A DNA stretch of 64,000 bases from a virus (IMGVR_UViG_3300027976_000020:1-64000); one strand, 5' to 3'; numbered from the stretch's first letter, positions 1 to 64,000 are shown. Numbers and translations are program-made. Notes: a model not told the origin generated them from the sequence alone.

Positions 1-1
1 C

Positions 2-454
2 ATTAACCCAAGTACTACTAAAAGCAGGATTGCAGTAGCTACAAGCAAACTGACAAGTACGATCGAAGGAGATTTCCAAAGTTTTGAGATTAGTATCCAG
101 TTCTGGGGGTTGATTAAATGCCTCATTTAGTGCCACTATAGGGTAAATTTTACTTTTGTACACACGATCGCTAATGGCATCGGTTGCCATGTCTTCGATC
201 TTCCAGCAGTATTCACAACCTTCCGGACGTTCACCTGCTAACATTTTTTTACGGTCATCCTTCTTTTTTGCTGTGTTATGCAATGCAGCAGGATTAACCT
301 TTAGCTCTTCTATATCAATTGCATGCGCCGGTGGATGATGACAACTTGTTGTTTGTCCCGAACCTAGCCATATAGTGGCATTGTACCATTTGGCAGCACA
401 GAAACTAGCACTTTTGGTATCCAGTATTTGATGTTTAAAATCTAAATCATTCAT
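2..454 (-). CDS. Radical SAM protein (partial, runs off window start); paralog of 1501..2925
   Basis: Not in the ORF track. Hand translation from ATG at 454: MNDLDFKHQILDTKSASFCAAKW...SCHHPP...CEYCW...DRTCQFACSYCNP, containing CxxxCxxC. Confidence 0.85.
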   Translation of the reverse strand, partial: MNDLDFKHQILDTKSASFCAAKWYNATIWLGSGQTTSCHHPPAHAIDIEELKVNPAALHNTAKKKDDRKKMLAGERPEGCEYCWKIEDMATDAISDRVYKSKIYPIVALNEAFNQPPELDTNLKTLEISFDRTCQFACSYCNPAFSSTWVN

Positions 455-1517
455 TGATATATTTTGTCATAAACTGTTTGAAGCGTTCTGGAAACTCGGC
501 TCGGACTTTGATTCGCATTTCGGTAAGGTGTTGTTGATTGTATTTACATACATTGTAACACTCTTTTAGGAAACTTGCAAGATCTTGTTGACATAAATCC
601 CGGACAAGTTGACTAACTCTTTCTAATCGAGCTTGATTATTCTCTATCAAATCAAAACTTTCATCGATCACATGACCAAATGTTTTAAATCCTAAATTAT
701 GCATATCTCTGTAATAGCCTTGATTGGCCACTGCTATCCAAGGATGTCCCATAGCAACGGGTTTCCATATCTTTTCTGTTCTGAAACTATAAGGATAATC
801 AAATACTGTTTCGGTTACCAAGCTAAAGTAAGTGTCGCTGTATGGTCTAGCATCAAGGTATATTTCACCCCATATTCCAGTGCCGAACAGTTTACTTTTT
901 ACATTGTTGTCACTGACAGAAAAGTCAGTATTGAATCTTTTATTTTCGTACTGCTTGTTTAGCAGTTTTATAGGCCCGTTGCTGGCGTCTAAGTTAGACC
1001 ATAAAGCTGTATCAAGCAATTTGGATAGTGCTGCTATCATATACTTTCTATGATAGCGATATAGTCCATTTAAAAATAAAAACTTGTACGGTCTTTTTGT
1101 TGAATAATTGTTGTTATATGTTTGTATAGCATTGATGTTTTCATTGTAATCTAATATTTTTGGAAGAAAACTATCGTATTGCAAACACGGGTACGACTCT
1201 TCCATATCGCCGCCGCCGATCAATAATATTTTTTTATCTAATACCAATTGCGTTATGTTAAACATATTGCAATGTTTTTTTAATGTGTTAGACCCCTCCA
1301 ACGGGTTGCTTAATATTATCTTAACAGTGTCATTGTTGTTTGCTACATCCTTGAGCCAAGGCATATTTAAAACAAATTGCTCTCGCCCTATTAGATATAT
1401 AGCATTTGAAATTACAGCATCCTGATGTAAATTGCAAAACTTGTAATCCACATACGGGTCGATGTTGTCATGTACGTCACAATTTACATCAACTATTAGT
1501 TTACGATTGCCGATCAT
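447..1517 (-). CDS. Putative glycosyltransferase (GT-B/GT10-like C-terminus)
   Basis: 356-aa ORF; FSLVTET...TEKIWKP...GFKTF...DESFD resembles the GT10-type signature common in large phages. Confidence 0.55.
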   Translation of the reverse strand: MIGNRKLIVDVNCDVHDNIDPYVDYKFCNLHQDAVISNAIYLIGREQFVLNMPWLKDVANNNDTVKIILSNPLEGSNTLKKHCNMFNITQLVLDKKILLIGGGDMEESYPCLQYDSFLPKILDYNENINAIQTYNNNYSTKRPYKFLFLNGLYRYHRKYMIAALSKLLDTALWSNLDASNGPIKLLNKQYENKRFNTDFSVSDNNVKSKLFGTGIWGEIYLDARPYSDTYFSLVTETVFDYPYSFRTEKIWKPVAMGHPWIAVANQGYYRDMHNLGFKTFGHVIDESFDLIENNQARLERVSQLVRDLCQQDLASFLKECYNVCKYNQQHLTEMRIKVRAEFPERFKQFMTKYINE

Positions 1518-2925
1518 AGTATTCGCACTGGGTCCACCAGCTTTTCATTTCAGGAAATGTTGCTAAAAAATCTGTGTCATGCCTGCGGTCCGCTTCACTG
1601 AAGAAACGATAAAAGTCTGCTTTGTTTGTTTGCAAGTATTCCTTGTCCAACTGTTGCCCGTTGCGCATCCACGCTATGTCACGATCAAGACGGGCTATTT
1701 CGTAATCTTTAAAGCCGTGGAATCTGGTTGCTTCTGTTTCAATGTCTTGTTGCATTGAAGTTTTTAATTTGTCCAACTGTGCAACATAACTTTCTGGCAA
1801 CAGTTGCAAACTTTGCCAAGTTGGTTGACGCAACACAGGAGTATCAAACCACACACGTTGATATGTGCTACTGTGTTTTTTTCTAAGATCAAGTATGCCA
1901 GCAATCAGTTTTGGCAAACTTGTGACACTTAGATTGTTCATTGTCACAATGAATGTAATGCTGTTACGGTAAGGAACTTCGGTTAGGAATTGATTTACCC
2001 TGGCCCATACCAAATCAAAGTCAAGTCCGTGACGCATGTATTCTGCTTGTTCGCCCCACCCATCTAAACTGATGTACTGCATAAAGTGTTCGATTACACC
2101 TTCTTGGCACAGTTGTTTTGTATATGCAAGATACTTTTGCCATAGTTTTTCGTCTACACTAAAGTTACTGGTCACATTCAAGTGCAAATCAGGCTTGGGA
2201 TTGACCAACACATAGTCAAACACTCTATATGTGTTTTTGTCCATCAAGGGTTCGCCACCGGTCATACGGAAGTGTTCTAGTTCTGGATACAGCGTAGGCC
2301 ACCATTCCCAAAACGCATCCACATAAGGATTATCTTCACGAACCGGAATAGGTTTACGTTCTCCTGCAAAGTGTTCCGGAGCATTATGCGGAGTTGATGT
2401 AGGGTAAGCGCCGTGGCGGTCTATTTCTTGTTGCCATGTGCTACTGAACTGTGGACTACAATAACTGCAAGCAAGATTACAAGCATTGTTGAAGTTTACT
2501 TCAACATAACTGGGAGTAATGTCAGCATCCCACTCGGCATTTACAATCTTGCCAAAGTCTTTGGCGGCCCATGGCTCACCAGATCTATAATGACGGTCGC
2601 TTAGTTTACCGTTGTCTTCCATTGTCCAGCAATAGCTACACTCTGCTGGCCGTGTGCCTTCTAGCATCTGTTTACGCTGTTGCTTTTTGTAATCAGTGTT
2701 GTGCAGTGCAGAGGGATTACGACCTATTGCTTCTACAGGAATACGATGCAATGGAGGATGATAACAACTGTTATTGAGTCCCGTAGTTAGGTGTAGACTG
2801 ACTTGTTTCCATTTGGCCAAGCACATGCTGGGACTAACAGTGTCCAACTGTTCTTTGATCAGTTCAGCATCGCTTAAAAACTTTGATTTAAAGTCTTTGC
2901 TAACTTCGTCGCCTTTATTTTGCAC
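1501..2925 (-). CDS. Radical SAM protein with N-terminal Cys-rich auxiliary (twitch/SPASM-like) domain
   Basis: NACNLACSYC (CxxxCxxC), TGGEP motif, extra C..SC..CSYCW cysteines. Confidence 0.85.
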   Translation of the reverse strand: MQNKGDEVSKDFKSKFLSDAELIKEQLDTVSPSMCLAKWKQVSLHLTTGLNNSCYHPPLHRIPVEAIGRNPSALHNTDYKKQQRKQMLEGTRPAECSYCWTMEDNGKLSDRHYRSGEPWAAKDFGKIVNAEWDADITPSYVEVNFNNACNLACSYCSPQFSSTWQQEIDRHGAYPTSTPHNAPEHFAGERKPIPVREDNPYVDAFWEWWPTLYPELEHFRMTGGEPLMDKNTYRVFDYVLVNPKPDLHLNVTSNFSVDEKLWQKYLAYTKQLCQEGVIEHFMQYISLDGWGEQAEYMRHGLDFDLVWARVNQFLTEVPYRNSITFIVTMNNLSVTSLPKLIAGILDLRKKHSSTYQRVWFDTPVLRQPTWQSLQLLPESYVAQLDKLKTSMQQDIETEATRFHGFKDYEIARLDRDIAWMRNGQQLDKEYLQTNKADFYRFFSEADRRHDTDFLATFPEMKSWWTQCEYYDRQS

Positions 2926-3852
2926 TTACCATCCTTCTTGACTGCGTATTACATCAATCTCTCGTACAGCAACACCGCGGTTATGCCAGTTGCTACGGTA
3001 ATGGTGTTTGAAGAATTTGCTAGTGGGTTCATCAAACCACACCATTGGCAAGTCCAACTGTGTGCCAAGTTCTTCTGCCACTTTGCTTAATACAATTTCT
3101 GGATCAGTATCTTTGACTGTGTCCCACAATTGTTCAAGTGCAGCAAAGTCTTGTACTGTACGATAGTCCCAATCTGTCAACATGGTCATGTAAGTGCCCA
3201 TGCGCGAGCCTGCCATGCTCCAAACACCATGTTCCGCATCTCGGCCCACATTGTGCCATACAGTTAAGTTGTCAAGATTGCGTTTGTGTGCGCGGTCTTT
3301 GAATTCAGCCAAGGTGGGTTTTTTGCCCACATTCAAACACATCTTGACACCTTCTCTAAAGCCGGCTCTCCAGGCATGAAAAGCAGATCCATTTGGAAAT
3401 GTAGTTGAATAGCAATCGTGCATGGCCCAGTACAACGGATCAAAACAAAATTCTACTTCTGTGGCTTCGCGACCATCTGTGGCTTCGTGTGTTTGCATTT
3501 CGTTGGCAAACTTTCTTGTCCAAGAACTCAATCCACCGTTGCCGTACATCAAGCCATTGACATGATTGCGTGCTCGCCAACGAAACACAGCCGATTCCCA
3601 TTGTTCAGTTGGTAGTTCTAATGTTAGATTAAAGAACTCTGGATCCGGCATGTTGTCACCATCGATCAATACAAAGCGTTCTGTTTCGCTTGCGGCGGCT
3701 GCTGCTTTGTGTGCAGCATCGCTTCCTTTAACTCCGTCGACGCGTTTGGCCCACGGAACCATGTTGCGAATCTTCACCCAGAATTCTTCTTTCTGCGGCT
3801 CGTCGTATGTCAAGTAAATGCAGTCAAGGTCTGCAATATCAATCCGATTCAT
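2926..3852 (-). CDS. Putative GT-A fold glycosyltransferase
   Basis: LIDGD (DxD) after hydrophobic strand; YGNGG; WRAGFREGVK. Confidence 0.6.
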   Translation of the reverse strand: MNRIDIADLDCIYLTYDEPQKEEFWVKIRNMVPWAKRVDGVKGSDAAHKAAAAASETERFVLIDGDNMPDPEFFNLTLELPTEQWESAVFRWRARNHVNGLMYGNGGLSSWTRKFANEMQTHEATDGREATEVEFCFDPLYWAMHDCYSTTFPNGSAFHAWRAGFREGVKMCLNVGKKPTLAEFKDRAHKRNLDNLTVWHNVGRDAEHGVWSMAGSRMGTYMTMLTDWDYRTVQDFAALEQLWDTVKDTDPEIVLSKVAEELGTQLDLPMVWFDEPTSKFFKHHYRSNWHNRGVAVREIDVIRSQEGW

Positions 3853-4186
3853 GTGATTTCAAACTCCATTTAATATTTGGTTGTTGCTGGTCAACAACAA
3901 TACTGATGTTGCCGGGCAAACAAGGTGTTCCAGAAATACCAGGAACTAGTTTGGTAACTATTTTCTTTGGTTTTATGTGTACCAGTTTGCCATCGACCAC
4001 ACGCACATTTCTTGAACTGTGTTGATATGCTGTAGCGTCTATGTCTATGTAATTACCTGGCAAGTCTTCCATGCTGTAAGATAATGGTGAACCATTCTCA
4101 TTGTAGTACAGTCTAAAAAATACAGCACCGGGAACTGGCACTGGTTCCGCCCATGCTTTCCAGAAATTTTCAGTAGTTTTGTTCAT
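3839..4186 (-). CDS. Hypothetical protein
   Basis: 115-aa ORF overlapping both neighbours in the operon. Confidence 0.7.
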   Translation of the reverse strand: MNKTTENFWKAWAEPVPVPGAVFFRLYYNENGSPLSYSMEDLPGNYIDIDATAYQHSSRNVRVVDGKLVHIKPKKIVTKLVPGISGTPCLPGNISIVVDQQQPNIKWSLKSHESD

Positions 4187-4449
4187 TGTTTAACAACACA
4201 ATTCCTGCGATAATTGATCAGTCCGTATGCGGCTATAATAAACCATACAATTTCAATAATTATACTACTGATGTTGGGTTTGTAGTATAAATTAATTCCC
4301 AAAAGTATTGCAACAATCAAGTTGGCCAAGTTGTACTGCCAGCCTTTGCTGTCTATCTTGCCTGCTACATTTAGGTAATAGGTGGTTAGTAAAATAACAA
4401 CGCCAATGTTGCCAACAAAGTCACTCCAGCTGTAGTCATATTCAATCAT
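4183..4449 (-). CDS. Small 3-TM membrane protein (CBU_0592-like)
   Basis: Hydrophobic helices VGNIGVVILLTTYYL, NLIVAILLGINL, IIIEIVWFIIAAY; probable ATG at 4449 (ORF track extends to 4482). Confidence 0.6.
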   Translation of the reverse strand: MIEYDYSWSDFVGNIGVVILLTTYYLNVAGKIDSKGWQYNLANLIVAILLGINLYYKPNISSIIIEIVWFIIAAYGLINYRRNCVVKQ

Positions 4450-5218
4450 AGTAGTTCCAATTTTTGTTGTTGTAATGCACAAATCCCCACTGTACTATTG
4501 TTTGTATTCGTAACCCTGGGTTGGTATTTTCCCATATCAACTCTTTTGTCCAATCTTTAGTATGAGTGGCAACAATGCCCTGCTTCATATGAACAATAGT
4601 AGGACCGTGCCCAACTGGCAATGTCACTTGTTCTCTGCCCATTATGTCTGCAGCCATGGCATAAACAACATCGGTTGACGGCTCTTCTTCGGCAAACTTT
4701 AATAGTGTTTTAAAGTCTGCCCAATTCTCAAATATATCTCTTACCCATTGGAAAAACTCTTGAGCTGTTTTACTCAACCGCCAATACGTTATAGCATTGT
4801 ACACGTCTGGCAAGTTGTTGGCATCAAACAGTTTACGATAACGACGATGTGCGCTGGGCTGGTCATAAAAGTCTCTACATCCTTGACTCACAACTACGTC
4901 ACGATGTTCAAACATGGTCCACAAATGGTCTACTGGACTGGCAACAATCATGTCTGCTTCCAGTTTAATAGTTTGCCTATAAGGACTTGCTCTGAACACT
5001 TGCCAGTCATTTGCAAAGCCACCTTTGTCACCGTACGGCAACATTTCTTTTGTTAGGATAGTTATGTTGGCGTCAGGATGCCATGCTCGTATGCTTGCGG
5101 CCAACTGTTCTGCACAGGCCACATAGTCCACTGTGTCTGTGTTGATGGCTGGGATCAAATACCCACGTTCAGCAAGGATTGGCAACGATTGCTCCCAGTT
5201 GTTGTTTGCCCATGGCAT
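4442..5218 (-). CDS. Putative nucleotide-diphospho-sugar transferase (GT-A)
   Basis: SPYRQTIKLEADM motif; true start may be TTG at 5185. Confidence 0.6.
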   Translation of the reverse strand: MPWANNNWEQSLPILAERGYLIPAINTDTVDYVACAEQLAASIRAWHPDANITILTKEMLPYGDKGGFANDWQVFRASPYRQTIKLEADMIVASPVDHLWTMFEHRDVVVSQGCRDFYDQPSAHRRYRKLFDANNLPDVYNAITYWRLSKTAQEFFQWVRDIFENWADFKTLLKFAEEEPSTDVVYAMAADIMGREQVTLPVGHGPTIVHMKQGIVATHTKDWTKELIWENTNPGLRIQTIVQWGFVHYNNKNWNYYD

Positions 5219-5969
5219 GAAAGTCTTGGTTCAATATGATCCACCGTGGTTTTTTGTCAGGAGTTAAAAAGTCTACCCTGTAGGAGTCTTGTGAAAGTTG
5301 TGTCAATTTGTGTTCTGGGGTAATACTTGCCAACGTGCCGGCAATCTCGTTGACTTGTAAGGTGTGTCCGTTCAGAGTATTTAATGCAATACTAAGAGAA
5401 TGATCATTCCTGTACGTGGGTGTGTTATTTTTATATAAATTTCTGTAGTGAGTCCAATTGTTGCGTATCATTTCCATTGATTCAAATAGCAGTTGCGTTT
5501 TACTACAACGACGAAACATCATAACAGTTGCCCACCACATAGGCATCCTATGACTTCCAAAATAATTTAAATCATCAAATGTTTGTAGTCCGGTGACATC
5601 AGTTGCCCAGCGGTGGCATAAAAAGTCTTGATCACTTGCTAATACTGTAGAGAGTTGATTGCTAGCAACAACATAATCTGCATCCAATACCAATGTTTGA
5701 TCCCATGGACTTAATTTGTAAGCATCCATGCGATTTGTATTGTGCCATGTTACATTTGAGTTGTAATCAGAAAAGTATCTTGCACCGCCCTGTGCCGGAT
5801 CAGCAAGTATTACTTTGTCAAACGAATGTCCGCCGGCAGGCTCTTCCCGGGTAACAACACAAACAGGAATATTCAAATGCCGTTGTATATTTTTGGCAGA
5901 CCAGTTGGCCATTGCGACATAATCAGTATGTTCGTTATTGAACGCAAATATTAATGCACCAACAGTCAT
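5169..5969 (-). CDS. Putative nucleotide-diphospho-sugar transferase (GT-A), paralog of 4442..5218
   Basis: SPWDQTLVLDADY (DxD) motif; YRND motif. Confidence 0.65.
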   Translation of the reverse strand: MTVGALIFAFNNEHTDYVAMANWSAKNIQRHLNIPVCVVTREEPAGGHSFDKVILADPAQGGARYFSDYNSNVTWHNTNRMDAYKLSPWDQTLVLDADYVVASNQLSTVLASDQDFLCHRWATDVTGLQTFDDLNYFGSHRMPMWWATVMMFRRCSKTQLLFESMEMIRNNWTHYRNLYKNNTPTYRNDHSLSIALNTLNGHTLQVNEIAGTLASITPEHKLTQLSQDSYRVDFLTPDKKPRWIILNQDFHAMGKQQLGAIVANPC

Positions 5970-6271
5970 CGTTTTTTGTTTGTTTCTTCATGGTCAACTA
6001 GCCATGCGTTCATTTGTTCTTGCCATCTTTGCATTGCGATACCCCGTAGTTCTTCTGGATTGACTCTAACAGGAGTTTCGTACAAGTCCAACAGCACTGC
6101 GTCTCCAGGAGGTACAGTAGCAAGCAACACCAACAATGTTGGACCAGCAGTCCACATTCCTCCGCTGTGCGCAAACAGCATTTTGGCTTGATATTTTTCT
6201 TTGAGCAAACGACGTGCAGCCACATGGTCAAAACGAGCACGGCTAGTTTCAATTAATTGATCAGTATTCAT
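5966..6271 (-). CDS. Hypothetical protein
   Basis: 101-aa ORF, first gene after a promoter, ATGA-coupled to the next gene. Confidence 0.7.
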   Translation of the reverse strand: MNTDQLIETSRARFDHVAARRLLKEKYQAKMLFAHSGGMWTAGPTLLVLLATVPPGDAVLLDLYETPVRVNPEELRGIAMQRWQEQMNAWLVDHEETNKKR

Positions 6272-6278
6272 ATAGATT

Positions 6279-6307
6279 ATTATACAGGAAAGATAGACAA
6301 AAGTAAA
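6279..6307 (-). promoter_or_regulatory. Sigma70-like promoter TTTACT-N17-TATAAT driving the glycosyltransferase/radical SAM operon
   Basis: Minus strand TTTACT (6307-6302), 17-nt spacer, TATAAT (6284-6279), ATG 7 nt downstream. Confidence 0.6.
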
Positions 6308-6325
6308 GGGCCCGAAGGCCCTTTT
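6301..6325 (-). terminator. Rho-independent terminator
   Basis: Minus strand AAAGGGCC-TTCG-GGCCCTTT then ACTTTT; cUUCGg tetraloop. Confidence 0.85.
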
Positions 6326-6345
6326 GGTAAAAAATTACAGTTTAA

Positions 6346-7344
6346 TTAAGCAACTGATGCTGCAATAGTCGGAGTGCCCCAAGATGCACTTGTCAAGTAA
6401 GTGGCACTCGGTACAAATAACGTAACTACTGTTGCAGGTGCTGTACCAAACGATACGAATGGTGACGCAGAAGCAGTACCACCTGTGATCACGTTGTTAC
6501 CGCCTGGTGCTGGATCGCCGCCTGGGTCAACCCAAGTTGTAGTCAACACCAATTGTGTGCCGCTTCCGGCTGTTTTGGCATTTATGCTAATATACTGTCC
6601 GGCATACGGAGCAGTATCAGCATATTGACGATATACTTGTGTATCGCCGGTTGTAAAATTGAACCATCCTGTGCCAGTGGCCAGTGTATTTGGTGTGCCA
6701 GTGCCGCCAACTTTAGTAGTTCCTGTATAACTTGATGCTGCGATAACTTGTGGATTTAGTGCAGCGCCGCCGGTGATATAAATATCGCCAACCAATGTAG
6801 TAGCCAAGTCATTCCATTCTGCATCACCGTCATTACCGGTTGAAGTTTTGCTTGATTCCCATTTGATGCGTCCACCTGCGTTGAAGAAATAACGTGCAGC
6901 ATTGGCAGTAGCAAATGTTACAGTATGTGTAAATGTGATTGTCCAGGCTGCGTTAGCGGATCCAGTGTTTGTTGTTTTGCTTGCTGCGCCACTAAATGTT
7001 GTAGTTTGGGCACCACTTGCTGCTGCATTACCACGCTTGGCAATAAGACTAGTGATGTCTGTGTTTAGATCTGCTAAAATTGCAACAGTAGTTCCAGTTG
7101 TTGGATTTGCTCTACTTGTGATAGTGGTGCCTTGATGACTTGCCATTGAAGTAATTTTACTATTCAATGTGGCCCACTGTGTTGCTGTGATGGTTGCTGC
7201 GACCGAAACTGTGGTCAGTGCTGTTTCCCCGTATCCTGCTGTGTCTGCACCAGTTGACCAAATTCCGTTTACGTTTGCTCCGTTTGTGCTAACAAACCCA
7301 TTATAGTCTGTTGCCGCGATGATACTACCTGCTGTATATGCCAT
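6346..7344 (-). CDS. Virion structural protein (tail/fibre-associated)
   Basis: Thr/Gly/Ala-rich; ARYFFNAGG motif; lies in the tail cluster. Confidence 0.6.
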   Translation of the reverse strand: MAYTAGSIIAATDYNGFVSTNGANVNGIWSTGADTAGYGETALTTVSVAATITATQWATLNSKITSMASHQGTTITSRANPTTGTTVAILADLNTDITSLIAKRGNAAASGAQTTTFSGAASKTTNTGSANAAWTITFTHTVTFATANAARYFFNAGGRIKWESSKTSTGNDGDAEWNDLATTLVGDIYITGGAALNPQVIAASSYTGTTKVGGTGTPNTLATGTGWFNFTTGDTQVYRQYADTAPYAGQYISINAKTAGSGTQLVLTTTWVDPGGDPAPGGNNVITGGTASASPFVSFGTAPATVVTLFVPSATYLTSASWGTPTIAASVA

Positions 7345-7422
7345 TTTGTTTTTAATCCCTTTGTATTAGTTGATCAACATCAACGCGAAAACTTCTCGCT
7401 GGGTGATTTTAATCTTGTAGAA

Positions 7423-8703
7423 TCAATTGATTTTAACAATCGCTTCTACAATGCCTTGTTCTTCTGTTAATTTATCATTTAATGAACGACCAATAACATT
7501 AAACGCTGTTGCTTCTCCGGGCTGGGCAGCTCTTGCCAATCCATTTCCGGCCGAAACAAGTCTATCTCCTTTGCGCACCAACCCCATAGTGTTGACCGGG
7601 ACACGTCCTGTCATTGCAACAGCAGGGTGAGTTGTGTCGGTACCAGCAAGACTGTTCATCAGGTAAGCAGCTCGTGTACTTATGACACCAAACACTTTTT
7701 CGCTTAGTTCATCTGTAACTCGAGTGATTTCGTTGGCACCTCCAAGTTCAACAACAGTACCTGCTTCTAGTTCAGCGTCAGCTGCAAAACGTTCTGCAAC
7801 GTCGGCGTACTGAGCACTAATGTTTGTGCCACTGATACTGCCAGTGGCACCATTGATTGTCATAGCAGTAGTTGGTACACCGCCTTTGTTGACATTGAAT
7901 GTTATGTTGCCGTTGTTAGTTTGATTATACAGTGTTACTGCTGTTCCTGCAACCCCGATTCGGGCATCTTGATTGGAACCAACCGATAAACCGGTATTGT
8001 TCAAAACAGCAAATGTACCTGTTGTTGTTTCCGCAACGTTCTTTAACATAAAGTCGGACGGATCATACCCTTCAAGTGTTTGAGCAACACTTGCTGTACC
8101 CTGGAACAACGGAACTTGCGCACCAACCAGTGTGCTCAGTGTGATACCGGGACGTACTGTTGTGTATCCTGCAATAGTGCTAGCCGGAGTAAATGCAGCA
8201 TCCTTGCTGACAATACCAACAATATTATCTTCAACAAACAATTTAATTACAACGTGTGCTACTGCCACGTTGTCAGTTATAGAATCAGCAATTGCGCCAG
8301 TTGTACCTTGTCCGGATGTAAATGCCGGCCCAACTAGCAAAAATGCACTGCCTGTCCATACTTTAAGCTGTGCATTAACTGTGTCAAACCACAAATCGCC
8401 TGTTACGTTGTTTGTAGGAGCAGTTGCTTGGGCAGTAGTAGACGAAATCGTTTTCCACTGCGCGCCGTTGTAGGCTTTCATCAAACCAAGACTACTGTCC
8501 CACCAAAGTTGACCAGTTAATGGTGCTCCTGGCGCTGTGGGGTTGGACGAATTTTCCAACAGGTGGATACAGTTTTCGTTTAAGAATTCACCGTACCCAG
8601 CGTAGTTTTTACCAACCAGTATCATTGAACTGGAAGTGTTGATTGTACCATCTGCAACTGTAGCAAAGATTGTACCGTCTGTTAAGTTAATTGTATATGC
8701 CAT
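7423..8703 (-). CDS. Tail fibre-like protein with C-terminal intramolecular chaperone-like domain
   Basis: GQLWWD/GDLWFD repeats; C-terminal AQYADVAERF...GTVV...GVIS...GRVPV...GDRLV. Confidence 0.6.
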   Translation of the reverse strand: MAYTINLTDGTIFATVADGTINTSSSMILVGKNYAGYGEFLNENCIHLLENSSNPTAPGAPLTGQLWWDSSLGLMKAYNGAQWKTISSTTAQATAPTNNVTGDLWFDTVNAQLKVWTGSAFLLVGPAFTSGQGTTGAIADSITDNVAVAHVVIKLFVEDNIVGIVSKDAAFTPASTIAGYTTVRPGITLSTLVGAQVPLFQGTASVAQTLEGYDPSDFMLKNVAETTTGTFAVLNNTGLSVGSNQDARIGVAGTAVTLYNQTNNGNITFNVNKGGVPTTAMTINGATGSISGTNISAQYADVAERFAADAELEAGTVVELGGANEITRVTDELSEKVFGVISTRAAYLMNSLAGTDTTHPAVAMTGRVPVNTMGLVRKGDRLVSAGNGLARAAQPGEATAFNVIGRSLNDKLTEEQGIVEAIVKIN

Positions 8704-8728
8704 TTGTAGCTTACTCCGTTAATTTTAT

Positions 8729-9349
8729 TTATGCTGCACTAAGGTTCGTTAAAGTTTGGATACGAATTGTGTAATCAATCTGTATCTGTCTGTTCAAACT
8801 CTTTTGCACTGGGTGAAAGATTACATGGGTAATCAAGCGCAGGTCTGTTGCACTGCCGTTCCATGTTTTGAGCCCTAGCTCGTCAAACACATATTCACCA
8901 TTGAAATTTGTGCTGTTATCAAACGCTTGTTGTCCATTCGGCTCGCCGTAGTCCAACAAACATGTTACTAAAATATCCGTGTATACCTTGCCAGATGTAT
9001 GTAATACTTGCATTTTGTTATTGGCAGTATCAGTGTTGGCAGAAGAATTATCATCTACTACTTTGGAATATGTTTCGTTGTATAAATTAGCATTTTGACC
9101 AACTGTGTTTGGCGGCAAATATGTAATAATACCTGTGGGATCTACACTTGATCCACCGTTGCCAAACGCCATTGAATATATCTGGCCGCCACCTTGAGCA
9201 GATGTTCTGTTGCTGAGTGTTTGAGCCATTGCATACGATATATTTTCGTAATGGATTGCGTTCTTTTTGTCCACTAATACTTCGCCGGTAGCAGGGACAT
9301 GGATTTTAACAAATCCTTCAATTTTGGCTAGGCCTGGCTGAAATATCAT
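8729..9349 (-). CDS. Virion structural protein (baseplate/fibre attachment-like)
   Basis: MAFGNGG, FDELGL, THVIFHPVQKS motifs; tail cluster. Confidence 0.55.
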   Translation of the reverse strand: MIFQPGLAKIEGFVKIHVPATGEVLVDKKNAIHYENISYAMAQTLSNRTSAQGGGQIYSMAFGNGGSSVDPTGIITYLPPNTVGQNANLYNETYSKVVDDNSSANTDTANNKMQVLHTSGKVYTDILVTCLLDYGEPNGQQAFDNSTNFNGEYVFDELGLKTWNGSATDLRLITHVIFHPVQKSLNRQIQIDYTIRIQTLTNLSAA

Positions 9350-9483
9350 GCTCGCTTCTCCACTATAACTTCCTTGGTTTTTGGGTCAAAAATACGAATA
9401 TGTCCTTCAACAGAAATAGTCCCAGTTTCCTGGGGTTTTTTGGCCGGTACTGCTGGCTGTTGCGGTGTTGTATTTTGATTCAT
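9346..9483 (-). CDS. 45-aa protein below the ORF-track cutoff
   Basis: MNQNTTPQQPAVPAKKPQETGTISVEGHIRIFDPKTKEVIVEKRA*; TAAATA 4 nt upstream; ATGA-coupled to 8729..9349. Confidence 0.75.
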   Translation of the reverse strand: MNQNTTPQQPAVPAKKPQETGTISVEGHIRIFDPKTKEVIVEKRA

Positions 9484-9499
9484 ACTTTATTTACCTTGA

Positions 9500-12400
9500 T
9501 TATTCGCCCCGTAAAAACCTTGCGGCATCTGTGTCAGTATCTTGCAATGCAACTCCGTTGCTTGGTGTTCCGGCACCGGGTGCATACCATGTGACACCAC
9601 GTTGAACCAAGATAGTAATCTCGGCCCCGTCTGCTGGCGCAGTGTCAAACAACACAGTTACCGGATTTTCGTTAGTAACTGTGTATCCGGCTGTTTGCAA
9701 CGTGCCGCCTACATACACTTCGATTGCTTCAATATCAACAGTACTATCAGCACCTGACACATCTATCAGCGAAGCAACAAATGATGTTGTTACACCATTG
9801 CCAAGATTTATACCCGACACCAATGGATAAGGTACGGTGGACACAATATAGTTTTGATATTGTGATTCTAATAGATTACCACGACTGATGTTGTAAACGT
9901 CTGTGTTTATGGCATGGCTGGCTGCGCCTGTTCCTGCTGTGCCGCGACGTAATCCACTTACAGTATTGGCATTGGTGTCACGAGTACGGTACATAATTCG
10001 TTCGCCATCTATAGTCAACAGTCCCCAAATATTGCTAGTTAAATTTGGTTGATTAAGTGCAGCAGCGTTGTAAACATGAATTGTATCGTCAGTGGCACTC
10101 AATGCCTGAGTCAAGTATGTTGTGGTTGCTGAAGTAATTCGATAAGTTGCTTGGACTTTGCGCATGTCTTGGAATATGCGGAATGCCATTGCTGCCGGAG
10201 CAATACTTAAAGTAAACTCGGTAATCATCACAGTATCCGTAGCCGACAATGTGTATCCACCTGCTAGTACAATTTCGTTGTTGACAATTGTGTAATCAAC
10301 ATTGTTGAATATCAAGCGACCGTTCAATGTGACAAACAATCGATCTGGATCTGTGTTTGTATGGTCCAAGAATAAGTTGTTGAGTGATACTGCTTGTGTT
10401 GCACTGTAATCAAATGTTCCAGCTTCGTTGATCACTATGCCAACATCAAAGTTCAAACTATCAAATGGTTCTGTCAGCGTTTGTGTGCCGCCCACCGGAC
10501 CAACATACACTTGTGTCAACAAATCTTGCTGACGAGTGTCATTCCAACTTATTACGGAAATAATTTCACCAGTGACTGGCACAAGGCCACCGTACTGGTT
10601 AAACAACAGTTGGTCTCCGTTTATCACTGCTTGTGCATTGGTTGTTACACAAATTAAAATCTTTTCGCCATCTGATGGTGTTGTAGCAAATATTACAGAA
10701 CGAGGCGTTTCTGTATCATACGGCTCTACCAGGTAATCAATATTAAGAATCAACGGAACATCGTTCATGTATACACGAACTTCGTTATCGGCAATCAAGG
10801 CTTGACTAAATCCCAACCGCTGCGGTAACAAATATTCACTTGTGCCGTCGGCCAAGTATTGTGCGCCAGCAGCAGTTCTAACACGACGGCCACCAACGCT
10901 GACGTAGACATTGTCTGGGTTGGTATACTCCATGTTGTAATTTACTGTGTAACTGTATTGATTGGTGACACCTGTAATATTTTGAGTAACCGGAAGTGCC
11001 CAGCTATAATCTACTGTAGCATTATCAACAGTTGTTAATCCAATGGCCCCGATCATCAAATAATCAGCTGCAGTATAAGTTTCTCCAAATGTCAACAATG
11101 TGCTTGTGGTGCCATTGCTGGCATAGGTGTAATTGATAGTTAAACTGCCATTGACAAATATAACAAACTCTTCAATCAACGAAAATTGAACAGGAACTAC
11201 CAACAAGTTTCCAACTTCGTCGCCGTTGAACGAACGCTTGAGTAACTGGTTTCCGCCACCAATTTCATATAGCGACAGTGATATCACTTGACCTACATTT
11301 ACATCATTGCTGGTTATTGTTATAGTTTGATTTGCCCAATTGGCTGTGTAATCTACGTTACGATACAACACCAACCCAGTTGTTTGATTTACTACAAACA
11401 TTGTAGCAGGGGTTGTTTCTAATCCAGCAAAACTAAATGTTTCCTGAAGTGTTGTTACCTTGTATTTTTGTAGTTCAATGCGGAAACCATGTCCATCACG
11501 CGCCCAGTCTGCACCTGGTGTTGTGTAAACGCGCATATCCAGCGTGTCAAACTCGCTGCCGGGCACTAGTTCTTCTGGAGCATAACTTGAATATGTGTCA
11601 ATATATTCTCCGCCATCTGCGTTGATGCTGGTGGCCAGCGTTCCCAAATACGGATCGTTATATGGGCTTTCGTAAATAGCATCCAATATAGTTTGATCGT
11701 AAGTGGGTTTTCCTTCCGGACCATATGTTAAATTATCAAAAGGTGTTGTGTCAAACGGTGCCAAGTCAAAGCCTGGGTATTGGTCATATCCTACTCCGAA
11801 CATTTGTACGCCTGGGTATTCAACTCCGTCAATCAGCAATGGTAAACTTAATCCGGGCTCGTTGACAGTAGGAGTATAAAATCCCATTGTACGATCAACG
11901 CCGCTCAGCAAAGCAGGGCTAACTATTGTCCACTGATCTGGATCAAAGGTACTACTTTGAATTCCTGGGCTGTCATCGGCATCAGCTTGCCACACACGAT
12001 TTAAATAACGCACTTGTGTGCCATTGTCGTAGTTTGCGTCAGCTTGCCATTCAACAATATCAGACGAGTATTCGTATCTGTCGTACTTGATTCTGGTAGT
12101 GACTTGGCGAACCAACTCATTGCCCATTGTTACTGCGGCAGCTGCGCCTGTACCGTTGCCACCAGTAAATGTTATTGTAGCAGTGGTTGTGTAGCTGCTG
12201 CCATAATTGTCAATTGTAACTCCGGTGACCTGGCCTGCGCCGTTGATTATAGCAGTCATTTCTGCTTGTTCAACACTGTTGCCAGTCACTGTGATTGTTG
12301 GCGCAACTGTGTAACCAGTGCCGCCGCTTGTAATAACAACGCTTTGAATACTCAATGTGTGATTGGCGTACCATTCGTCCCATGGCGTTTGTGCCCACAC

Positions 12401-15400
12401 TGTTGAGTTGGACAATGTGTCAGCATTAAAGTTTGTATTGCTGACCGCCGTTGACTGTGTGTATGGCAACAATACTGGGCTAATAAATTCCGGAACAGTT
12501 AATGTTGAATCCCAGTATGATGGTATGTCAAAGTCGGTTACTGACCCAGGGAAAGCATCGTTGCCGTTGTAAGACAAATTAAACTCACGAATTTGTGTGT
12601 GGTAAGGTTTAACTTCTTGTATATAGTTCAATACAAAATCTTGATTGTCTTGGTTGTAAAACTGGTACGGTAACAAATTGCGGATCTTGTGATCTACATC
12701 AATCAAACTGGTTTTGATTAACCATTCGGGTGCTGCAAATTCGCTCATTATATATTCAAACACCAGTGTCAACGCACGGTTACGTTCAATCAACAATTCA
12801 TCAACAAACAACTGTTCGTTAATTGCTTGAATAATCTTGCGAGTTTCAATCACCGGCTCTTGATCAAAATATTGTGCATCAAATACTTCTACGTCAAACC
12901 CAAAATTGCCAGCAGCATAATTCCATAATGACTTGCTGAATTCAATTGTGCCATCCTCTAAGCCTACACGATCCCATCCAAGATCGGTACGTTGATAAAT
13001 TTCAAATTTGCCTGTTCCCAGTGCGTTGGTTACTTTAACGCTGGCACCCACTGGTGCAGTGTTTAACGTTAGTGCAGACAGTCCGGCGTAGTTTGATACT
13101 GTGGCCACAGGGTTTAGATTTTTATTATAGCCAATCAAGTACCAGTCAATGTAACTCCAGTAACGACGTGTGTCGTAGTTTTGCACACGAATCAAAGTTA
13201 ACTTTCTTGATCCAAATAGTGATCCTGCAACAACGTCGTATATTGTCCAAAACCCAGAATTGGTTGAATCAGACACTACCAAATATTTGTATCCATAAGG
13301 CACAATACTTAAATTTTGATAACTCAATTCATCTAGGTTGGCAATACGCTTGTTCCACGCACCTGAGCTGGCCGACGGCTCAGGCTCTCTGCTGTTGAGT
13401 ATTGTAAAGTTCTTTGTTTCGCTAACAGGATACTGTGCCACAACTGTGTTGGCTCGTCCAAGATAATTTTCCAATGCCAAGAAACGATCAACAAACATGC
13501 TTTGACGTGGGCGGAATTCAACACCATAGCGCATTGCTGGACTCAATTCAGCATCTGGCACATTGGCGCCCAACAGGTTGATACCAGAGAAACTGTCTTG
13601 TAGTTTTAAGTATAAACTATCGCTTAGGAAACTGTTGCTGCGCCCGGCAGCAATTAATTCGTATTCTTGGTGTACATTGTCGTCATTTACCAAACGATCG
13701 TATTCGATATGCAAAATTGTGTCTTGAGCACTTACCAAATCAAGCACATTGTATATTGCAACGGTGCTTGCATCCAATGGTGCAAGATATGCAATACCAC
13801 TGGCACGTGGATATTCAATATAGTTGGCAATTGCAGTGGTGCTGAGTTTTTTGCCTGCTGCAGTATTGACTGTAGAAATATTTCTTACCCAGAAATAATA
13901 ACGAGTAGCAAAAATATTTTCAGAATTTAATTCAGCACGAGTAGTAAAACTCAAGAAGCTCAATGGAGTTCCTGGGCCTGTATAGTTAGAAGGTGTTACA
14001 TCACTTTCGATCCACTGATAAACGTCAATACGGCTGCCCGGGAATGTCTGTCCCCATCGACGGCTTGCGTAAACAATATCGTCTTGATTTGGATCAATGA
14101 AACGAACTGAGTTGGTGTCCCACCAAATTTGACCAACTCTTAAAGCACTCCACGGATTGCCAACATTATGAATCGGGCCATTGCTGTAATTTGCAGGATC
14201 CACTGCACCAATGTAATCAATGTTTTCACGGGCAACACCAAGTATCTTGCCTTGCAATGGATTGAAGAAATCCAAATAACTAGTAACTTGTGATTCTAAT
14301 TTATCATACATGTAAACAGAATTCAGCAAAGCAACATCTACCACGGGTGTTTGCTGATGTTTCACTGCCCATGCTTGTTTGCGTTCAGGGTTGTCAAATA
14401 TAACAACTTGACCAAAATTAGCAAATTGGCTGTCTTCTAGATCGTTACCAGGAGCGCCAACCAACAGTTTGCTTGTTACGTAACTGAGTCCTGTTCCGTA
14501 GTTGTCCAGCTCGTTGGTTTTGTTGTTGTACAATTGTTGGCCAAACACAAACTTGCCAGGGTCGGTCACTGTGTCTGTTGCACTTGGCAAATAATCAAAT
14601 GTGTACGCTACGCCACTTTGTACGATTGTAGTTGAGAATATTGTGCTACGGTCATCAAAGTAAGTTGCATTGGCATCAAATGTAACTGGCTGATACATGT
14701 TGCCATTTGGCGCGCCAACAACCAAAGTTGATGCAGTTGAGTCAACAGTCAGACTAGCACCAAAGCGAGCAAATTGGCTTGGATTTGGACTTGTGATAGT
14801 TTGTGTATATGAATAGTTCACAAAGCCAATGTTGACAAACGCTGTGCCAGTAAGCCCAGGCAATACGTTCAATTTTGTTCCTGGCAATGCAGCAGCAGAG
14901 TTTATAACACTGATAGTCAATATGCCAGACACTACACGAATTATAGTTCCGCTGGCCGGTGTGCTACCAAATGTAACAATGCCAGTAGTGTTGTTGTAAG
15001 TGTAATTGACATTTATTGTTTGCAACACAGTGTCGGCGTATACCACTAGCGTATAGCTGTTGTATTTTGAATATGTTACACCAATGTCAAACGTTTTTAC
15101 AAGTCCGTTGGCGGTAAAGTACACATCGTCGCTGACTGCGGCTGTGACGTTTGGAATACCAATTCCGTCATTCAACGCAGCAATTGCTGTAACTAATCCT
15201 GCTACATTGTTGTTGGGAATTGCTGGTACAGCAACTTGATAATTGTTGACGCGAATTGTATCTCCTGCTGTTAAACTTGGATTTGCAACAGGTGATGAAA
15301 TTATTCCGTACACACGAGCTTGATTAACGTTGCGCTGTACTGCGCCAGTGTCATCGTTGGCATTTTGCGGTGCACCCGAATAAATGCTACAGTTTGTTGA

Positions 15401-18400
15401 GCATAAATCTACATCCCATCCAAATTGTGCTTGATAAATTGGCGTGTTGTCTGCTGTTTGATTAACAGTATCCCATGTGGATGTAGTTACAATTTGCTGC
15501 ACTTGATTGAATATGTTGCTTTCAATTTCAACAATGTCGCCGACTGTCAATACAACAGCACTGGTCAATACAACATCGCTGCCAACTATGTTGAATCCAC
15601 CGTTGATGTATTGTGCAGCATTGGTCAAGAACACATTGTTGATCAATACGCTAACAGGCGCTGCAGACCCTGACGGCAATGCAAAAGTTGTTGTGCCAGT
15701 TTCGTTTATACCAATTTGGTATCTCAACACACTACGATCGTAAACATATGTGCTGCCTGACTCCAACGTGCTAACAATGGTTGTTGGAGCACCAATTACA
15801 ACTTGACGTCCGTCGGTTGAAGCAGCAACACTATAACCAAAGTTGGCGCTGCCTGCTGGACCAGCAATTTTGTCAATGTATCTGAAATATGTTTTGGCTA
15901 ATGCATTGATTATAGCACCAGCAGCTGGATTGGATCCAGCTTCAAATGTAACTGTTGTTCCGGTAAATGTATAATCAATGTACGGACGCTGTACCAAGCC
16001 GTTGACTATCAATGTAAACGAGTTGGTGGTGGTTGCAGTATACAAATACTCTGCTAAATCAAAGTTACTTGTATTGTCAACGCCAGACCCAGCAGTAGTA
16101 AATGTAACAATGCCGCCAACGGTCACAGTTGATACTGTGACAACCAAATCATTTGCGGGTGATGTTCCACCACCAATGCTGGCAGCATTGATTGTAACAG
16201 TGTCGCCTATGGAATAATCCAAGCCAGGTGCAGTCAACTGCACAGCATATGTTCCGCGAGTACGGTCAACTGTGAATTTTGCTTGTGAACCTGCCCCAGA
16301 TGTGGAATCTTGCGTTACGCTGTAATAAACTTGATGATCAAGCTGAGTGGCTTCGCGACGTGCAATTACAATTGTTAATCTAGATTCCGGAGCAGTAGTA
16401 AACAATACTGCATTTGCACTTAATGTATAATCAACACCTTCTATTTGTGCAGTATTGTTAACAACAACTACCATTTGACCTGGTTGTGTGTAATCAACAA
16501 TAATATTGTCTGAAAATGCATATTGCTGAGTTGTGCCATCTGATGTGTATGTAACTGACTGCGGTGCTGAGTCAGCACGCCCGTATGCATAAACTGCATT
16601 TTCGGCAGGTGCTCCAACATAAACAATACGTTCGTCTTTGCTTATTGCAACTGATGTGCCAAAACTTCCTGCACTAGCAGCATAGTCCGGTGCAACCAAC
16701 AATTGAGGCTGTGTAAACGCGCCCGAAGCAGACCGGTTGATAATTGATGCATACCCAACACCGCCGAAGCTGAGACTTGCTCCTGCCACTGCCCAAGTTT
16801 TATTACCAAAATCAATATTGTTTCCGTAACCCAACGTTCCGGGTGCAGTTAAGAACAACAAACTATCTTCAACGTATTCCCCAGCAGTGCCGCGCTGGTA
16901 AGGATATACTGCACCTGTTGCTGTGCTGGTCGAGTCATTGTAATAAGCAGGTGCGCCTACTAGTGCAGCAAGATTGTCATATGTTTGTGCAACACTTGTA
17001 CCGTAACCAGTATTTTCTACAGGCAGATTCTGTGTTAAAGAATAGTTGTCAGCAAAGACATCTTGTTTCTCTAACACTTCCCATAACCCAGTGCCGTTGT
17101 TGTCAACCCAGGCCAGTGCGCCAGGCATCATGTCATCAGCGTATGATAATGAAGCAATGTCACTTGCTTGCGACACACGCATTGTGTCAAGATAAAACGC
17201 TAACCCAGACCCGGTTGCAGTGGTTTGATTGGTGTTGGGGAATGAATACGCTACTGTCAATGTAGTCGGTGTTGGTGTTGTTAGCACACGGAATACTCCG
17301 TTGACTGACTCGTTGAAGAAACGCACAATCAACAAATTGCCGCGCGTTAAATTGTGTATTGCTGAGAATGCAAATAAACTTGTTCCGTCTAGATTATCAC
17401 TGACACGAGTAATTTTTCCAGGTGTTTGTGTTGCACGGTATACATTCCAGTCAACACTATTTGTTTTGGCTACCCAAATGCGTGTTCCTGCGCCAATGTT
17501 GTTGAGCTCTGCTGCAATAGAACTTGGATCGTCTAATGAAAATACTGTGATATCAACATCATCAATGTTTACATAACCTGCACTGGGCAAAGCTGTGTCC
17601 GTGATAGTAGATGTTGTTGTGGGAAGAACATTGGTTGATGTTAATTTGTAGCTTTGGTTCCATACATCATTCAAGTATACAGTTTGATTTGCTACACTTG
17701 TTTCACCAACATCAACAACTTGAATTGTTGATGGATCACTTTGTAACAACGCTTCGTTCAGTTGCAATTCAAAATAGCTACGGTTTGCATTGGCTCCGTA
17801 TGTGCCACGGCGGATAGCCCAGTTTTCGTAGATCTGATAATCAGCAACTTCCTTGCCAAGGTTTGCACCTGTGAATATTTCAGCAGCAAGCGTTGTGCCT
17901 TTGGTGCCAATGAATTGTTGATATAGATTAACTTGGCTTGTGTCGTCAAGATTCAACGCAACCATATAGTCCCGTGGCTGGAATCCAATCAATCCAAAAC
18001 TTAATAAATCAGTATCACGCTCTAAGTTGGTTGTTTGTGTATTGTAACTATTGGCCAGTTGGTCTGCTTTGTTGGCAATGTTGGGCAATAGGCCTTTTTG
18101 TATTTTTGTGTAATCGCTCTTGACCCAGTCAGAGTAAACAAATTCTCTCTTTGGTTGCACAATTGTCTGTGCTGACCAGTAATTGTTTTTAAAGTTTACA
18201 ATTTCGCCTTTGGCGTACTTGCGATTTGATACCCAGTTTTGAACATTGTCCTGATTAAGAATAAAGCCCTGGGCATTCAATGTTCCTTCCCACTCAGTGG
18301 TGGTCATTGCCACCACATTGATACGATTTTGTCTCGCAGCAGTTGTTGGGTTATAAATTAAATCGTTAAAGATACTGACATTGTCAAGAATTACAAGATT

Positions 18401-21400
18401 TTCATAACTTGTGTAACGCAAGTTGGCATACGCAATTGCTTGGCCATTGGTGCTGGTAACACTAAATCTATTTTCTAAACGTTCAATAGTTAAATTTCTA
18501 GCATCAAACGGCAAGCGGTTTTGATCCAACATTATATTTTCAATGTTTTGCATCATGACATTGTCAATTACTGCACCTGGTTTTTCAGCAATCAATTGAT
18601 TTGCTGCAGGGTTTAAATTGATTAAACTATTAAGTCCCCATCCTTGGTTGGCCCAGTATAAAAATTCTCTTGCCATTTGTTGCCAGTCGAGCGGATATCC
18701 ATTTTCTCTGTCTTCGCCGAAAATCAATCCTTGAGTGGTCAAGTATTGCCCGTAACTTAACAAAAAGTCAACCAATGACGATTGATTTGTGAATACAAAT
18801 CCGTACGGCACTTGCACAACATCTGTTGAGTACTGTTTTGGTACACGAACCACACTGCCACCTGCTGAAACTGTTTGCAATTGACCATTGGCACGGCTGG
18901 CCAATATATTAAAATATGCGTCAGTGGTGCTGTATCCAAGCACAGCATATCCGTTTTCAACTGCTTGCACAATAACAGCGCTGTACGCAATTGAACTAAA
19001 CGGCACGTTCTTGTACAACATCAAGTTGTAACTTTCGTCTGGCAATAACAAACTAGAATTTTGACTGTCAGGGCTAGAACGCTCGGTATATACTTTGAGA
19101 TATTGCTTGTCTGTAAAACTGGCTGTTCTCCAGCATAGGCGCACATCAAGACTTGCCAACGCATCTTCTAACGCGTCAGTTGAATTGATACCCAACTGTT
19201 GATTGTAATCAACTATCCAGTTGATATAACTTGCTTTGCTAACAGGAGTCACTGTCCCATTGGTCGAAACATTGCCGCCATAAACTTGAACACCATTGGC
19301 ATCCAATCTATAACGTCCGTTGTATAGATATTGGCCAAGGTCGGTGTCGTATTTGTAAAGGTCGCGGTCAGCAAACAAGCTGAAGAATTCTGCAGGACGT
19401 GTCAGTGCCAATAACCGCATAACTGCAAATGGATAGCTACTGCTTGTCCACCATGCAGCTTCAGCGGGGCCGCCATCGCCTACTATCCAGCTCTTACGGA
19501 AAGCATTGGGATTGTATGATCCAACTACGCTTTGCAGTGGTGACAGCAATGCACCTTCAGAGCCAGAAGGAATAAAATATGTTGACAAGTTTGGACGCTT
19601 GTATTTTTCAATCACATAAGGTGCCAGTGGGTCAGCCACATACCCAGCTTGAATGTCATCCCACAATATCAAGTTATCACTTGTGTAAGGAACAGGGCCA
19701 TACCGGTTGGCCCACCATGTAGGCTGTTGACTGAACCCAAGCATTTCCCACGGTGTAGTAGATGGACTCAATGTATCATAAAAGTCTCTGTAAATTCCTC
19801 GCCATGCTCCGAGCAATGGCTCATTTTTTTGTTTGTCGCCTGCTTGGTCGTAGTTGTATGTGAACTCGTTACTACTGATATATTGTTGAGTTTTAAAGTC
19901 AATCTTGTTTTGGCCAATCCAGGTTAAGAAACTTTCACTGAGTATATTTGTAATTTCAGCAGCAGTGTAATCTGTTGTTCTGAAGTATCCGGGTATTACA
20001 TTATCTGCAACAAGTGGCACTGGATTGTTTTGAGTTTTTAAGTTGTTAAACACTCTACGTTCAAATTCCAACAACACATCGTCGCGCAGGTCACCAAATG
20101 CAGCAGTGATACTGCCGTCGTGTCCACGAATTACGTTTGTAGGATTAACATAGTTTGTATCCAAAAACATTTCAGGCTTGTAAGCTCCGTACAATCCCAG
20201 CTTGGTAGGTGTATTGGGAACAAAACTTCCGGTGGTGGTGGTGTACTCGCGAATTGTAACTATGTCTCCAACCGCTAGTGTTGCAGAAACATTGATACGT
20301 GGTCCATCTGTGGCCACTGTGTAATTGTAGTTTAATGTCAGCAAGTTACCATTTAGATAAACCAACACACCTAAAAAGTTAGCAGATGTAAACGTATATG
20401 TTTGAACAGTATCAAACACACCTGTGGTGATTGGAGTAACAGTGTGATTTACTTCTGTATAAACACTTCCGCTTGGAATCATGTCGCTGTAGAAGAAACT
20501 GTTTACAGTTGATTTGCCCAGACTCATATCTGTAATAATAGAATCAAGAATCTGGCTTGTTGTGTATGTGCCCCATTCACTTAGAATAGAATTTTCTAAC
20601 ATTCTATTTTTAAATTTATTATATTCTCTATCGTTAAACTCTAATGATTTAAATATATTATACTCAGGTTCTCTCATAAAAAAGCCAGCCAGCGTTGCTG
20701 GAGAACTTTGTTGTAATATTGTTGTGCCATATTGGCTGATATTACCCAAGTCACGAGTATTGTTGGAACCGTTTATTTTACCTGAAAAATCTATTAGATT
20801 TTCTGCAATACTTTCGTAATGTGTTCGTACTGTGCCAAGTGTAAACGAACTACTATTTGCGTTGAACGGATTATTTTCTAAGTTAACAGGAACTTTGTAG
20901 AATCCTGTTTTGCTGACTTGATTGCTCAGTGCTTGCACTTCAATTACTGAGCCGGGAAGATAAATTTTATCAAGCGTAATTACAGTTGTGGCAGCATTTC
21001 TTGTAACTGTGTAATCGCCTGGCAATACAAATTCATTTGCCACATACAATAAAATTGGAGGAACTACTGTGTTTTCAGAAACAACAATGTCCAATTGTAA
21101 AGACCGGCCGTCATATGTGAATTGGAACTGCTGACGAATTTGACTTGGTGCAACTGCAACTTCCCAACCAATGTTGCGCGAATACAAAACACGGTCTGCA
21201 TACTGGTATACAAAACCAGCACTGACATTGCCAACAACACCAGATGTACCAGTTACATAGTTAAATGTATCAACGTATAAGTTGTTATCAAACACAATAT
21301 CGCCAATGTTGGCAAGACTCAAATAACGAATCGGAAATGCCAACACAGGGTCTGCTGTTCCTGTGCCTGTTGCATAGCTGAATAGTTTACTGCCAACAAA

Positions 21401-23929
21401 AGTAGAACTAGGGTATGTTGTTTGGTTGCTAAAACTTACACCAGCAGAATCAAACACATCGAACAAAGGTGCTTGGTTGGCAGAAGTTTTTTCTTGTGCC
21501 AATATCCAATCAACACCATCAAAGTAATAACTTAGGCCTTGTTGTTTTAGCCCATTTAATGCAACTACAGTTTGATCAATTAGCACTGCAGAATCAAATG
21601 CCGGCGTTAAATTTATAATAGGCTGGTTAATCAATGGATTAACTGTGTCAGGTTCAATGAATTCTACATTGTATATTTTATTACGAACTTGTAAATCCAA
21701 GTCATTGGCAAAAATAATGCGGCTACCAGTGATAAGTGTATAACCGTCGGTGCTATAACCGATTGAGCCGTTGATATCACTGAATGCATCGGTTGAATTA
21801 AAATCAACAATGTTAACTGGTTGTTTACCTTGTGTTCCAAATCCAAATAATTTTGTTCCGGTGTTGAACTCTAAAATCGGACGCTTGCCTCTAAATTCAT
21901 TGTTCAATACTGCTACAGTATTGTTGTACGCAGCACTGGCATTGATAACTTCAATATGGAACCAACGGTTAGACCGTGTCCATGCATTTAAATCAGCACT
22001 GGCACGATTGATTGTTATGTAGTCCGGAATTTCCGGAGCATTGTCTGTGGCATCAAAATTGCCAATGTCGTAGCCAGTACTATCGTAAGGAACACTGGCA
22101 CTTTGTGTATATGTTTCGGGAGTGATGAAATCAGCAACTGGCAATAATTTAATTGCAGTTCCTACACCGTCAACGTAGTATTGCTGATTTTCGTAACTGG
22201 CAGGAAATGTTGTGCCACGGAATTGTATTTTCAACCCGTTAGTAAAAATTACCCCCGTTGGACTGGTATATGTTGGTTGCCCAATAACATCGTCAATAAA
22301 GATTGTGTCAGCTTGGTCTTGGTCAATAATACGTAACTGTCCAAAAATCTCTGGGTCAGTTCCGTCTTGGTAATACAACACATCTTTGATTGCTGTCAAC
22401 AAAGGAATCTGTTCAAACACACCATTGGCATTTTTATACCAATCAGTGTTTGAATACTCAGTTCCAAATGCTATGTTAAATTTGTCCAAATTATCAACAA
22501 GTAATACATTGTTCAATTTGATGTATTGCTGGCCACCTGTGGTAGTAACATATTCAATTTTCCATACACTATAACGTTGTGATTGAGTTAACGGTGTTGC
22601 TTGTGCGAACGGAATACTGTCAAAAGATCCAACACCACCTGCGCCGCCGGTGTTGATTAACGGATCAAATTGTGTGGCCAGATCCCATCCGCCTTGGTCA
22701 GCACTAGCATTGCTAACAAATGCAACAGTTCGGCCATCTAAGTTAGTTATACCATCAATACCACTTGGATTTTGTGTAAAGAATTCTGTCAAGAATTGAT
22801 TGTTTATTTGTTCAAATTTTAAATTAGTTATTAAATCAACTGAGCCAATGCTGGGCAGCGAATAATAAAAACTTTGTGCAGTTGATTGCGGAACATTAAA
22901 TGTGACTGATCCAAGATCTTCGCCGTTGTTGGTTACCCCCAGTACATCTCTGCTGCTGATGTTTGGCGACCACGGTAATGTTCCGGCGGTGCCTGGCTCT
23001 GCTTGAATCCAGAAACCAGGGCCATTGCCAGGCGTTCCGTCTACAATTGCAAATGTTCCTTGCATATTGAATTGTGATTCGCTGGCGTAGTATAAATTAT
23101 CTGGTGCATCCTGCGGCACAGTAAATGTAATATTTCCAGTTTGTGAACCATTGCGAGTTACGCCTGTGTTGTATTGATTACCTGTGCCTTGACTTGGCGC
23201 TGTCTTGATCCAAAAAGGTGATGCTACATCAAGATTTAAATTAAAAATATAAGTGTTGCCGCGTACTAATGTTAGTGCTGGGTTTGGTGCATAATCAATT
23301 ACATATGCAGATATGCCAGTTGATGTGACACGGAAATTTACTGATTCTTTTTTATTCTGTGCTACATTAAATGTATAATTGCCGCCACGAACAAGAGTGA
23401 TTGCAGGATTGTTCGTGGTATAATTAGAGAAAGTATATACGCCATTTTCTCTTGTGACGGTATAATTGGCGGTTAGCGGAACAGCAGTGGCGCCAACATT
23501 GACAGACAACGGGCCTGCAGGTAACCAATAATATTGACTAAAGTTTACAAACTTGTCAAAGTTGACTTGTGGATTCCATGTATAGTATTCACTGGTGTAA
23601 AGGCGACTGCTGTTGTTGGTGAACGCACCTTGAGTTGCCAGCGCATCATTGATGCCAGGATATGTAATGGCATCTTCAACAGTGTCACTATCGGTCTTTA
23701 ACATAACAACACCGGGTTCTAACTGATAGTTGGTACGAGCAGTTGTGGGTTCCACTACATATCGACTGTCGGCATTGACTCCTGGTCCAACGCGGCGGCC
23801 AACAAACCCTTGTGTCTTTTTAAACTGGGGTTCCTGAACCAGTTGATCTAAGGTAGCAGCTAAAAACTGTTTGTTTGTAGATGTTTGAAATATTTCAGGT
23901 AAGAAATCTACCGTTCTCACTTTTGCCAT
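9500..23929 (-). CDS. Giant (4809 aa) multidomain virion protein, baseplate/tail-fibre associated
   Basis: Uninterrupted 14.4-kb ORF, TAATG-coupled to the gp6-like gene; FG-GAP-like blades, cupredoxin-like and Ig-like repeats. Confidence 0.85.
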   Translation of the reverse strand: MAKVRTVDFLPEIFQTSTNKQFLAATLDQLVQEPQFKKTQGFVGRRVGPGVNADSRYVVEPTTARTNYQLEPGVVMLKTDSDTVEDAITYPGINDALATQGAFTNNSSRLYTSEYYTWNPQVNFDKFVNFSQYYWLPAGPLSVNVGATAVPLTANYTVTRENGVYTFSNYTTNNPAITLVRGGNYTFNVAQNKKESVNFRVTSTGISAYVIDYAPNPALTLVRGNTYIFNLNLDVASPFWIKTAPSQGTGNQYNTGVTRNGSQTGNITFTVPQDAPDNLYYASESQFNMQGTFAIVDGTPGNGPGFWIQAEPGTAGTLPWSPNISSRDVLGVTNNGEDLGSVTFNVPQSTAQSFYYSLPSIGSVDLITNLKFEQINNQFLTEFFTQNPSGIDGITNLDGRTVAFVSNASADQGGWDLATQFDPLINTGGAGGVGSFDSIPFAQATPLTQSQRYSVWKIEYVTTTGGQQYIKLNNVLLVDNLDKFNIAFGTEYSNTDWYKNANGVFEQIPLLTAIKDVLYYQDGTDPEIFGQLRIIDQDQADTIFIDDVIGQPTYTSPTGVIFTNGLKIQFRGTTFPASYENQQYYVDGVGTAIKLLPVADFITPETYTQSASVPYDSTGYDIGNFDATDNAPEIPDYITINRASADLNAWTRSNRWFHIEVINASAAYNNTVAVLNNEFRGKRPILEFNTGTKLFGFGTQGKQPVNIVDFNSTDAFSDINGSIGYSTDGYTLITGSRIIFANDLDLQVRNKIYNVEFIEPDTVNPLINQPIINLTPAFDSAVLIDQTVVALNGLKQQGLSYYFDGVDWILAQEKTSANQAPLFDVFDSAGVSFSNQTTYPSSTFVGSKLFSYATGTGTADPVLAFPIRYLSLANIGDIVFDNNLYVDTFNYVTGTSGVVGNVSAGFVYQYADRVLYSRNIGWEVAVAPSQIRQQFQFTYDGRSLQLDIVVSENTVVPPILLYVANEFVLPGDYTVTRNAATTVITLDKIYLPGSVIEVQALSNQVSKTGFYKVPVNLENNPFNANSSSFTLGTVRTHYESIAENLIDFSGKINGSNNTRDLGNISQYGTTILQQSSPATLAGFFMREPEYNIFKSLEFNDREYNKFKNRMLENSILSEWGTYTTSQILDSIITDMSLGKSTVNSFFYSDMIPSGSVYTEVNHTVTPITTGVFDTVQTYTFTSANFLGVLVYLNGNLLTLNYNYTVATDGPRINVSATLAVGDIVTIREYTTTTGSFVPNTPTKLGLYGAYKPEMFLDTNYVNPTNVIRGHDGSITAAFGDLRDDVLLEFERRVFNNLKTQNNPVPLVADNVIPGYFRTTDYTAAEITNILSESFLTWIGQNKIDFKTQQYISSNEFTYNYDQAGDKQKNEPLLGAWRGIYRDFYDTLSPSTTPWEMLGFSQQPTWWANRYGPVPYTSDNLILWDDIQAGYVADPLAPYVIEKYKRPNLSTYFIPSGSEGALLSPLQSVVGSYNPNAFRKSWIVGDGGPAEAAWWTSSSYPFAVMRLLALTRPAEFFSLFADRDLYKYDTDLGQYLYNGRYRLDANGVQVYGGNVSTNGTVTPVSKASYINWIVDYNQQLGINSTDALEDALASLDVRLCWRTASFTDKQYLKVYTERSSPDSQNSSLLLPDESYNLMLYKNVPFSSIAYSAVIVQAVENGYAVLGYSTTDAYFNILASRANGQLQTVSAGGSVVRVPKQYSTDVVQVPYGFVFTNQSSLVDFLLSYGQYLTTQGLIFGEDRENGYPLDWQQMAREFLYWANQGWGLNSLINLNPAANQLIAEKPGAVIDNVMMQNIENIMLDQNRLPFDARNLTIERLENRFSVTSTNGQAIAYANLRYTSYENLVILDNVSIFNDLIYNPTTAARQNRINVVAMTTTEWEGTLNAQGFILNQDNVQNWVSNRKYAKGEIVNFKNNYWSAQTIVQPKREFVYSDWVKSDYTKIQKGLLPNIANKADQLANSYNTQTTNLERDTDLLSFGLIGFQPRDYMVALNLDDTSQVNLYQQFIGTKGTTLAAEIFTGANLGKEVADYQIYENWAIRRGTYGANANRSYFELQLNEALLQSDPSTIQVVDVGETSVANQTVYLNDVWNQSYKLTSTNVLPTTTSTITDTALPSAGYVNIDDVDITVFSLDDPSSIAAELNNIGAGTRIWVAKTNSVDWNVYRATQTPGKITRVSDNLDGTSLFAFSAIHNLTRGNLLIVRFFNESVNGVFRVLTTPTPTTLTVAYSFPNTNQTTATGSGLAFYLDTMRVSQASDIASLSYADDMMPGALAWVDNNGTGLWEVLEKQDVFADNYSLTQNLPVENTGYGTSVAQTYDNLAALVGAPAYYNDSTSTATGAVYPYQRGTAGEYVEDSLLFLTAPGTLGYGNNIDFGNKTWAVAGASLSFGGVGYASIINRSASGAFTQPQLLVAPDYAASAGSFGTSVAISKDERIVYVGAPAENAVYAYGRADSAPQSVTYTSDGTTQQYAFSDNIIVDYTQPGQMVVVVNNTAQIEGVDYTLSANAVLFTTAPESRLTIVIARREATQLDHQVYYSVTQDSTSGAGSQAKFTVDRTRGTYAVQLTAPGLDYSIGDTVTINAASIGGGTSPANDLVVTVSTVTVGGIVTFTTAGSGVDNTSNFDLAEYLYTATTTNSFTLIVNGLVQRPYIDYTFTGTTVTFEAGSNPAAGAIINALAKTYFRYIDKIAGPAGSANFGYSVAASTDGRQVVIGAPTTIVSTLESGSTYVYDRSVLRYQIGINETGTTTFALPSGSAAPVSVLINNVFLTNAAQYINGGFNIVGSDVVLTSAVVLTVGDIVEIESNIFNQVQQIVTTSTWDTVNQTADNTPIYQAQFGWDVDLCSTNCSIYSGAPQNANDDTGAVQRNVNQARVYGIISSPVANPSLTAGDTIRVNNYQVAVPAIPNNNVAGLVTAIAALNDGIGIPNVTAAVSDDVYFTANGLVKTFDIGVTYSKYNSYTLVVYADTVLQTINVNYTYNNTTGIVTFGSTPASGTIIRVVSGILTISVINSAAALPGTKLNVLPGLTGTAFVNIGFVNYSYTQTITSPNPSQFARFGASLTVDSTASTLVVGAPNGNMYQPVTFDANATYFDDRSTIFSTTIVQSGVAYTFDYLPSATDTVTDPGKFVFGQQLYNNKTNELDNYGTGLSYVTSKLLVGAPGNDLEDSQFANFGQVVIFDNPERKQAWAVKHQQTPVVDVALLNSVYMYDKLESQVTSYLDFFNPLQGKILGVARENIDYIGAVDPANYSNGPIHNVGNPWSALRVGQIWWDTNSVRFIDPNQDDIVYASRRWGQTFPGSRIDVYQWIESDVTPSNYTGPGTPLSFLSFTTRAELNSENIFATRYYFWVRNISTVNTAAGKKLSTTAIANYIEYPRASGIAYLAPLDASTVAIYNVLDLVSAQDTILHIEYDRLVNDDNVHQEYELIAAGRSNSFLSDSLYLKLQDSFSGINLLGANVPDAELSPAMRYGVEFRPRQSMFVDRFLALENYLGRANTVVAQYPVSETKNFTILNSREPEPSASSGAWNKRIANLDELSYQNLSIVPYGYKYLVVSDSTNSGFWTIYDVVAGSLFGSRKLTLIRVQNYDTRRYWSYIDWYLIGYNKNLNPVATVSNYAGLSALTLNTAPVGASVKVTNALGTGKFEIYQRTDLGWDRVGLEDGTIEFSKSLWNYAAGNFGFDVEVFDAQYFDQEPVIETRKIIQAINEQLFVDELLIERNRALTLVFEYIMSEFAAPEWLIKTSLIDVDHKIRNLLPYQFYNQDNQDFVLNYIQEVKPYHTQIREFNLSYNGNDAFPGSVTDFDIPSYWDSTLTVPEFISPVLLPYTQSTAVSNTNFNADTLSNSTVWAQTPWDEWYANHTLSIQSVVITSGGTGYTVAPTITVTGNSVEQAEMTAIINGAGQVTGVTIDNYGSSYTTTATITFTGGNGTGAAAAVTMGNELVRQVTTRIKYDRYEYSSDIVEWQADANYDNGTQVRYLNRVWQADADDSPGIQSSTFDPDQWTIVSPALLSGVDRTMGFYTPTVNEPGLSLPLLIDGVEYPGVQMFGVGYDQYPGFDLAPFDTTPFDNLTYGPEGKPTYDQTILDAIYESPYNDPYLGTLATSINADGGEYIDTYSSYAPEELVPGSEFDTLDMRVYTTPGADWARDGHGFRIELQKYKVTTLQETFSFAGLETTPATMFVVNQTTGLVLYRNVDYTANWANQTITITSNDVNVGQVISLSLYEIGGGNQLLKRSFNGDEVGNLLVVPVQFSLIEEFVIFVNGSLTINYTYASNGTTSTLLTFGETYTAADYLMIGAIGLTTVDNATVDYSWALPVTQNITGVTNQYSYTVNYNMEYTNPDNVYVSVGGRRVRTAAGAQYLADGTSEYLLPQRLGFSQALIADNEVRVYMNDVPLILNIDYLVEPYDTETPRSVIFATTPSDGEKILICVTTNAQAVINGDQLLFNQYGGLVPVTGEIISVISWNDTRQQDLLTQVYVGPVGGTQTLTEPFDSLNFDVGIVINEAGTFDYSATQAVSLNNLFLDHTNTDPDRLFVTLNGRLIFNNVDYTIVNNEIVLAGGYTLSATDTVMITEFTLSIAPAAMAFRIFQDMRKVQATYRITSATTTYLTQALSATDDTIHVYNAAALNQPNLTSNIWGLLTIDGERIMYRTRDTNANTVSGLRRGTAGTGAASHAINTDVYNISRGNLLESQYQNYIVSTVPYPLVSGINLGNGVTTSFVASLIDVSGADSTVDIEAIEVYVGGTLQTAGYTVTNENPVTVLFDTAPADGAEITILVQRGVTWYAPGAGTPSNGVALQDTDTDAARFLRGE

Positions 23930-26900
23930 TAAATTACTCCGCTGCCTGGGGCAGTTCTAAGGTTGGTACTTGTTAATGCTTCAATAACTTGAATGTCAAC
24001 CACTGTGGCAGCGTTGACAAATATCTCGTTGGGAGCTGATCTAATTTCATATAGATCACCAAAACTCTTTTGTGGATTTAGCGGTACCAGCACAACAGAA
24101 CTCACAATGTCGCCCATCTGTTGGTGCAAGTACGCTGACAGTTCTGAGAAGTAAAATACATCACCAAAATCCCAATTTTCAATTGCAAAATACGCATCTA
24201 AGTTGGCCACTACAGTGCTCTTAATTTCACTAATAGATGCAGTTGAATTGCTGGCACGAATAACTTTTATAGTTGCTCGTAATTGTTCAGCAGCCTTGGC
24301 ACCAAACAACGGTTTAAAATTTACAGGATTAACAATCATGTTGTCAGAAATCATTTTATAATCTTGTAATCCTGCATACTCTGTACTTAGCGCATCAATT
24401 GTTGGGGGTGTTGGCTCTACTACTGTGTTGGTAGAGTCTTGAATATAATTTCTATAAGCAGTGTAATAGGCCTGCGTTACAACATACAAATCAATGATGT
24501 TTGTTGAGCCTGGGTCAATGCGATTGGTCAATGCACTATTGTGACGATACTGGTAGTATAAATCTTGGCGGCCAACGCGGGTTTGATATTCTGTTGTTGT
24601 TACTAATACTGTTGTACCGAAGGTAGTCAAACTTAAAATATAAAATAGTTTGTCTGTATAAGCATAAAACACTTGTCCAACAATGTATTGAGCTTTTTCT
24701 AATGTGATGTCATTGAATGTTGCGTACTGGCCATTGACAGTGCCTGGCGCAACCAATACAAAACGTTCAAGACTATCAAAGTCTATAATCTTCTGAAAAA
24801 ATACCAATTTGGTAGTTGCGGCCACATCCGGAGCAACAATTTCGTTAAAGAAATCTGGATTATCTGGCACTCCATCGGCATCTTTGTCTTGCCAAGACAC
24901 CAACACCTGGTAATCATCAACATAACCATCTGGTTGCACTGGTTGTGCAATAATACGCATTGTGATGTCACTATCAAGCGGCAGGTTTGAGTCAGGGCGA
25001 CTGTTTGTTTTCAACACTCTCACAAAGTCACGAATAACTGTTCCTGTGCGACTGTCGTACACTTGCTCGTCGCCGTAGAAGAAAAAGCGTGTTTCAAGAA
25101 CGCTGCCAAAGTAATAGTTCAGTGCTCGTGTTGTTACTGTATATGATTCACCGTCTGTTGCAAACTGTACAACCCAACTGGCATCAAGATTTGCGCCAGA
25201 AGTGTCTTGTGCATAGTCTTGACTCCAAGTAGCGTTTGCTGCAAGATTAGATGCAGTAATTACATACCAAGTGTTGGTTAAGTTGTTGTAGCCTAGACCA
25301 AAATTGCGGTACAGTTCAATTTGTGTCAGTGCAGTTTGTTTGACAGTTGTTCCTAGATCAGTTACAAATAACGGAATAACTTCGACACATTGTGCATTTG
25401 TAGGAACATAGTTGTTGAGAACTACAGGACCAAGACCGCTGGTAAAGTTGCCAATGCCTTGATTGGTTCCATCAAGATATACCGCGGTAGCAGAAGCCCA
25501 TATGGTTAATTTTTCGTCTGCCCTTGTGGGAGTTCCCAGCACTAATCTATTGTTGGCGTCAAAATAATAGCCAGTTGGAGATTTAAATTTAATCAAACTT
25601 CCGAGCTGGACATATTGCATGTTGCCGCTGGAATACGTGCCCACTGACACAGGAAGTCCAGCAGCGTTTTTAAAATAACCAGTTGTTTCATTGGCCAATG
25701 TTGTACTTTGATTCCAGCTAACTGACAGTGATGTCAATAACGGTCTTGGAAAATTTGCATAATAAAATTGTACAGCAGCGTCTGTTGCTATCAACGGCTC
25801 AACTCGATTAGAAAGTGCATCACTTATATCATTGGTTGTCAACCAACTGAACAAAAATGTTGGCAACTCGTTTGATTCATACAGCGCGCCATCGCTACCA
25901 AATGTATTGGTGGAACTGTATTTGCCTGTGTTGTCAACCAGGTCAAGGTAACGACTGGTGCCTATTGATGCACGGTTGAGTGCTTTGGATTTGATAATTG
26001 AATTGTAAGCAGTAAACGGAAAGTTATTGTAATCTTCTCCGTTGACCATACGGTTCTGTGTATAGTATCGGGCAGGGGCACGTTGCTTGATTTCATCAAT
26101 GGTTTCACGAGCAAGTGCATTGCTCACCGGCTCTGTTATGCCACACGTAACTGTCAGTGTTTCTAACTGGCCGGTACGGCTAACATAGCTGATACTTAGA
26201 ATTACATTTTGCATTTCTTCTGGATTGATAATATACTGCAACCCATTTGATGCTCGCACATAGGACCGGAAAAATCCCACAGGGATTTCAGAAAATACAC
26301 CGTCGCCAAAATTCAATGTGATTTGATCATTTGCTCTACTGGCAACTGAATATATAGGACGCAACGATTCTTGTTGCTCTGCCGCGGCTGTATAAACGCT
26401 TTCAACATAATCCCATTCGCGGGCAATATTTCCAACATTGTCTAATTGATACAACCAACGATCTGTATTGTTGACACCTTCAATGTTGACGTTGACTGCA
26501 CGGTTGGCAATGCGTTCGGCTAAATTAAAATCTTGATTTTGCAGTACGCCTTGTTTAAAGTAAAAGAAGAATCCAGTATCAGCAGACGCAAAACCCAATT
26601 GGTCGTTGCGGAACAGCATGCCAAACTGTCCATTTGGCTGTGGACTTGGTTCGTAAACATATTCTACACCAGCAGGCAATCCGGTGGCAGTGGCACTTAC
26701 AGCTTCGAACGGCATGTTTACGCCATCAATAACTGCACTGAATGGAATCACAGGAAGGAATCCCGGAACCAAGTTGACTGTGTATTCATCTGTGCGAATA
26801 CCTTGGAGTGTTGTCCTGTTACCTGGACGACCCACACGTTGTGTGTTTATCAACGCAGAATTTATAATGGCATTGAATTGTTCTTGCCAGTCAAAGTTTG

Positions 26901-27342
26901 TGGGATCGGCCCAATTGACAGTGATGTTGGCCAAGTTGATGCCGTTGTAGTCAATTACATTTTCTGTTGTTTGTATTGAAAATACTTTGAGATATCCGTT
27001 TGCTTCAGTGTTGCGTTTGGGGGTGTAACTTACCAAGTTGGCAAGTTTGACAACACTGTCTCGACGTTCTGCAGTGTCTAAATAATTTTCACGAGTGTTT
27101 AGGTCTGTGCGGAAAGCCAACGACTGGCCCATAAATGCCATTACATCTAGTATGGCAATAAATTCCGATGATTCAATGTAGTCATTGAATGTTTCTGGAT
27201 AGTACAATCGTACATAATCAACAAAACTCTTGCGCAGAGTTTCGAAGTCATAACTTTGGAAGTCAGCTTCGCGGTAAGTTTGATAGATTCGTTTCCAATC
27301 TTCAACTCCAAATACTGCGGTTTGTCTAGTAGTTTTTGCCAT
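23929..27342 (-). CDS. Baseplate wedge subunit (T4 gp6-like)
   Basis: DFETLRKS..FNDYIESSE..ENYLDTAERRDSV..LVSY; FGDGVF; ETIDEIKQRAP..YTQNRMV..EDY. Confidence 0.85.
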   Translation of the reverse strand: MAKTTRQTAVFGVEDWKRIYQTYREADFQSYDFETLRKSFVDYVRLYYPETFNDYIESSEFIAILDVMAFMGQSLAFRTDLNTRENYLDTAERRDSVVKLANLVSYTPKRNTEANGYLKVFSIQTTENVIDYNGINLANITVNWADPTNFDWQEQFNAIINSALINTQRVGRPGNRTTLQGIRTDEYTVNLVPGFLPVIPFSAVIDGVNMPFEAVSATATGLPAGVEYVYEPSPQPNGQFGMLFRNDQLGFASADTGFFFYFKQGVLQNQDFNLAERIANRAVNVNIEGVNNTDRWLYQLDNVGNIAREWDYVESVYTAAAEQQESLRPIYSVASRANDQITLNFGDGVFSEIPVGFFRSYVRASNGLQYIINPEEMQNVILSISYVSRTGQLETLTVTCGITEPVSNALARETIDEIKQRAPARYYTQNRMVNGEDYNNFPFTAYNSIIKSKALNRASIGTSRYLDLVDNTGKYSSTNTFGSDGALYESNELPTFLFSWLTTNDISDALSNRVEPLIATDAAVQFYYANFPRPLLTSLSVSWNQSTTLANETTGYFKNAAGLPVSVGTYSSGNMQYVQLGSLIKFKSPTGYYFDANNRLVLGTPTRADEKLTIWASATAVYLDGTNQGIGNFTSGLGPVVLNNYVPTNAQCVEVIPLFVTDLGTTVKQTALTQIELYRNFGLGYNNLTNTWYVITASNLAANATWSQDYAQDTSGANLDASWVVQFATDGESYTVTTRALNYYFGSVLETRFFFYGDEQVYDSRTGTVIRDFVRVLKTNSRPDSNLPLDSDITMRIIAQPVQPDGYVDDYQVLVSWQDKDADGVPDNPDFFNEIVAPDVAATTKLVFFQKIIDFDSLERFVLVAPGTVNGQYATFNDITLEKAQYIVGQVFYAYTDKLFYILSLTTFGTTVLVTTTEYQTRVGRQDLYYQYRHNSALTNRIDPGSTNIIDLYVVTQAYYTAYRNYIQDSTNTVVEPTPPTIDALSTEYAGLQDYKMISDNMIVNPVNFKPLFGAKAAEQLRATIKVIRASNSTASISEIKSTVVANLDAYFAIENWDFGDVFYFSELSAYLHQQMGDIVSSVVLVPLNPQKSFGDLYEIRSAPNEIFVNAATVVDIQVIEALTSTNLRTAPGSGVI

Positions 27343-27395
27343 AATAATCCATCTTGTGAATTATTTATGGCGAAAATAAACCACCCAGTTTATGT

Positions 27396-27770
27396 TTATG
27401 AGTAGTTTGCTGTGGCAGTTTGTTGGTCAAAGTAGACGCTTAAAAATTCACTTGTTTGTCCCGGCACCATCATCAGTTCAATTTCAATCAATATACCATG
27501 CAGTTGCGGATACATGTTGGCGGATTGCAAATAAATCCGTGGATCTAAACTGGCTATTCTTTGTATTTCGGCCAGTATAGCACGTTCAGTATCTTGAGTT
27601 TGATTTTCAAATATGTAACTCCATATCATGGTTCCATAACCCGGGCGTCCAACCAGTTGCCCTTGTGTTATATTAAGTGCATTTAATAGATCACGCTTGA
27701 CCAACTCAAAATCTACCAAGGTAAATTTCTTTGTTTGCCCTATTGTGTTAAAACCTCTGAATGTTGTCAT
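27396..27770 (-). CDS. Baseplate wedge subunit (gp25/GPW-like)
   Basis: LVKRDLLNALN..GQLVGRPGYG..DPRI; located next to the gp6-like gene. Confidence 0.8.
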   Translation of the reverse strand: MTTFRGFNTIGQTKKFTLVDFELVKRDLLNALNITQGQLVGRPGYGTMIWSYIFENQTQDTERAILAEIQRIASLDPRIYLQSANMYPQLHGILIEIELMMVPGQTSEFLSVYFDQQTATANYS

Positions 27771-27789
27771 AGTTGTATTTACTTGTATT

Positions 27790-29265
27790 TTAAGTTACAG
27801 CCACCGGAGGCAATCCTAATCTTGCTCTAACAATTGGATCGTTGCCTGTGTACGGTGGCGCATTGGGATCGCCCAATGAGTTAGCGCCAGCGTTCAATGC
27901 ACCTGACAGTCCCGACAATCCGCCCAGCTCGCTGGGTATACTTCCATTCAGTAAACTCTTGGCCTTTTGCCCAGCAGCTTGCAATGCACCTGACAGTCCC
28001 GACAATCCGCCCAGCTCGCTGGGTATACTTCCATTCAGTAAACTCTTGGCCTTTTGCCCAGCAGCTTGCAATGCTGATGTGTCAACTGCTTGCGGACTGA
28101 ACGTAGGAGTTGAAATTTTAGTACTGCCGACAAGTTTAGTAAATGCTGCATTTACAGTTGTTCTATCAATTGTTTTGCTGAACCCAGCAGCTGGTATAAC
28201 GCCTGCAACCGCAGCTGGCAATTTAAAATCACTAAAATTAACAGCAAATTGTCCTTGCTTGGCTAAAGAATCCATTTGACTTTTTATTGAAGCAGAATTA
28301 ATAGTTGGTATCTGACCTTTTGCCCACACTAATGCATTGTCAACGCCGAACTTGCTAGAAATTGCTAGTAATCCCCCAAGAGCAGCTATTCCTCGGTCTA
28401 GTGAGTTTGTCAGTCCTGACAAACTAGCAGTTGAAAGGCTGCTGATTGCTGTTTGCACAGAAGACAATTCACCTGTTGTAGCATTATATATTTGTCCGCT
28501 GGGCGCAACAGCATCAGTTCCAGGTGTTACAATTTCTCCGGTCTGAACTAGTTTAGTGTAGCTGTCTTTTATAATTCCAAGCTGAATTTTATCTTGTAGT
28601 TTGGAGTTAGTGAGCAAACAATCAAGTTTGATTACCCCGTCTTTACCGGTCCACACTGATGGACTTTTTAATAAATCAACAGCGTTGTTTGCTGTTGGTG
28701 CATACCTCGAAGCTGTGCCACATTTTATATGGCCGGATCCTTCAAGCTGGTCTATGTCAAACCCGTATTTGCCAACTCCCAAAGCAGGAGTAGCCAAATC
28801 GGCGGGTTGGCAAACACTTGCAGCAACTGCTGCCATTACTGCTTGTACTTGTGTTGCAGACAATGGACCAATCGGAGTTGTTACCACCGATGTTTCGACA
28901 TACTCAGACACAGTAATACCGTTGTTGATCGGAACATCCGCAAGTGTTGGCAACGATGAAATTATAGTAACAGTTCCGGTAGGAGTAGCGTTTGCAACAG
29001 AAGAGCCGCTGACAAAGCCGTCGGTATAAATTGCCAACAACGGAATATCCGGAACGCCTGCTGTTCCTCTTGTCAACCGTGACTTTGCAAATTCAGTCAC
29101 AGTTGTTTCTACTGATTGTAAACTGTCGCCCGACGACAGTCCAATAAACGCACCTGCTGCCAATTGCTCAAGGTAAACTCTTTCGGCTTCGACTGCTGTA
29201 GTGCCAGCAGGAGCTTCTAGTGTGAATAACTTTCCATTGGGAAGATTAAAACTAAACTTGGCCAT
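27790..29265 (-). CDS. Baseplate-associated protein with degenerate lysozyme-like segment
   Basis: GVGKYGF..QLE..G..WTGKDGV..LLTN..LQ pattern; located between gp5-like and gp25-like genes. Confidence 0.5.
   Translation of the reverse strand: MAKFSFNLPNGKLFTLEAPAGTTAVEAERVYLEQLAAGAFIGLSSGDSLQSVETTVTEFAKSRLTRGTAGVPDIPLLAIYTDGFVSGSSVANATPTGTVTIISSLPTLADVPINNGITVSEYVETSVVTTPIGPLSATQVQAVMAAVAASVCQPADLATPALGVGKYGFDIDQLEGSGHIKCGTASRYAPTANNAVDLLKSPSVWTGKDGVIKLDCLLTNSKLQDKIQLGIIKDSYTKLVQTGEIVTPGTDAVAPSGQIYNATTGELSSVQTAISSLSTASLSGLTNSLDRGIAALGGLLAISSKFGVDNALVWAKGQIPTINSASIKSQMDSLAKQGQFAVNFSDFKLPAAVAGVIPAAGFSKTIDRTTVNAAFTKLVGSTKISTPTFSPQAVDTSALQAAGQKAKSLLNGSIPSELGGLSGLSGALQAAGQKAKSLLNGSIPSELGGLSGLSGALNAGANSLGDPNAPPYTGNDPIVRARLGLPPVAVT
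27895..28074. repeat. Exact in-frame 87-bp tandem duplication
   Basis: CAATGC at 27895, 27982 and 28069; encodes ALQAAGQKAKSLLNGSIPSELGGLSGLSG twice. Confidence 0.95.
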
Positions 29266-29266
29266 A

Positions 29267-30781
29267 TTATGTCACTGTTCCTTTAAATCCTGGTGGCAGC
29301 GGAGGAGTGTTTGGTGGAGTAGACGGTTGACCAGGCTCCATTGATATTTCTACACCGACACCTTGGTTATGGAACGGCCAAGGTTCGTGTGTTGGTGCTC
29401 TTGTAACAATACTTTCTAATCCAGTGGGAGAAACTTGCCAACCGGTTGCTTGATTAAATTCTGTGCTAGGCATTACTCGTTTTGGTAATTTCTTAGGCGG
29501 ATTGACATTTTCAGCAGCGCCGCTGTTGAGATCAATACCTCCTGCACGAAGTACCATTTCGCAACCGGCATCCCATGATCCTTTGTTGCTGTACAACGCC
29601 AAGCTGCCGTCGGCACGAACAGCAATACGAGCTTTGCTGTACAACACAGTTTCGTCGGTACTGTACAATGTTATTTTTTTGTCAGATTCTATTGTTGTAT
29701 TGCCTGCACTCTTCATATTGATCGATTTACCAGCAAACATGTTGATGTCTTCATCTGCATGAAGATTGATTGTTCCTTGTGTGCGAACGTTGACTGAGTT
29801 TGTGGCGTATACATCTAGCGTGCCTTCTTGTCCCAACTCCAACCAGGCCTGACCGTTGGCATGAATAATGTACAAAAAGTTGCCATCGTCGCTCATTGTG
29901 ATTTGATGGCCACCGCTGGTACGAACACGCACAAGATTGTCTTTGCCATCAATATTTCCATCGTCCAGCACAATGCTGTGTCCACCGCGGCGTCCAATTA
30001 CATTTACATCATTTGAACTGATGGAGTTGTCGTTAATACGTTTTTGAATGTCAGATTCAGACAGTCCACCGTTGTACACTGGGCGTCCGGGTGTGCTGAT
30101 CCCAAACACTGCACTGGGACTTTCTCGCTGACTAGTTGAACTGATTGGGCCGCGTTGCGGATCTGTTAGTGTACCTTGCTGAAACATCTCAGCTGCCAAG
30201 AAACTGTGCACAGGTTTTGGCTGGTCAAAGTATTGTGGATTGTCGTTAATCTGCTTGTTGTTTGGATTGATTTCGGTAACTGGTAGTACCTTTGCACCGT
30301 TGTAATAGCTTTTTTGATCGCTATTTTGTAAATTAAATTTTGTACTCGCCCCAATGGCAGGAATCATATGCGTCATTCCTTGTTCGGGAATACAACCCAT
30401 GTAATAGCCTAAGTTTGGATCACCTCCAGCAAAGAAACACAATACACTAACTCCGAGGTCCGGCGGTGTCATCCACATGCCATAGCTTTGTGGGTTTCCG
30501 TCCAAGTATCCGCCCACAGAATCAGTTGTTCCTTTTTTTCCTGGTTGAGGAGGAGTAGATCCGTAAAATGGAGAACAATAACTGACAGTACGCCACACTG
30601 TTGTATCGTCCGGATTGTTGCCGGCTAGTTGTTCAATAAACACTTCTAACCGGCCTTGCCTGGTGGGATCAACATTGTTTTTTACTACGCCAACAAATGG
30701 ACCAAATATTGCAGACATGCCGCCGCGATCAAACTTGTAGTTGGATGCTACGCCTTTACTTCGTTGTATATTATCTGCCAT
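29267..30781 (-). CDS. Baseplate central spike (gp5/VgrG-like)
   Basis: GVVKNNVDPTRQGRL OB-fold; SYGMWMTPPD; GHSIVLDD/GHQITMSD; beta-helix repeats; PTHEPW. Confidence 0.8.
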   Translation of the reverse strand: MADNIQRSKGVASNYKFDRGGMSAIFGPFVGVVKNNVDPTRQGRLEVFIEQLAGNNPDDTTVWRTVSYCSPFYGSTPPQPGKKGTTDSVGGYLDGNPQSYGMWMTPPDLGVSVLCFFAGGDPNLGYYMGCIPEQGMTHMIPAIGASTKFNLQNSDQKSYYNGAKVLPVTEINPNNKQINDNPQYFDQPKPVHSFLAAEMFQQGTLTDPQRGPISSTSQRESPSAVFGISTPGRPVYNGGLSESDIQKRINDNSISSNDVNVIGRRGGHSIVLDDGNIDGKDNLVRVRTSGGHQITMSDDGNFLYIIHANGQAWLELGQEGTLDVYATNSVNVRTQGTINLHADEDINMFAGKSINMKSAGNTTIESDKKITLYSTDETVLYSKARIAVRADGSLALYSNKGSWDAGCEMVLRAGGIDLNSGAAENVNPPKKLPKRVMPSTEFNQATGWQVSPTGLESIVTRAPTHEPWPFHNQGVGVEISMEPGQPSTPPNTPPLPPGFKGTVT

Positions 30782-30790
30782 TGTTTATCC

Positions 30791-32437
30791 TTAATCGTCT
30801 TTAGACATTAGCTGGTTATTGAAAATTTGTGCTTCTGGATCATCTGCGTTAACTGCCGAATTAACGTCTGAGGCAGCGGAAGGGCGCAGTCTAGGAGGTG
30901 GTGCAAACGACGGTGCAAACACTTGTGCTTCCGGATCATCTGCGTTGAACGCTGTGTTGACGTCGGGCTCACTGGGAGTAAACGGCAGAATAGAAGTTCC
31001 GCTGTTGTTAACCGATGGGCCAGTTTGTTCAGCCATTCCTGCAAATTCACTTGAATTGTTAAATGCCGATGTGGCGTCTTGATTGATTTTTAAAACGCTG
31101 GCATCTCTAATTTGTGTTGGTGTTTGCGCCGCTGGTCTATTCCCGGCGTTGGCTAACCTGGCTGTTTCAGCTGTTGACTCAGTGGGCGGTGATCCAGTGC
31201 CCACTGCTTTTATTTCCAGAAGCGGCAATTGTACTATTGAACCTAACAATTCTTGTTCAAACTTGCCATTGCTAAATGTGCTAGTTACAGAAGTGGCTTT
31301 GTAGGTGTAAATTGCTTGCGGATCTTGTCCAACATTGGGATTTGCAAGTCCGGTGCCATTCACATCATAATCAACTCCGGGATTCCATTGCAAATCAAAA
31401 ATAATTTCTTGTGCGTCAAAATTTATTGACCCGTCGGGTTCAAAAGGATTAAAATTGAAATTCAAAGAGTCTATCCCGACAGCAGCTTCGCCTTGCTGCA
31501 ACCACGCAGGATCTCCAATTATTCCTAAGCGAGTAATGCTGATGTCAGATGGACTATACAAGTAATCAGCGGCCGATGCGCCAATTGAGTTGGTCTTGCC
31601 TTCAGCACCTTGGCTGCTGCTGGCAGCAACTGCTGCTTGATACACATAAGCAGGACTTTCCCTGTGATTTGTTTTTGCTCGGAATAGACCCAAAGTGCTG
31701 GGAGTTGTAAATGTCACGTTGAACAAACTGTTGAATGCTTGTTCAAATCGTATTACTTGTGCGTTCTGGCCTGTGAACCAATATTTGTAACTTTTATGAC
31801 GTCCGCGCAATCTTGCTTCTGGATAAAATTCACTATTCATATCATTGATGCCGTAAGCACTGATGACATATTTAATATTGTAGGCAAAATCGTTACGCCC
31901 AGAATCAAACGCAATTGGTATAGATTGAACTGAGATTTTATACCATGCCAGATCGCCCAATGGATTTTGTGGCTTTGTTTCTTGTGTGATTTCGTCAATT
32001 ATTACATTTGCTTGGTCAGTAATGTAACTGCTGTTTTTTAATATTTCGTCTAATACTGCCACAATCGGCGTGCCGGCAACAATTTCAAATATTCTAACAT
32101 CATAAGCAACTGAATTGCTTTTGGGATTAACTTTGTCAGATGGATTTTTAGACCGTTGCATTGGTGTCTTGGATTTGCTGGGTGTGCCGCCTTTGGCAAC
32201 ACGTGAGTCGCCAAGAATGGCAGGAGCAAACTCTATGCTGTAAATGTTGGCTATTTTGAATGGGCCAGCTTTGACCATCTCAGCTTCTTGATTGTTTAGT
32301 GCAGAAACAAGTCCAATTGCAACGTTTTTACTTACACTGGGCGCAGCATTTGCTTTGGGAGGTGTAGTGCTTTGTATATTGGCGTTGGCCTGGGCTGCGT
32401 TGCCTGTTCCATTTAATGGTCGTGCATTAGTTACCAT
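30791..32437 (-). CDS. Baseplate hub-like protein, C-terminal part
   Basis: KSYKYWFTGQN, IIGDPAWL, YKATSVTSTFSNGKFEQEL; GGAGGAG RBS upstream. Confidence 0.55.
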   Translation of the reverse strand: MVTNARPLNGTGNAAQANANIQSTTPPKANAAPSVSKNVAIGLVSALNNQEAEMVKAGPFKIANIYSIEFAPAILGDSRVAKGGTPSKSKTPMQRSKNPSDKVNPKSNSVAYDVRIFEIVAGTPIVAVLDEILKNSSYITDQANVIIDEITQETKPQNPLGDLAWYKISVQSIPIAFDSGRNDFAYNIKYVISAYGINDMNSEFYPEARLRGRHKSYKYWFTGQNAQVIRFEQAFNSLFNVTFTTPSTLGLFRAKTNHRESPAYVYQAAVAASSSQGAEGKTNSIGASAADYLYSPSDISITRLGIIGDPAWLQQGEAAVGIDSLNFNFNPFEPDGSINFDAQEIIFDLQWNPGVDYDVNGTGLANPNVGQDPQAIYTYKATSVTSTFSNGKFEQELLGSIVQLPLLEIKAVGTGSPPTESTAETARLANAGNRPAAQTPTQIRDASVLKINQDATSAFNNSSEFAGMAEQTGPSVNNSGTSILPFTPSEPDVNTAFNADDPEAQVFAPSFAPPPRLRPSAASDVNSAVNADDPEAQIFNNQLMSKDD

Positions 32438-32438
32438 A

Positions 32439-33824
32439 TCATGCTCCTCCTATATAAGGATCGTCAGAGTCCAGCAGTTGATCGTCTGCTATAGGAGCTT
32501 TGTAAGTTGTAGATCGAGGGTCTGTTGATGCATTTAATCTGGAAGTTTTTCTACCGTCGCTGGGCGATACTTCTGACAGCACTACACCATTGGTTAATAA
32601 GTCTTTTACTGTTGCACCAGATATTTTAACTGATGATTTCACTACACCCAAGTTGGAGCCAAACCCCACTAGATAAGAAATTGGAATTCCCTTGACTGTG
32701 TATTCAACCAACTTGTTGGCAACTGTAAAAGTGATATTGTTAAGGCCAAAAGGTATAATTTTTTCAACTACCACACCGTTGTTTCCGGCTTGCACAAGTT
32801 TTCCTTCGTTGTTGTAGCCATAAAATCTAATAACCAATGCATAAGCTGCTGCACGATAGGGAATTCTATTTGTCGGGTCCTGGTCTTTGTATTGGTCAGT
32901 GACTGCTTTCAACAAACTGTCGATCAATGTTATGTTGGCAGGTTCTGTCACAGTGAATTCTAGAGAAGCTGAATTATGTGCTTTGTTGCTGCCTTTTCCG
33001 GTGATTACACTTTGTATTTTTAAATTGTCAAGATAAAAGTCATTTTTAAAAAACGGACTACGACCCACAATGTTGTTTTTTATGTCGCCAAAATCAGCAG
33101 CTGAACCACCGCTTTGTATCAGCAAACTGTAGTTGCTTAATACGGGCTTGTGACTTTTTTGCATTTCTGCATATGCATCGGGCTTTAACAAATACCAACC
33201 AATGTTGTATGTGTAACTGGCATATTGGTCCAGCACGTTTGGCTGTGGTGCAAATGGTTTTTTGCTGAACGAATTGATAATTCTTGTTGTGTTGGCTGCT
33301 GTTGCTCCGTCCTCGCCTGTTGCGCCTGCTCCTGCTGGCCCTGCGGCCTCGCCTGGCCTGATGTATTCACTTTGCTGATTGCCAGAATTGACTGTGTACT
33401 CGCCAGCAGAATTGTTTAATTCTTCTTTGTTGGCAGAAATGTATTCCTTCATCACGCTGTTGGCATCAGGAGATACACTTTGTGTGTCTGTTAATTTTTT
33501 TACAGGAGGGTTGATTCCGGTTTCTGTTTCGCCTGCCAACGCAGCCGCTTGTTGAGTGTTGAGCCGTTCGTTGACATTGGCAAGCGGCAACGAAGGCGCT
33601 TGAGACGTGCCGGCCAGACTGCTAGTAACTTCTGACTGAGCAGTTGACGTGCTACTGGTGCTTAGTAACACTTCAATTTCGGTTACTACTGCTGCTAACC
33701 GTATATTAAGTTGCTGAATTTCCTGGGTTGCTGTTGCATTTCCGGCTTGCGACTGTTGTGCTAATGCTGCTCGCCGACTCAACAGTTGCTGTCGTTCTGC
33801 TTCTAAACTGTTAATATCTGCCAT
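32439..33824 (-). CDS. Baseplate hub-like protein, N-terminal part
   Basis: NVLDQYASYTY, FYLDNL, FTVTEP, LVIRFYGY motifs after a low-complexity N-terminus. Confidence 0.55.
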   Translation of the reverse strand: MADINSLEAERQQLLSRRAALAQQSQAGNATATQEIQQLNIRLAAVVTEIEVLLSTSSTSTAQSEVTSSLAGTSQAPSLPLANVNERLNTQQAAALAGETETGINPPVKKLTDTQSVSPDANSVMKEYISANKEELNNSAGEYTVNSGNQQSEYIRPGEAAGPAGAGATGEDGATAANTTRIINSFSKKPFAPQPNVLDQYASYTYNIGWYLLKPDAYAEMQKSHKPVLSNYSLLIQSGGSAADFGDIKNNIVGRSPFFKNDFYLDNLKIQSVITGKGSNKAHNSASLEFTVTEPANITLIDSLLKAVTDQYKDQDPTNRIPYRAAAYALVIRFYGYNNEGKLVQAGNNGVVVEKIIPFGLNNITFTVANKLVEYTVKGIPISYLVGFGSNLGVVKSSVKISGATVKDLLTNGVVLSEVSPSDGRKTSRLNASTDPRSTTYKAPIADDQLLDSDDPYIGGA

Positions 33825-33827
33825 TGA

Positions 33828-34127
33828 TTAAAACCCCAGCACTGATCTCAGTGTGCTCAATTTAGGAATATAGATATTGGTATTCATTACAAAATCCAAT
33901 GGTGGCTTGGTCAATGTGTTTGGGTTGCGTTGATAAAATACCCACCATAGTGCACCATTTTGGTACAAGTCAAACGCCAATAGGTCTGGACGATATTGAT
34001 AAGTTTGATTGATAACAAACAACAAATCATCACTTTGCTTGGGTATTGGTCTGTTGACCATTGTATCCAAAAAGAATTGACTGTAGCCAGTATTTGCGTA
34101 TGGACTGGTTGCATTGTATGTTGCCAT
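33828..34127 (-). CDS. Baseplate wedge protein (gp53/LysM-like)
   Basis: YRPDLLAFDLY..LWWVF..N..IYIP; TAATG-coupled start at 34127. Confidence 0.75.
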   Translation of the reverse strand: MATYNATSPYANTGYSQFFLDTMVNRPIPKQSDDLLFVINQTYQYRPDLLAFDLYQNGALWWVFYQRNPNTLTKPPLDFVMNTNIYIPKLSTLRSVLGF

Positions 34128-35290
34128 TACCACATGCCTCCTTTGAGCAAGTCACCATTGGCGTACTGTCGTACGCTGAATCGTTGACTTTGTGCCTGAC
34201 GACTCACAACCGGCAACAGTGTTATGTTGATATTCATTTTTGTTGGCACATATGTTGGGATAGTGTTTGATCCCAGTGTTGCAGGTGCAGGTGGTTTGTT
34301 TTCACCACCTGCCGGCATTGATTGTCCATTGAACAATTTTGAACTTGCCAATCTGTTGATTGCTCCACCAACAAACCCACCTAGTACGCCGCCGCCCCAG
34401 CTTGTGCCGGGCCCAGTTGAGTTGTTTGATTGGCGTTGTTGCAGCATGCTGCTGTTATTTACGTTGGGGCTGTATGCACGGACATAATCTACGTCGGCTG
34501 GCAAATCATATGTGAATGATGTCACAACACAAGGATGTTCATTGAATTGGAACTCTCCAAGACCGGTCAAGTAAACCAACGGTGGTGGCGATCCTCTTTG
34601 CGGATCTTGGCCATAGAACATTTTGGTCACACTTTTAAAAAAGTGTATCACTGCCAGTAAATATTCAGCTTCGGCTGTACTCTGTGCAGTAAACGGACAA
34701 CTTATTATCACTGGCTCAACAGAACTACCTTGATAAAAATATCCTTTGTAGTTTGAATGTGTGATGTCCACCGCAGAGTAATTGGCTTTGTAACTTGTGT
34801 TGATTGTGGGAGTGTACGGAAACAGCACACCGTCTGTTGCCGACAATGGAGATAAAATTCCCGAGTTGGGCGCTTTGTACAAATAATCAGCCAACGGCGC
34901 CAAACGCAGTTTAACACGCCAGTCAGCATTGTTTCTGTTGCTGCGCTGATTGGCAATTGTATTTTGTGCTCTGGCTTTATCCAATGTTGCGGCTTGTTCT
35001 GCGGCTTGTTCTGCGGTGAGGGCGGCCTGAGCAGTAGCAGCCGACGCTTCGTCAAATGCTGCTGCGGCTTCCAATCTAGATTGCTCGTATGGATCTATGC
35101 CGCTTTGATCCAACACTACTTCAGTCACTGCGTTGCTGCCTGCAAGCGACGGCAATGTGACCAATGGAGAAAGATCAAAATCACCAAAGTTGTCATCAGT
35201 AATGCCGGCTGCAAGCCTGGCCGCTGTCGGCGAAAGTCCCTGTGCAATAGCTTGATTGTATGCGTTGATTATTTCTTGGTTAGTTGGCAT
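34127..35290 (-). CDS. Tail tube initiator / baseplate tube cap-like (gp48/gp54-like)
   Basis: FPYTPTI, HFFKSVTKMFYG, GSPPPLVYL, PCVVTSF motifs; heads the baseplate operon. Confidence 0.55.
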   Translation of the reverse strand: MPTNQEIINAYNQAIAQGLSPTAARLAAGITDDNFGDFDLSPLVTLPSLAGSNAVTEVVLDQSGIDPYEQSRLEAAAAFDEASAATAQAALTAEQAAEQAATLDKARAQNTIANQRSNRNNADWRVKLRLAPLADYLYKAPNSGILSPLSATDGVLFPYTPTINTSYKANYSAVDITHSNYKGYFYQGSSVEPVIISCPFTAQSTAEAEYLLAVIHFFKSVTKMFYGQDPQRGSPPPLVYLTGLGEFQFNEHPCVVTSFTYDLPADVDYVRAYSPNVNNSSMLQQRQSNNSTGPGTSWGGGVLGGFVGGAINRLASSKLFNGQSMPAGGENKPPAPATLGSNTIPTYVPTKMNINITLLPVVSRQAQSQRFSVRQYANGDLLKGGMW

Positions 35291-35353
35291 TGGTAATATT
35301 ACCCTCGTAGCATATATTTAGTGGAAAAATAAACTGGGTGTTTAATGATCTGG

Positions 35354-35386
35354 TTGACAAGTACATAATCTGTGTTACAATAAATA
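35354..35386 (+). promoter_or_regulatory. Overlapping sigma70-like and late promoters upstream of gp55
   Basis: TTGACA (35354)-N16-TACAAT (35376) with extended TG; TAAATA at 35381-35386; AGGAG RBS follows. Confidence 0.65.
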
Positions 35387-35407
35387 TATTATTAGGAGAA
35401 ACTGCCT

Positions 35408-36364
35408 GTGGCAACAAAACGTACCATATCCACCTTGGATCCCACACAATCAATAGCAGCTACGCCGCCTGCACCAAAAGTAAATTATCTAAACAACAGA
35501 GATATTTTAAAAGAGATTCATGCTAGTAAAAACACATATTGCTACTACATCAATCCCGAAACTGACAGTCAATACGACATCATTTTGCCCAGTCTGGACA
35601 AGATCAACCAACGCACTGTGGCAGAAGCACGCCGTAATCGTGCTGACCGTCTCAAGCGGCTGGGCACCATTGTTGATCCGTTGAAGATTCCCAATACTGA
35701 TTTGGTTTTTCGTATCAGCTGCTGGGATCATATTCCAATGGCAGAGAAAAAAATTCCTAAGTCTGCACAAAAGAAAAAACAAAAACTAGAAGATCTTTTG
35801 GAATTTGTCGAAGATGAACCAGTTGATGATTCACTTGACGAAATATCGGACAAAGGATTTATCAATCCTGTTCGTCAGCGTTTGAATTTTCCTCCGTTTG
35901 AACATTTTCGTATTGACGCAAACAAAGAAAAGTACATTGTGGGACGCAGCCATTGGAAAGGTAATCTTGAAACCGGAGAGTTCAGCAAGGATCACGGCGA
36001 CATGACACGCAAACTGGCACACATGTTTATGAAACTGTGTGAACGCTATGCTACTCGTAGCAACTGGCGTGGTTACACCTACAACGAAGAAATGCGGGGA
36101 CAAGCATTGCTACAGTTGAGCCAAATTGGTTTGCAGTTTGACGAATCAAAAAGCCAAAACCCATTTGCTTACTACACAGCAGCCATCACCAATTCGTTTA
36201 CACGTATTTTGAACTTGGAAAAGAAAAACCAAAACATTCGCGATGACATTTTGGAGATCAATGGTCTAAGCCCAAGTTGGACTAGACAAAATCTTGGCAA
36301 AGCCACCATGGCTCAATTGAGTGGTCCTGTTACCATCACCACATGTTTGACCTCGTCTAATTAA
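35408..36364 (+). CDS. gp55: Sigma factor for late transcription (T4 gp55-like)
   Basis: NYLNN, NWRGYTYNEEM, FDESKSQNPFAYYTAAITNSF; upstream of gp47/gp46. Confidence 0.85.
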   Translation: MATKRTISTLDPTQSIAATPPAPKVNYLNNRDILKEIHASKNTYCYYINPETDSQYDIILPSLDKINQRTVAEARRNRADRLKRLGTIVDPLKIPNTDLVFRISCWDHIPMAEKKIPKSAQKKKQKLEDLLEFVEDEPVDDSLDEISDKGFINPVRQRLNFPPFEHFRIDANKEKYIVGRSHWKGNLETGEFSKDHGDMTRKLAHMFMKLCERYATRSNWRGYTYNEEMRGQALLQLSQIGLQFDESKSQNPFAYYTAAITNSFTRILNLEKKNQNIRDDILEINGLSPSWTRQNLGKATMAQLSGPVTITTCLTSSN

Positions 36365-37263
36365 TGATTAAAACAACAATTCCTATATTATTCAGTGGTG
36401 GCAGTTATGGAACTTATCTCGAATGGGTATTGACTACGCTAACCACTGACTTAGAAATTGTTGCACCGTTTACCAGTGTGGGCAATAGTCATAAATTTAA
36501 AGGCAATCATCTTGTTAACATGAATGGATGGCACACTTACGTAAAAAACAACAACCCACTTAAATTTGTAAGATTTCATCCCAAAACATCTAAGAACGAA
36601 TCTATAACAGACAATTTTGATTGTATTTTTAACTTGGTGAACAAAGCTGTATATTTGTATCCTGACCCAAAATCCGAATTATTGGTTATTAATAACTGGT
36701 TTACAAAGATTTGGAAAAATTGGTGGTTAAGCCAGCAGCTCAGCAAAGAAATTGATCCTACGTTAATCTACAATAATTGGCCTGTTTTTCATAACTCTAA
36801 TTTAGATGACCTGTCACCGTGGATCAAAAGAGAATTTTTAAGTTTTTACCTTATGCCAGCATGGCACGATCAAGTTGAATATTACAACCCAGCAATCTTG
36901 CAAAATTATAATAATAATTGTTTGATTATAGATGTCACAAACTTGCTTTATAATTTTGAGTCCACGTTAAAAAATATACAAAACTTTTTCAATTTGACCT
37001 ATATCAAATCTATTTCAGAAATTATGCCCTTGCATGCTGCAATGTTAAGTATACAAAGCCATCTTGACCAAGATATAATCTGTAATCAAATTATCAATAA
37101 AACTATCGAAGGTAGCAATTTTGATTGGCAACCGTTGCCCTTGCCCAGCGAAGGGTGGATTCAATGGCAGTTGAGAAATTTAAAGTATGAAATAGAATGT
37201 AATGAGCTTGACATATTCCCCACTAATAGTATACAATTGAAAAAACTACTTTACAAAACATGA
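36364..37263 (+). CDS. Hypothetical protein, AT-rich insert (possible sulfotransferase/P-loop-like fold)
   Basis: N-terminal FSGGSYGTYLEWVL; translationally coupled on both sides. Confidence 0.55.
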   Translation: MIKTTIPILFSGGSYGTYLEWVLTTLTTDLEIVAPFTSVGNSHKFKGNHLVNMNGWHTYVKNNNPLKFVRFHPKTSKNESITDNFDCIFNLVNKAVYLYPDPKSELLVINNWFTKIWKNWWLSQQLSKEIDPTLIYNNWPVFHNSNLDDLSPWIKREFLSFYLMPAWHDQVEYYNPAILQNYNNNCLIIDVTNLLYNFESTLKNIQNFFNLTYIKSISEIMPLHAAMLSIQSHLDQDIICNQIINKTIEGSNFDWQPLPLPSEGWIQWQLRNLKYEIECNELDIFPTNSIQLKKLLYKT

Positions 37264-38273
37264 ATCTATTTAAAAAAGTTGCTGTTTGCACAGATATCCA
37301 TTTTGGACTCAAGTCCAACAGTTTGGTTCACAATCAAGACTGCGAGCAGTTTATTGATTGGTTCATTGAAACAGCCAAGGCACAAGGTTGCGAAACTGGA
37401 ATGTTTTTGGGCGACTGGCATCATCATCGTGCCAGTATCAATTTACAAACATTGAACTTTAGTTTGCGTAGTTTGGAAAAACTATCAGCAGCGTTTGAAC
37501 GGTTTTTCTTTATTCCTGGCAATCACGATTTGTACTATCGTGACAAACGTGATATACACGGCGCTGAGTGGGCCAAGCATTTGCCCAACATCACAGTGTG
37601 TAACGACTGGTTCCAAGAGGGCGATGTGGTCATTGCTCCGTGGCTGGTTGGCGACGATCACAAACGTATTCCCAAGATGAGTGCCAAATACATGTTTGGA
37701 CATTTTGAACTTCCGCACTTCAAAATGAATGCCATGGTAGAAATGCCAGACCAAGGTGAAGTCAAGGTTGAAAGTTTTGGTGGTTTTGAAAGTGTGTATT
37801 CCGGACACTTCCATCTACGGCAGCAGAAAAAGAATATCAATTACATCGGCAACTGTTTCCCGCATAACTTTGCAGATGCAGGCGACAGCAATCGCGGTAT
37901 GCTGGTCAAGGTGTGGGGCCAGGAAGACCAATACTTTTCATGGCCTGGGCAACCTTTGTATCGTGTTATGAAACTAAGCAGTGTGATTGATCAAGCGCCC
38001 AAACTACTGGCTGCCAACATGCATGTACGAGTAGAATTGGATATTGATATCAGTTACGAAGAAGCAAACTTTATCAAAGAAACATTTGTAAAAGATTACA
38101 ACCTAAGAGAAATGGCCTTGATCAATGTAAAAAGCAGTGCTGTAGATGCTGATCTTGCGCCAGGCGATGTAACATTCGAAAGTGTAGATCAAATTGTCAC
38201 TGATCAAATCACCAATATTGAATCAGAATTCTATGATCCAAAATTGTTGTTAAAAATCTATCAAAATTTATGA
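37260..38273 (+). CDS. gp47: Recombination endonuclease subunit (gp47, Mre11/SbcD-like)
   Basis: DIHFG, GDWHH, GNHD, GHFE, GHFH metallophosphoesterase motifs. Confidence 0.92.
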   Translation: MNLFKKVAVCTDIHFGLKSNSLVHNQDCEQFIDWFIETAKAQGCETGMFLGDWHHHRASINLQTLNFSLRSLEKLSAAFERFFFIPGNHDLYYRDKRDIHGAEWAKHLPNITVCNDWFQEGDVVIAPWLVGDDHKRIPKMSAKYMFGHFELPHFKMNAMVEMPDQGEVKVESFGGFESVYSGHFHLRQQKKNINYIGNCFPHNFADAGDSNRGMLVKVWGQEDQYFSWPGQPLYRVMKLSSVIDQAPKLLAANMHVRVELDIDISYEEANFIKETFVKDYNLREMALINVKSSAVDADLAPGDVTFESVDQIVTDQITNIESEFYDPKLLLKIYQNL

Positions 38274-38324
38274 TCAAGATAGCAGTATGTTACATCATAA
38301 AACTACAGTAAAGTCACCCCTGTA

Positions 38325-38906
38325 ATGACTCAAACAAAGCAAAACCCATTAACAAGACTCTCCACTGAAGTAGTTGACATTGTACGTGAAAAATACAATG
38401 TGATCGGAATTATAGTCCTATCCGAGCACGATTTATATCCTGAAGAATTGGCAACTATATTGGTAAAATATTGCTCACATAATTTTTCCCATAATGACCG
38501 ACTCATAGTGTTGCATGACGATACTGATTATTATCCAAATCTTAACTCAGTCGGAAACACTGTTTATAATTTTTTTAGATTGTGTGCCAATTTTGATATT
38601 TCAGTAAATCATATATTATTTTTTACAAATCATTATAATATCGAAGAAGAAATAAAATCTGTAGCAAAGACTGTTTGCAATTCAAATAACATTGCAGTAA
38701 TCTGTACTTCTTTATGGGCTTATTATCCTTTAGACAACAACATTGATCAAACGCTGCTAGATGATAGTGTTACCACGTACGAAGCGTTGTATGCGTGTTT
38801 GAATGGCCAGTGCCGAGAACATAGATTGCTTACTTTATGCATGATGTCAGAGCACAGGTTGTTGGATCGTGGCGTTGGATCGTGGCGTTGTATCATATCA
38901 TTTTAA
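38325..38906 (+). CDS. N-terminal part of a split glycosyltransferase-like gene (C-terminus altered by a 13-bp duplication)
   Basis: YACLNGQCREHR resembles FLFLNGLYRYHR of 447..1517. Confidence 0.5.
   Translation: MTQTKQNPLTRLSTEVVDIVREKYNVIGIIVLSEHDLYPEELATILVKYCSHNFSHNDRLIVLHDDTDYYPNLNSVGNTVYNFFRLCANFDISVNHILFFTNHYNIEEEIKSVAKTVCNSNNIAVICTSLWAYYPLDNNIDQTLLDDSVTTYEALYACLNGQCREHRLLTLCMMSEHRLLDRGVGSWRCIISF
38861..38890. repeat. 13-bp tandem duplication
   Basis: GTTGGATCGTGGC twice, followed by GTTG. Confidence 0.9.
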
Positions 38907-38916
38907 AAAGTAGTCC

Positions 38917-39474
38917 ATGTATCACGGTCCATTAAGAACTACAACACCGCCAGCAAGAATTAATGATGATTTAATCTTAACCGAGCGGTTTCACGACATT
39001 ATGTCGAAATATCAACACTTGTTCAGAGATAATAATTATCAACATCCATTGATTGTAGGTGGGTCAAATCATTGGAACACTAAATTCAACGCAGATTTTT
39101 TAAAAAAAACGTTTGTTTATGTCATCACCGAAACGGTGTCCGAGTATCCTCACCGATACTTTAGTGAGAAAACATGGAAGGCCATGGTAACCGGTGTTCC
39201 CTTTATGATAGTAGGAAGCCAAAATAGTTTGCAAGAATTACAAAATTTTGGTTTTAAAACATTTAATAAATGGTGGAGTGAACACTACGATACATTGCCA
39301 ACTACCGTCGAAAGAATAGAATCATTAGTTATTGAATTAAAAACACTGTCTGAGTTGGACAATAAGACGCTGTTACAAATTAGATCAGAAATGCAGTCGA
39401 CTATAAATCATAATTTTAATCAACTTAAAATTTTTAAAAATAAACAGCTTGACAACATACGAAATAAAATATAA
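38917..39474 (+). CDS. C-terminal part of a split glycosyltransferase-like gene (GT10-like)
   Basis: VITETVSEYP..SEKTWK..GFKTF..EHYD parallels 447..1517. Confidence 0.55.
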   Translation: MYHGPLRTTTPPARINDDLILTERFHDIMSKYQHLFRDNNYQHPLIVGGSNHWNTKFNADFLKKTFVYVITETVSEYPHRYFSEKTWKAMVTGVPFMIVGSQNSLQELQNFGFKTFNKWWSEHYDTLPTTVERIESLVIELKTLSELDNKTLLQIRSEMQSTINHNFNQLKIFKNKQLDNIRNKI

Positions 39475-39482
39475 AATACAAG

Positions 39483-41564
39483 ATGATCCAAATTCGTAAT
39501 CTTACTGTAAAAAACTTCATGAGCGTGGGCAATGCTACCCAGGCTATTGACTTTGACCGCAACGACCTGACATTGGTACTAGGCGAAAATCTTGACATGG
39601 GTGGCGACGGAAGTCGCAACGGCACAGGCAAGACCACAATTATCAACGCACTTAGCTATGCGCTGTACGGGACAGCACTCAGCAATATCCGCAAGGATAA
39701 CTTGGTCAACAAAACCAATGCTAAAAACATGATGGTCAGTTTGGACTTTGGAGTAGGTGGTAAAGAATACAGAATTGAACGCGGTCGCAAACCCAATGTA
39801 CTACGGTTCTACATAAACAATCAAGAACAAGAAGCAACAGACAACGCACAAGGTGACAGTCGCGAGACTCAGCAGGCCATTGAACGCACACTCGGACTCA
39901 GTCACGATATGTTCAAGCATATTTTGGCACTGAACACTTACACTGAACCGTTTTTGAGTTTGAGAGCCAACGACCAAAGAACAATCATTGAGCAACTGCT
40001 GGGCATTACCCTGCTGAGTGAACGTGCTGATCGTATCAAAGAACTCAATCGCGAAACCAAGGACGGCATTTCACAAGAAGAATTCCGTATTCGCGCTGTA
40101 CAAGAAGCCAACAAACGAATTGAAGAACAAATTGACAGTTTGAAACGCAGACTAGCACTTTGGCAAAAAAAGCACAACGATGATCTGGCTTACTTGGTAA
40201 AGAAGCACGACCATCTTAAAGAAATTGATATTGATGTTGAATTGCAAGCACACAAAGATCTAGCAATTTGGAACACAGCAAAACAGCAACAAGATGCATA
40301 TACTGCATTGCTTGCCAGGCAGACCACTTGGAAACAAAAGCAACTAAACGATGTTACTGATCTCAATGATAGTTATGTCAAGCTCGGTTATATTGACATT
40401 GTTGCTGAATTACAGTCACATGTTGATGTAGCTGCATATGTTCAAAAGTCAAAAGACATTACTGAGCTGAAGTCACTGATTGCCAGATGCGAATCAGACG
40501 AAAAAAAGGAAACCAAAGTTGTTGCCAAGATCAAGGCAGAAATTGCAGATCTAACGGACCACAAGTGTTATGCATGTGGTCAAGATTTTCACGACGCCAA
40601 TTATGCTGCAGTAATGACTGCTAAAAATGCAGCACTACAAGAAGCGGCGTTGCAAGTACTTGCAACAAACGGTCAATGGATAGAGCACACAGAGTCACTT
40701 GCTGTGCTAGGGCCATTGGGCAAATTGCCCACTACCCATTATAAAACACAAACTGAAGCAATTCGGCATTCAGGCGATTTAAAAAATATCTATCAGCAGA
40801 TCAACGCTCGGACAAATGAAGTAGATCCGTATGCTGATCAATTGATGGAACACTCTGGTGTGGTGCTGAGCACACAGCCAAAAACTCATTACGACACAGA
40901 AACAGAGGCAATTGATCATCGTAGTCAGTGCAACAACTATCTATACCAAATTGAAACTAAAAACAACGATACTGATCCATATACTGAGCAGATTGAAGAA
41001 ATGCAAGCACAAGCATTGCAGGAAGTCAGCTACGACACAGTTAACGAACTTACCCGACTACAAGAGCATCAAGAGTTTTTGTTAAAGTTATTAACCAGCA
41101 AAGACAGTTTTATTCGTAAGAAGATCATTGAACAAAACCTAAGTTACTTAAATACAAGACTTACATATTATCTTGATCGTATTGGGTTGCCGCACACTGT
41201 TGTGTTTCAAAATGATCTGAGCGTAAGTATCGAAGAATTAGGACGTGAATTAGACTTTGACAATTTGAGTCGTGGTGAACGCAATAGACTTATACTCAGT
41301 ATGAGTTGGGCGTTCCGTGATGTGTACGAAAGTTTATACCAACCAATCAACGTGTTGTTTATTGACGAAATGATTGATTCTGGCATGGACACACAAGGTG
41401 TCGAAAACAGTTTGGCATTGCTCAAGCACATGAGCCGAGAGCGTCACAAGAGCATCTGGCTAGTGAGTCACAGAGACGAACTAGCAGGCCGTGTTGAGAA
41501 CATTCTTAAAGTGGTCAAAGAAAACGGCTTTACCAGCTACAATACGTATGTCGAATTACCATAA
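39483..41564 (+). CDS. gp46: Recombination ATPase subunit (gp46, Rad50/SbcC-like)
   Basis: KNFMSVGN, Walker A NGTGKT, zinc hook CYACG, signature LSRGE, Walker B FIDE, VSH. Confidence 0.93.
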   Translation: MIQIRNLTVKNFMSVGNATQAIDFDRNDLTLVLGENLDMGGDGSRNGTGKTTIINALSYALYGTALSNIRKDNLVNKTNAKNMMVSLDFGVGGKEYRIERGRKPNVLRFYINNQEQEATDNAQGDSRETQQAIERTLGLSHDMFKHILALNTYTEPFLSLRANDQRTIIEQLLGITLLSERADRIKELNRETKDGISQEEFRIRAVQEANKRIEEQIDSLKRRLALWQKKHNDDLAYLVKKHDHLKEIDIDVELQAHKDLAIWNTAKQQQDAYTALLARQTTWKQKQLNDVTDLNDSYVKLGYIDIVAELQSHVDVAAYVQKSKDITELKSLIARCESDEKKETKVVAKIKAEIADLTDHKCYACGQDFHDANYAAVMTAKNAALQEAALQVLATNGQWIEHTESLAVLGPLGKLPTTHYKTQTEAIRHSGDLKNIYQQINARTNEVDPYADQLMEHSGVVLSTQPKTHYDTETEAIDHRSQCNNYLYQIETKNNDTDPYTEQIEEMQAQALQEVSYDTVNELTRLQEHQEFLLKLLTSKDSFIRKKIIEQNLSYLNTRLTYYLDRIGLPHTVVFQNDLSVSIEELGRELDFDNLSRGERNRLILSMSWAFRDVYESLYQPINVLFIDEMIDSGMDTQGVENSLALLKHMSRERHKSIWLVSHRDELAGRVENILKVVKENGFTSYNTYVELP

Positions 41565-41568
41565 CAAC

Positions 41569-43071
41569 ATGTCCGATGCAATAATTTTATCTGTTCCGCG
41601 TATGGCTGCAGTGCGGCCGGCTGCAGGTCCTGCTATCATTAAACAAATTTACAACCAACACGGCGTATCAAGCAAATGCCTGGATATCAATCTTGATTAC
41701 TGGACAAGATTTCAACAAGAGTGCGATCTTGAAATTTGGAACAATATTGACGAGTTTTTGTTTATAAAAAATGCCAAGCTGAGCGCTGCTGCAGAACAAA
41801 AATTTAATGAGTTTATAGATCATTGGGTTACAATAATAAATCAATACAATCCTCGGCAATTATTAATCAGCGTGTTCAGCTGGCAAGCACAACAGTTTAC
41901 TGAAAAATTCTTAGAAAAATTTAGATTGCAAAGCACCTGTGAAGTTATCATTGGCGGCCAAGGACTTATTAGAGAAGAAAACGGAAGTTTTTCTCTTGTG
42001 CCTTCATTTGCTCATTATCTCAAAGATAAAAATCTAATTGACCATTGGATAAGAGGCGAGGCAGAATCTACTATTCCTGAAATCATACGTGGGAATTATT
42101 CAGCAGCAGGAATTGACACTAATTTTCTAGCAGAAAGAAGCGACATCAAATCACATACAGCAATGGACTTTAGTGATTTTGATATTACTTCTTATAAGAA
42201 TGGCACCGAGCACGGCGTATTACCCATCGAAAGTTCCAGAGGGTGTATTAGAAGTTGCATGTTTTGTGATATTCCTACCATGCAAGGAGGATTTCGGGTC
42301 AAACCAGGATTACAACTTGCAAACGAAATGCTACAGTATTATGAAAAATACGGTGTTCGTACCTTCTTTTTTCATGATGCACTGTGCAACGGCAGTATGA
42401 AAGACTTTCGCATATTCAATCAGACATTAATAAATTATTACGAAGAAAAAGGATTGCCGGATCGTACACTAAGTTATAGCAGTCATGCAATTGTACGAAC
42501 ACAGGCTGCTATGGCTCCAAAAGATTTTGAACTTATGGGCAGAGCGGGTGCCGAAACAATGGTGCTAGGAATCGAAAGCGGCAGTGATGCTGTACTTGCT
42601 AGTATGCGCAAAGGGTTTACACAAGAAGATTTAAACTACAATATTCAAGAATACAGTAAAAATAGTATTCAGGTATATTTTTTAATTATAACTGGATGGC
42701 CAACCGAAACTGAAAAAGATCATCAAGACACTGTGGATATGCTAACTCGCTATCAAAAGTATGTAGCGGACGGAACTATCATTGGAGTTAATTTAGGTAC
42801 CACACTCACTATCGAGCAAGGAACACCGTTATATGATAATCCATTGTCAATCAATGTTGTAGGAATTAACAATCGTCCTCCGCAAGGAACCGAATGGGTA
42901 TGCACTACCAACACTGAGCTAACTTATAAACGCAGAATCATGCGCAGAATAGAGATTCAAGAACACTGTCACAATCTTGGGTACACTTTCTGGAAGGGCG
43001 ACGACCAACTCAAAATTATGATGGACAAATATCAAGAAAGACTATCCATGATACAGGGGATGATACATTGA
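41569..43071 (+). CDS. B12-binding-domain radical SAM protein (class B-like)
   Basis: IIGG and IRGEAE in a Rossmann-like N-terminus; SRGCIRSCMFC; GIESGS; ITGWPTET; likely ATG at 41569 (ORF track starts 41491). Confidence 0.85.
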   Translation: MSDAIILSVPRMAAVRPAAGPAIIKQIYNQHGVSSKCLDINLDYWTRFQQECDLEIWNNIDEFLFIKNAKLSAAAEQKFNEFIDHWVTIINQYNPRQLLISVFSWQAQQFTEKFLEKFRLQSTCEVIIGGQGLIREENGSFSLVPSFAHYLKDKNLIDHWIRGEAESTIPEIIRGNYSAAGIDTNFLAERSDIKSHTAMDFSDFDITSYKNGTEHGVLPIESSRGCIRSCMFCDIPTMQGGFRVKPGLQLANEMLQYYEKYGVRTFFFHDALCNGSMKDFRIFNQTLINYYEEKGLPDRTLSYSSHAIVRTQAAMAPKDFELMGRAGAETMVLGIESGSDAVLASMRKGFTQEDLNYNIQEYSKNSIQVYFLIITGWPTETEKDHQDTVDMLTRYQKYVADGTIIGVNLGTTLTIEQGTPLYDNPLSINVVGINNRPPQGTEWVCTTNTELTYKRRIMRRIEIQEHCHNLGYTFWKGDDQLKIMMDKYQERLSMIQGMIH

Positions 43072-43583
43072 AAATCAACATTGCATTGAACGTTGAAAAA
43101 CGACTAGGAGATCCGCTGATTAAAATAACAATCGATGACTACATGTTGTTGTACGAAGGAGCAGCTCGAGAACAATTTGAGTTTGATGTAATGCTAGAAG
43201 ACGGCCATCATGAAATTAAAATCACACACTATGGTAAAACTATACATCACCATCAACTCGACGACAACGGAAAAATAGTAATTGACCGTCACGTGGAGAT
43301 TTCAGGTATCACACTTGACGAAGTTGTGCTCAAAGACGAGCTGTGGTCTGGCAGATTTTTTCCAGTTTATTTGCACAAAGCTGATCATGAGCCGTATTTT
43401 ATATGTCCTAATTTATATCTTGGACACAACGGAACTTGGATCATGGAGTTTAGTACACCTGCTATTCAATGGTTAATCAATCGCCGAAAGCCCGGGCTGG
43501 ATTTAAATAATACCATTTTCAAATCCGGGCATGATGTTTTACTACAAATGAAAAGTAAATTTACGGATTTCCCTGATGTTTAA
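43068..43583 (+). CDS. Hypothetical protein
   Basis: 171-aa ORF overlapping both neighbours. Confidence 0.7.
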   Translation: MKINIALNVEKRLGDPLIKITIDDYMLLYEGAAREQFEFDVMLEDGHHEIKITHYGKTIHHHQLDDNGKIVIDRHVEISGITLDEVVLKDELWSGRFFPVYLHKADHEPYFICPNLYLGHNGTWIMEFSTPAIQWLINRRKPGLDLNNTIFKSGHDVLLQMKSKFTDFPDV

Positions 43584-44691
43584 TTACAACATAATCGACG
43601 AGTACCAAATTGAGATCACCACATACTGCAATGCAGCGTGTCCCCAGTGTCCGAGAAATCTCAACGGGTACGGTATCAATCCGCACATGCCGTTGACCCA
43701 CTTGTCTAGAATTGCAATTGATACCACGTTTGATATTGCATTGTGTACTAGATTACGGCAAATATTTTTTTGCGGAAGTTACGGAGATCCTATTATGCAT
43801 CCGGAGTTTCTTGATATATTAAGAGACTTTAGACGTAAGAATCCCACATTGTGGCTATACATACACACAAACGGCGGTGTACATAATACAGGCTACTGGT
43901 CCGAAATTGCTAAAATAATGAACGGCTATGGGCAAATTGATTTTGGCATCGATGGACTCGAAGACACTTTACATTTGTACAGAAAGAATGTAAAATACAG
44001 TAAGGTTATAGAGAACGCAAAAGCATTTATTGACGCTGGCGGGCGGGCACAATGGAATTTTATTGTGTTCAAACATAATCAGCATCAAGTTGAAGAAGTT
44101 AAACAACTAGGAAAAGAATTAAAGTTTTTTAATGTTTTGATTAGAAAAACAGGAAGATTCTTTAATCATGCAACAGTAGAAGAAATGAAGACTTGGCCAG
44201 TCAAAGACGAATATGTGTTAGAACCGCCAAGTTTGCCAGAGTATCAAAATCAAAGCATGTTGTTTTTGCCTGATCTGAAAAAAGAATATAATGATATCAA
44301 AGAATATTTTGATACAACAGAAATAAAATGTGATGCGTTGCTTGGTAAAAAAGTTGCCATCAATGCAGAAGGATTAGTGCTACCATGTAATTTTCTCAAT
44401 CATAATTTATACGATCGACGATTTTACGAAGACGAAGTATTACCCGGTGCTAATTCATTAAGCACTGTTAACGGTAAGAATCAAACACGCGAGTTTTTAG
44501 AATCGTATAATTTAGACAGTTTTGACATTAATAAAAACAGTTTAGAAAATATTTTTATCAATCCCATGTGGAATGATTTAGTTGCCAGTTGGAATAAAAC
44601 ATTATCGCAAGGCAGATTATTTGAGTGCGCAATGACATGCGGTTCAAAATTAACAAAAGTTTGGGATCAAGGAGGATCTATAAAATTATGA
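43576..44691 (+). CDS. Radical SAM protein with SPASM/twitch-like C-terminus
   Basis: YCNAACPQC, CGSYGDP, HTNG, IDG, PC..ECAMTC. Confidence 0.88.
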   Translation: MFNYNIIDEYQIEITTYCNAACPQCPRNLNGYGINPHMPLTHLSRIAIDTTFDIALCTRLRQIFFCGSYGDPIMHPEFLDILRDFRRKNPTLWLYIHTNGGVHNTGYWSEIAKIMNGYGQIDFGIDGLEDTLHLYRKNVKYSKVIENAKAFIDAGGRAQWNFIVFKHNQHQVEEVKQLGKELKFFNVLIRKTGRFFNHATVEEMKTWPVKDEYVLEPPSLPEYQNQSMLFLPDLKKEYNDIKEYFDTTEIKCDALLGKKVAINAEGLVLPCNFLNHNLYDRRFYEDEVLPGANSLSTVNGKNQTREFLESYNLDSFDINKNSLENIFINPMWNDLVASWNKTLSQGRLFECAMTCGSKLTKVWDQGGSIKL

Positions 44692-45266
44692 AATATATGA
44701 TAACAGGCGGCAATAGAGGACTAGGCGAAGCACTGTGTGCTCATTACAATGGTGACAGTTATAGTCGCAACAGTGGTTACGACATTACCAAAGACCGAGA
44801 AAAATTAGTAGAGGCAAGTTTACAATACGATGTGTTTGTTAACAATGCGTTTGACGGACCTTTTCAAGAATCGTGGGCCGACTTTGCACAAGTTAAATTA
44901 TTGTTTGATGTTGCTACAGCATGGAAAAATGCCAACAAAATTGGCCACATCATCAACATTGGTAGCTCTGGAAGTGAATCTATTGTGGCACCGGCCCCTG
45001 CATGGGAAACTTACCGTGTCAGCAAAGCAGCCTTAAAACATCATAGTTTACAATGGACACAAGCGTTCAAAACAAACCAAGCACCGTTTAGAACAAGTCT
45101 AATCACATTGGATCGATTAGACACTGTACTAAGCCGTAGTCGTCCAAACTGGACAGGCAACGGTATTGATTTGTCCGATGTGAGCAATATGATCGACACT
45201 TGCATTAGCGTAAAAAACAACACCTGCATAGGCGAAATTACTGCCTGGGTAAACTTTGACGCATAA
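44688..45266 (+). CDS. Short-chain dehydrogenase/reductase
   Basis: TGGNRGLG, NNA, INIGS, YRVSK (YxxxK); ATGA-coupled start at 44688. Confidence 0.85.
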   Translation: MKYMITGGNRGLGEALCAHYNGDSYSRNSGYDITKDREKLVEASLQYDVFVNNAFDGPFQESWADFAQVKLLFDVATAWKNANKIGHIINIGSSGSESIVAPAPAWETYRVSKAALKHHSLQWTQAFKTNQAPFRTSLITLDRLDTVLSRSRPNWTGNGIDLSDVSNMIDTCISVKNNTCIGEITAWVNFDA

Positions 45267-45341
45267 TCACTAAAAATATAATACTAATTCATCAACAGGC
45301 ATAACTATACAACATAACAGGCAACTCATCAAATAAAACAC

Positions 45342-45776
45342 ATGACATCATGGTACTATCAAAACATCTCAGTTGAGACATTACCCGAAGAATGTGTTGG
45401 ATTTGTATACTTAATCACAAATAATCTCTCCGGACGCAAGTACATAGGCAAAAAATTAGCAAAGTTCTCAAAAACATCAGTAAAAGTAGTAAAACAAAAG
45501 AACGGCATCAAAAAGAAAAAGCGCATACGCACAAAAATCGACAGTGATTGGCGTGAGTACTACGGATCAAGTATTGATCTAGCCGCAGACATCTTAACTT
45601 TAGGCACCGAAAACTTCTCCAGAGAAATACTTTATTATTGCGCATCCAAGGCAGCATGTTCATACATTGAAGCCAGAGAACAGTTCAATAGAAAAGTATT
45701 GGAATCAGACGATTATTACAATGGACAAATCAGTGTACGTGTACACGGTAGTCACATCAAAAACAAAACACTTTAA
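45342..45776 (+). CDS. Compact GIY-YIG family endonuclease
   Basis: GFVYLITN..RKYIGKK, YYGS, FSREIL, E..EQ, YYN; very basic insertion KVVKQKNGIKKKKRIRTK. Confidence 0.8.
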   Translation: MTSWYYQNISVETLPEECVGFVYLITNNLSGRKYIGKKLAKFSKTSVKVVKQKNGIKKKKRIRTKIDSDWREYYGSSIDLAADILTLGTENFSREILYYCASKAACSYIEAREQFNRKVLESDDYYNGQISVRVHGSHIKNKTL

Positions 45777-45780
45777 ATTC

Positions 45781-46106
45781 GATTACGACTCTGTGTTGGG
45801 TGCAATGGCCCAACCCCATTGAAGAACGGTGCAATACCCGGTCCGGACTTGGGTGTCAAAGGACAATGCTAACTTAAGGCAACAAATGGTTTGGGCTATG
45901 TGAAAAAGATACACCCCATGCTTATAGGACTTCGATTTATTATGGGGTCACTAGGGTTCCGTTGATACGTGAAGCTAGAGTAAGGGGTACCGGTCAACCG
46001 CCTCTGTGTAAGCAATTACAATCTCTTGATAATAAAGGCTGCTACACTCAGATAATGCTGTAAAAACCTTTTCACCGTGCATACGGTGAATTGTGACTGC
46101 GTAATC
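45781..46106 (+). ncRNA. Candidate large structured non-coding RNA downstream of the GIY-YIG gene
   Basis: No ORF in the track; terminal helix GATTACG/CGTAATC; many internal helices; a GCAA tetraloop; strand inferred from context and the tetraloop. Confidence 0.5.
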
Positions 46107-46173
46107 TAGATAATACTAGATACATTGATTGTTCTAACAAATAAAAAAAATTGATGAACGAAGTGAAATCAAT

Positions 46174-46191
46174 AGACTTGCTAGCAAGTCT
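46174..46191. repeat. Perfect 18-bp palindrome at a convergent gene junction
   Basis: AGACTTGCTAGCAAGTCT. Confidence 0.85.
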
Positions 46192-46728
46192 TTAACGTAT
46201 AGATAACTCTTTTAATTTGTTTATGTAATGCTTTTCACCTAAGGAAACTGTGTGTTTCCAATCTACATTTGCATTGCTGTCGGCTAAATCTGAGATATAT
46301 TTAAAACAAGTAAATTCTATTTTTGAATATTGGCATGCTTTGGCTATAGCATATGCTTCCATGTCAACCAAGTCTGCGGGTATTTCCAATACAGGATTGG
46401 ATACAAAATTATCTCCTGTGCTGCACGTGATACCATCAATGCCTATGGCTATATCTGATTCAAATGGCGTTTGTCCTGCTTTAAGTCCAAACGCTTTACA
46501 ATCCATGTCTCGCTGAACAAAGCGTGTGCACTGATACAATCCTGTGCCCACAGTGATACCACCTGCTGTACCAAAGTTTATAATGTGCTTTGGTTTGTAT
46601 TGTTCAATAAGACGGGCAGTACACAAGGCCGCATTGACCTTGCCTACTCCTGTAAAAAATACATTATCTCGGTGTTGTAACTCCAGCGGTGCTTCGTTGC
46701 TGATAGCAATCAAGATAATGGTATCCAT
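46192..46728 (-). CDS. mtnN: 5'-methylthioadenosine/SAH nucleosidase (PNP_UDP_1 family)
   Basis: GVGKVNAA, INFGTAG, STGDNF, VDMEAYAIA, ISD; TAATG-coupled ATG at 46728. Confidence 0.85.
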   Translation of the reverse strand: MDTIILIAISNEAPLELQHRDNVFFTGVGKVNAALCTARLIEQYKPKHIINFGTAGGITVGTGLYQCTRFVQRDMDCKAFGLKAGQTPFESDIAIGIDGITCSTGDNFVSNPVLEIPADLVDMEAYAIAKACQYSKIEFTCFKYISDLADSNANVDWKHTVSLGEKHYINKLKELSIR

Positions 46729-47066
46729 TAGAACTGATCCGGCCAATCACGGAACAGTGCATGTTGAATAGTGTTGCAATCAACAAACTGGTTAAATGAT
46801 TTGTGTTTCACTTCGAGCTCGCCTTCTAGCGGCGCAACTCGTTTAAATGCACTGTCCATTTGTGCCATGCCAGTGAACTCCATAAGTATCATCCACTCAG
46901 GCATGTCTGCAATGCTGCGGAATCCCAGTTTACAACGAGTAATTCTGTAACTTTCCATTTTGCCTTCACCAATTAAATGATCAAAAAAACTTTTCATTCC
47001 GTTGACCCATTCAAGGTCTGTAAGGTCGCCTTCTTTGTTTGCCCAAATTGTATATACGTCTGCCAT
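46728..47066 (-). CDS. DUF6614-like protein
   Basis: YRITRCKLGF..PEWMILMEF..QMDSAF..ALFRDWPD pattern, recalled from memory. Confidence 0.55.
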   Translation of the reverse strand: MADVYTIWANKEGDLTDLEWVNGMKSFFDHLIGEGKMESYRITRCKLGFRSIADMPEWMILMEFTGMAQMDSAFKRVAPLEGELEVKHKSFNQFVDCNTIQHALFRDWPDQF

Positions 47067-47067
47067 G

Positions 47068-47499
47068 TTATAGTGGTCCTAAAATTTCAAAGCCCTGCAT
47101 GCTTTGTTTGTATAAGTGAGCCTGTTCCAGATACAAGTATTCAAAACCCCGCTCACGATATATTGCACACTCAGTTTGTAAACTTTCTATACCAAGCCGT
47201 AGCTTGGGTGTTCGATAGTCCCAGGCAAACTGAGCGCACAATGCGTTCTTGCTGTTGTAGCGTTCAATCAAACTGAACGCTACCAATTCTCCGTTGTTGC
47301 GATAACCAACAACATCTGTGTTTGGTGCTGTGTATCTACAATCAAATATAGGCATTACACTGGCAAAATGTCGATAGATACAGTAGCGTTTGTATATTTC
47401 GTTCAACTGATCTATGTCTGGATCTGTTATGTAATACCAGTCGCATGTCTGCTTGTAATCAGTTTTACTAAGATCTATTCTGGCAAATTGATAACTCAC
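47068..47499 (-). CDS. Arginyl-tRNA-protein transferase C-terminal (GNAT)-like protein
   Basis: ELVAFS..FAWDY..LRLGIESL..E...GFEYLYL..YK resembles ATE_C; probable GTG at 47499 (ORF track extends to 47550). Confidence 0.6.
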   Translation of the reverse strand: MSYQFARIDLSKTDYKQTCDWYYITDPDIDQLNEIYKRYCIYRHFASVMPIFDCRYTAPNTDVVGYRNNGELVAFSLIERYNSKNALCAQFAWDYRTPKLRLGIESLQTECAIYRERGFEYLYLEQAHLYKQSMQGFEILGPL

Positions 47500-47999
47500 C
47501 GAGGATCTTTTCTGTTGTTGAACAGCGCGGTCAAGTACTCTTCTGGCCATGTGTGATAAAATCCTTTGCTGGCCATTTGTTCTGCACTGTCATCAAGTTT
47601 GCTTAAACTTTGCACCAACGACAGTGCATACTTGCCTTGATTCATACATACTCCGTTGACTAACTCTGTTTCTGCTGGATGATCTTCCAGCACTAATAAA
47701 TCTTTTGCAACTAAAAATTCTTTATTGGCATCTTCCAATGCTTGATGAAAGCGAGCGTAATGGACTTCTGTAGGATCGTATGCGTAAATTATAACTTCGT
47801 ACTTGCCCATGCCCTGTCGACAACAATTCTTTAAATCAAAATAAGGGTTAACTCCCACTAGAATATTGACTGTTCCGGTCAACCGTGCCTTGCGAGCAAA
47901 CGGACACGGCGCCCATCCTCCCAATGCAGGATGCGGAACTTCTACAAAGTTCTCTGACCATGCTAGTATGTCTTGTTTTACTGTTTCTAAGTTTAACAT
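47496..47999 (-). CDS. DUF1415-like protein
   Basis: W..NFVE..PCPFARK and DHP motifs. Confidence 0.5.
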   Translation of the reverse strand: MLNLETVKQDILAWSENFVEVPHPALGGWAPCPFARKARLTGTVNILVGVNPYFDLKNCCRQGMGKYEVIIYAYDPTEVHYARFHQALEDANKEFLVAKDLLVLEDHPAETELVNGVCMNQGKYALSLVQSLSKLDDSAEQMASKGFYHTWPEEYLTALFNNRKDPR

Positions 48000-48000
48000 T

Positions 48001-48213
48001 TCAAAAGAACGGTAGGCCGCTTTTCTTTGTTGTCTCTAAATTGTCTTTGATAATTTGCGAAACTGTAGTACGCTCATCCGGGCTAAGGTTCAATGCAGCC
48101 TCGTATGACAATCCGCCTCGCATGTACCAAACCATTTTCAACGCCTCTTGTTTGATTTCTCTACTTTCTTTTTCCATCTGGTCTACCCATTTGGAAATTT
48201 CGTCAGAGTCCAA
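48001..48213 (-). CDS. Small baseplate/tail assembly ORF; probable -1 frameshift extension of the upstream gene
   Basis: WYMRGGLSYEAALNLSPDER; lies in the -1 frame after T-TTT-TTC. Confidence 0.7.
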   Translation of the reverse strand: MDSDEISKWVDQMEKESREIKQEALKMVWYMRGGLSYEAALNLSPDERTTVSQIIKDNLETTKKSGLPFF

Positions 48214-48215
48214 GA

Positions 48216-49052
48216 CTAAGAGGCGTCCTCGAAAAAACTTGTCATGTCCAATGTGATAGCTTGTTGATATTCTTTTTCACACGCAGCGCATTTCAATTTC
48301 ATTGGCTGAATCTCGCCTTCTGCTTTGACATTGACAATATGATCTCTTATTTTTCCAAACAATCGCCGATCACAATTTTTCAACATGTCTTCGATAAATT
48401 CAGGTTCACTGACCAATGAATCTGGAGTTTTAACAGCAGAAATACTTTGTGCAATAGCACTTATTGTAATTTCGGTAATTTTTGTCAACGCTGCACTCAA
48501 TGCAGACATGCGTAGGTCGTCGGGCATGTCTGTACTGGGCAACACTTGTAAAATCTTTTGTTCTTCAAACTGACGCTGATTGTTGTCGTTTAAATTTTTG
48601 TAGGTCATTGGTTTGAAGAAGATTTCAAGATCGCCATCGTGTATTGATTTTGAATAGTCCGGCGGTCGCATACGCTCCATGACTGTTCTAAGATCTAGCC
48701 CATAGTCTGCTTCGTTTTGGCAATGAGGACAACTTGTTGAAATTTCCATAGTATGCCCGTAACTGGCGATGCGAATAGCAACAAGAATAGTATCTACATC
48801 CATCGCAGGAATTGCCCATGGATCTTGTATGCTGGGTATACAACTTTTTATAACATTAACAACAGCATTGCCGTTGAACAATGCATCTGGTGTTCTGTAT
48901 GTAATTTCGTCAATTGCAGTCATTGGATACACTGGCAACTCGCGGTTTGCTGGAATGTTTATTGCTGTTTCGGGATAATATTTTCCGTCACTTGGCAACT
49001 TGACATAAATTGCTGGTTGCCTAAAATATTGTGTTAACGGGTTGGTTGACAT
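48216..49052 (-). CDS. Baseplate hub assembly / tail assembly chaperone (gp26-like)
   Basis: YVKLPS, PMTAIDE, LVAIRIASYG, CPHC and CAAC zinc motifs, C-terminal SFF. Confidence 0.75.
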   Translation of the reverse strand: MSTNPLTQYFRQPAIYVKLPSDGKYYPETAINIPANRELPVYPMTAIDEITYRTPDALFNGNAVVNVIKSCIPSIQDPWAIPAMDVDTILVAIRIASYGHTMEISTSCPHCQNEADYGLDLRTVMERMRPPDYSKSIHDGDLEIFFKPMTYKNLNDNNQRQFEEQKILQVLPSTDMPDDLRMSALSAALTKITEITISAIAQSISAVKTPDSLVSEPEFIEDMLKNCDRRLFGKIRDHIVNVKAEGEIQPMKLKCAACEKEYQQAITLDMTSFFEDAS

Positions 49053-49108
49053 GCGATTTTCCTATATAAATATAGTTATGGTAAAATCTAACCCAGGCCA
49101 ATAAAATT

Positions 49109-51508
49109 ATGACACCCGAAGAACAAGAACAGCAAGAAACTCTTATCAAGTTAAACAACGCGCAAAGGCAAGCCGTTTACGAAACAGAACAGTTTGGTAA
49201 AGTTACTGATGAAACTGCTGCCAAGTTGTCTCAGTTACAATCTAGTTTAACCAACAATTTCAAAGCCTTGGGCAACAGTGGCATCAGCTTGGCCAAGCAA
49301 TTAAACAACGGTGCTATTGGCGCTTCTGTGTTCAACGATTCAATTGGATCACTAACTGATGTTATAGGAGACTTGGTTGGACTGCTTCCGTATGTTGGTA
49401 CTGCACTTAAAACTATAGTCAAAGGTGCAAGCGAATACACACAAGCAGTAAACAAACAAACAGATGCATTGTTTGAAAGTTATGAACAAATGTCCAAGAT
49501 CGGTGCTGCTGGCGCAGGCGGCATGCAATCTGTTTACGATAACCTAAAAAAACTCAACCTTGGTGTCAATGAGCTGGACAAGTTTGTGGCCATTGTTGGC
49601 GAAAATTCTGACACGTTATATAAATTTGGGCAAACAGTAGGCGGCGGACTTACTGAGTTTGCCAATGTTGCAAACTCGATACAGCAGAGTGATGTAGGCC
49701 GTCGGTTCATGGAAATGGGTATCAGTGTTGATGAAATCAACAACGGTATTGCCAGCTATATGAGAATGCAAACAATTGGCGGAGTACGACAACAAATGTC
49801 TACTGATCAATTAATCAATGCTTCAAAAGACTATATCAGAGAAATTGATTTACTATCCAAAGTCACTGGACAAACTAGAAAACAACAAGAAGAGGCCATG
49901 GAAAGTGCAATGGCCGAAGAACGTTTTGCTGCGTTTAGAACAGAACTACAACTTCGTGCCAATATGGGTGACGAAGCTGCCAAAGCTCAACTGAAAGAAG
50001 TTGATACTTTAACCAAGAGTTTGGCCAAAGAAGCACCAAAGTTAAGAGTAGGAGTGTTGAATCTTTTGTCTGGTACATTGGACAATCCAGAAGCACAAAA
50101 AATAGCAAGAGGAATGCCAACTGCTACTGCGGCATTGCAAAAAGGAGCATTCAAAGCCAACGACATACTCAATGCAATGCAAAAAGATACAAGCAGAACC
50201 ATTGGCAAGTCCGGCGAAGGATTTGGTGTAGCTCTTGGTAAATTGGGAATATTTGGCGAAACATTTGGTGACTTCAACGAAACAGTAAAACTAGCAAACA
50301 TGAATGTGTATGGCACGCTGGAAGAAAGAATGGCAGCAGCCAAAGTTGAGCAACAGGTAACAGATCAAAATACCAAAGATGCCAACCAAACTCGTGTCAA
50401 TAACCGTACAGCACGTCAGAGTCTCAATGATTTGATCAATGCCGGTATAGGACCAGTTACAACTGCAATGAAAGGTCTGTCAACTGCAACAGAAACCACA
50501 ATTACTGCATTTGAAAAAATGGCCAACACAATGGGCATTGAAACTAGGAAACGCGAGTTGGCACCAGCAGCATCTCCACGTCCCGCAGGTCGTGCAGTAC
50601 CTGCAGTTACAAGACCATCAGTAACACCACGCCCGCCGGGCGGAACGTCTACTCAGACAAGTGGGTCTGGCACCTTGTTGCAACAAAAAATTATACAAGC
50701 CGAAAGTGGCGGCAGAAATATACCAAATCAAAGCGGCCCTGGTGGTAAAGCAACAAGTTCTGCATACGGAGTTGCTCAAATAACCAAAGGCACATTTGAA
50801 GATTTGGTAAAGAACGCACAACCAAGCAGCCCGTTGTATGGTAAAACTCATGATGATATGAAAGCTGATGTAGGCTTACAATACGAAGCGTTGAGTGCGT
50901 TAACAGACAAAAATAAATCTATCTTGGCAAAAGCAGGTGTTAGTACAACTGACGCTGCAATGTATTTGGCACACTTCTTAGGTCCATACGGCGCAGTAAA
51001 AGCGCTGAAAGTAGGTGATTCATCAATGCTAAACTCTGCTGTGAATCAAAAGCAGATTGATGCAAACCCTAATTTGCAAAAAATGTCAACTGTTGGAGAT
51101 TTGAAAACTTGGGCTGACCAAAAAATGGGTGGCGGTGGTTATAAGTTTGGCGGCATTGATTCAATGCTAAACTCTGCTGTGAATCAAAAGCAGATTGATG
51201 CAAACCCTAATTTGCAAAAAATGTCAACTGTTGGAGATTTGAAAACTTGGGCTGACCAAAAAATGGGTGGCGGTGGTTATAAGTTTGGCGGCATTGCAAC
51301 TGGGCCAGACTCCGGGTATGAAACTACATTACATGGCACAGAAGCAGTGGTACCGTTGCCAAATGGCAATAGCATACCGGTTGAAATGCAAGGCAACAGC
51401 GAACAAATGGGATTGATGTCGGCGCAACTGTCAAGACTAGACGATATTGTGCGTGTGATGCAAAACCAGCTGGGCGTGTCGCAGAAACTTTTACAGTACG
51501 CACAGTAA
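49109..51508 (+). CDS. Tape-measure-like protein with C-terminal lytic transglycosylase/lysozyme-like domain
   Basis: Long helical Ala/Gly-rich region; IIQAESGG, AYGVAQIT, YLAHFLG; HGTEAVVPL. Confidence 0.7.
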   Translation: MTPEEQEQQETLIKLNNAQRQAVYETEQFGKVTDETAAKLSQLQSSLTNNFKALGNSGISLAKQLNNGAIGASVFNDSIGSLTDVIGDLVGLLPYVGTALKTIVKGASEYTQAVNKQTDALFESYEQMSKIGAAGAGGMQSVYDNLKKLNLGVNELDKFVAIVGENSDTLYKFGQTVGGGLTEFANVANSIQQSDVGRRFMEMGISVDEINNGIASYMRMQTIGGVRQQMSTDQLINASKDYIREIDLLSKVTGQTRKQQEEAMESAMAEERFAAFRTELQLRANMGDEAAKAQLKEVDTLTKSLAKEAPKLRVGVLNLLSGTLDNPEAQKIARGMPTATAALQKGAFKANDILNAMQKDTSRTIGKSGEGFGVALGKLGIFGETFGDFNETVKLANMNVYGTLEERMAAAKVEQQVTDQNTKDANQTRVNNRTARQSLNDLINAGIGPVTTAMKGLSTATETTITAFEKMANTMGIETRKRELAPAASPRPAGRAVPAVTRPSVTPRPPGGTSTQTSGSGTLLQQKIIQAESGGRNIPNQSGPGGKATSSAYGVAQITKGTFEDLVKNAQPSSPLYGKTHDDMKADVGLQYEALSALTDKNKSILAKAGVSTTDAAMYLAHFLGPYGAVKALKVGDSSMLNSAVNQKQIDANPNLQKMSTVGDLKTWADQKMGGGGYKFGGIDSMLNSAVNQKQIDANPNLQKMSTVGDLKTWADQKMGGGGYKFGGIATGPDSGYETTLHGTEAVVPLPNGNSIPVEMQGNSEQMGLMSAQLSRLDDIVRVMQNQLGVSQKLLQYAQ
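51023..51296. repeat. Exact in-frame tandem duplication (136-bp copies, 138-bp period)
   Basis: 51023-51158 equals 51161-51296; encodes SMLNSAV...GGYKFGGI twice. Confidence 0.95.
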
Positions 51509-51548
51509 CATACGGTAAATACATGCTGTATGTTAAAGGAATTTCTCA

Positions 51549-53363
51549 ATGGCTGAATCAAACAATGGCAAAAACGGACGCAATGGAGGGTGGCGCAAGT
51601 ACTTCAAAATTGCTGACGGTGATGCCAACGGACAACTTAGTCCTATTTCCGGAAACAATGCCAACGGATTACCCGGCTACAACAGACAAACAGGCAGCGG
51701 CAACACTGGCTCTGCCAACGATTTTGCTTTTAGAAATTATGCAAGCCGCCTACCAGAAGTGTATTCAGGGCATCCCAACCGTGTTGAGCGATACAATCAA
51801 TACGAAAGCATGGACATGGATTCAGAAATCAATGCATGTTTAGACATTATTGCTGAGTTCAGTACACAAAACAACGAAGACAACAACACACCGTTTGACA
51901 TTGTATTCAAAGATACGCCTACTGATCACGAAGTAGAAATTATCAAAAAACAATTGCAGCAATGGACCAAGTTGAACAAACTGGACCAACGCATGTTCAA
52001 ACTGTTCCGCAACACCATCAAGTACGGCGATCAAGTGTTTGTGCGTGATCCAGAAACATTTGAAATGTACTGGGTTGACATGGTCAAAGTAAGTCGTGTG
52101 ATTGTAAATGAAAGTGAGGGCAAGCGTCCCGAACAGTATGTTATTCGCGACATCAATCCCAACTTTGAAAATTTAAGCATTGCCCCCAAAACCACCAGCG
52201 ATTACTATGTGAGTCGTGCCACAGGATCTGCAGGACAAAACAGTTATTCAACACCTGGCGGTGGCGGTGGAGGACAAGGCGGTGCCAGTGGCAGTAGGTT
52301 TACACAAGCAATGAACGAAACCACTGTGGATTCCAAACACGTTGTGCATTTGAGTTTGAATGAAGGACTTGACTTCTTTTGGCCATTTGGACAAAGCATT
52401 TTAGAAAACATTTACAAAGTTTATAAACAAAAAGAATTGTTAGAAGACGCAGTGCTTATCTATCGTGTAAGCCGTGCTCCGGAACGTAGAGTATTCAAAA
52501 TTGACGTGGGCAATATGCCAAGTCATATGGCTATGGCTTTTGTTGAGCGTGTTAAAAATGAAATGCATCAGCGTAGAATCCCCACTGTAAACGGAGGTGG
52601 CGCCAACATGATGGATGCTGCATACAATCCACTCAGCATTAATGAAGATTACTTTTTCCCCCAAACAGCAGACGGCCGAGGATCCAGTGTAGACACACTG
52701 CCGGGCGGTTCGGGCCTTGGCGAAATTGATGACTTGAAGTATTTCAACAACAAAATGGCCCGCGGCTTGCGTGTGCCCAGCAGCTACTTGCCTACTGGAC
52801 CAGACGACTCTGACCGTGCTATGAATGACGGAAAAGTAGGAACAGCATTGATTCAAGAATATCGTTTCAACCAGTACTGCGAACGCTTGCAGCGTTTGAT
52901 CATGCAAAAACTGGATGACGAATTTAAGATGTTTATGAAGTGGCGCGGATTCAACATTGACAACAGTATTTTTGATATTGTTCTTGGACCGCCACAGAAC
53001 TTTGCCAGCTACCGTCAAGCAGAAATGGACACAAGTAGAGTTAGTACGTTTGCTTCATTGGAGCAGTTGCCTTATATGAGCAAGCGTTTCTTGATGGAAC
53101 GTTACTTGGGATTGAGTCAAGAAGAGATTGCAGAAAACTCTAAGCTATGGCTTGAAGAACGCGACCAGCCAGAACTCAGAACCACACAAGGACAAGACTT
53201 GCGTAGTATCGGTATTACCCCTGCTGGCATGGAAGGTGATATCGAAACCGGTGATGCATTTTCTGCAATGCCACCAGACGGCAGTGCTGACATGGGTGCC
53301 GTCCAGGGCGCACCTGCTGGTCCTGGCACTGCGCCAAGTGCTGTTCCTCCGGCAACTGCATAA
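51549..53363 (+). CDS. gp20: Portal vertex protein (T4 gp20-like)
   Basis: LEDAVLIYRVSRAPERRVFKIDVGNMP, EDYFFP, TLPGG, LRVPSS. Confidence 0.95.
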   Translation: MAESNNGKNGRNGGWRKYFKIADGDANGQLSPISGNNANGLPGYNRQTGSGNTGSANDFAFRNYASRLPEVYSGHPNRVERYNQYESMDMDSEINACLDIIAEFSTQNNEDNNTPFDIVFKDTPTDHEVEIIKKQLQQWTKLNKLDQRMFKLFRNTIKYGDQVFVRDPETFEMYWVDMVKVSRVIVNESEGKRPEQYVIRDINPNFENLSIAPKTTSDYYVSRATGSAGQNSYSTPGGGGGGQGGASGSRFTQAMNETTVDSKHVVHLSLNEGLDFFWPFGQSILENIYKVYKQKELLEDAVLIYRVSRAPERRVFKIDVGNMPSHMAMAFVERVKNEMHQRRIPTVNGGGANMMDAAYNPLSINEDYFFPQTADGRGSSVDTLPGGSGLGEIDDLKYFNNKMARGLRVPSSYLPTGPDDSDRAMNDGKVGTALIQEYRFNQYCERLQRLIMQKLDDEFKMFMKWRGFNIDNSIFDIVLGPPQNFASYRQAEMDTSRVSTFASLEQLPYMSKRFLMERYLGLSQEEIAENSKLWLEERDQPELRTTQGQDLRSIGITPAGMEGDIETGDAFSAMPPDGSADMGAVQGAPAGPGTAPSAVPPATA

Positions 53364-53371
53364 ATACTTTT

Positions 53372-53593
53372 ATGATTTTAAACGAACTGTACGAAAAGCA
53401 ACCTGAAGGATATCAAGATATTTCTCAGGACAACAGCCAGCCCGAGCAAGGCCAATTGCGTAAAACTCGTTTGACATTAAAGCAACTATCTAAACTACGA
53501 CAAATGTCGGACGTAAGACAATACGAATACAGTGAAAAACTGAAGGACATTCGTAAACAATACGCTCCGCCTGCTCAGCCCCCTGGCCTATAA
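53372..53593 (+). CDS. Small head-module protein
   Basis: 73 aa, RKTRLTLKQL; TAAATA 5 nt upstream. Confidence 0.7.
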   Translation: MILNELYEKQPEGYQDISQDNSQPEQGQLRKTRLTLKQLSKLRQMSDVRQYEYSEKLKDIRKQYAPPAQPPGL

Positions 53594-53691
53594 ATTTACG
53601 TCAAAAACACCAGTTTTGGCCGCTAAAAGTACCAAGTTTATTATTTTTATGTAAGTAATAAACATGAGCCATAACCTACTGGAGGAAAATT

Positions 53692-54411
53692 ATGACATCA
53701 AAATTTGAAAAGTTAATTGAACACGTGATTAACGATGAAGAAAATGAAGCACAAGCACTTTTTCATGAAATTGTAGTTGAGACATCTCGCGAAATTTATG
53801 AAAATTTGATGGACGAAGAAGACTCAGACGAAGAAGAAACAGTTGAAGAAGGTATGATGAACGACGGCGATGCTGCTGACGATTTAATCACTGACGTTGA
53901 AACTGAAGAAGAAGGTATGAGCGAAGACGAAGAATTTGATGTCGAAATGGATGACGCTGAAGACTTTGGCGCCGAAGTTGGTGCAGAAGAAGGCGAAGAA
54001 GAAGACATCGAAGACCGTGTTGTTGACCTTGAAGACAAACTCGACGAACTAATGGCCGAATTTGAAGCCATGATGGGCGGAGAAGAAGAAGCCAACGACG
54101 ACATGGACATGGACATGGACGACGAAGAAATGATGCCGGAAATGGGCATGATGGAAAACGTTGATCTTAAAGCTGCTCCAAAGCCAGTTACTACAGAACC
54201 AGCTGGAACAAACAGCAGATCTACAGTAGCCGCCAATAGTGGTGCCAAAGGAATGGCAGCTCGTCCAGTTAGAACAACTGATGGCGCAACTGCTGGTCGT
54301 GCTAACCCTGCTGTTAAAGACATGGGCATGACAACTAGTCCCGCCCAAGGCGCTGCACCAAAGCCTGTGTCAACACAAGCAGCTGGCGTAAACACCAAGT
54401 CACCGGTTTAA
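53692..54411 (+). CDS. Acidic prohead core-like protein
   Basis: Very Glu/Asp-rich; GGAGG RBS; lies between portal and protease. Confidence 0.65.
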   Translation: MTSKFEKLIEHVINDEENEAQALFHEIVVETSREIYENLMDEEDSDEEETVEEGMMNDGDAADDLITDVETEEEGMSEDEEFDVEMDDAEDFGAEVGAEEGEEEDIEDRVVDLEDKLDELMAEFEAMMGGEEEANDDMDMDMDDEEMMPEMGMMENVDLKAAPKPVTTEPAGTNSRSTVAANSGAKGMAARPVRTTDGATAGRANPAVKDMGMTTSPAQGAAPKPVSTQAAGVNTKSPV

Positions 54412-54417
54412 TAGATT

Positions 54418-55065
54418 ATGGCTCGTTATCTACAAGAGCATCTTAGCTTCTCGCAAGCGCAGGTAAAACTGCTGAGCGAGGACGCCGCCGATGGCTCTGG
54501 TAAGACCCTTTACATGCAAGGTATTTGTATTGAAGGTGACAAACGTAACGCCAACGAAAGAATATACCCGGCTCATGAGATCCGCAAAGCAGTTGGCACT
54601 ATCAATGAACAACTTGAAAATGGCAATTCGGTATTAGGCGAAGTAGATCATCCCGATGATCTCAAAATTAACTTAGACCGTGTCAGCCACATGATAGATA
54701 AAATGTGGTGCGACGGCTCAATAGGTTATGGAAAATTAAAAATATTACCAACGCCAATGGGACAACTGGTTAAAACCATGTTGGACAGCGGTGTTAAATT
54801 AGGTGTTTCAAGTCGTGGATCAGGAAATGTCGACGACCGAACAGGACATGTTAGTGACTTTGAAATAGTCACTGTAGATGTAGTTGCACAACCCAGTGCT
54901 CCAAATGCATACCCAACAGCAATTTACGAAGGACTCATGAATATGAAGTACGGACATAGATTATTAGAAGTGGCAAAAGAAGCTGGGTCGGACAACAAGG
55001 TACAAAGATATTTGAAAAGCGGAATAGTAAAGCTGATCAAAGATCTTAAAATTAGGGAGGAATAA
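54418..55065 (+). CDS. gp21: Prohead protease (T4 gp21-like)
   Basis: NERIYP, GEVDHP, LDRVSH, GVSSRGSG, DVVAQPSAP. Confidence 0.93.
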   Translation: MARYLQEHLSFSQAQVKLLSEDAADGSGKTLYMQGICIEGDKRNANERIYPAHEIRKAVGTINEQLENGNSVLGEVDHPDDLKINLDRVSHMIDKMWCDGSIGYGKLKILPTPMGQLVKTMLDSGVKLGVSSRGSGNVDDRTGHVSDFEIVTVDVVAQPSAPNAYPTAIYEGLMNMKYGHRLLEVAKEAGSDNKVQRYLKSGIVKLIKDLKIREE

Positions 55066-55067
55066 GC

Positions 55068-56168
55068 ATGTTAGATGCTATTAAACCGTTACTAGATAGC
55101 GACTTGATCACCGAGGAAACTCGCCAGGAGATCTCTGAAGCTTGGGAAGCCAAGATGACAGAAGCTCGTGAACAAGTTCGTGCAGAACTACGTGAAGAGT
55201 TCGCACAACGCTACGAGCATGACAAAACAGTGATGGTGGAAGCCCTAGATCGTATGGTAACAGAAGGTCTTACAACTGAGATCCGAGCAATTGCAGCTGA
55301 AAAGCAAGCAATTACAGAAGATCGTGTCAAATTCAATGGCAAAATGAAGGAATCCGCAACGAAGTTCAACAGCTTCATGGTTTCTAAATTAGCCGAAGAA
55401 ATTGGCGAGTTGCGCAAAGATCGTAAGCAGCACAATGAAGGTCTCCAGAAATTGGAAGGATTTATTGTGCATGCATTAGCCCGTGAAATTCAAGAATTTG
55501 CAACTGACAAACGTGAAGTTGTAGAAACAAAAGTTCGTTTAGTTCGCGAAGCACGTGGCCAATTAGAATCATTGAAGCGCCGTTTTGTAAAAGAATCAGC
55601 ACAGAAAATGAGTCAATCTGTAAGCCGTCATCTAAAGGCAGAACTCAGTCAATTACAAGAAGACATCAAAGTTGCTCGTGAGAACAATTTTGGTCGTCGT
55701 ATCTTTGAAGCATATGCAAGTGAATTTGGTGCTACCCATCTCAATGAGAAAGCAGAAGTACGCAAGTTGCACGACACAATTGCAAACAAAGATGCCAAGT
55801 TGTCTGAAGCCATCAAACTTATTAAGACTGCAAAAGTTCTTAATGAGAGTAAAGAGCGTGAAATACGCATGATCAAAGAGTCAAATGAGCGTCAAGCTAC
55901 ATTGGATAATTTGCTGGCCCCTTTGAACAAGGAAAAAGCCGAAGTCATGAGTAATTTACTCGAAAGCGTACAAACATCACGTTTGAAAAGCGCGTTTGAA
56001 AAGTATCTTCCAGCTGTTCTAACAGACCGCTCTGTAAAAGCTAACAAAGTAATTACAGAATCCGTGTCCGAAGTCACTGGCGATAAATCTGCCCGTAGCC
56101 AATATGTAGATGAAGTTGCTGACAACAGCAATGTAATTGACATCAAGCGGTTGGCAGGGTTGAATTAA
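55068..56168 (+). CDS. gp22: Prohead core scaffold protein (gp22-like)
   Basis: Coiled-coil, GRRIFEA motif; lies between protease and capsid. Confidence 0.8.
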   Translation: MLDAIKPLLDSDLITEETRQEISEAWEAKMTEAREQVRAELREEFAQRYEHDKTVMVEALDRMVTEGLTTEIRAIAAEKQAITEDRVKFNGKMKESATKFNSFMVSKLAEEIGELRKDRKQHNEGLQKLEGFIVHALAREIQEFATDKREVVETKVRLVREARGQLESLKRRFVKESAQKMSQSVSRHLKAELSQLQEDIKVARENNFGRRIFEAYASEFGATHLNEKAEVRKLHDTIANKDAKLSEAIKLIKTAKVLNESKEREIRMIKESNERQATLDNLLAPLNKEKAEVMSNLLESVQTSRLKSAFEKYLPAVLTDRSVKANKVITESVSEVTGDKSARSQYVDEVADNSNVIDIKRLAGLN

Positions 56169-56186
56169 TTTTAAAGGAGACATTAA

Positions 56187-57395
56187 ATGTCACAACAATT
56201 ATTAGAAGGTCGCTGGGACGAGACCAAGGAAGCACTACTTGAAGGTCTAAACGGTTCCAAGCGCAGTAGTATGAACGTTATTCTTGAGAATACACGCAAG
56301 TACTTGAAAGAAAATGCAAGTGCTGGTAGTACAGCAGCTGGTAACATCGCTACATTAAACCGTGTGATTCTTCCAGTTATCCGACGTGTCATGCCAACAG
56401 TTATTGCTAACGAGTTGGTTGGTGTTCAGCCAATGACAGGTCCAGTTGGACAAATCCACACACTGCGTGTACGTTACGCTGCTGGCTTGACAGACAACTC
56501 AGCAGCCGGTACTTCAGTTGCTGCCGGACAAGAAGCGTTGAGCCCATTCACAATTGCTACAGCTTATTCATCAAGCCCAGCTGCTGCAAACAATGGTGCC
56601 ACAACAACCACCAACTACCAAGGTGCTAGTACAGCTAGCATGGAAGGTAATGGCGGTAAGACAGTTTCAGTACAAATCTTGAAGCAAGCAGTTGAAGCCA
56701 AGACACGTAAATTGCAAGCTCGTTGGACATTTGAATCTGCACAAGACGCACAAGCCATGCATGGTATTGACGTTGAAGCAGAGATTATGGCTGCACTAGC
56801 ACAAGAAATTACAGCTGAAATTGACCAAGAGATTCTCTTGAGCTTGAGCAGTTTGGCTGCCACTGAGTACACATACAACCAAGCTACTGTATCAGGTACA
56901 GCTACATTTGTTGGTGACGAGCACGCTGCTTTGGCTGTTCTAATCAACCGTGTTGCCAACTTGATTGCACAACGCACACGTCGTGGTGCTGGTAACTGGG
57001 CTGTAGTTAGTCCAGCTAGTTTGACAGTGCTACAAAGTGCTACAACTAGTGCGTTTGCTCGTACTACAGAAGGCACATTCGAAGCACCTACAAACACCAA
57101 GTTTGTTGGTACATTGAACGGTGCAATGCGTGTGTTTGTCAACAGCTACGCTACAGACTCAAGTCCAGTTCTAGTTGGATACAAGGGTTCTAGTGAAGCT
57201 GATGCAGCTGCGTTCTATTGCCCATACATTCCATTGATGAGCAGTGGAGTTGTGTTGGATCCATCAACGTTCGAACCAGTCGTGAGTTTTATGACTCGTT
57301 ATGGCTTCGTGGAATTGACAAATACTGCAAGTTCGTTTGGTAATGCTGCCGATTATGTCGGGGAAATTGCCGTTCAAAACTTGTCTTTCTCTTAA
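56187..57395 (+). CDS. gp23: Major capsid protein (T4 gp23-like)
   Basis: VGVQPMTGP, AKTRKLQARWT, EITAEIDQEI, YCPYIPL, MTRYG. Confidence 0.96.
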   Translation: MSQQLLEGRWDETKEALLEGLNGSKRSSMNVILENTRKYLKENASAGSTAAGNIATLNRVILPVIRRVMPTVIANELVGVQPMTGPVGQIHTLRVRYAAGLTDNSAAGTSVAAGQEALSPFTIATAYSSSPAAANNGATTTTNYQGASTASMEGNGGKTVSVQILKQAVEAKTRKLQARWTFESAQDAQAMHGIDVEAEIMAALAQEITAEIDQEILLSLSSLAATEYTYNQATVSGTATFVGDEHAALAVLINRVANLIAQRTRRGAGNWAVVSPASLTVLQSATTSAFARTTEGTFEAPTNTKFVGTLNGAMRVFVNSYATDSSPVLVGYKGSSEADAAAFYCPYIPLMSSGVVLDPSTFEPVVSFMTRYGFVELTNTASSFGNAADYVGEIAVQNLSFS

Positions 57396-57418
57396 TCCAG
57401 AAAGTTTGTTCGTATTAC

Positions 57419-57443
57419 AAAAACCCACTTCGGTGGGTTTTTT
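57419..57443 (+). terminator. Rho-independent terminator after the major capsid gene
   Basis: AAAAACCCAC-TTCG-GTGGGTTTTTT. Confidence 0.9.
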
Positions 57444-57509
57444 GTTGACCAAAATATCTATTGGTGTTAGTATAGTAGGTGAAGTTGCGGTACAGGACTA
57501 AATACTATT

Positions 57510-58235
57510 ATGAAACTAATACACGAAATAAAACCATACACATACTTGATCCGGTGCAAAGTAACCGGAGAAGTATATTATGGAAGCAGAACCAAGAATG
57601 TAAAACTCAAAAGAACCCCTGCAGAGGACTTGATGCTGTACTATCAAACAAGTAGTAAACTTGTTAAGAACATGATACAACATCACGGGATAGAAAACTT
57701 TGAGTGGGAAGTACGCAGAACCTTTGACGACGTCAATACTACCGGGCTGTGGGAGAACAGAGTGTTGCGTCGTTGCCGGGTATTAGAAAATGATATCTGG
57801 TTAAATGCAAATCTAGCTAGTAAAAAAGAACTTACAAAAGCCGGTGCTAAAATAATCAGCAAAATTCACAAGGATAAGCCTAAGTCAGAAGAACATAAAA
57901 AAAATTTAAGTACTTCTCAAAAAGGTAAACCCAAAAAATCAACAGTGTATCAAAGTGAAGACTATCGAAGAAACATGTCTAAACTAAAATCCGGCCCAGG
58001 CAATGCTATGTACGGAAAACCCTGTTCGGAAGAAAGAGCTGCAAACATCAGTGCCGCTAAAAAAGCGCAAAACTTAACAGCCTATAATAAAGATATTCCA
58101 ATGACACAAGCACAAAAAGACAAAATAGCCGCTACTAAAGAAAAAAATAAAGTTATGCTAACCTGTGAAGTATGTGGCAAAACTATGCGTCAATCCAACT
58201 TCAAACAATACGGGCACGGACCCAACTGCACATGA
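57510..58235 (+). CDS. Free-standing homing endonuclease (GIY-YIG-like with NUMOD3-like repeats)
   Basis: YTYLI..YYGSR, WLN; SEEHKKNLS/SEERAANIS repeats; NAMYGK; C-terminal CEVCG. Confidence 0.75.
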   Translation: MKLIHEIKPYTYLIRCKVTGEVYYGSRTKNVKLKRTPAEDLMLYYQTSSKLVKNMIQHHGIENFEWEVRRTFDDVNTTGLWENRVLRRCRVLENDIWLNANLASKKELTKAGAKIISKIHKDKPKSEEHKKNLSTSQKGKPKKSTVYQSEDYRRNMSKLKSGPGNAMYGKPCSEERAANISAAKKAQNLTAYNKDIPMTQAQKDKIAATKEKNKVMLTCEVCGKTMRQSNFKQYGHGPNCT

Positions 58236-58250
58236 AATAATAAATACCGC

Positions 58251-58550
58251 ATGTCCAATCCACCACCACCCTACACTGACATCACCGGCATAAGTCGTGC
58301 TGTGATGAAAGACAATGCACAGGTCAACATCACTGACTACAACGGCTCGGCTCGACCCAGCGAGCTGGTGGTCAGTCAAACGGATCAAACCATCTATGTG
58401 GGCAATGCCAGCGGCAGCTTGACACAGGTCATGCAAGTCACCGGAGCAGGTGTATTTTTAGGCAATGTGCGATCAGTCACAGATGTGACCGGGCTAAAAC
58501 AAGTGTACATTGATCCTGTGACCGGCGAACTTGTGTACCACAACATTTGA
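58251..58550 (+). CDS. Hypothetical (likely virion) protein
   Basis: 99 aa; TAAATA 4 nt upstream of ATG. Confidence 0.7.
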   Translation: MSNPPPPYTDITGISRAVMKDNAQVNITDYNGSARPSELVVSQTDQTIYVGNASGSLTQVMQVTGAGVFLGNVRSVTDVTGLKQVYIDPVTGELVYHNI

Positions 58551-58558
58551 AATATCTC

Positions 58559-58696
58559 ATGATCACGCAAATAAAATACTCAGGATTGTTTCCAGAGCCA
58601 CACCCCAGCCCTGTGGGCACAACGCAGGGTCTCAATCAACCAAAATCCACACCGGTGCCACCGGTTCCGGTTGTGCAACAGCCAGTTAAATCTTAA
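58559..58696 (+). CDS. 45-aa Pro-rich protein below the ORF-track cutoff
   Basis: MITQIKYSGLFPEPHPSPVGTTQGLNQPKSTPVPPVPVVQQPVKS*; fills the gap and overlaps the convergent stop. Confidence 0.45.
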   Translation: MITQIKYSGLFPEPHPSPVGTTQGLNQPKSTPVPPVPVVQQPVKS

Positions 58697-59846
58697 ACAG
58701 CTTCAAGTGCAAGTTGATTTTCGTCACAACTGACGCCCAGTCACCCATTGTGGGTTGGCGGAACAATCTGGCTGTGGCATACCAAGGAGTGTCGTCTCTA
58801 TTCAGCAACCAGCGCCAACACGGTGCATAGTTGTTCAACATGATCCAAGTGGGTTTGCCCAGTGACGCACTCAAGTGTGCTGTGGCAGTGTCCACACTGA
58901 CAACCACGTCAAGATTTGCAATCAATCCGGCTGTGTCGGCAAATGCAGATGTGCCGCCCGGGAAGCAATGAACACCCGCGCTGACAAGTTTTTGTTGTTC
59001 TTCTGCTGTGCAATCAGATTGCAAGTTGTACCAGTCATAATTGGGATTTGATTCAACCAGTTCAATCATTTTCTCAAACGGCATTGCTTTGTGTTGGTTG
59101 ATCCAACTGTCGCGTCTGCCACTCCATGCAAAACCCACACGCAGCTTTGTTTTGGCACCTAGATTTCTACGCCATTCGTCAACCAATTGTCGTCCCGGAT
59201 CCAAATATTGAATAGTTGTGGGCAAGTTTTCAACCCGTACGTTTATTTTTCCAGGAATACTCATCAAAGGAATCCAATAATCAAAGTGTTCACCTGGATC
59301 TTGGTTATAGGTCAGTACTTGGACTCCTTGCCCCACGCCACTTGACTGTATCAACGATACCATGGCGTCAGTAACTTGTATGGTCACAGCAGCACCAATG
59401 TTCTTCAAATTCTGCACAAAGCGCACAAACTGAATAATATCGCCATGTCCTTGTTCTCCACGTACAAAAATACGTTTGCCTTGCAAGTCCTCGCTGTTCC
59501 AAACTGGCCAAGGATATTCTGGCAGTGTGCCTTTCATGTGTTCAAAGTTGTGTCGTGCTTCGTATGCAGGCCATCCACGTGCGTAGTCACCGCTCATTAA
59601 ATACGCAACAGCAAGATTAAAGTGGTTGGTCACAGTATTGCTATCAAGTTGTACAGCACGCTGGTTGAACGGAATAGCACCCGCAGGGTCTCCCAGTTCT
59701 CTCAACACATTGCCGTAGTTGTTGAATGCACTGGCAGAGTATCTGTCTCGGACCATGGCATGCATGTACTGCTGTAATGCTAGCTCGGGTTGATGTTGTT
59801 CTCTAAAAGTGTTGCCTTGGGCAATAAGGAATTCTGTATTTTGCAT
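58686..59846 (-). CDS. TPR-repeat glycosyltransferase (GT9-like C-terminus)
   Basis: N-terminal TPRs; EQGHGDIIQF, VGFAWSG, DVVVSVDTATAHL, WRW, PWY..RLFRQ; likely ATG at 59846 (ORF track starts 59933). Confidence 0.85.
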   Translation of the reverse strand: MQNTEFLIAQGNTFREQHQPELALQQYMHAMVRDRYSASAFNNYGNVLRELGDPAGAIPFNQRAVQLDSNTVTNHFNLAVAYLMSGDYARGWPAYEARHNFEHMKGTLPEYPWPVWNSEDLQGKRIFVRGEQGHGDIIQFVRFVQNLKNIGAAVTIQVTDAMVSLIQSSGVGQGVQVLTYNQDPGEHFDYWIPLMSIPGKINVRVENLPTTIQYLDPGRQLVDEWRRNLGAKTKLRVGFAWSGRRDSWINQHKAMPFEKMIELVESNPNYDWYNLQSDCTAEEQQKLVSAGVHCFPGGTSAFADTAGLIANLDVVVSVDTATAHLSASLGKPTWIMLNNYAPCWRWLLNRDDTPWYATARLFRQPTMGDWASVVTKINLHLKLFKI

Positions 59847-59894
59847 GACAATATTTACACAGCTTTTTAGCCAGGTTAAAAATACTATTGTGGC

Positions 59895-59987
59895 TAAATA
59901 CTTGTCAACACAATACGGTGTTTTATGCGGCACACCAGCCGCGTAGTAGCTAGAACCTACATCGGACTTCTTTAAGGAGAAAACAAC
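59895..59987 (+). promoter_or_regulatory. Late promoter plus structured 5' leader
   Basis: TAAATA 59895-59900, three tandem hairpins, AAGGAG RBS. Confidence 0.55.
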
Positions 59988-60782
59988 ATGGGACGTCCTC
60001 TAAAAATTCAAAAATACAACGTAGTCACATCAACACCAATTGATCAAGGCTATGCTCCATTTGGTGCTCCCACTTCAATGGACACAAGTACTGTTGTACT
60101 TCCACAACCAATTACACTACCGTTTCCATTCAGTGGAGTAGTCGGCGGCATTGACAGTGCAGGCGTCAGCGCTACATATCCTATTGTTTCTGTAACAGTG
60201 AATATTGTAAACAGCTTCTCTGGTGCAGCCGCAGGCGCAATTATTCGTCAGAAAGGTGCTCGTAAGTATCTAGTGGCAACCACAACTCCTATTGATCCTG
60301 CAAACGCAGTAGTGGGTGTTGCTCTTCAAATTGCAGCGGTTGGCAACACAGACTGGCAAGCAATGGGCGCGCCATACGGTGCTGCAATTGGTACACTGTT
60401 TACCCCAACAGTGGCCTCTGCAGGTGGTTCAACTGGTACAGCATTCGAAGTTGGTCAGTGCGTGTTGGCAGCCGCTGCGATTCCAACTGCTGGCAATATG
60501 AACATTGCTATGGCAGTTGCTGACGACAGTACCAACGTTTTCATCAGCAAGTTGACCAACAAGTTTGTGCAAGACTTCAACGGTGGCGGCGCCGGCGGTG
60601 TTGCTAGTACTGGCGATGTATGGGATTACGCTGCTACAGTTGACAACATTGACTACGCAGCCAACTTCTTCACTGATTCGTCAACATTTGCCAAGTCAGG
60701 CGCAGAAGTTTCTACATGGGCCGGAACCCAGCAAAACAGCAATGGCACATTGGGCCTAGCACAAGTTGACAGTACAACCTAA
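59988..60782 (+). CDS. Virion structural protein (head decoration-like)
   Basis: MGRPLK start, IIRQKGARKYLV; strong RBS, late promoter and own terminator. Confidence 0.6.
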   Translation: MGRPLKIQKYNVVTSTPIDQGYAPFGAPTSMDTSTVVLPQPITLPFPFSGVVGGIDSAGVSATYPIVSVTVNIVNSFSGAAAGAIIRQKGARKYLVATTTPIDPANAVVGVALQIAAVGNTDWQAMGAPYGAAIGTLFTPTVASAGGSTGTAFEVGQCVLAAAAIPTAGNMNIAMAVADDSTNVFISKLTNKFVQDFNGGGAGGVASTGDVWDYAATVDNIDYAANFFTDSSTFAKSGAEVSTWAGTQQNSNGTLGLAQVDSTT

Positions 60783-60811
60783 TACGTTAGTTACTTAATT
60801 TTCAACACTTG

Positions 60812-60844
60812 ATCCCCGCAGTTAAATACCGTGGGGATTTTTTT
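60812..60844 (+). terminator. Terminator hairpin with TAAATA late promoter in its loop
   Basis: ATCCCCGC-AGTTAAATACC-GTGGGGAT followed by a T-run. Confidence 0.7.
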
Positions 60845-61432
60845 ATGACTGTGGCATTTGTGCTTGGAAACGGCGTTAGCAGGTCTGGCTTACCGTTGGA
60901 ACATATTCAAAAACTAGGAAAAATTTACGGGTGCAATGCTCTTTATAGAGAGTTCACACCGGATGTTCTTGTGGCCACAGACCGTGCAATATCACAAAGG
61001 ATACAAGAAACTGGGTATCCTGTTAAAAATAAATTTTATACTCGCAAGCCCATCGAAGGTCTTGGCGCACACCGTGTACCGCAAGAATATTACGGATACA
61101 GTTCTGGGCCAAATGCTGTGGGCATAGCGGCAACTGATCAACATACTAAAATTTATATTATAGGGTTTGACATGGGTCCCAGTGTACATAATCAATTCAA
61201 CAACTTGTACGAAGGCACAGAGTTCTACAAACCATCAGGGTCAGCACCTACTTATACCGGAAATTGGGCAAAACAGTTGACAAAAATAACAAAAGATTTT
61301 CCTAAAACGCAGTTTATTCGTGTATGCGGCAACACCACGGCCCGTCTACCGGCACTAGATAATATTACAAATCTGACACACGAGGATTTGTCAACCTTTG
61401 TAATGCGGATAAATAATCAAAAGGATCTATAA
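60845..61432 (+). CDS. Hypothetical protein with Rossmann-like motif (DUF115/sialyltransferase-like)
   Basis: AFVLGNGVSR, YGCNALY, SSG, IYIIGFD; likely ATG at 60845. Confidence 0.55.
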   Translation: MTVAFVLGNGVSRSGLPLEHIQKLGKIYGCNALYREFTPDVLVATDRAISQRIQETGYPVKNKFYTRKPIEGLGAHRVPQEYYGYSSGPNAVGIAATDQHTKIYIIGFDMGPSVHNQFNNLYEGTEFYKPSGSAPTYTGNWAKQLTKITKDFPKTQFIRVCGNTTARLPALDNITNLTHEDLSTFVMRINNQKDL

Positions 61433-62044
61433 ATGGCTACAGTAAAAAACACCAGCGACGACTACACTATCACAGTGGCGGATGGCCTTGGTACGCTGAC
61501 CATTAATGCCAATCTTGATGTATTTGGTAATATCACCTACATTGACTCAACTGAGCTAAGAGTCTCTGACCCGTTTATAACAGTTGCATATGACAATAAC
61601 GGCACAATACAAAGCATGGGCTTGGTGGCTCAAAAATCAACAACAACATTTGCCGGTCTGCGATTTAACACAGTGTCCGGTGAGTGGGAAGTTAGTCCTG
61701 CGGTTGATGCAGATGGCGGACCAATAACACCATACTCAACTATATCAACAGCTGGCCTACGCATCCTGCCAGGAGCACCTGTTAATTCAGTGCAGTACAA
61801 CGGAGCAGGCAGCTTTGCAGGCGATGCAGCATTTACGTTTGATGCTGGCAACGCCAAAGTAAACATAACAGGACAAATGGTGTTGGCAAATATTGTATCA
61901 ACACCTGCTGCTACGCCAAACGTGGCAGCACTATACAACAAAGCCGAAGGTTCAGGTGGCACTGGCGTTTATGTCATAAGCCCAACTGTCAACGATGAAT
62001 TGGTTAGTAAAACCAAAGCAATTGTATTTGGCATTATATTTTAA
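61433..62044 (+). CDS. Virion structural protein (fibre-like)
   Basis: GNITYIDST..VSDPFI, SVQYN, ELVSKTKAIVFGIIF; late cluster. Confidence 0.55.
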   Translation: MATVKNTSDDYTITVADGLGTLTINANLDVFGNITYIDSTELRVSDPFITVAYDNNGTIQSMGLVAQKSTTTFAGLRFNTVSGEWEVSPAVDADGGPITPYSTISTAGLRILPGAPVNSVQYNGAGSFAGDAAFTFDAGNAKVNITGQMVLANIVSTPAATPNVAALYNKAEGSGGTGVYVISPTVNDELVSKTKAIVFGIIF

Positions 62045-62053
62045 GGAATCAAC

Positions 62054-62371
62054 ATGGCAATCACCAACACTCGATTAGACAGCACTAATCCAACCACAGT
62101 ATTTGATGCAGTGGGACAACAAGCTATCACAGTGCTGTATCTTTGTAATACAACTGCAACCACTTGCACAGCAAATGTGTTTGTAATCAACAGCAGCGAC
62201 AGTACATCGTCTGCTGATACAAATATGGTATATTCACAGCTGGAACTCACAGCAAACGAAACTTATGTGATATCAACAGAAAAACTCATACTCAACGACA
62301 ACGACTTAGTTGAAGTCGAAGCCAACATAGCAGATTGCATCACAGTAACAGTCAGCTCAATATCTGTATAA
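62054..62371 (+). CDS. Virion structural protein
   Basis: 105-aa beta-rich ORF with AAGGA RBS. Confidence 0.6.
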   Translation: MAITNTRLDSTNPTTVFDAVGQQAITVLYLCNTTATTCTANVFVINSSDSTSSADTNMVYSQLELTANETYVISTEKLILNDNDLVEVEANIADCITVTVSSISV

Positions 62372-62372
62372 C

Positions 62373-62771
62373 ATGGGCAACTGGACAAAAAACCGCAGAT
62401 TAGAATCAGGCAGCACTTCGGTTGTTATGCCTTCTGGCAATTCAGCAACTCGCCCTGTTGGCCCCGTTTTTGGTCAGTTTAGATTCAATACCGATGTTGC
62501 TCAAATTGAATTCTACAACGGATCAATTTGGGTTACTGTTGCAGCTGACGGCGGCATTTCCTACACGGTTGACAGTTTTGTTGGTGATGGTTCTACTATC
62601 ATATTTACTATGTCAGAAGTTGAAAGTTTAGCACAACAAATTATTGTGTTTGTAGGAAGTGTTTATCAGATACCCATTACAAACTATACCGTCGACGGCG
62701 GATTTGACATTGTGTTTGCCAGCCCGCCGCCGAACACAATGCCTATAAACGTAATTCACAGTAACAGTTAA
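62373..62771 (+). CDS. Virion structural protein
   Basis: PSGNSATRP..GQFRFNT..EFYNG..W plus GDGST..F Ig-like module. Confidence 0.6.
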   Translation: MGNWTKNRRLESGSTSVVMPSGNSATRPVGPVFGQFRFNTDVAQIEFYNGSIWVTVAADGGISYTVDSFVGDGSTIIFTMSEVESLAQQIIVFVGSVYQIPITNYTVDGGFDIVFASPPPNTMPINVIHSNS

Positions 62772-62802
62772 CAAACTAAATACCCTGTAAGGGAAAAAAT
62801 CA

Positions 62803-64000
62803 ATGGCCATTAGTAAAATTGCAGGACAGATGTTGAAAGACAATCTCGAAAGAGATGGTGCTAATCTGGCAATTTCCGACACTATAGCCGATACTCCTAT
62901 ATTCTTAGTTGATGTTACCAATGCCAGAATTGGTATTAACACAGCCACACCAACTGTTAGCTTAGACATTGCAGGCAATATTCTTGCAACAGGTATCTAC
63001 ACAACAGTTGATATTGAGTCAGACCTGTTAATATCTAATACACTTGCAGTCGCAACCTCTGCCAATATTGGCGGCGTTAATATTATAGGAAATTCAATAT
63101 CAGCAGATTCGGGCATTCTAGAACTAGGGTCTGTTGCCAATATTTCGATCACAGGTGGATCACTCAATTTCATACTGTCAACAGACGGCACTGGAAATTT
63201 ATCATGGTCATCATTTGGATCAGTTGGTGTAATTGGTAATAGTATTGCAATGGGTACCAACACACTGGGCAATCTTGTAAGTAACGCAGTTACGTTAACA
63301 ACCAGCACAACTGTAACAGATGGTATAACACAATTAAACTCAGTTCTAGGTAAATTGGTTCCACCGTCACCTGGAAACTTTCCGGATAGCCAACCACTTT
63401 CGATCTCTAGTGTATCAACTTACAGAATGACCAACATTACTCAAGTTGACAATACCCCAGAGACCAATAAATCAGTAGCCGCAGGAACAGTTGTATCAAC
63501 TGTTCGTAGAGCCGCTACATACTCTACAAATACTATTTCAACAGTTGGACCGGGTGACTCTGGCACAATTGCTGCTGTGCTCAATGGAGTTGATGTTGGG
63601 TCAGTTACTTTAAACACATCGGCTAACCCATCTGCCAACGGAACTTACGGCGGTAATCTTGTTATTTCCAACAACTTTGATTACAACACAGCCAACGCAA
63701 ACATTGCAGCCGGTTTTTGGTATGTGTTTTCGTCTGCAATTTCAGGCAGCGCAGCACCGGCAGGATGGAACGAAGTTTATATTTCTGATACAGCAACTGC
63801 AAGCACCACAAATACCCCAGTTTGGTATTATGACAATAGTAGTCCACCTGCTCCAAGTTTTAGCAACAGCACAATTGCCACAACCGGATCACCTACGTTG
63901 TTGTACAGCAGTACTATTCCGCATTATACCACTGCTACTCAATTTACAATAACATCGGATGTGGCCAACATAAGTGGCAATACATATCCAACATCAAATA
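62803..64000 (+). CDS. Tail fibre-like structural protein (partial, runs off window end)
   Basis: Not in the ORF track. MAISKIAGQMLKDNLERDG..RIGINTATP..LSTDGTGNLSW; TAAATA promoter upstream. Confidence 0.75.
   Translation, partial: MAISKIAGQMLKDNLERDGANLAISDTIADTPIFLVDVTNARIGINTATPTVSLDIAGNILATGIYTTVDIESDLLISNTLAVATSANIGGVNIIGNSISADSGILELGSVANISITGGSLNFILSTDGTGNLSWSSFGSVGVIGNSIAMGTNTLGNLVSNAVTLTTSTTVTDGITQLNSVLGKLVPPSPGNFPDSQPLSISSVSTYRMTNITQVDNTPETNKSVAAGTVVSTVRRAATYSTNTISTVGPGDSGTIAAVLNGVDVGSVTLNTSANPSANGTYGGNLVISNNFDYNTANANIAAGFWYVFSSAISGSAAPAGWNEVYISDTATASTTNTPVWYYDNSSPPAPSFSNSTIATTGSPTLLYSSTIPHYTTATQFTITSDVANISGNTYPTSN

What the first reader, a model, noticed from the sequence alone, without database searches (positions are those of the whole stretch)
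45342..46106. Compact GIY-YIG nuclease immediately followed by a ~330-nt structured RNA-like element (candidate nuclease-ncRNA system)
Seen: in an otherwise gene-dense genome, 415 nt with no ORF in the track follow the 144-aa GIY-YIG gene. Starting 5 nt after its stop, GATTACG (45781-87) can pair with CGTAATC (46100-06), closing a domain full of helices: GTTGGG/CCCAAC (45795-45814); TGTC/GACA; ACCCCAT/ATGGGGT (45913-48), or alternatively long-range TTTATTAT (45936-43)/ATAATAAA (46029-36); AGGGG/CCTCT around CGGT-CA-ACCG (45983-46005); TGTAA-GCAA-TTACA with a GNRA loop (46007-20); TTCACCGT-GCAT-ACGGTGAA (46071-90). The nuclease lacks the NUMOD-type DNA-binding tail seen in 57510..58235 and instead has a Lys/Arg-rich insertion. 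Its upstream spacer has AACAGGCA x2 and TCATCAA x2. Known: nuclease plus adjacent structured RNA is the layout of HEARO and OMEGA (IscB/TnpB) systems. Inference: an RNP in which the RNA scaffolds, guides or regulates the nuclease, or a new ribozyme or origin-associated RNA.
Basis: partly seen in the sequence, partly recalled or inferred. Interest (0 to 1): 0.85.

Follow-up and report, generated by a model that had tools for sequence, protein, structure and literature searches.

The report
Twin-box structured phage RNA behind nuclease gene
The gene-free stretch behind a small nuclease gene of this uncultured T4-like lake phage encodes a real, knotted non-coding RNA of about 400 bases that shows the same 7-letter word twice; it is an uncatalogued sister form of the orphan Polynucleobacter-1 RNA, its job is unknown, and nothing shows that it guides the nuclease.

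Summary
Observation confirmed. Window 45787-46191 (+) is a conserved, non-coding, strongly structured RNA gene. A 25-sequence alignment supports 82 pairs: 94% of cells paired, 41 pairs changed on both sides, 0 of 500 shuffles as good, and two pseudoknots. No ORF is conserved and Rfam gives no hit even at E<=10.

The RNA is modular. A 5' head of about 170 nt (unmatched in Rfam here) joins a shared body and 3' tail. In at least 16 close relatives the same slot, behind a 71-79% identical GIY-YIG gene, holds Polynucleobacter-1 (RF01718) as the head, with the same tail. A third head type also exists.

The tail carries two "boxes" (AGATAAT at 46050-56 and 46108-14). At least 20 different words occur among relatives, and the two copies are identical in about 97% of RNAs. 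No complementary partner was found.

The nuclease link is strong synteny, probably with co-transcription. Of 99 informative loci, 79 have the GIY-YIG gene, 14 have a PD-(D/E)XK nuclease instead and 6 have neither. It is not obligate: 443 phage records carry the nuclease, and the four cultured relatives checked lack the tail.

Earlier agents of this scan reached the same reading on other DNA.

The parts
45301..45309 (+). ATAACTATA word about 33 nt before the nuclease start codon; candidate promoter of the nuclease-RNA unit
   Evidence: Present at the same distance in most relatives' upstream regions. The only other exact copy in the window lies just before the gp26-like baseplate gene. A promoter role is inferred.
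45342..45776 (+). 144-aa domain-only GIY-YIG nuclease gene (SegE_GIY-YIG, phrog_447)
   Evidence: Pfam E 1.6e-30 over the full profile; PHROGs hit; 37% identical to P-SSM2 PSSM2_218.
45787..45953 (+). 5' head of the RNA (window type). Helices: P1 45787-89/45855-57, Ha 45795-45814, Hb/Hc 45815-45853, He 45866-45882, Hf 45892-45918, Hg 45925-45953
   Evidence: Covariation per helix. No Rfam match at E<=10. Replaced by Polynucleobacter-1 or by a third head in relatives.
45954..46026 (+). Shared body: Hh 45954-45976; three-way junction Hi 45977-80/46023-26 enclosing Hj 45983-46005 and the GNRA-capped Hk 46008-46019. Pseudoknot PK2 pairs 45961-66 with 45993-98
   Evidence: PK2 is 100% paired with 2 pairs changed on both sides. 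Hi, Hj and Hk covary. The Hj/PK2 equivalent is readable in Polynucleobacter-1-headed relatives.
45937..46035 (+). Pseudoknot PK1: the Hg loop 45937-42 pairs with 46030-35
   Evidence: 92% paired, 4 of 6 pairs changed on both sides (helix 9).
46035..46070 (+). Box-1 hairpin. The loop holds ACTC (46046-49) plus box 1, AGATAAT (46050-56)
   Evidence: A hairpin encloses box 1 in 91% of 77 relatives, against 61% with shuffled flanks. The box is mostly unpaired.
46071..46090 (+). Hm hairpin TTCACCGT-GCAT-ACGGTGAA, lying between the two boxes
   Evidence: Kept as a perfect 6-9 bp hairpin with different sequences across all head types.
46104..46114 (+). ATCT plus box 2, AGATAAT (46108-14), in an unpaired stretch after TGAC
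   Evidence: Identical to box 1 in 83-87 of 89 aligned RNAs at each of the 7 positions; at least 20 different words occur. No local hairpin beyond chance.
46150..46173 (+). Small hairpin ATTGAT/ATCAAT with the conserved loop GA(A/G)CG..AG(T/C)GAAA
   Evidence: All 6 pairs are changed on both sides in some sequences. Present behind all three head types and in the 2010 Polynucleobacter-1 flanks.
46174..46191 (.). Terminator-like hairpin AGACTTGC-TA-GCAAGTCT, shared with the convergent minus-strand gene that ends at 46192
   Evidence: The stem covaries by eye in A1. The scan scores it as terminator-like on the minus strand. Use on the + strand is inferred.

Best explanation
The gap is the gene of a pseudoknotted non-coding RNA of about 400 nt, read from the + strand.

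Shown: it starts a few bases after the stop codon of the small GIY-YIG nuclease gene and ends at a hairpin shared with the convergent operon. It is modular. An exchangeable 5' head (unmatched in Rfam here; Polynucleobacter-1, RF01718, in many sister phages; a third form in others) is joined to a constant body and a constant 3' 'twin-box' tail. The tail runs: hairpin with ACUC plus a 7-nt word in its loop, then a stable hairpin, then UGAC...AUCU plus the same 7-nt word in an unpaired stretch, then a small GAGCG..GCGAAA hairpin, then a terminator.

Inferred: it is made as the 3' extension of the nuclease transcript.

Inferred mechanism: the constant tail is the working part. The folded head and body hold or stabilise it. 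The two identical words act as a lineage-specific address that one and the same partner reads twice, most likely a nucleic acid. On this view the RNA acts in trans as a recognition or regulatory RNA of the phage. The neighbouring nuclease (GIY-YIG, or PD-(D/E)XK in other lineages) is a syntenic, co-expressed gene of the gp46 recombination block, not an RNA-guided enzyme.
For: - Conservation without an ORF.
- 41 of 82 pairs changed on both sides; 0 of 500 shuffles as good; G-U pairs fit the + strand only.
- More than 120 IMG/VR loci carry the RNA. Only three 'prokaryote' hits were found, all on short or phage-like MAG contigs.
- The RNA starts within -17 to +20 nt of an upstream stop codon in about 66 of 89 loci.
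- Head swapping behind near-identical nuclease genes: RF01718 scores 70-120 bits in 16 relatives, each with the same tail.
- The flanks of the 2010 Polynucleobacter-1 alignment show ACUC-AGCGAAAG ... AUCU-AGCGAAA. The authors noted the position downstream of PSSM2_218-like genes, and that gene is this GIY-YIG family.
- Box identity: at least 20 words. Independent pairs go the same way in about 10 of 10 and 8 of 8 cases (p 0.002 and 0.008).
- Box 1 is displayed in a hairpin loop.
- Metatranscriptome contigs from four studies cover the RNA (weak evidence).
Against: - No partner was found. There is no complement inside the RNA, none enriched within 1.5 kb, and no enrichment of the word or its complement in 741 kb of flanks.
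- A<->G toggles at word positions 1 and 5 would be neutral against a U in a common partner, yet mixed states are almost absent. Simple pairing with one partner therefore does not by itself explain the identity.
- Transcript ends, processing and strand are not shown: the RNA-library data are contigs and may include DNA.
- The 95% adjacency to a nuclease gene from two unrelated folds could mean a functional link that these data cannot see.
Confidence: 0.5

Rival explanations
1. RNA-nuclease partnership. The RNA binds the adjacent small nuclease (GIY-YIG or PD-(D/E)XK), and the twin words aim or license cleavage, for example at a symmetric or repeated DNA site or at its own locus.
For: - 93 of 99 informative RNA loci have a small nuclease gene next to the RNA on the same strand, drawn from two unrelated folds.
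- 55 of 58 close GIY-YIG loci with enough downstream sequence carry the tail.
- The RNA starts right after the stop codon.
- It has short hypervariable words.
Against: - The nuclease family is in 443 phage records. The three cultured members checked (Melnitz, BUCT-ZZ01, P-SSM2) and the Variovorax phage hit lack the tail.
- At least 4 RNA loci have no nuclease neighbour, and 15 have inserted genes between the two.
- All loci share one gene order, so adjacency may be inherited.
- The words are only 7-8 nt, and no target or complement was found.
- The basic loop of the protein does not track the RNA.
Confidence: 0.1
2. Cis-acting 3' UTR element. The fold protects or processes the 3' end of the nuclease/gp46-block transcript, or insulates it from the convergent operon. 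There is no trans target.
For: - Position directly after a stop codon at the junction of convergent transcription units.
- Terminator-like hairpins at the end.
- Contigs from RNA libraries bridge gene and RNA.
Against: - About 400 nt with two pseudoknots, a GNRA loop, invariant loops and swappable heads is far more than 3'-end protection needs.
- Twin-word identity has no role in this model.
- The RNA follows unrelated genes in several loci.
Confidence: 0.15
3. Self-processing or enzyme-processed RNA. Both words mark equivalent cut-and-join sites, so that the segment of about 55 nt holding hairpin Hm is excised, possibly as a circle, or the two sites are exchanged. Identity is needed because the junction must recreate the word.
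For: - The identity itself, rather than complementarity, is conserved.
- Constant spacing of 49-58 nt, with a constant hairpin between the words.
- A complex conserved fold, as in ribozymes.
Against: - No joint between the boxes was seen in four RNA runs, though these are contigs only.
- No match to any known ribozyme family.
- No internal guide was found.
Confidence: 0.08
4. A DNA-level element embedded in the RNA gene. The two identical words flanking a palindrome would act as protein-binding repeats, a recombination or slippage site, or a start site for recombination-dependent replication next to the gp46 block.
For: - Identity of short direct repeats is what iterons and recombination cores require.
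- A perfect palindrome lies between them.
- Recombination genes and nucleases are the neighbours.
Against: - No deleted (single-box) alleles among about 130 tails, and no such joint in the laid runs.
- No recombinase or Rep gene is linked.
- The region around the boxes behaves as RNA, with covarying hairpins that include G-U pairs.
Confidence: 0.07
5. Decayed C-terminal DNA-binding domain of a once longer Seg-type homing endonuclease (a pseudogene remnant), or a group I intron, tmRNA or RNase P relative.
For: Seg endonucleases are usually 200-250 aa, and the ORF here stops at 144 aa.
Against: - Homologues of 130-145 aa are the family norm.
- No frame is conserved.
- Compensatory base changes show selection for RNA pairing.
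- Rfam and ARAGORN find nothing.
- There are no exons on either side.
Confidence: 0.01

Closest known systems
Polynucleobacter-1 RNA motif (Rfam RF01718; Weinberg et al. 2010, PMC2864571)
   Same: - Same genomic slot: directly downstream of the PSSM2_218-type GIY-YIG gene, as noted in the 2010 supplement and confirmed here.
- Same body (the Hj-type hairpin and its pseudoknot partner CCGUYR).
- Same twin-box tail, small GAGCG..GCGAAA hairpin and terminator. These are seen in L201, L058, 14 further loci and the published flanks.
- Orphan RNA with unknown function, from freshwater and estuary samples.
   Different: - The 141-nt motif itself is absent here: no match even at E<=10.
- The window has an unrelated-looking head of about 170 nt with its own helices and a pseudoknot to the body.
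- The tail and the twin boxes were not described in 2010, and the only paper found that names the motif is the 2010 one.
HEARO / OMEGA RNAs (IscB, TnpB)
   Same: A structured RNA next to a small nuclease gene, with a short variable segment near one end.
   Different: - The protein is a GIY-YIG (or PD-(D/E)XK), not a RuvC/HNH IscB or a TnpB.
- No transposon ends were noticed.
- There is no Rfam match.
- The variable part is 7-8 nt and occurs twice; it is not a single 16-20-nt guide.
- The nuclease family is common without the RNA.
Phage P4 immunity RNA logic (seqA/seqC direct repeats both read by seqB of CI RNA); from general knowledge, not tested
   Same: Two identical short sequences on one transcript that differ between related phages.
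   Different: In P4 the complementary reader lies on the same transcript. Here no complement exists in the RNA or within 1.5 kb. The RNA here is about five times larger and elaborately folded.
cow-rumen-2 RNA (RF02947)
   Same: Shares the hairpin module GGGGUAC-N-G-NNN-AACCGCCUC (L180).
   Different: The rest of the RNA is unrelated: there are no twin boxes, and the family does not match the window.

Membership tests
Polynucleobacter-1 (RF01718) | Match to the Rfam covariance model at or above 37 bits | tested here: not met
   No match in window 45200-46250 even at E<=10. By contrast, 16 relatives score 70-120 bits in the same slot.
Polynucleobacter-1 (RF01718) | Lies downstream of a PSSM2_218-like gene (2010 supplement) | tested here: met
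   PSSM2_218 is SegE_GIY-YIG (E 5.6e-54) and 37% identical to the window protein (E 1e-19).
Polynucleobacter-1 (RF01718) | Same downstream body and twin-box tail as in bona fide members | tested here: met
   The tail model R1, built from all head types, scores 74.6 bits at 46024-46117; the window sequence is part of the model, so this is partly by construction. The tail can be read in L201, L058 and the published flanks.
HEARO / OMEGA (IscB or TnpB with omega RNA) | IscB or TnpB nuclease encoded next to the RNA | tested here: not met
   Pfam finds only SegE_GIY-YIG in the window protein, and PDDEXK_15 in the alternative neighbour.
HEARO / OMEGA (IscB or TnpB with omega RNA) | Match to the HEARO or other omega RNA models | tested here: not met
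   No Rfam match.
Group I intron | Intron core fold, flanking exons of one gene | tested here: not met
   No Rfam match at E<=10. The upstream ORF ends in a stop, the downstream gene is on the other strand, and contexts vary.
tRNA / tmRNA | Detected by ARAGORN | tested here: not met
   No genes found in the window.
SegE-type GIY-YIG nuclease domain (PF19835) | Full-length match above the curated cut-off | tested here: met
   106 bits against a cut-off of 25, profile positions 1-123 of 123.
Free-standing Seg homing endonuclease | C-terminal DNA-binding domain (NUMOD or similar), patchy mobile distribution | tested here: not met
   The protein is domain-only at 144 aa. Homologues of the same length occur in 443 phage records. 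The NUMOD3-bearing paralogue lies elsewhere, at 57510-58235.

The most novel reading that the evidence does not exclude
The twin-box RNA and the neighbouring small nuclease (GIY-YIG or PD-(D/E)XK, interchangeably) form a new kind of RNA-directed nuclease system. In it, two identical 7-8-nt words on a folded scaffold pick a symmetric or repeated DNA site, possibly the phage's own locus, to start recombination-dependent replication or to discriminate self from rival phages.
Probability: 0.08. Interest if true: 0.92.

Novelty: new variant of a known kind. Interest (0 to 1): 0.62.

Why it matters
Large, elaborately folded bacterial and phage RNAs of unknown function are rare, and they have repeatedly led to new biochemistry. 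This one is abundant in uncultured T4-like lake and estuary phages.

It shows that the orphan Polynucleobacter-1 motif of 2010 is only one of at least three exchangeable heads of a larger RNA. It also carries a feature with no ready explanation: two copies of a 7-nt word that differs from phage to phage but stays identical within each RNA. That pattern points to a specificity code that mutation of one or both boxes could test directly.

It also sharpens an open question: why do two unrelated small nucleases sit in front of the same RNA?

Tried and rejected
- Pseudogene of a longer Seg endonuclease: no conserved frame, and short homologues are the norm.
- Known RNA families: Rfam at gathering threshold and at E<=10, and ARAGORN, found nothing.
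- Single-sequence folding energy is uninformative (z about -1 on both strands).
- RNAalifold's long-range helix GTCA(45855)/TGAC(46093) is invariant and breaks in L040/L021. I replaced it with the covarying 3-bp P1, 45787-89/45855-57.
- An internal complement to the boxes, allowing G-U pairs and one mismatch: no consistent site.
- Complement within 1.5 kb, or own word or complement in 741 kb of flanks: not enriched.
- AGATAAT looked enriched in the window (19 found, 7.8 expected from shuffles). A higher-order expectation gives 14.3, so it is not significant.
- Translational bypass (take-off and landing sites as in T4 gene 60): there is no conserved ORF into box 1 or out of box 2.
- Cultured relatives: no DNA match in 50,697 phage records. 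No tail in Melnitz, BUCT-ZZ01, P-SSM2 or the Variovorax phage; the weak BUCT-ZZ01 hit has no twin boxes and looks coding by eye.
- Prokaryote genomes: 46 pattern hits, of which 43 are chance.
- RNA libraries: contigs cover the gene and the RNA but give no ends, strand or level. The higher depth at 45926-46039 comes from several relatives' contigs.
- The full-length covariance model was not attempted because of the calibration limit; only the 91-position tail model was built.
- A genome-wide search for a co-varying partner in pairs of near-identical genomes was not possible. The large contigs held here are either identical or less than 88% alike.
- PDB sequence search for the nuclease: nothing meaningful.

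Full report
**Setting.** The window is part of a 79.6-kb IMG/VR viral contig, estimated 23% complete, from a T4-like phage. The gp46 (Rad50-like) gene lies at 39483-41540. Two radical-SAM genes, an SDR-like gene and the 144-aa ORF at 45342-45776 follow on the + strand. A convergent minus-strand block then runs from a Pfs-type nucleosidase (ending at 46192) up to a gp26-like baseplate gene. The nearest cultured relative of the ORF is in Methylophilales phage Melnitz, at 48% aa identity.

**The protein.** The ORF is a complete, domain-only SegE-type GIY-YIG (PF19835, E 1.6e-30). Being compact is normal for this family. Homologues of 130-145 aa occur in 443 phage records, mostly cyanomyoviruses, including P-SSM2 PSSM2_218 (37% identity). 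The Lys/Arg-rich stretch is a basic loop found in all members. It is a few residues longer in this subgroup and does not track presence of the RNA.

**Is the RNA real?**
- Folding the single sequence says nothing (z -0.9).
- Comparison is decisive. Of 80 IMG/VR loci fetched with the protein, about 30 matched the gap at 77-87% nucleotide identity. None of the six frames stays open across homologues.
- RNAalifold on 25 sequences gave 81 pairs, 38 of them with compensatory changes.
- I revised the structure using mutual information from 96 unique sequences. The revised structure has 82 pairs in 17 helices, 94.3% of cells paired and 41 pairs changed on both sides. No shuffle of 500 was as good, and partners slid by 1-3 columns gave only 6-14 such pairs.
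- Two pseudoknots are supported. The Hg loop 45937-42 pairs with 46030-35. The segment 45961-66 pairs with the Hj loop 45993-98.
- Conserved G-U pairs fit the + strand only.
- Rfam has no match for the stretch even at E<=10, and ARAGORN finds nothing.

**Distribution.**
- A 21-nt pattern from hairpin Hj found more than 120 IMG/VR loci, giving 95 unique full RNAs at 60-89% identity.
- In 596 Gb of prokaryote genomes, only three of 46 pattern hits are real. All three lie on MAG contigs. The two long ones each carry the GIY-YIG gene plus the RNA in shared gene order, so they are two related phages.
- No cultured phage has a similar sequence.
- A tail model found nothing in Melnitz, BUCT-ZZ01, P-SSM2 or a Variovorax phage.

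**Modular build and the link to Polynucleobacter-1.** Notes from earlier agents of this scan pointed to RF01718, so I tested it.
- The window does not match the model.
- L201, L058 and 14 further loci do match. Their GIY-YIG proteins are 71-79% identical to the window's. Each carries a full-length Polynucleobacter-1 motif (70-120 bits) starting 10-40 nt after the nuclease gene.
- About 150 nt further on, they have the same body and tail as the window.
- A third, unmatched head occurs in L071, L018, L025 and L057.
- The 2010 supplement states that Polynucleobacter-1 RNAs lie downstream of PSSM2_218-like genes. The flanks in its Stockholm file show ACUC-AGCGAAAG ... hairpin ... AUCU-AGCGAAA and the small GAGCG..GCGAAA hairpin.
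- So the published motif is one of at least three exchangeable heads of a larger RNA, and the window carries a different head.
- L180, picked up by the pattern, is a cow-rumen-2 RNA that shares only the Hj-type hairpin.

**The twin boxes.** I found these independently, before reading the earlier notes.
- The strongest non-pairing signal in the mutual-information scan was identity between two sites 58 nt apart: AGATAAT at 46050-56, preceded by ACTC, and at 46108-14, preceded by ATCT.
- Relatives carry at least 20 different words: AGATGAT, GGATAAT, ACGAAAT, ATGAAGAG, ATAGCAG, GTCGGAA, ACATGAA, TGGTAAT, AGCGAAA and others. The two copies agree at each position in 83-87 of 89 aligned RNAs.
- The tree excluded the box regions. 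On it, word positions 1 and 5 each changed at least 18 times in both boxes. Independent pairs on supported branches went the same way in about 10 of 10 and 8 of 8 cases (p 0.002 and 0.008).
- Recombination of the whole tail could inflate those counts, because the two boxes are linked. The number of distinct words still demands about 20 concerted changes.
- Box 1 sits in the loop of a hairpin: 91% of 77 sequences against 61% with shuffled flanks. Box 2 lies in an unpaired stretch.
- A perfect hairpin (Hm) always lies between the boxes, which are spaced 49-58 nt apart in nearly all tails.
- I found no complementary partner. None is in the RNA, none is enriched within 1.5 kb, and neither the word nor its complement is enriched in 741 kb of flanks.
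- The apparent excess of AGATAAT in the window disappears under a higher-order expectation.

**The nuclease link.**
- Among 99 informative RNA loci found without using any protein, 79 have the GIY-YIG gene upstream on the same strand, 15 of them with 1-2 kb in between.
- Fourteen have a PDDEXK_15 nuclease instead (phrog_244, annotated as a RusA-like Holliday-junction resolvase).
- Six have neither, and one of those is the cow-rumen-2 locus.
- Conversely, 55 of 58 close GIY-YIG loci with enough downstream sequence carry a tail.
- The RNA model starts within -17 to +20 nt of an upstream stop codon in about 66 of 89 loci. There is seldom room for a promoter of its own.
- A conserved ATAACTATA word lies before the nuclease gene.
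- This fits co-transcription and conserved synteny: gp46 block, then a small nuclease, then the RNA, then the convergent baseplate genes.
- Since the nuclease family is widespread and the cultured members checked lack the RNA, and the RNA can occur without the nuclease, an obligate RNP is not supported. It is also not excluded.

**Expression.** Fourteen metatranscriptome runs from six studies hold part of the stretch. Contigs from four studies cover both the gene and the RNA. They give no ends or strand, and they may include DNA.

**Reading.** The stretch is a real RNA gene. It belongs to an uncatalogued sister form of an orphan family. I take the constant twin-box tail to be the working part: an address that one partner reads twice. 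The partner and the purpose remain unknown.

The rivals cannot be separated with the present data. They are a cis 3'-UTR role, a nuclease RNP, processing at the two boxes, and a DNA-level element. Earlier agents of this scan reached the same overall reading on other genomes.

Noticed in passing
window 45301-45309 (+) and 49079-49071 (-): ATAACTATA lies about 33 nt before the GIY-YIG start and is conserved in most relatives. The only other exact copy in the window sits just before the gp26-like baseplate gene. It is a candidate phage promoter word.
   Followed up: partly
L096, L101, L109, L140, L158 and others, upstream of the RNA: The slot between the gp46 block and the RNA is filled either by the GIY-YIG gene (79 loci) or by an unrelated PDDEXK_15 / phrog_244 'RusA-like resolvase' gene (14 loci). 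This looks like non-orthologous replacement, and both may be the phage's junction-resolving nuclease.
   Followed up: partly
window 59906-59990 (+): A freshwater-2 RNA (RF02980, 69 bits) lies directly upstream of an ATG at 59989. A second copy is in relative L201.
   Followed up: no
L180 6895-7001: A cow-rumen-2 RNA (RF02947) contains the same hairpin module, GGGGUACAGGAUAACCGCCUC, as hairpin Hj of this RNA. It may be a shared RNA building block.
   Followed up: no
window 46150-46173: A small covarying hairpin with the loop GA(A/G)CG..AG(T/C)GAAA is kept behind all three head types and in the 2010 Polynucleobacter-1 flanks. In the Polynucleobacter type its AGCGAAA equals the box word.
   Followed up: partly
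window 57510-58235 (+): A second, longer GIY-YIG ORF (241 aa) with a weak NUMOD3 match; it looks like an ordinary Seg-type homing endonuclease.
   Followed up: partly
L018, L025, L057 (about 2930-3200): An ORF of about 85 aa with a CxxC motif is inserted between the GIY-YIG gene and the third-type RNA head.
   Followed up: no
L219 and L226 (MAG 'Haliscomenobacter sp. EUL_031'): Two contigs of 148 and 183 kb in one bacterial MAG each carry the GIY-YIG gene plus the RNA in shared gene order, at 75% identity. They are two related phages binned with a bacterium.
   Followed up: partly
Their meaning is unknown.
   Followed up: no
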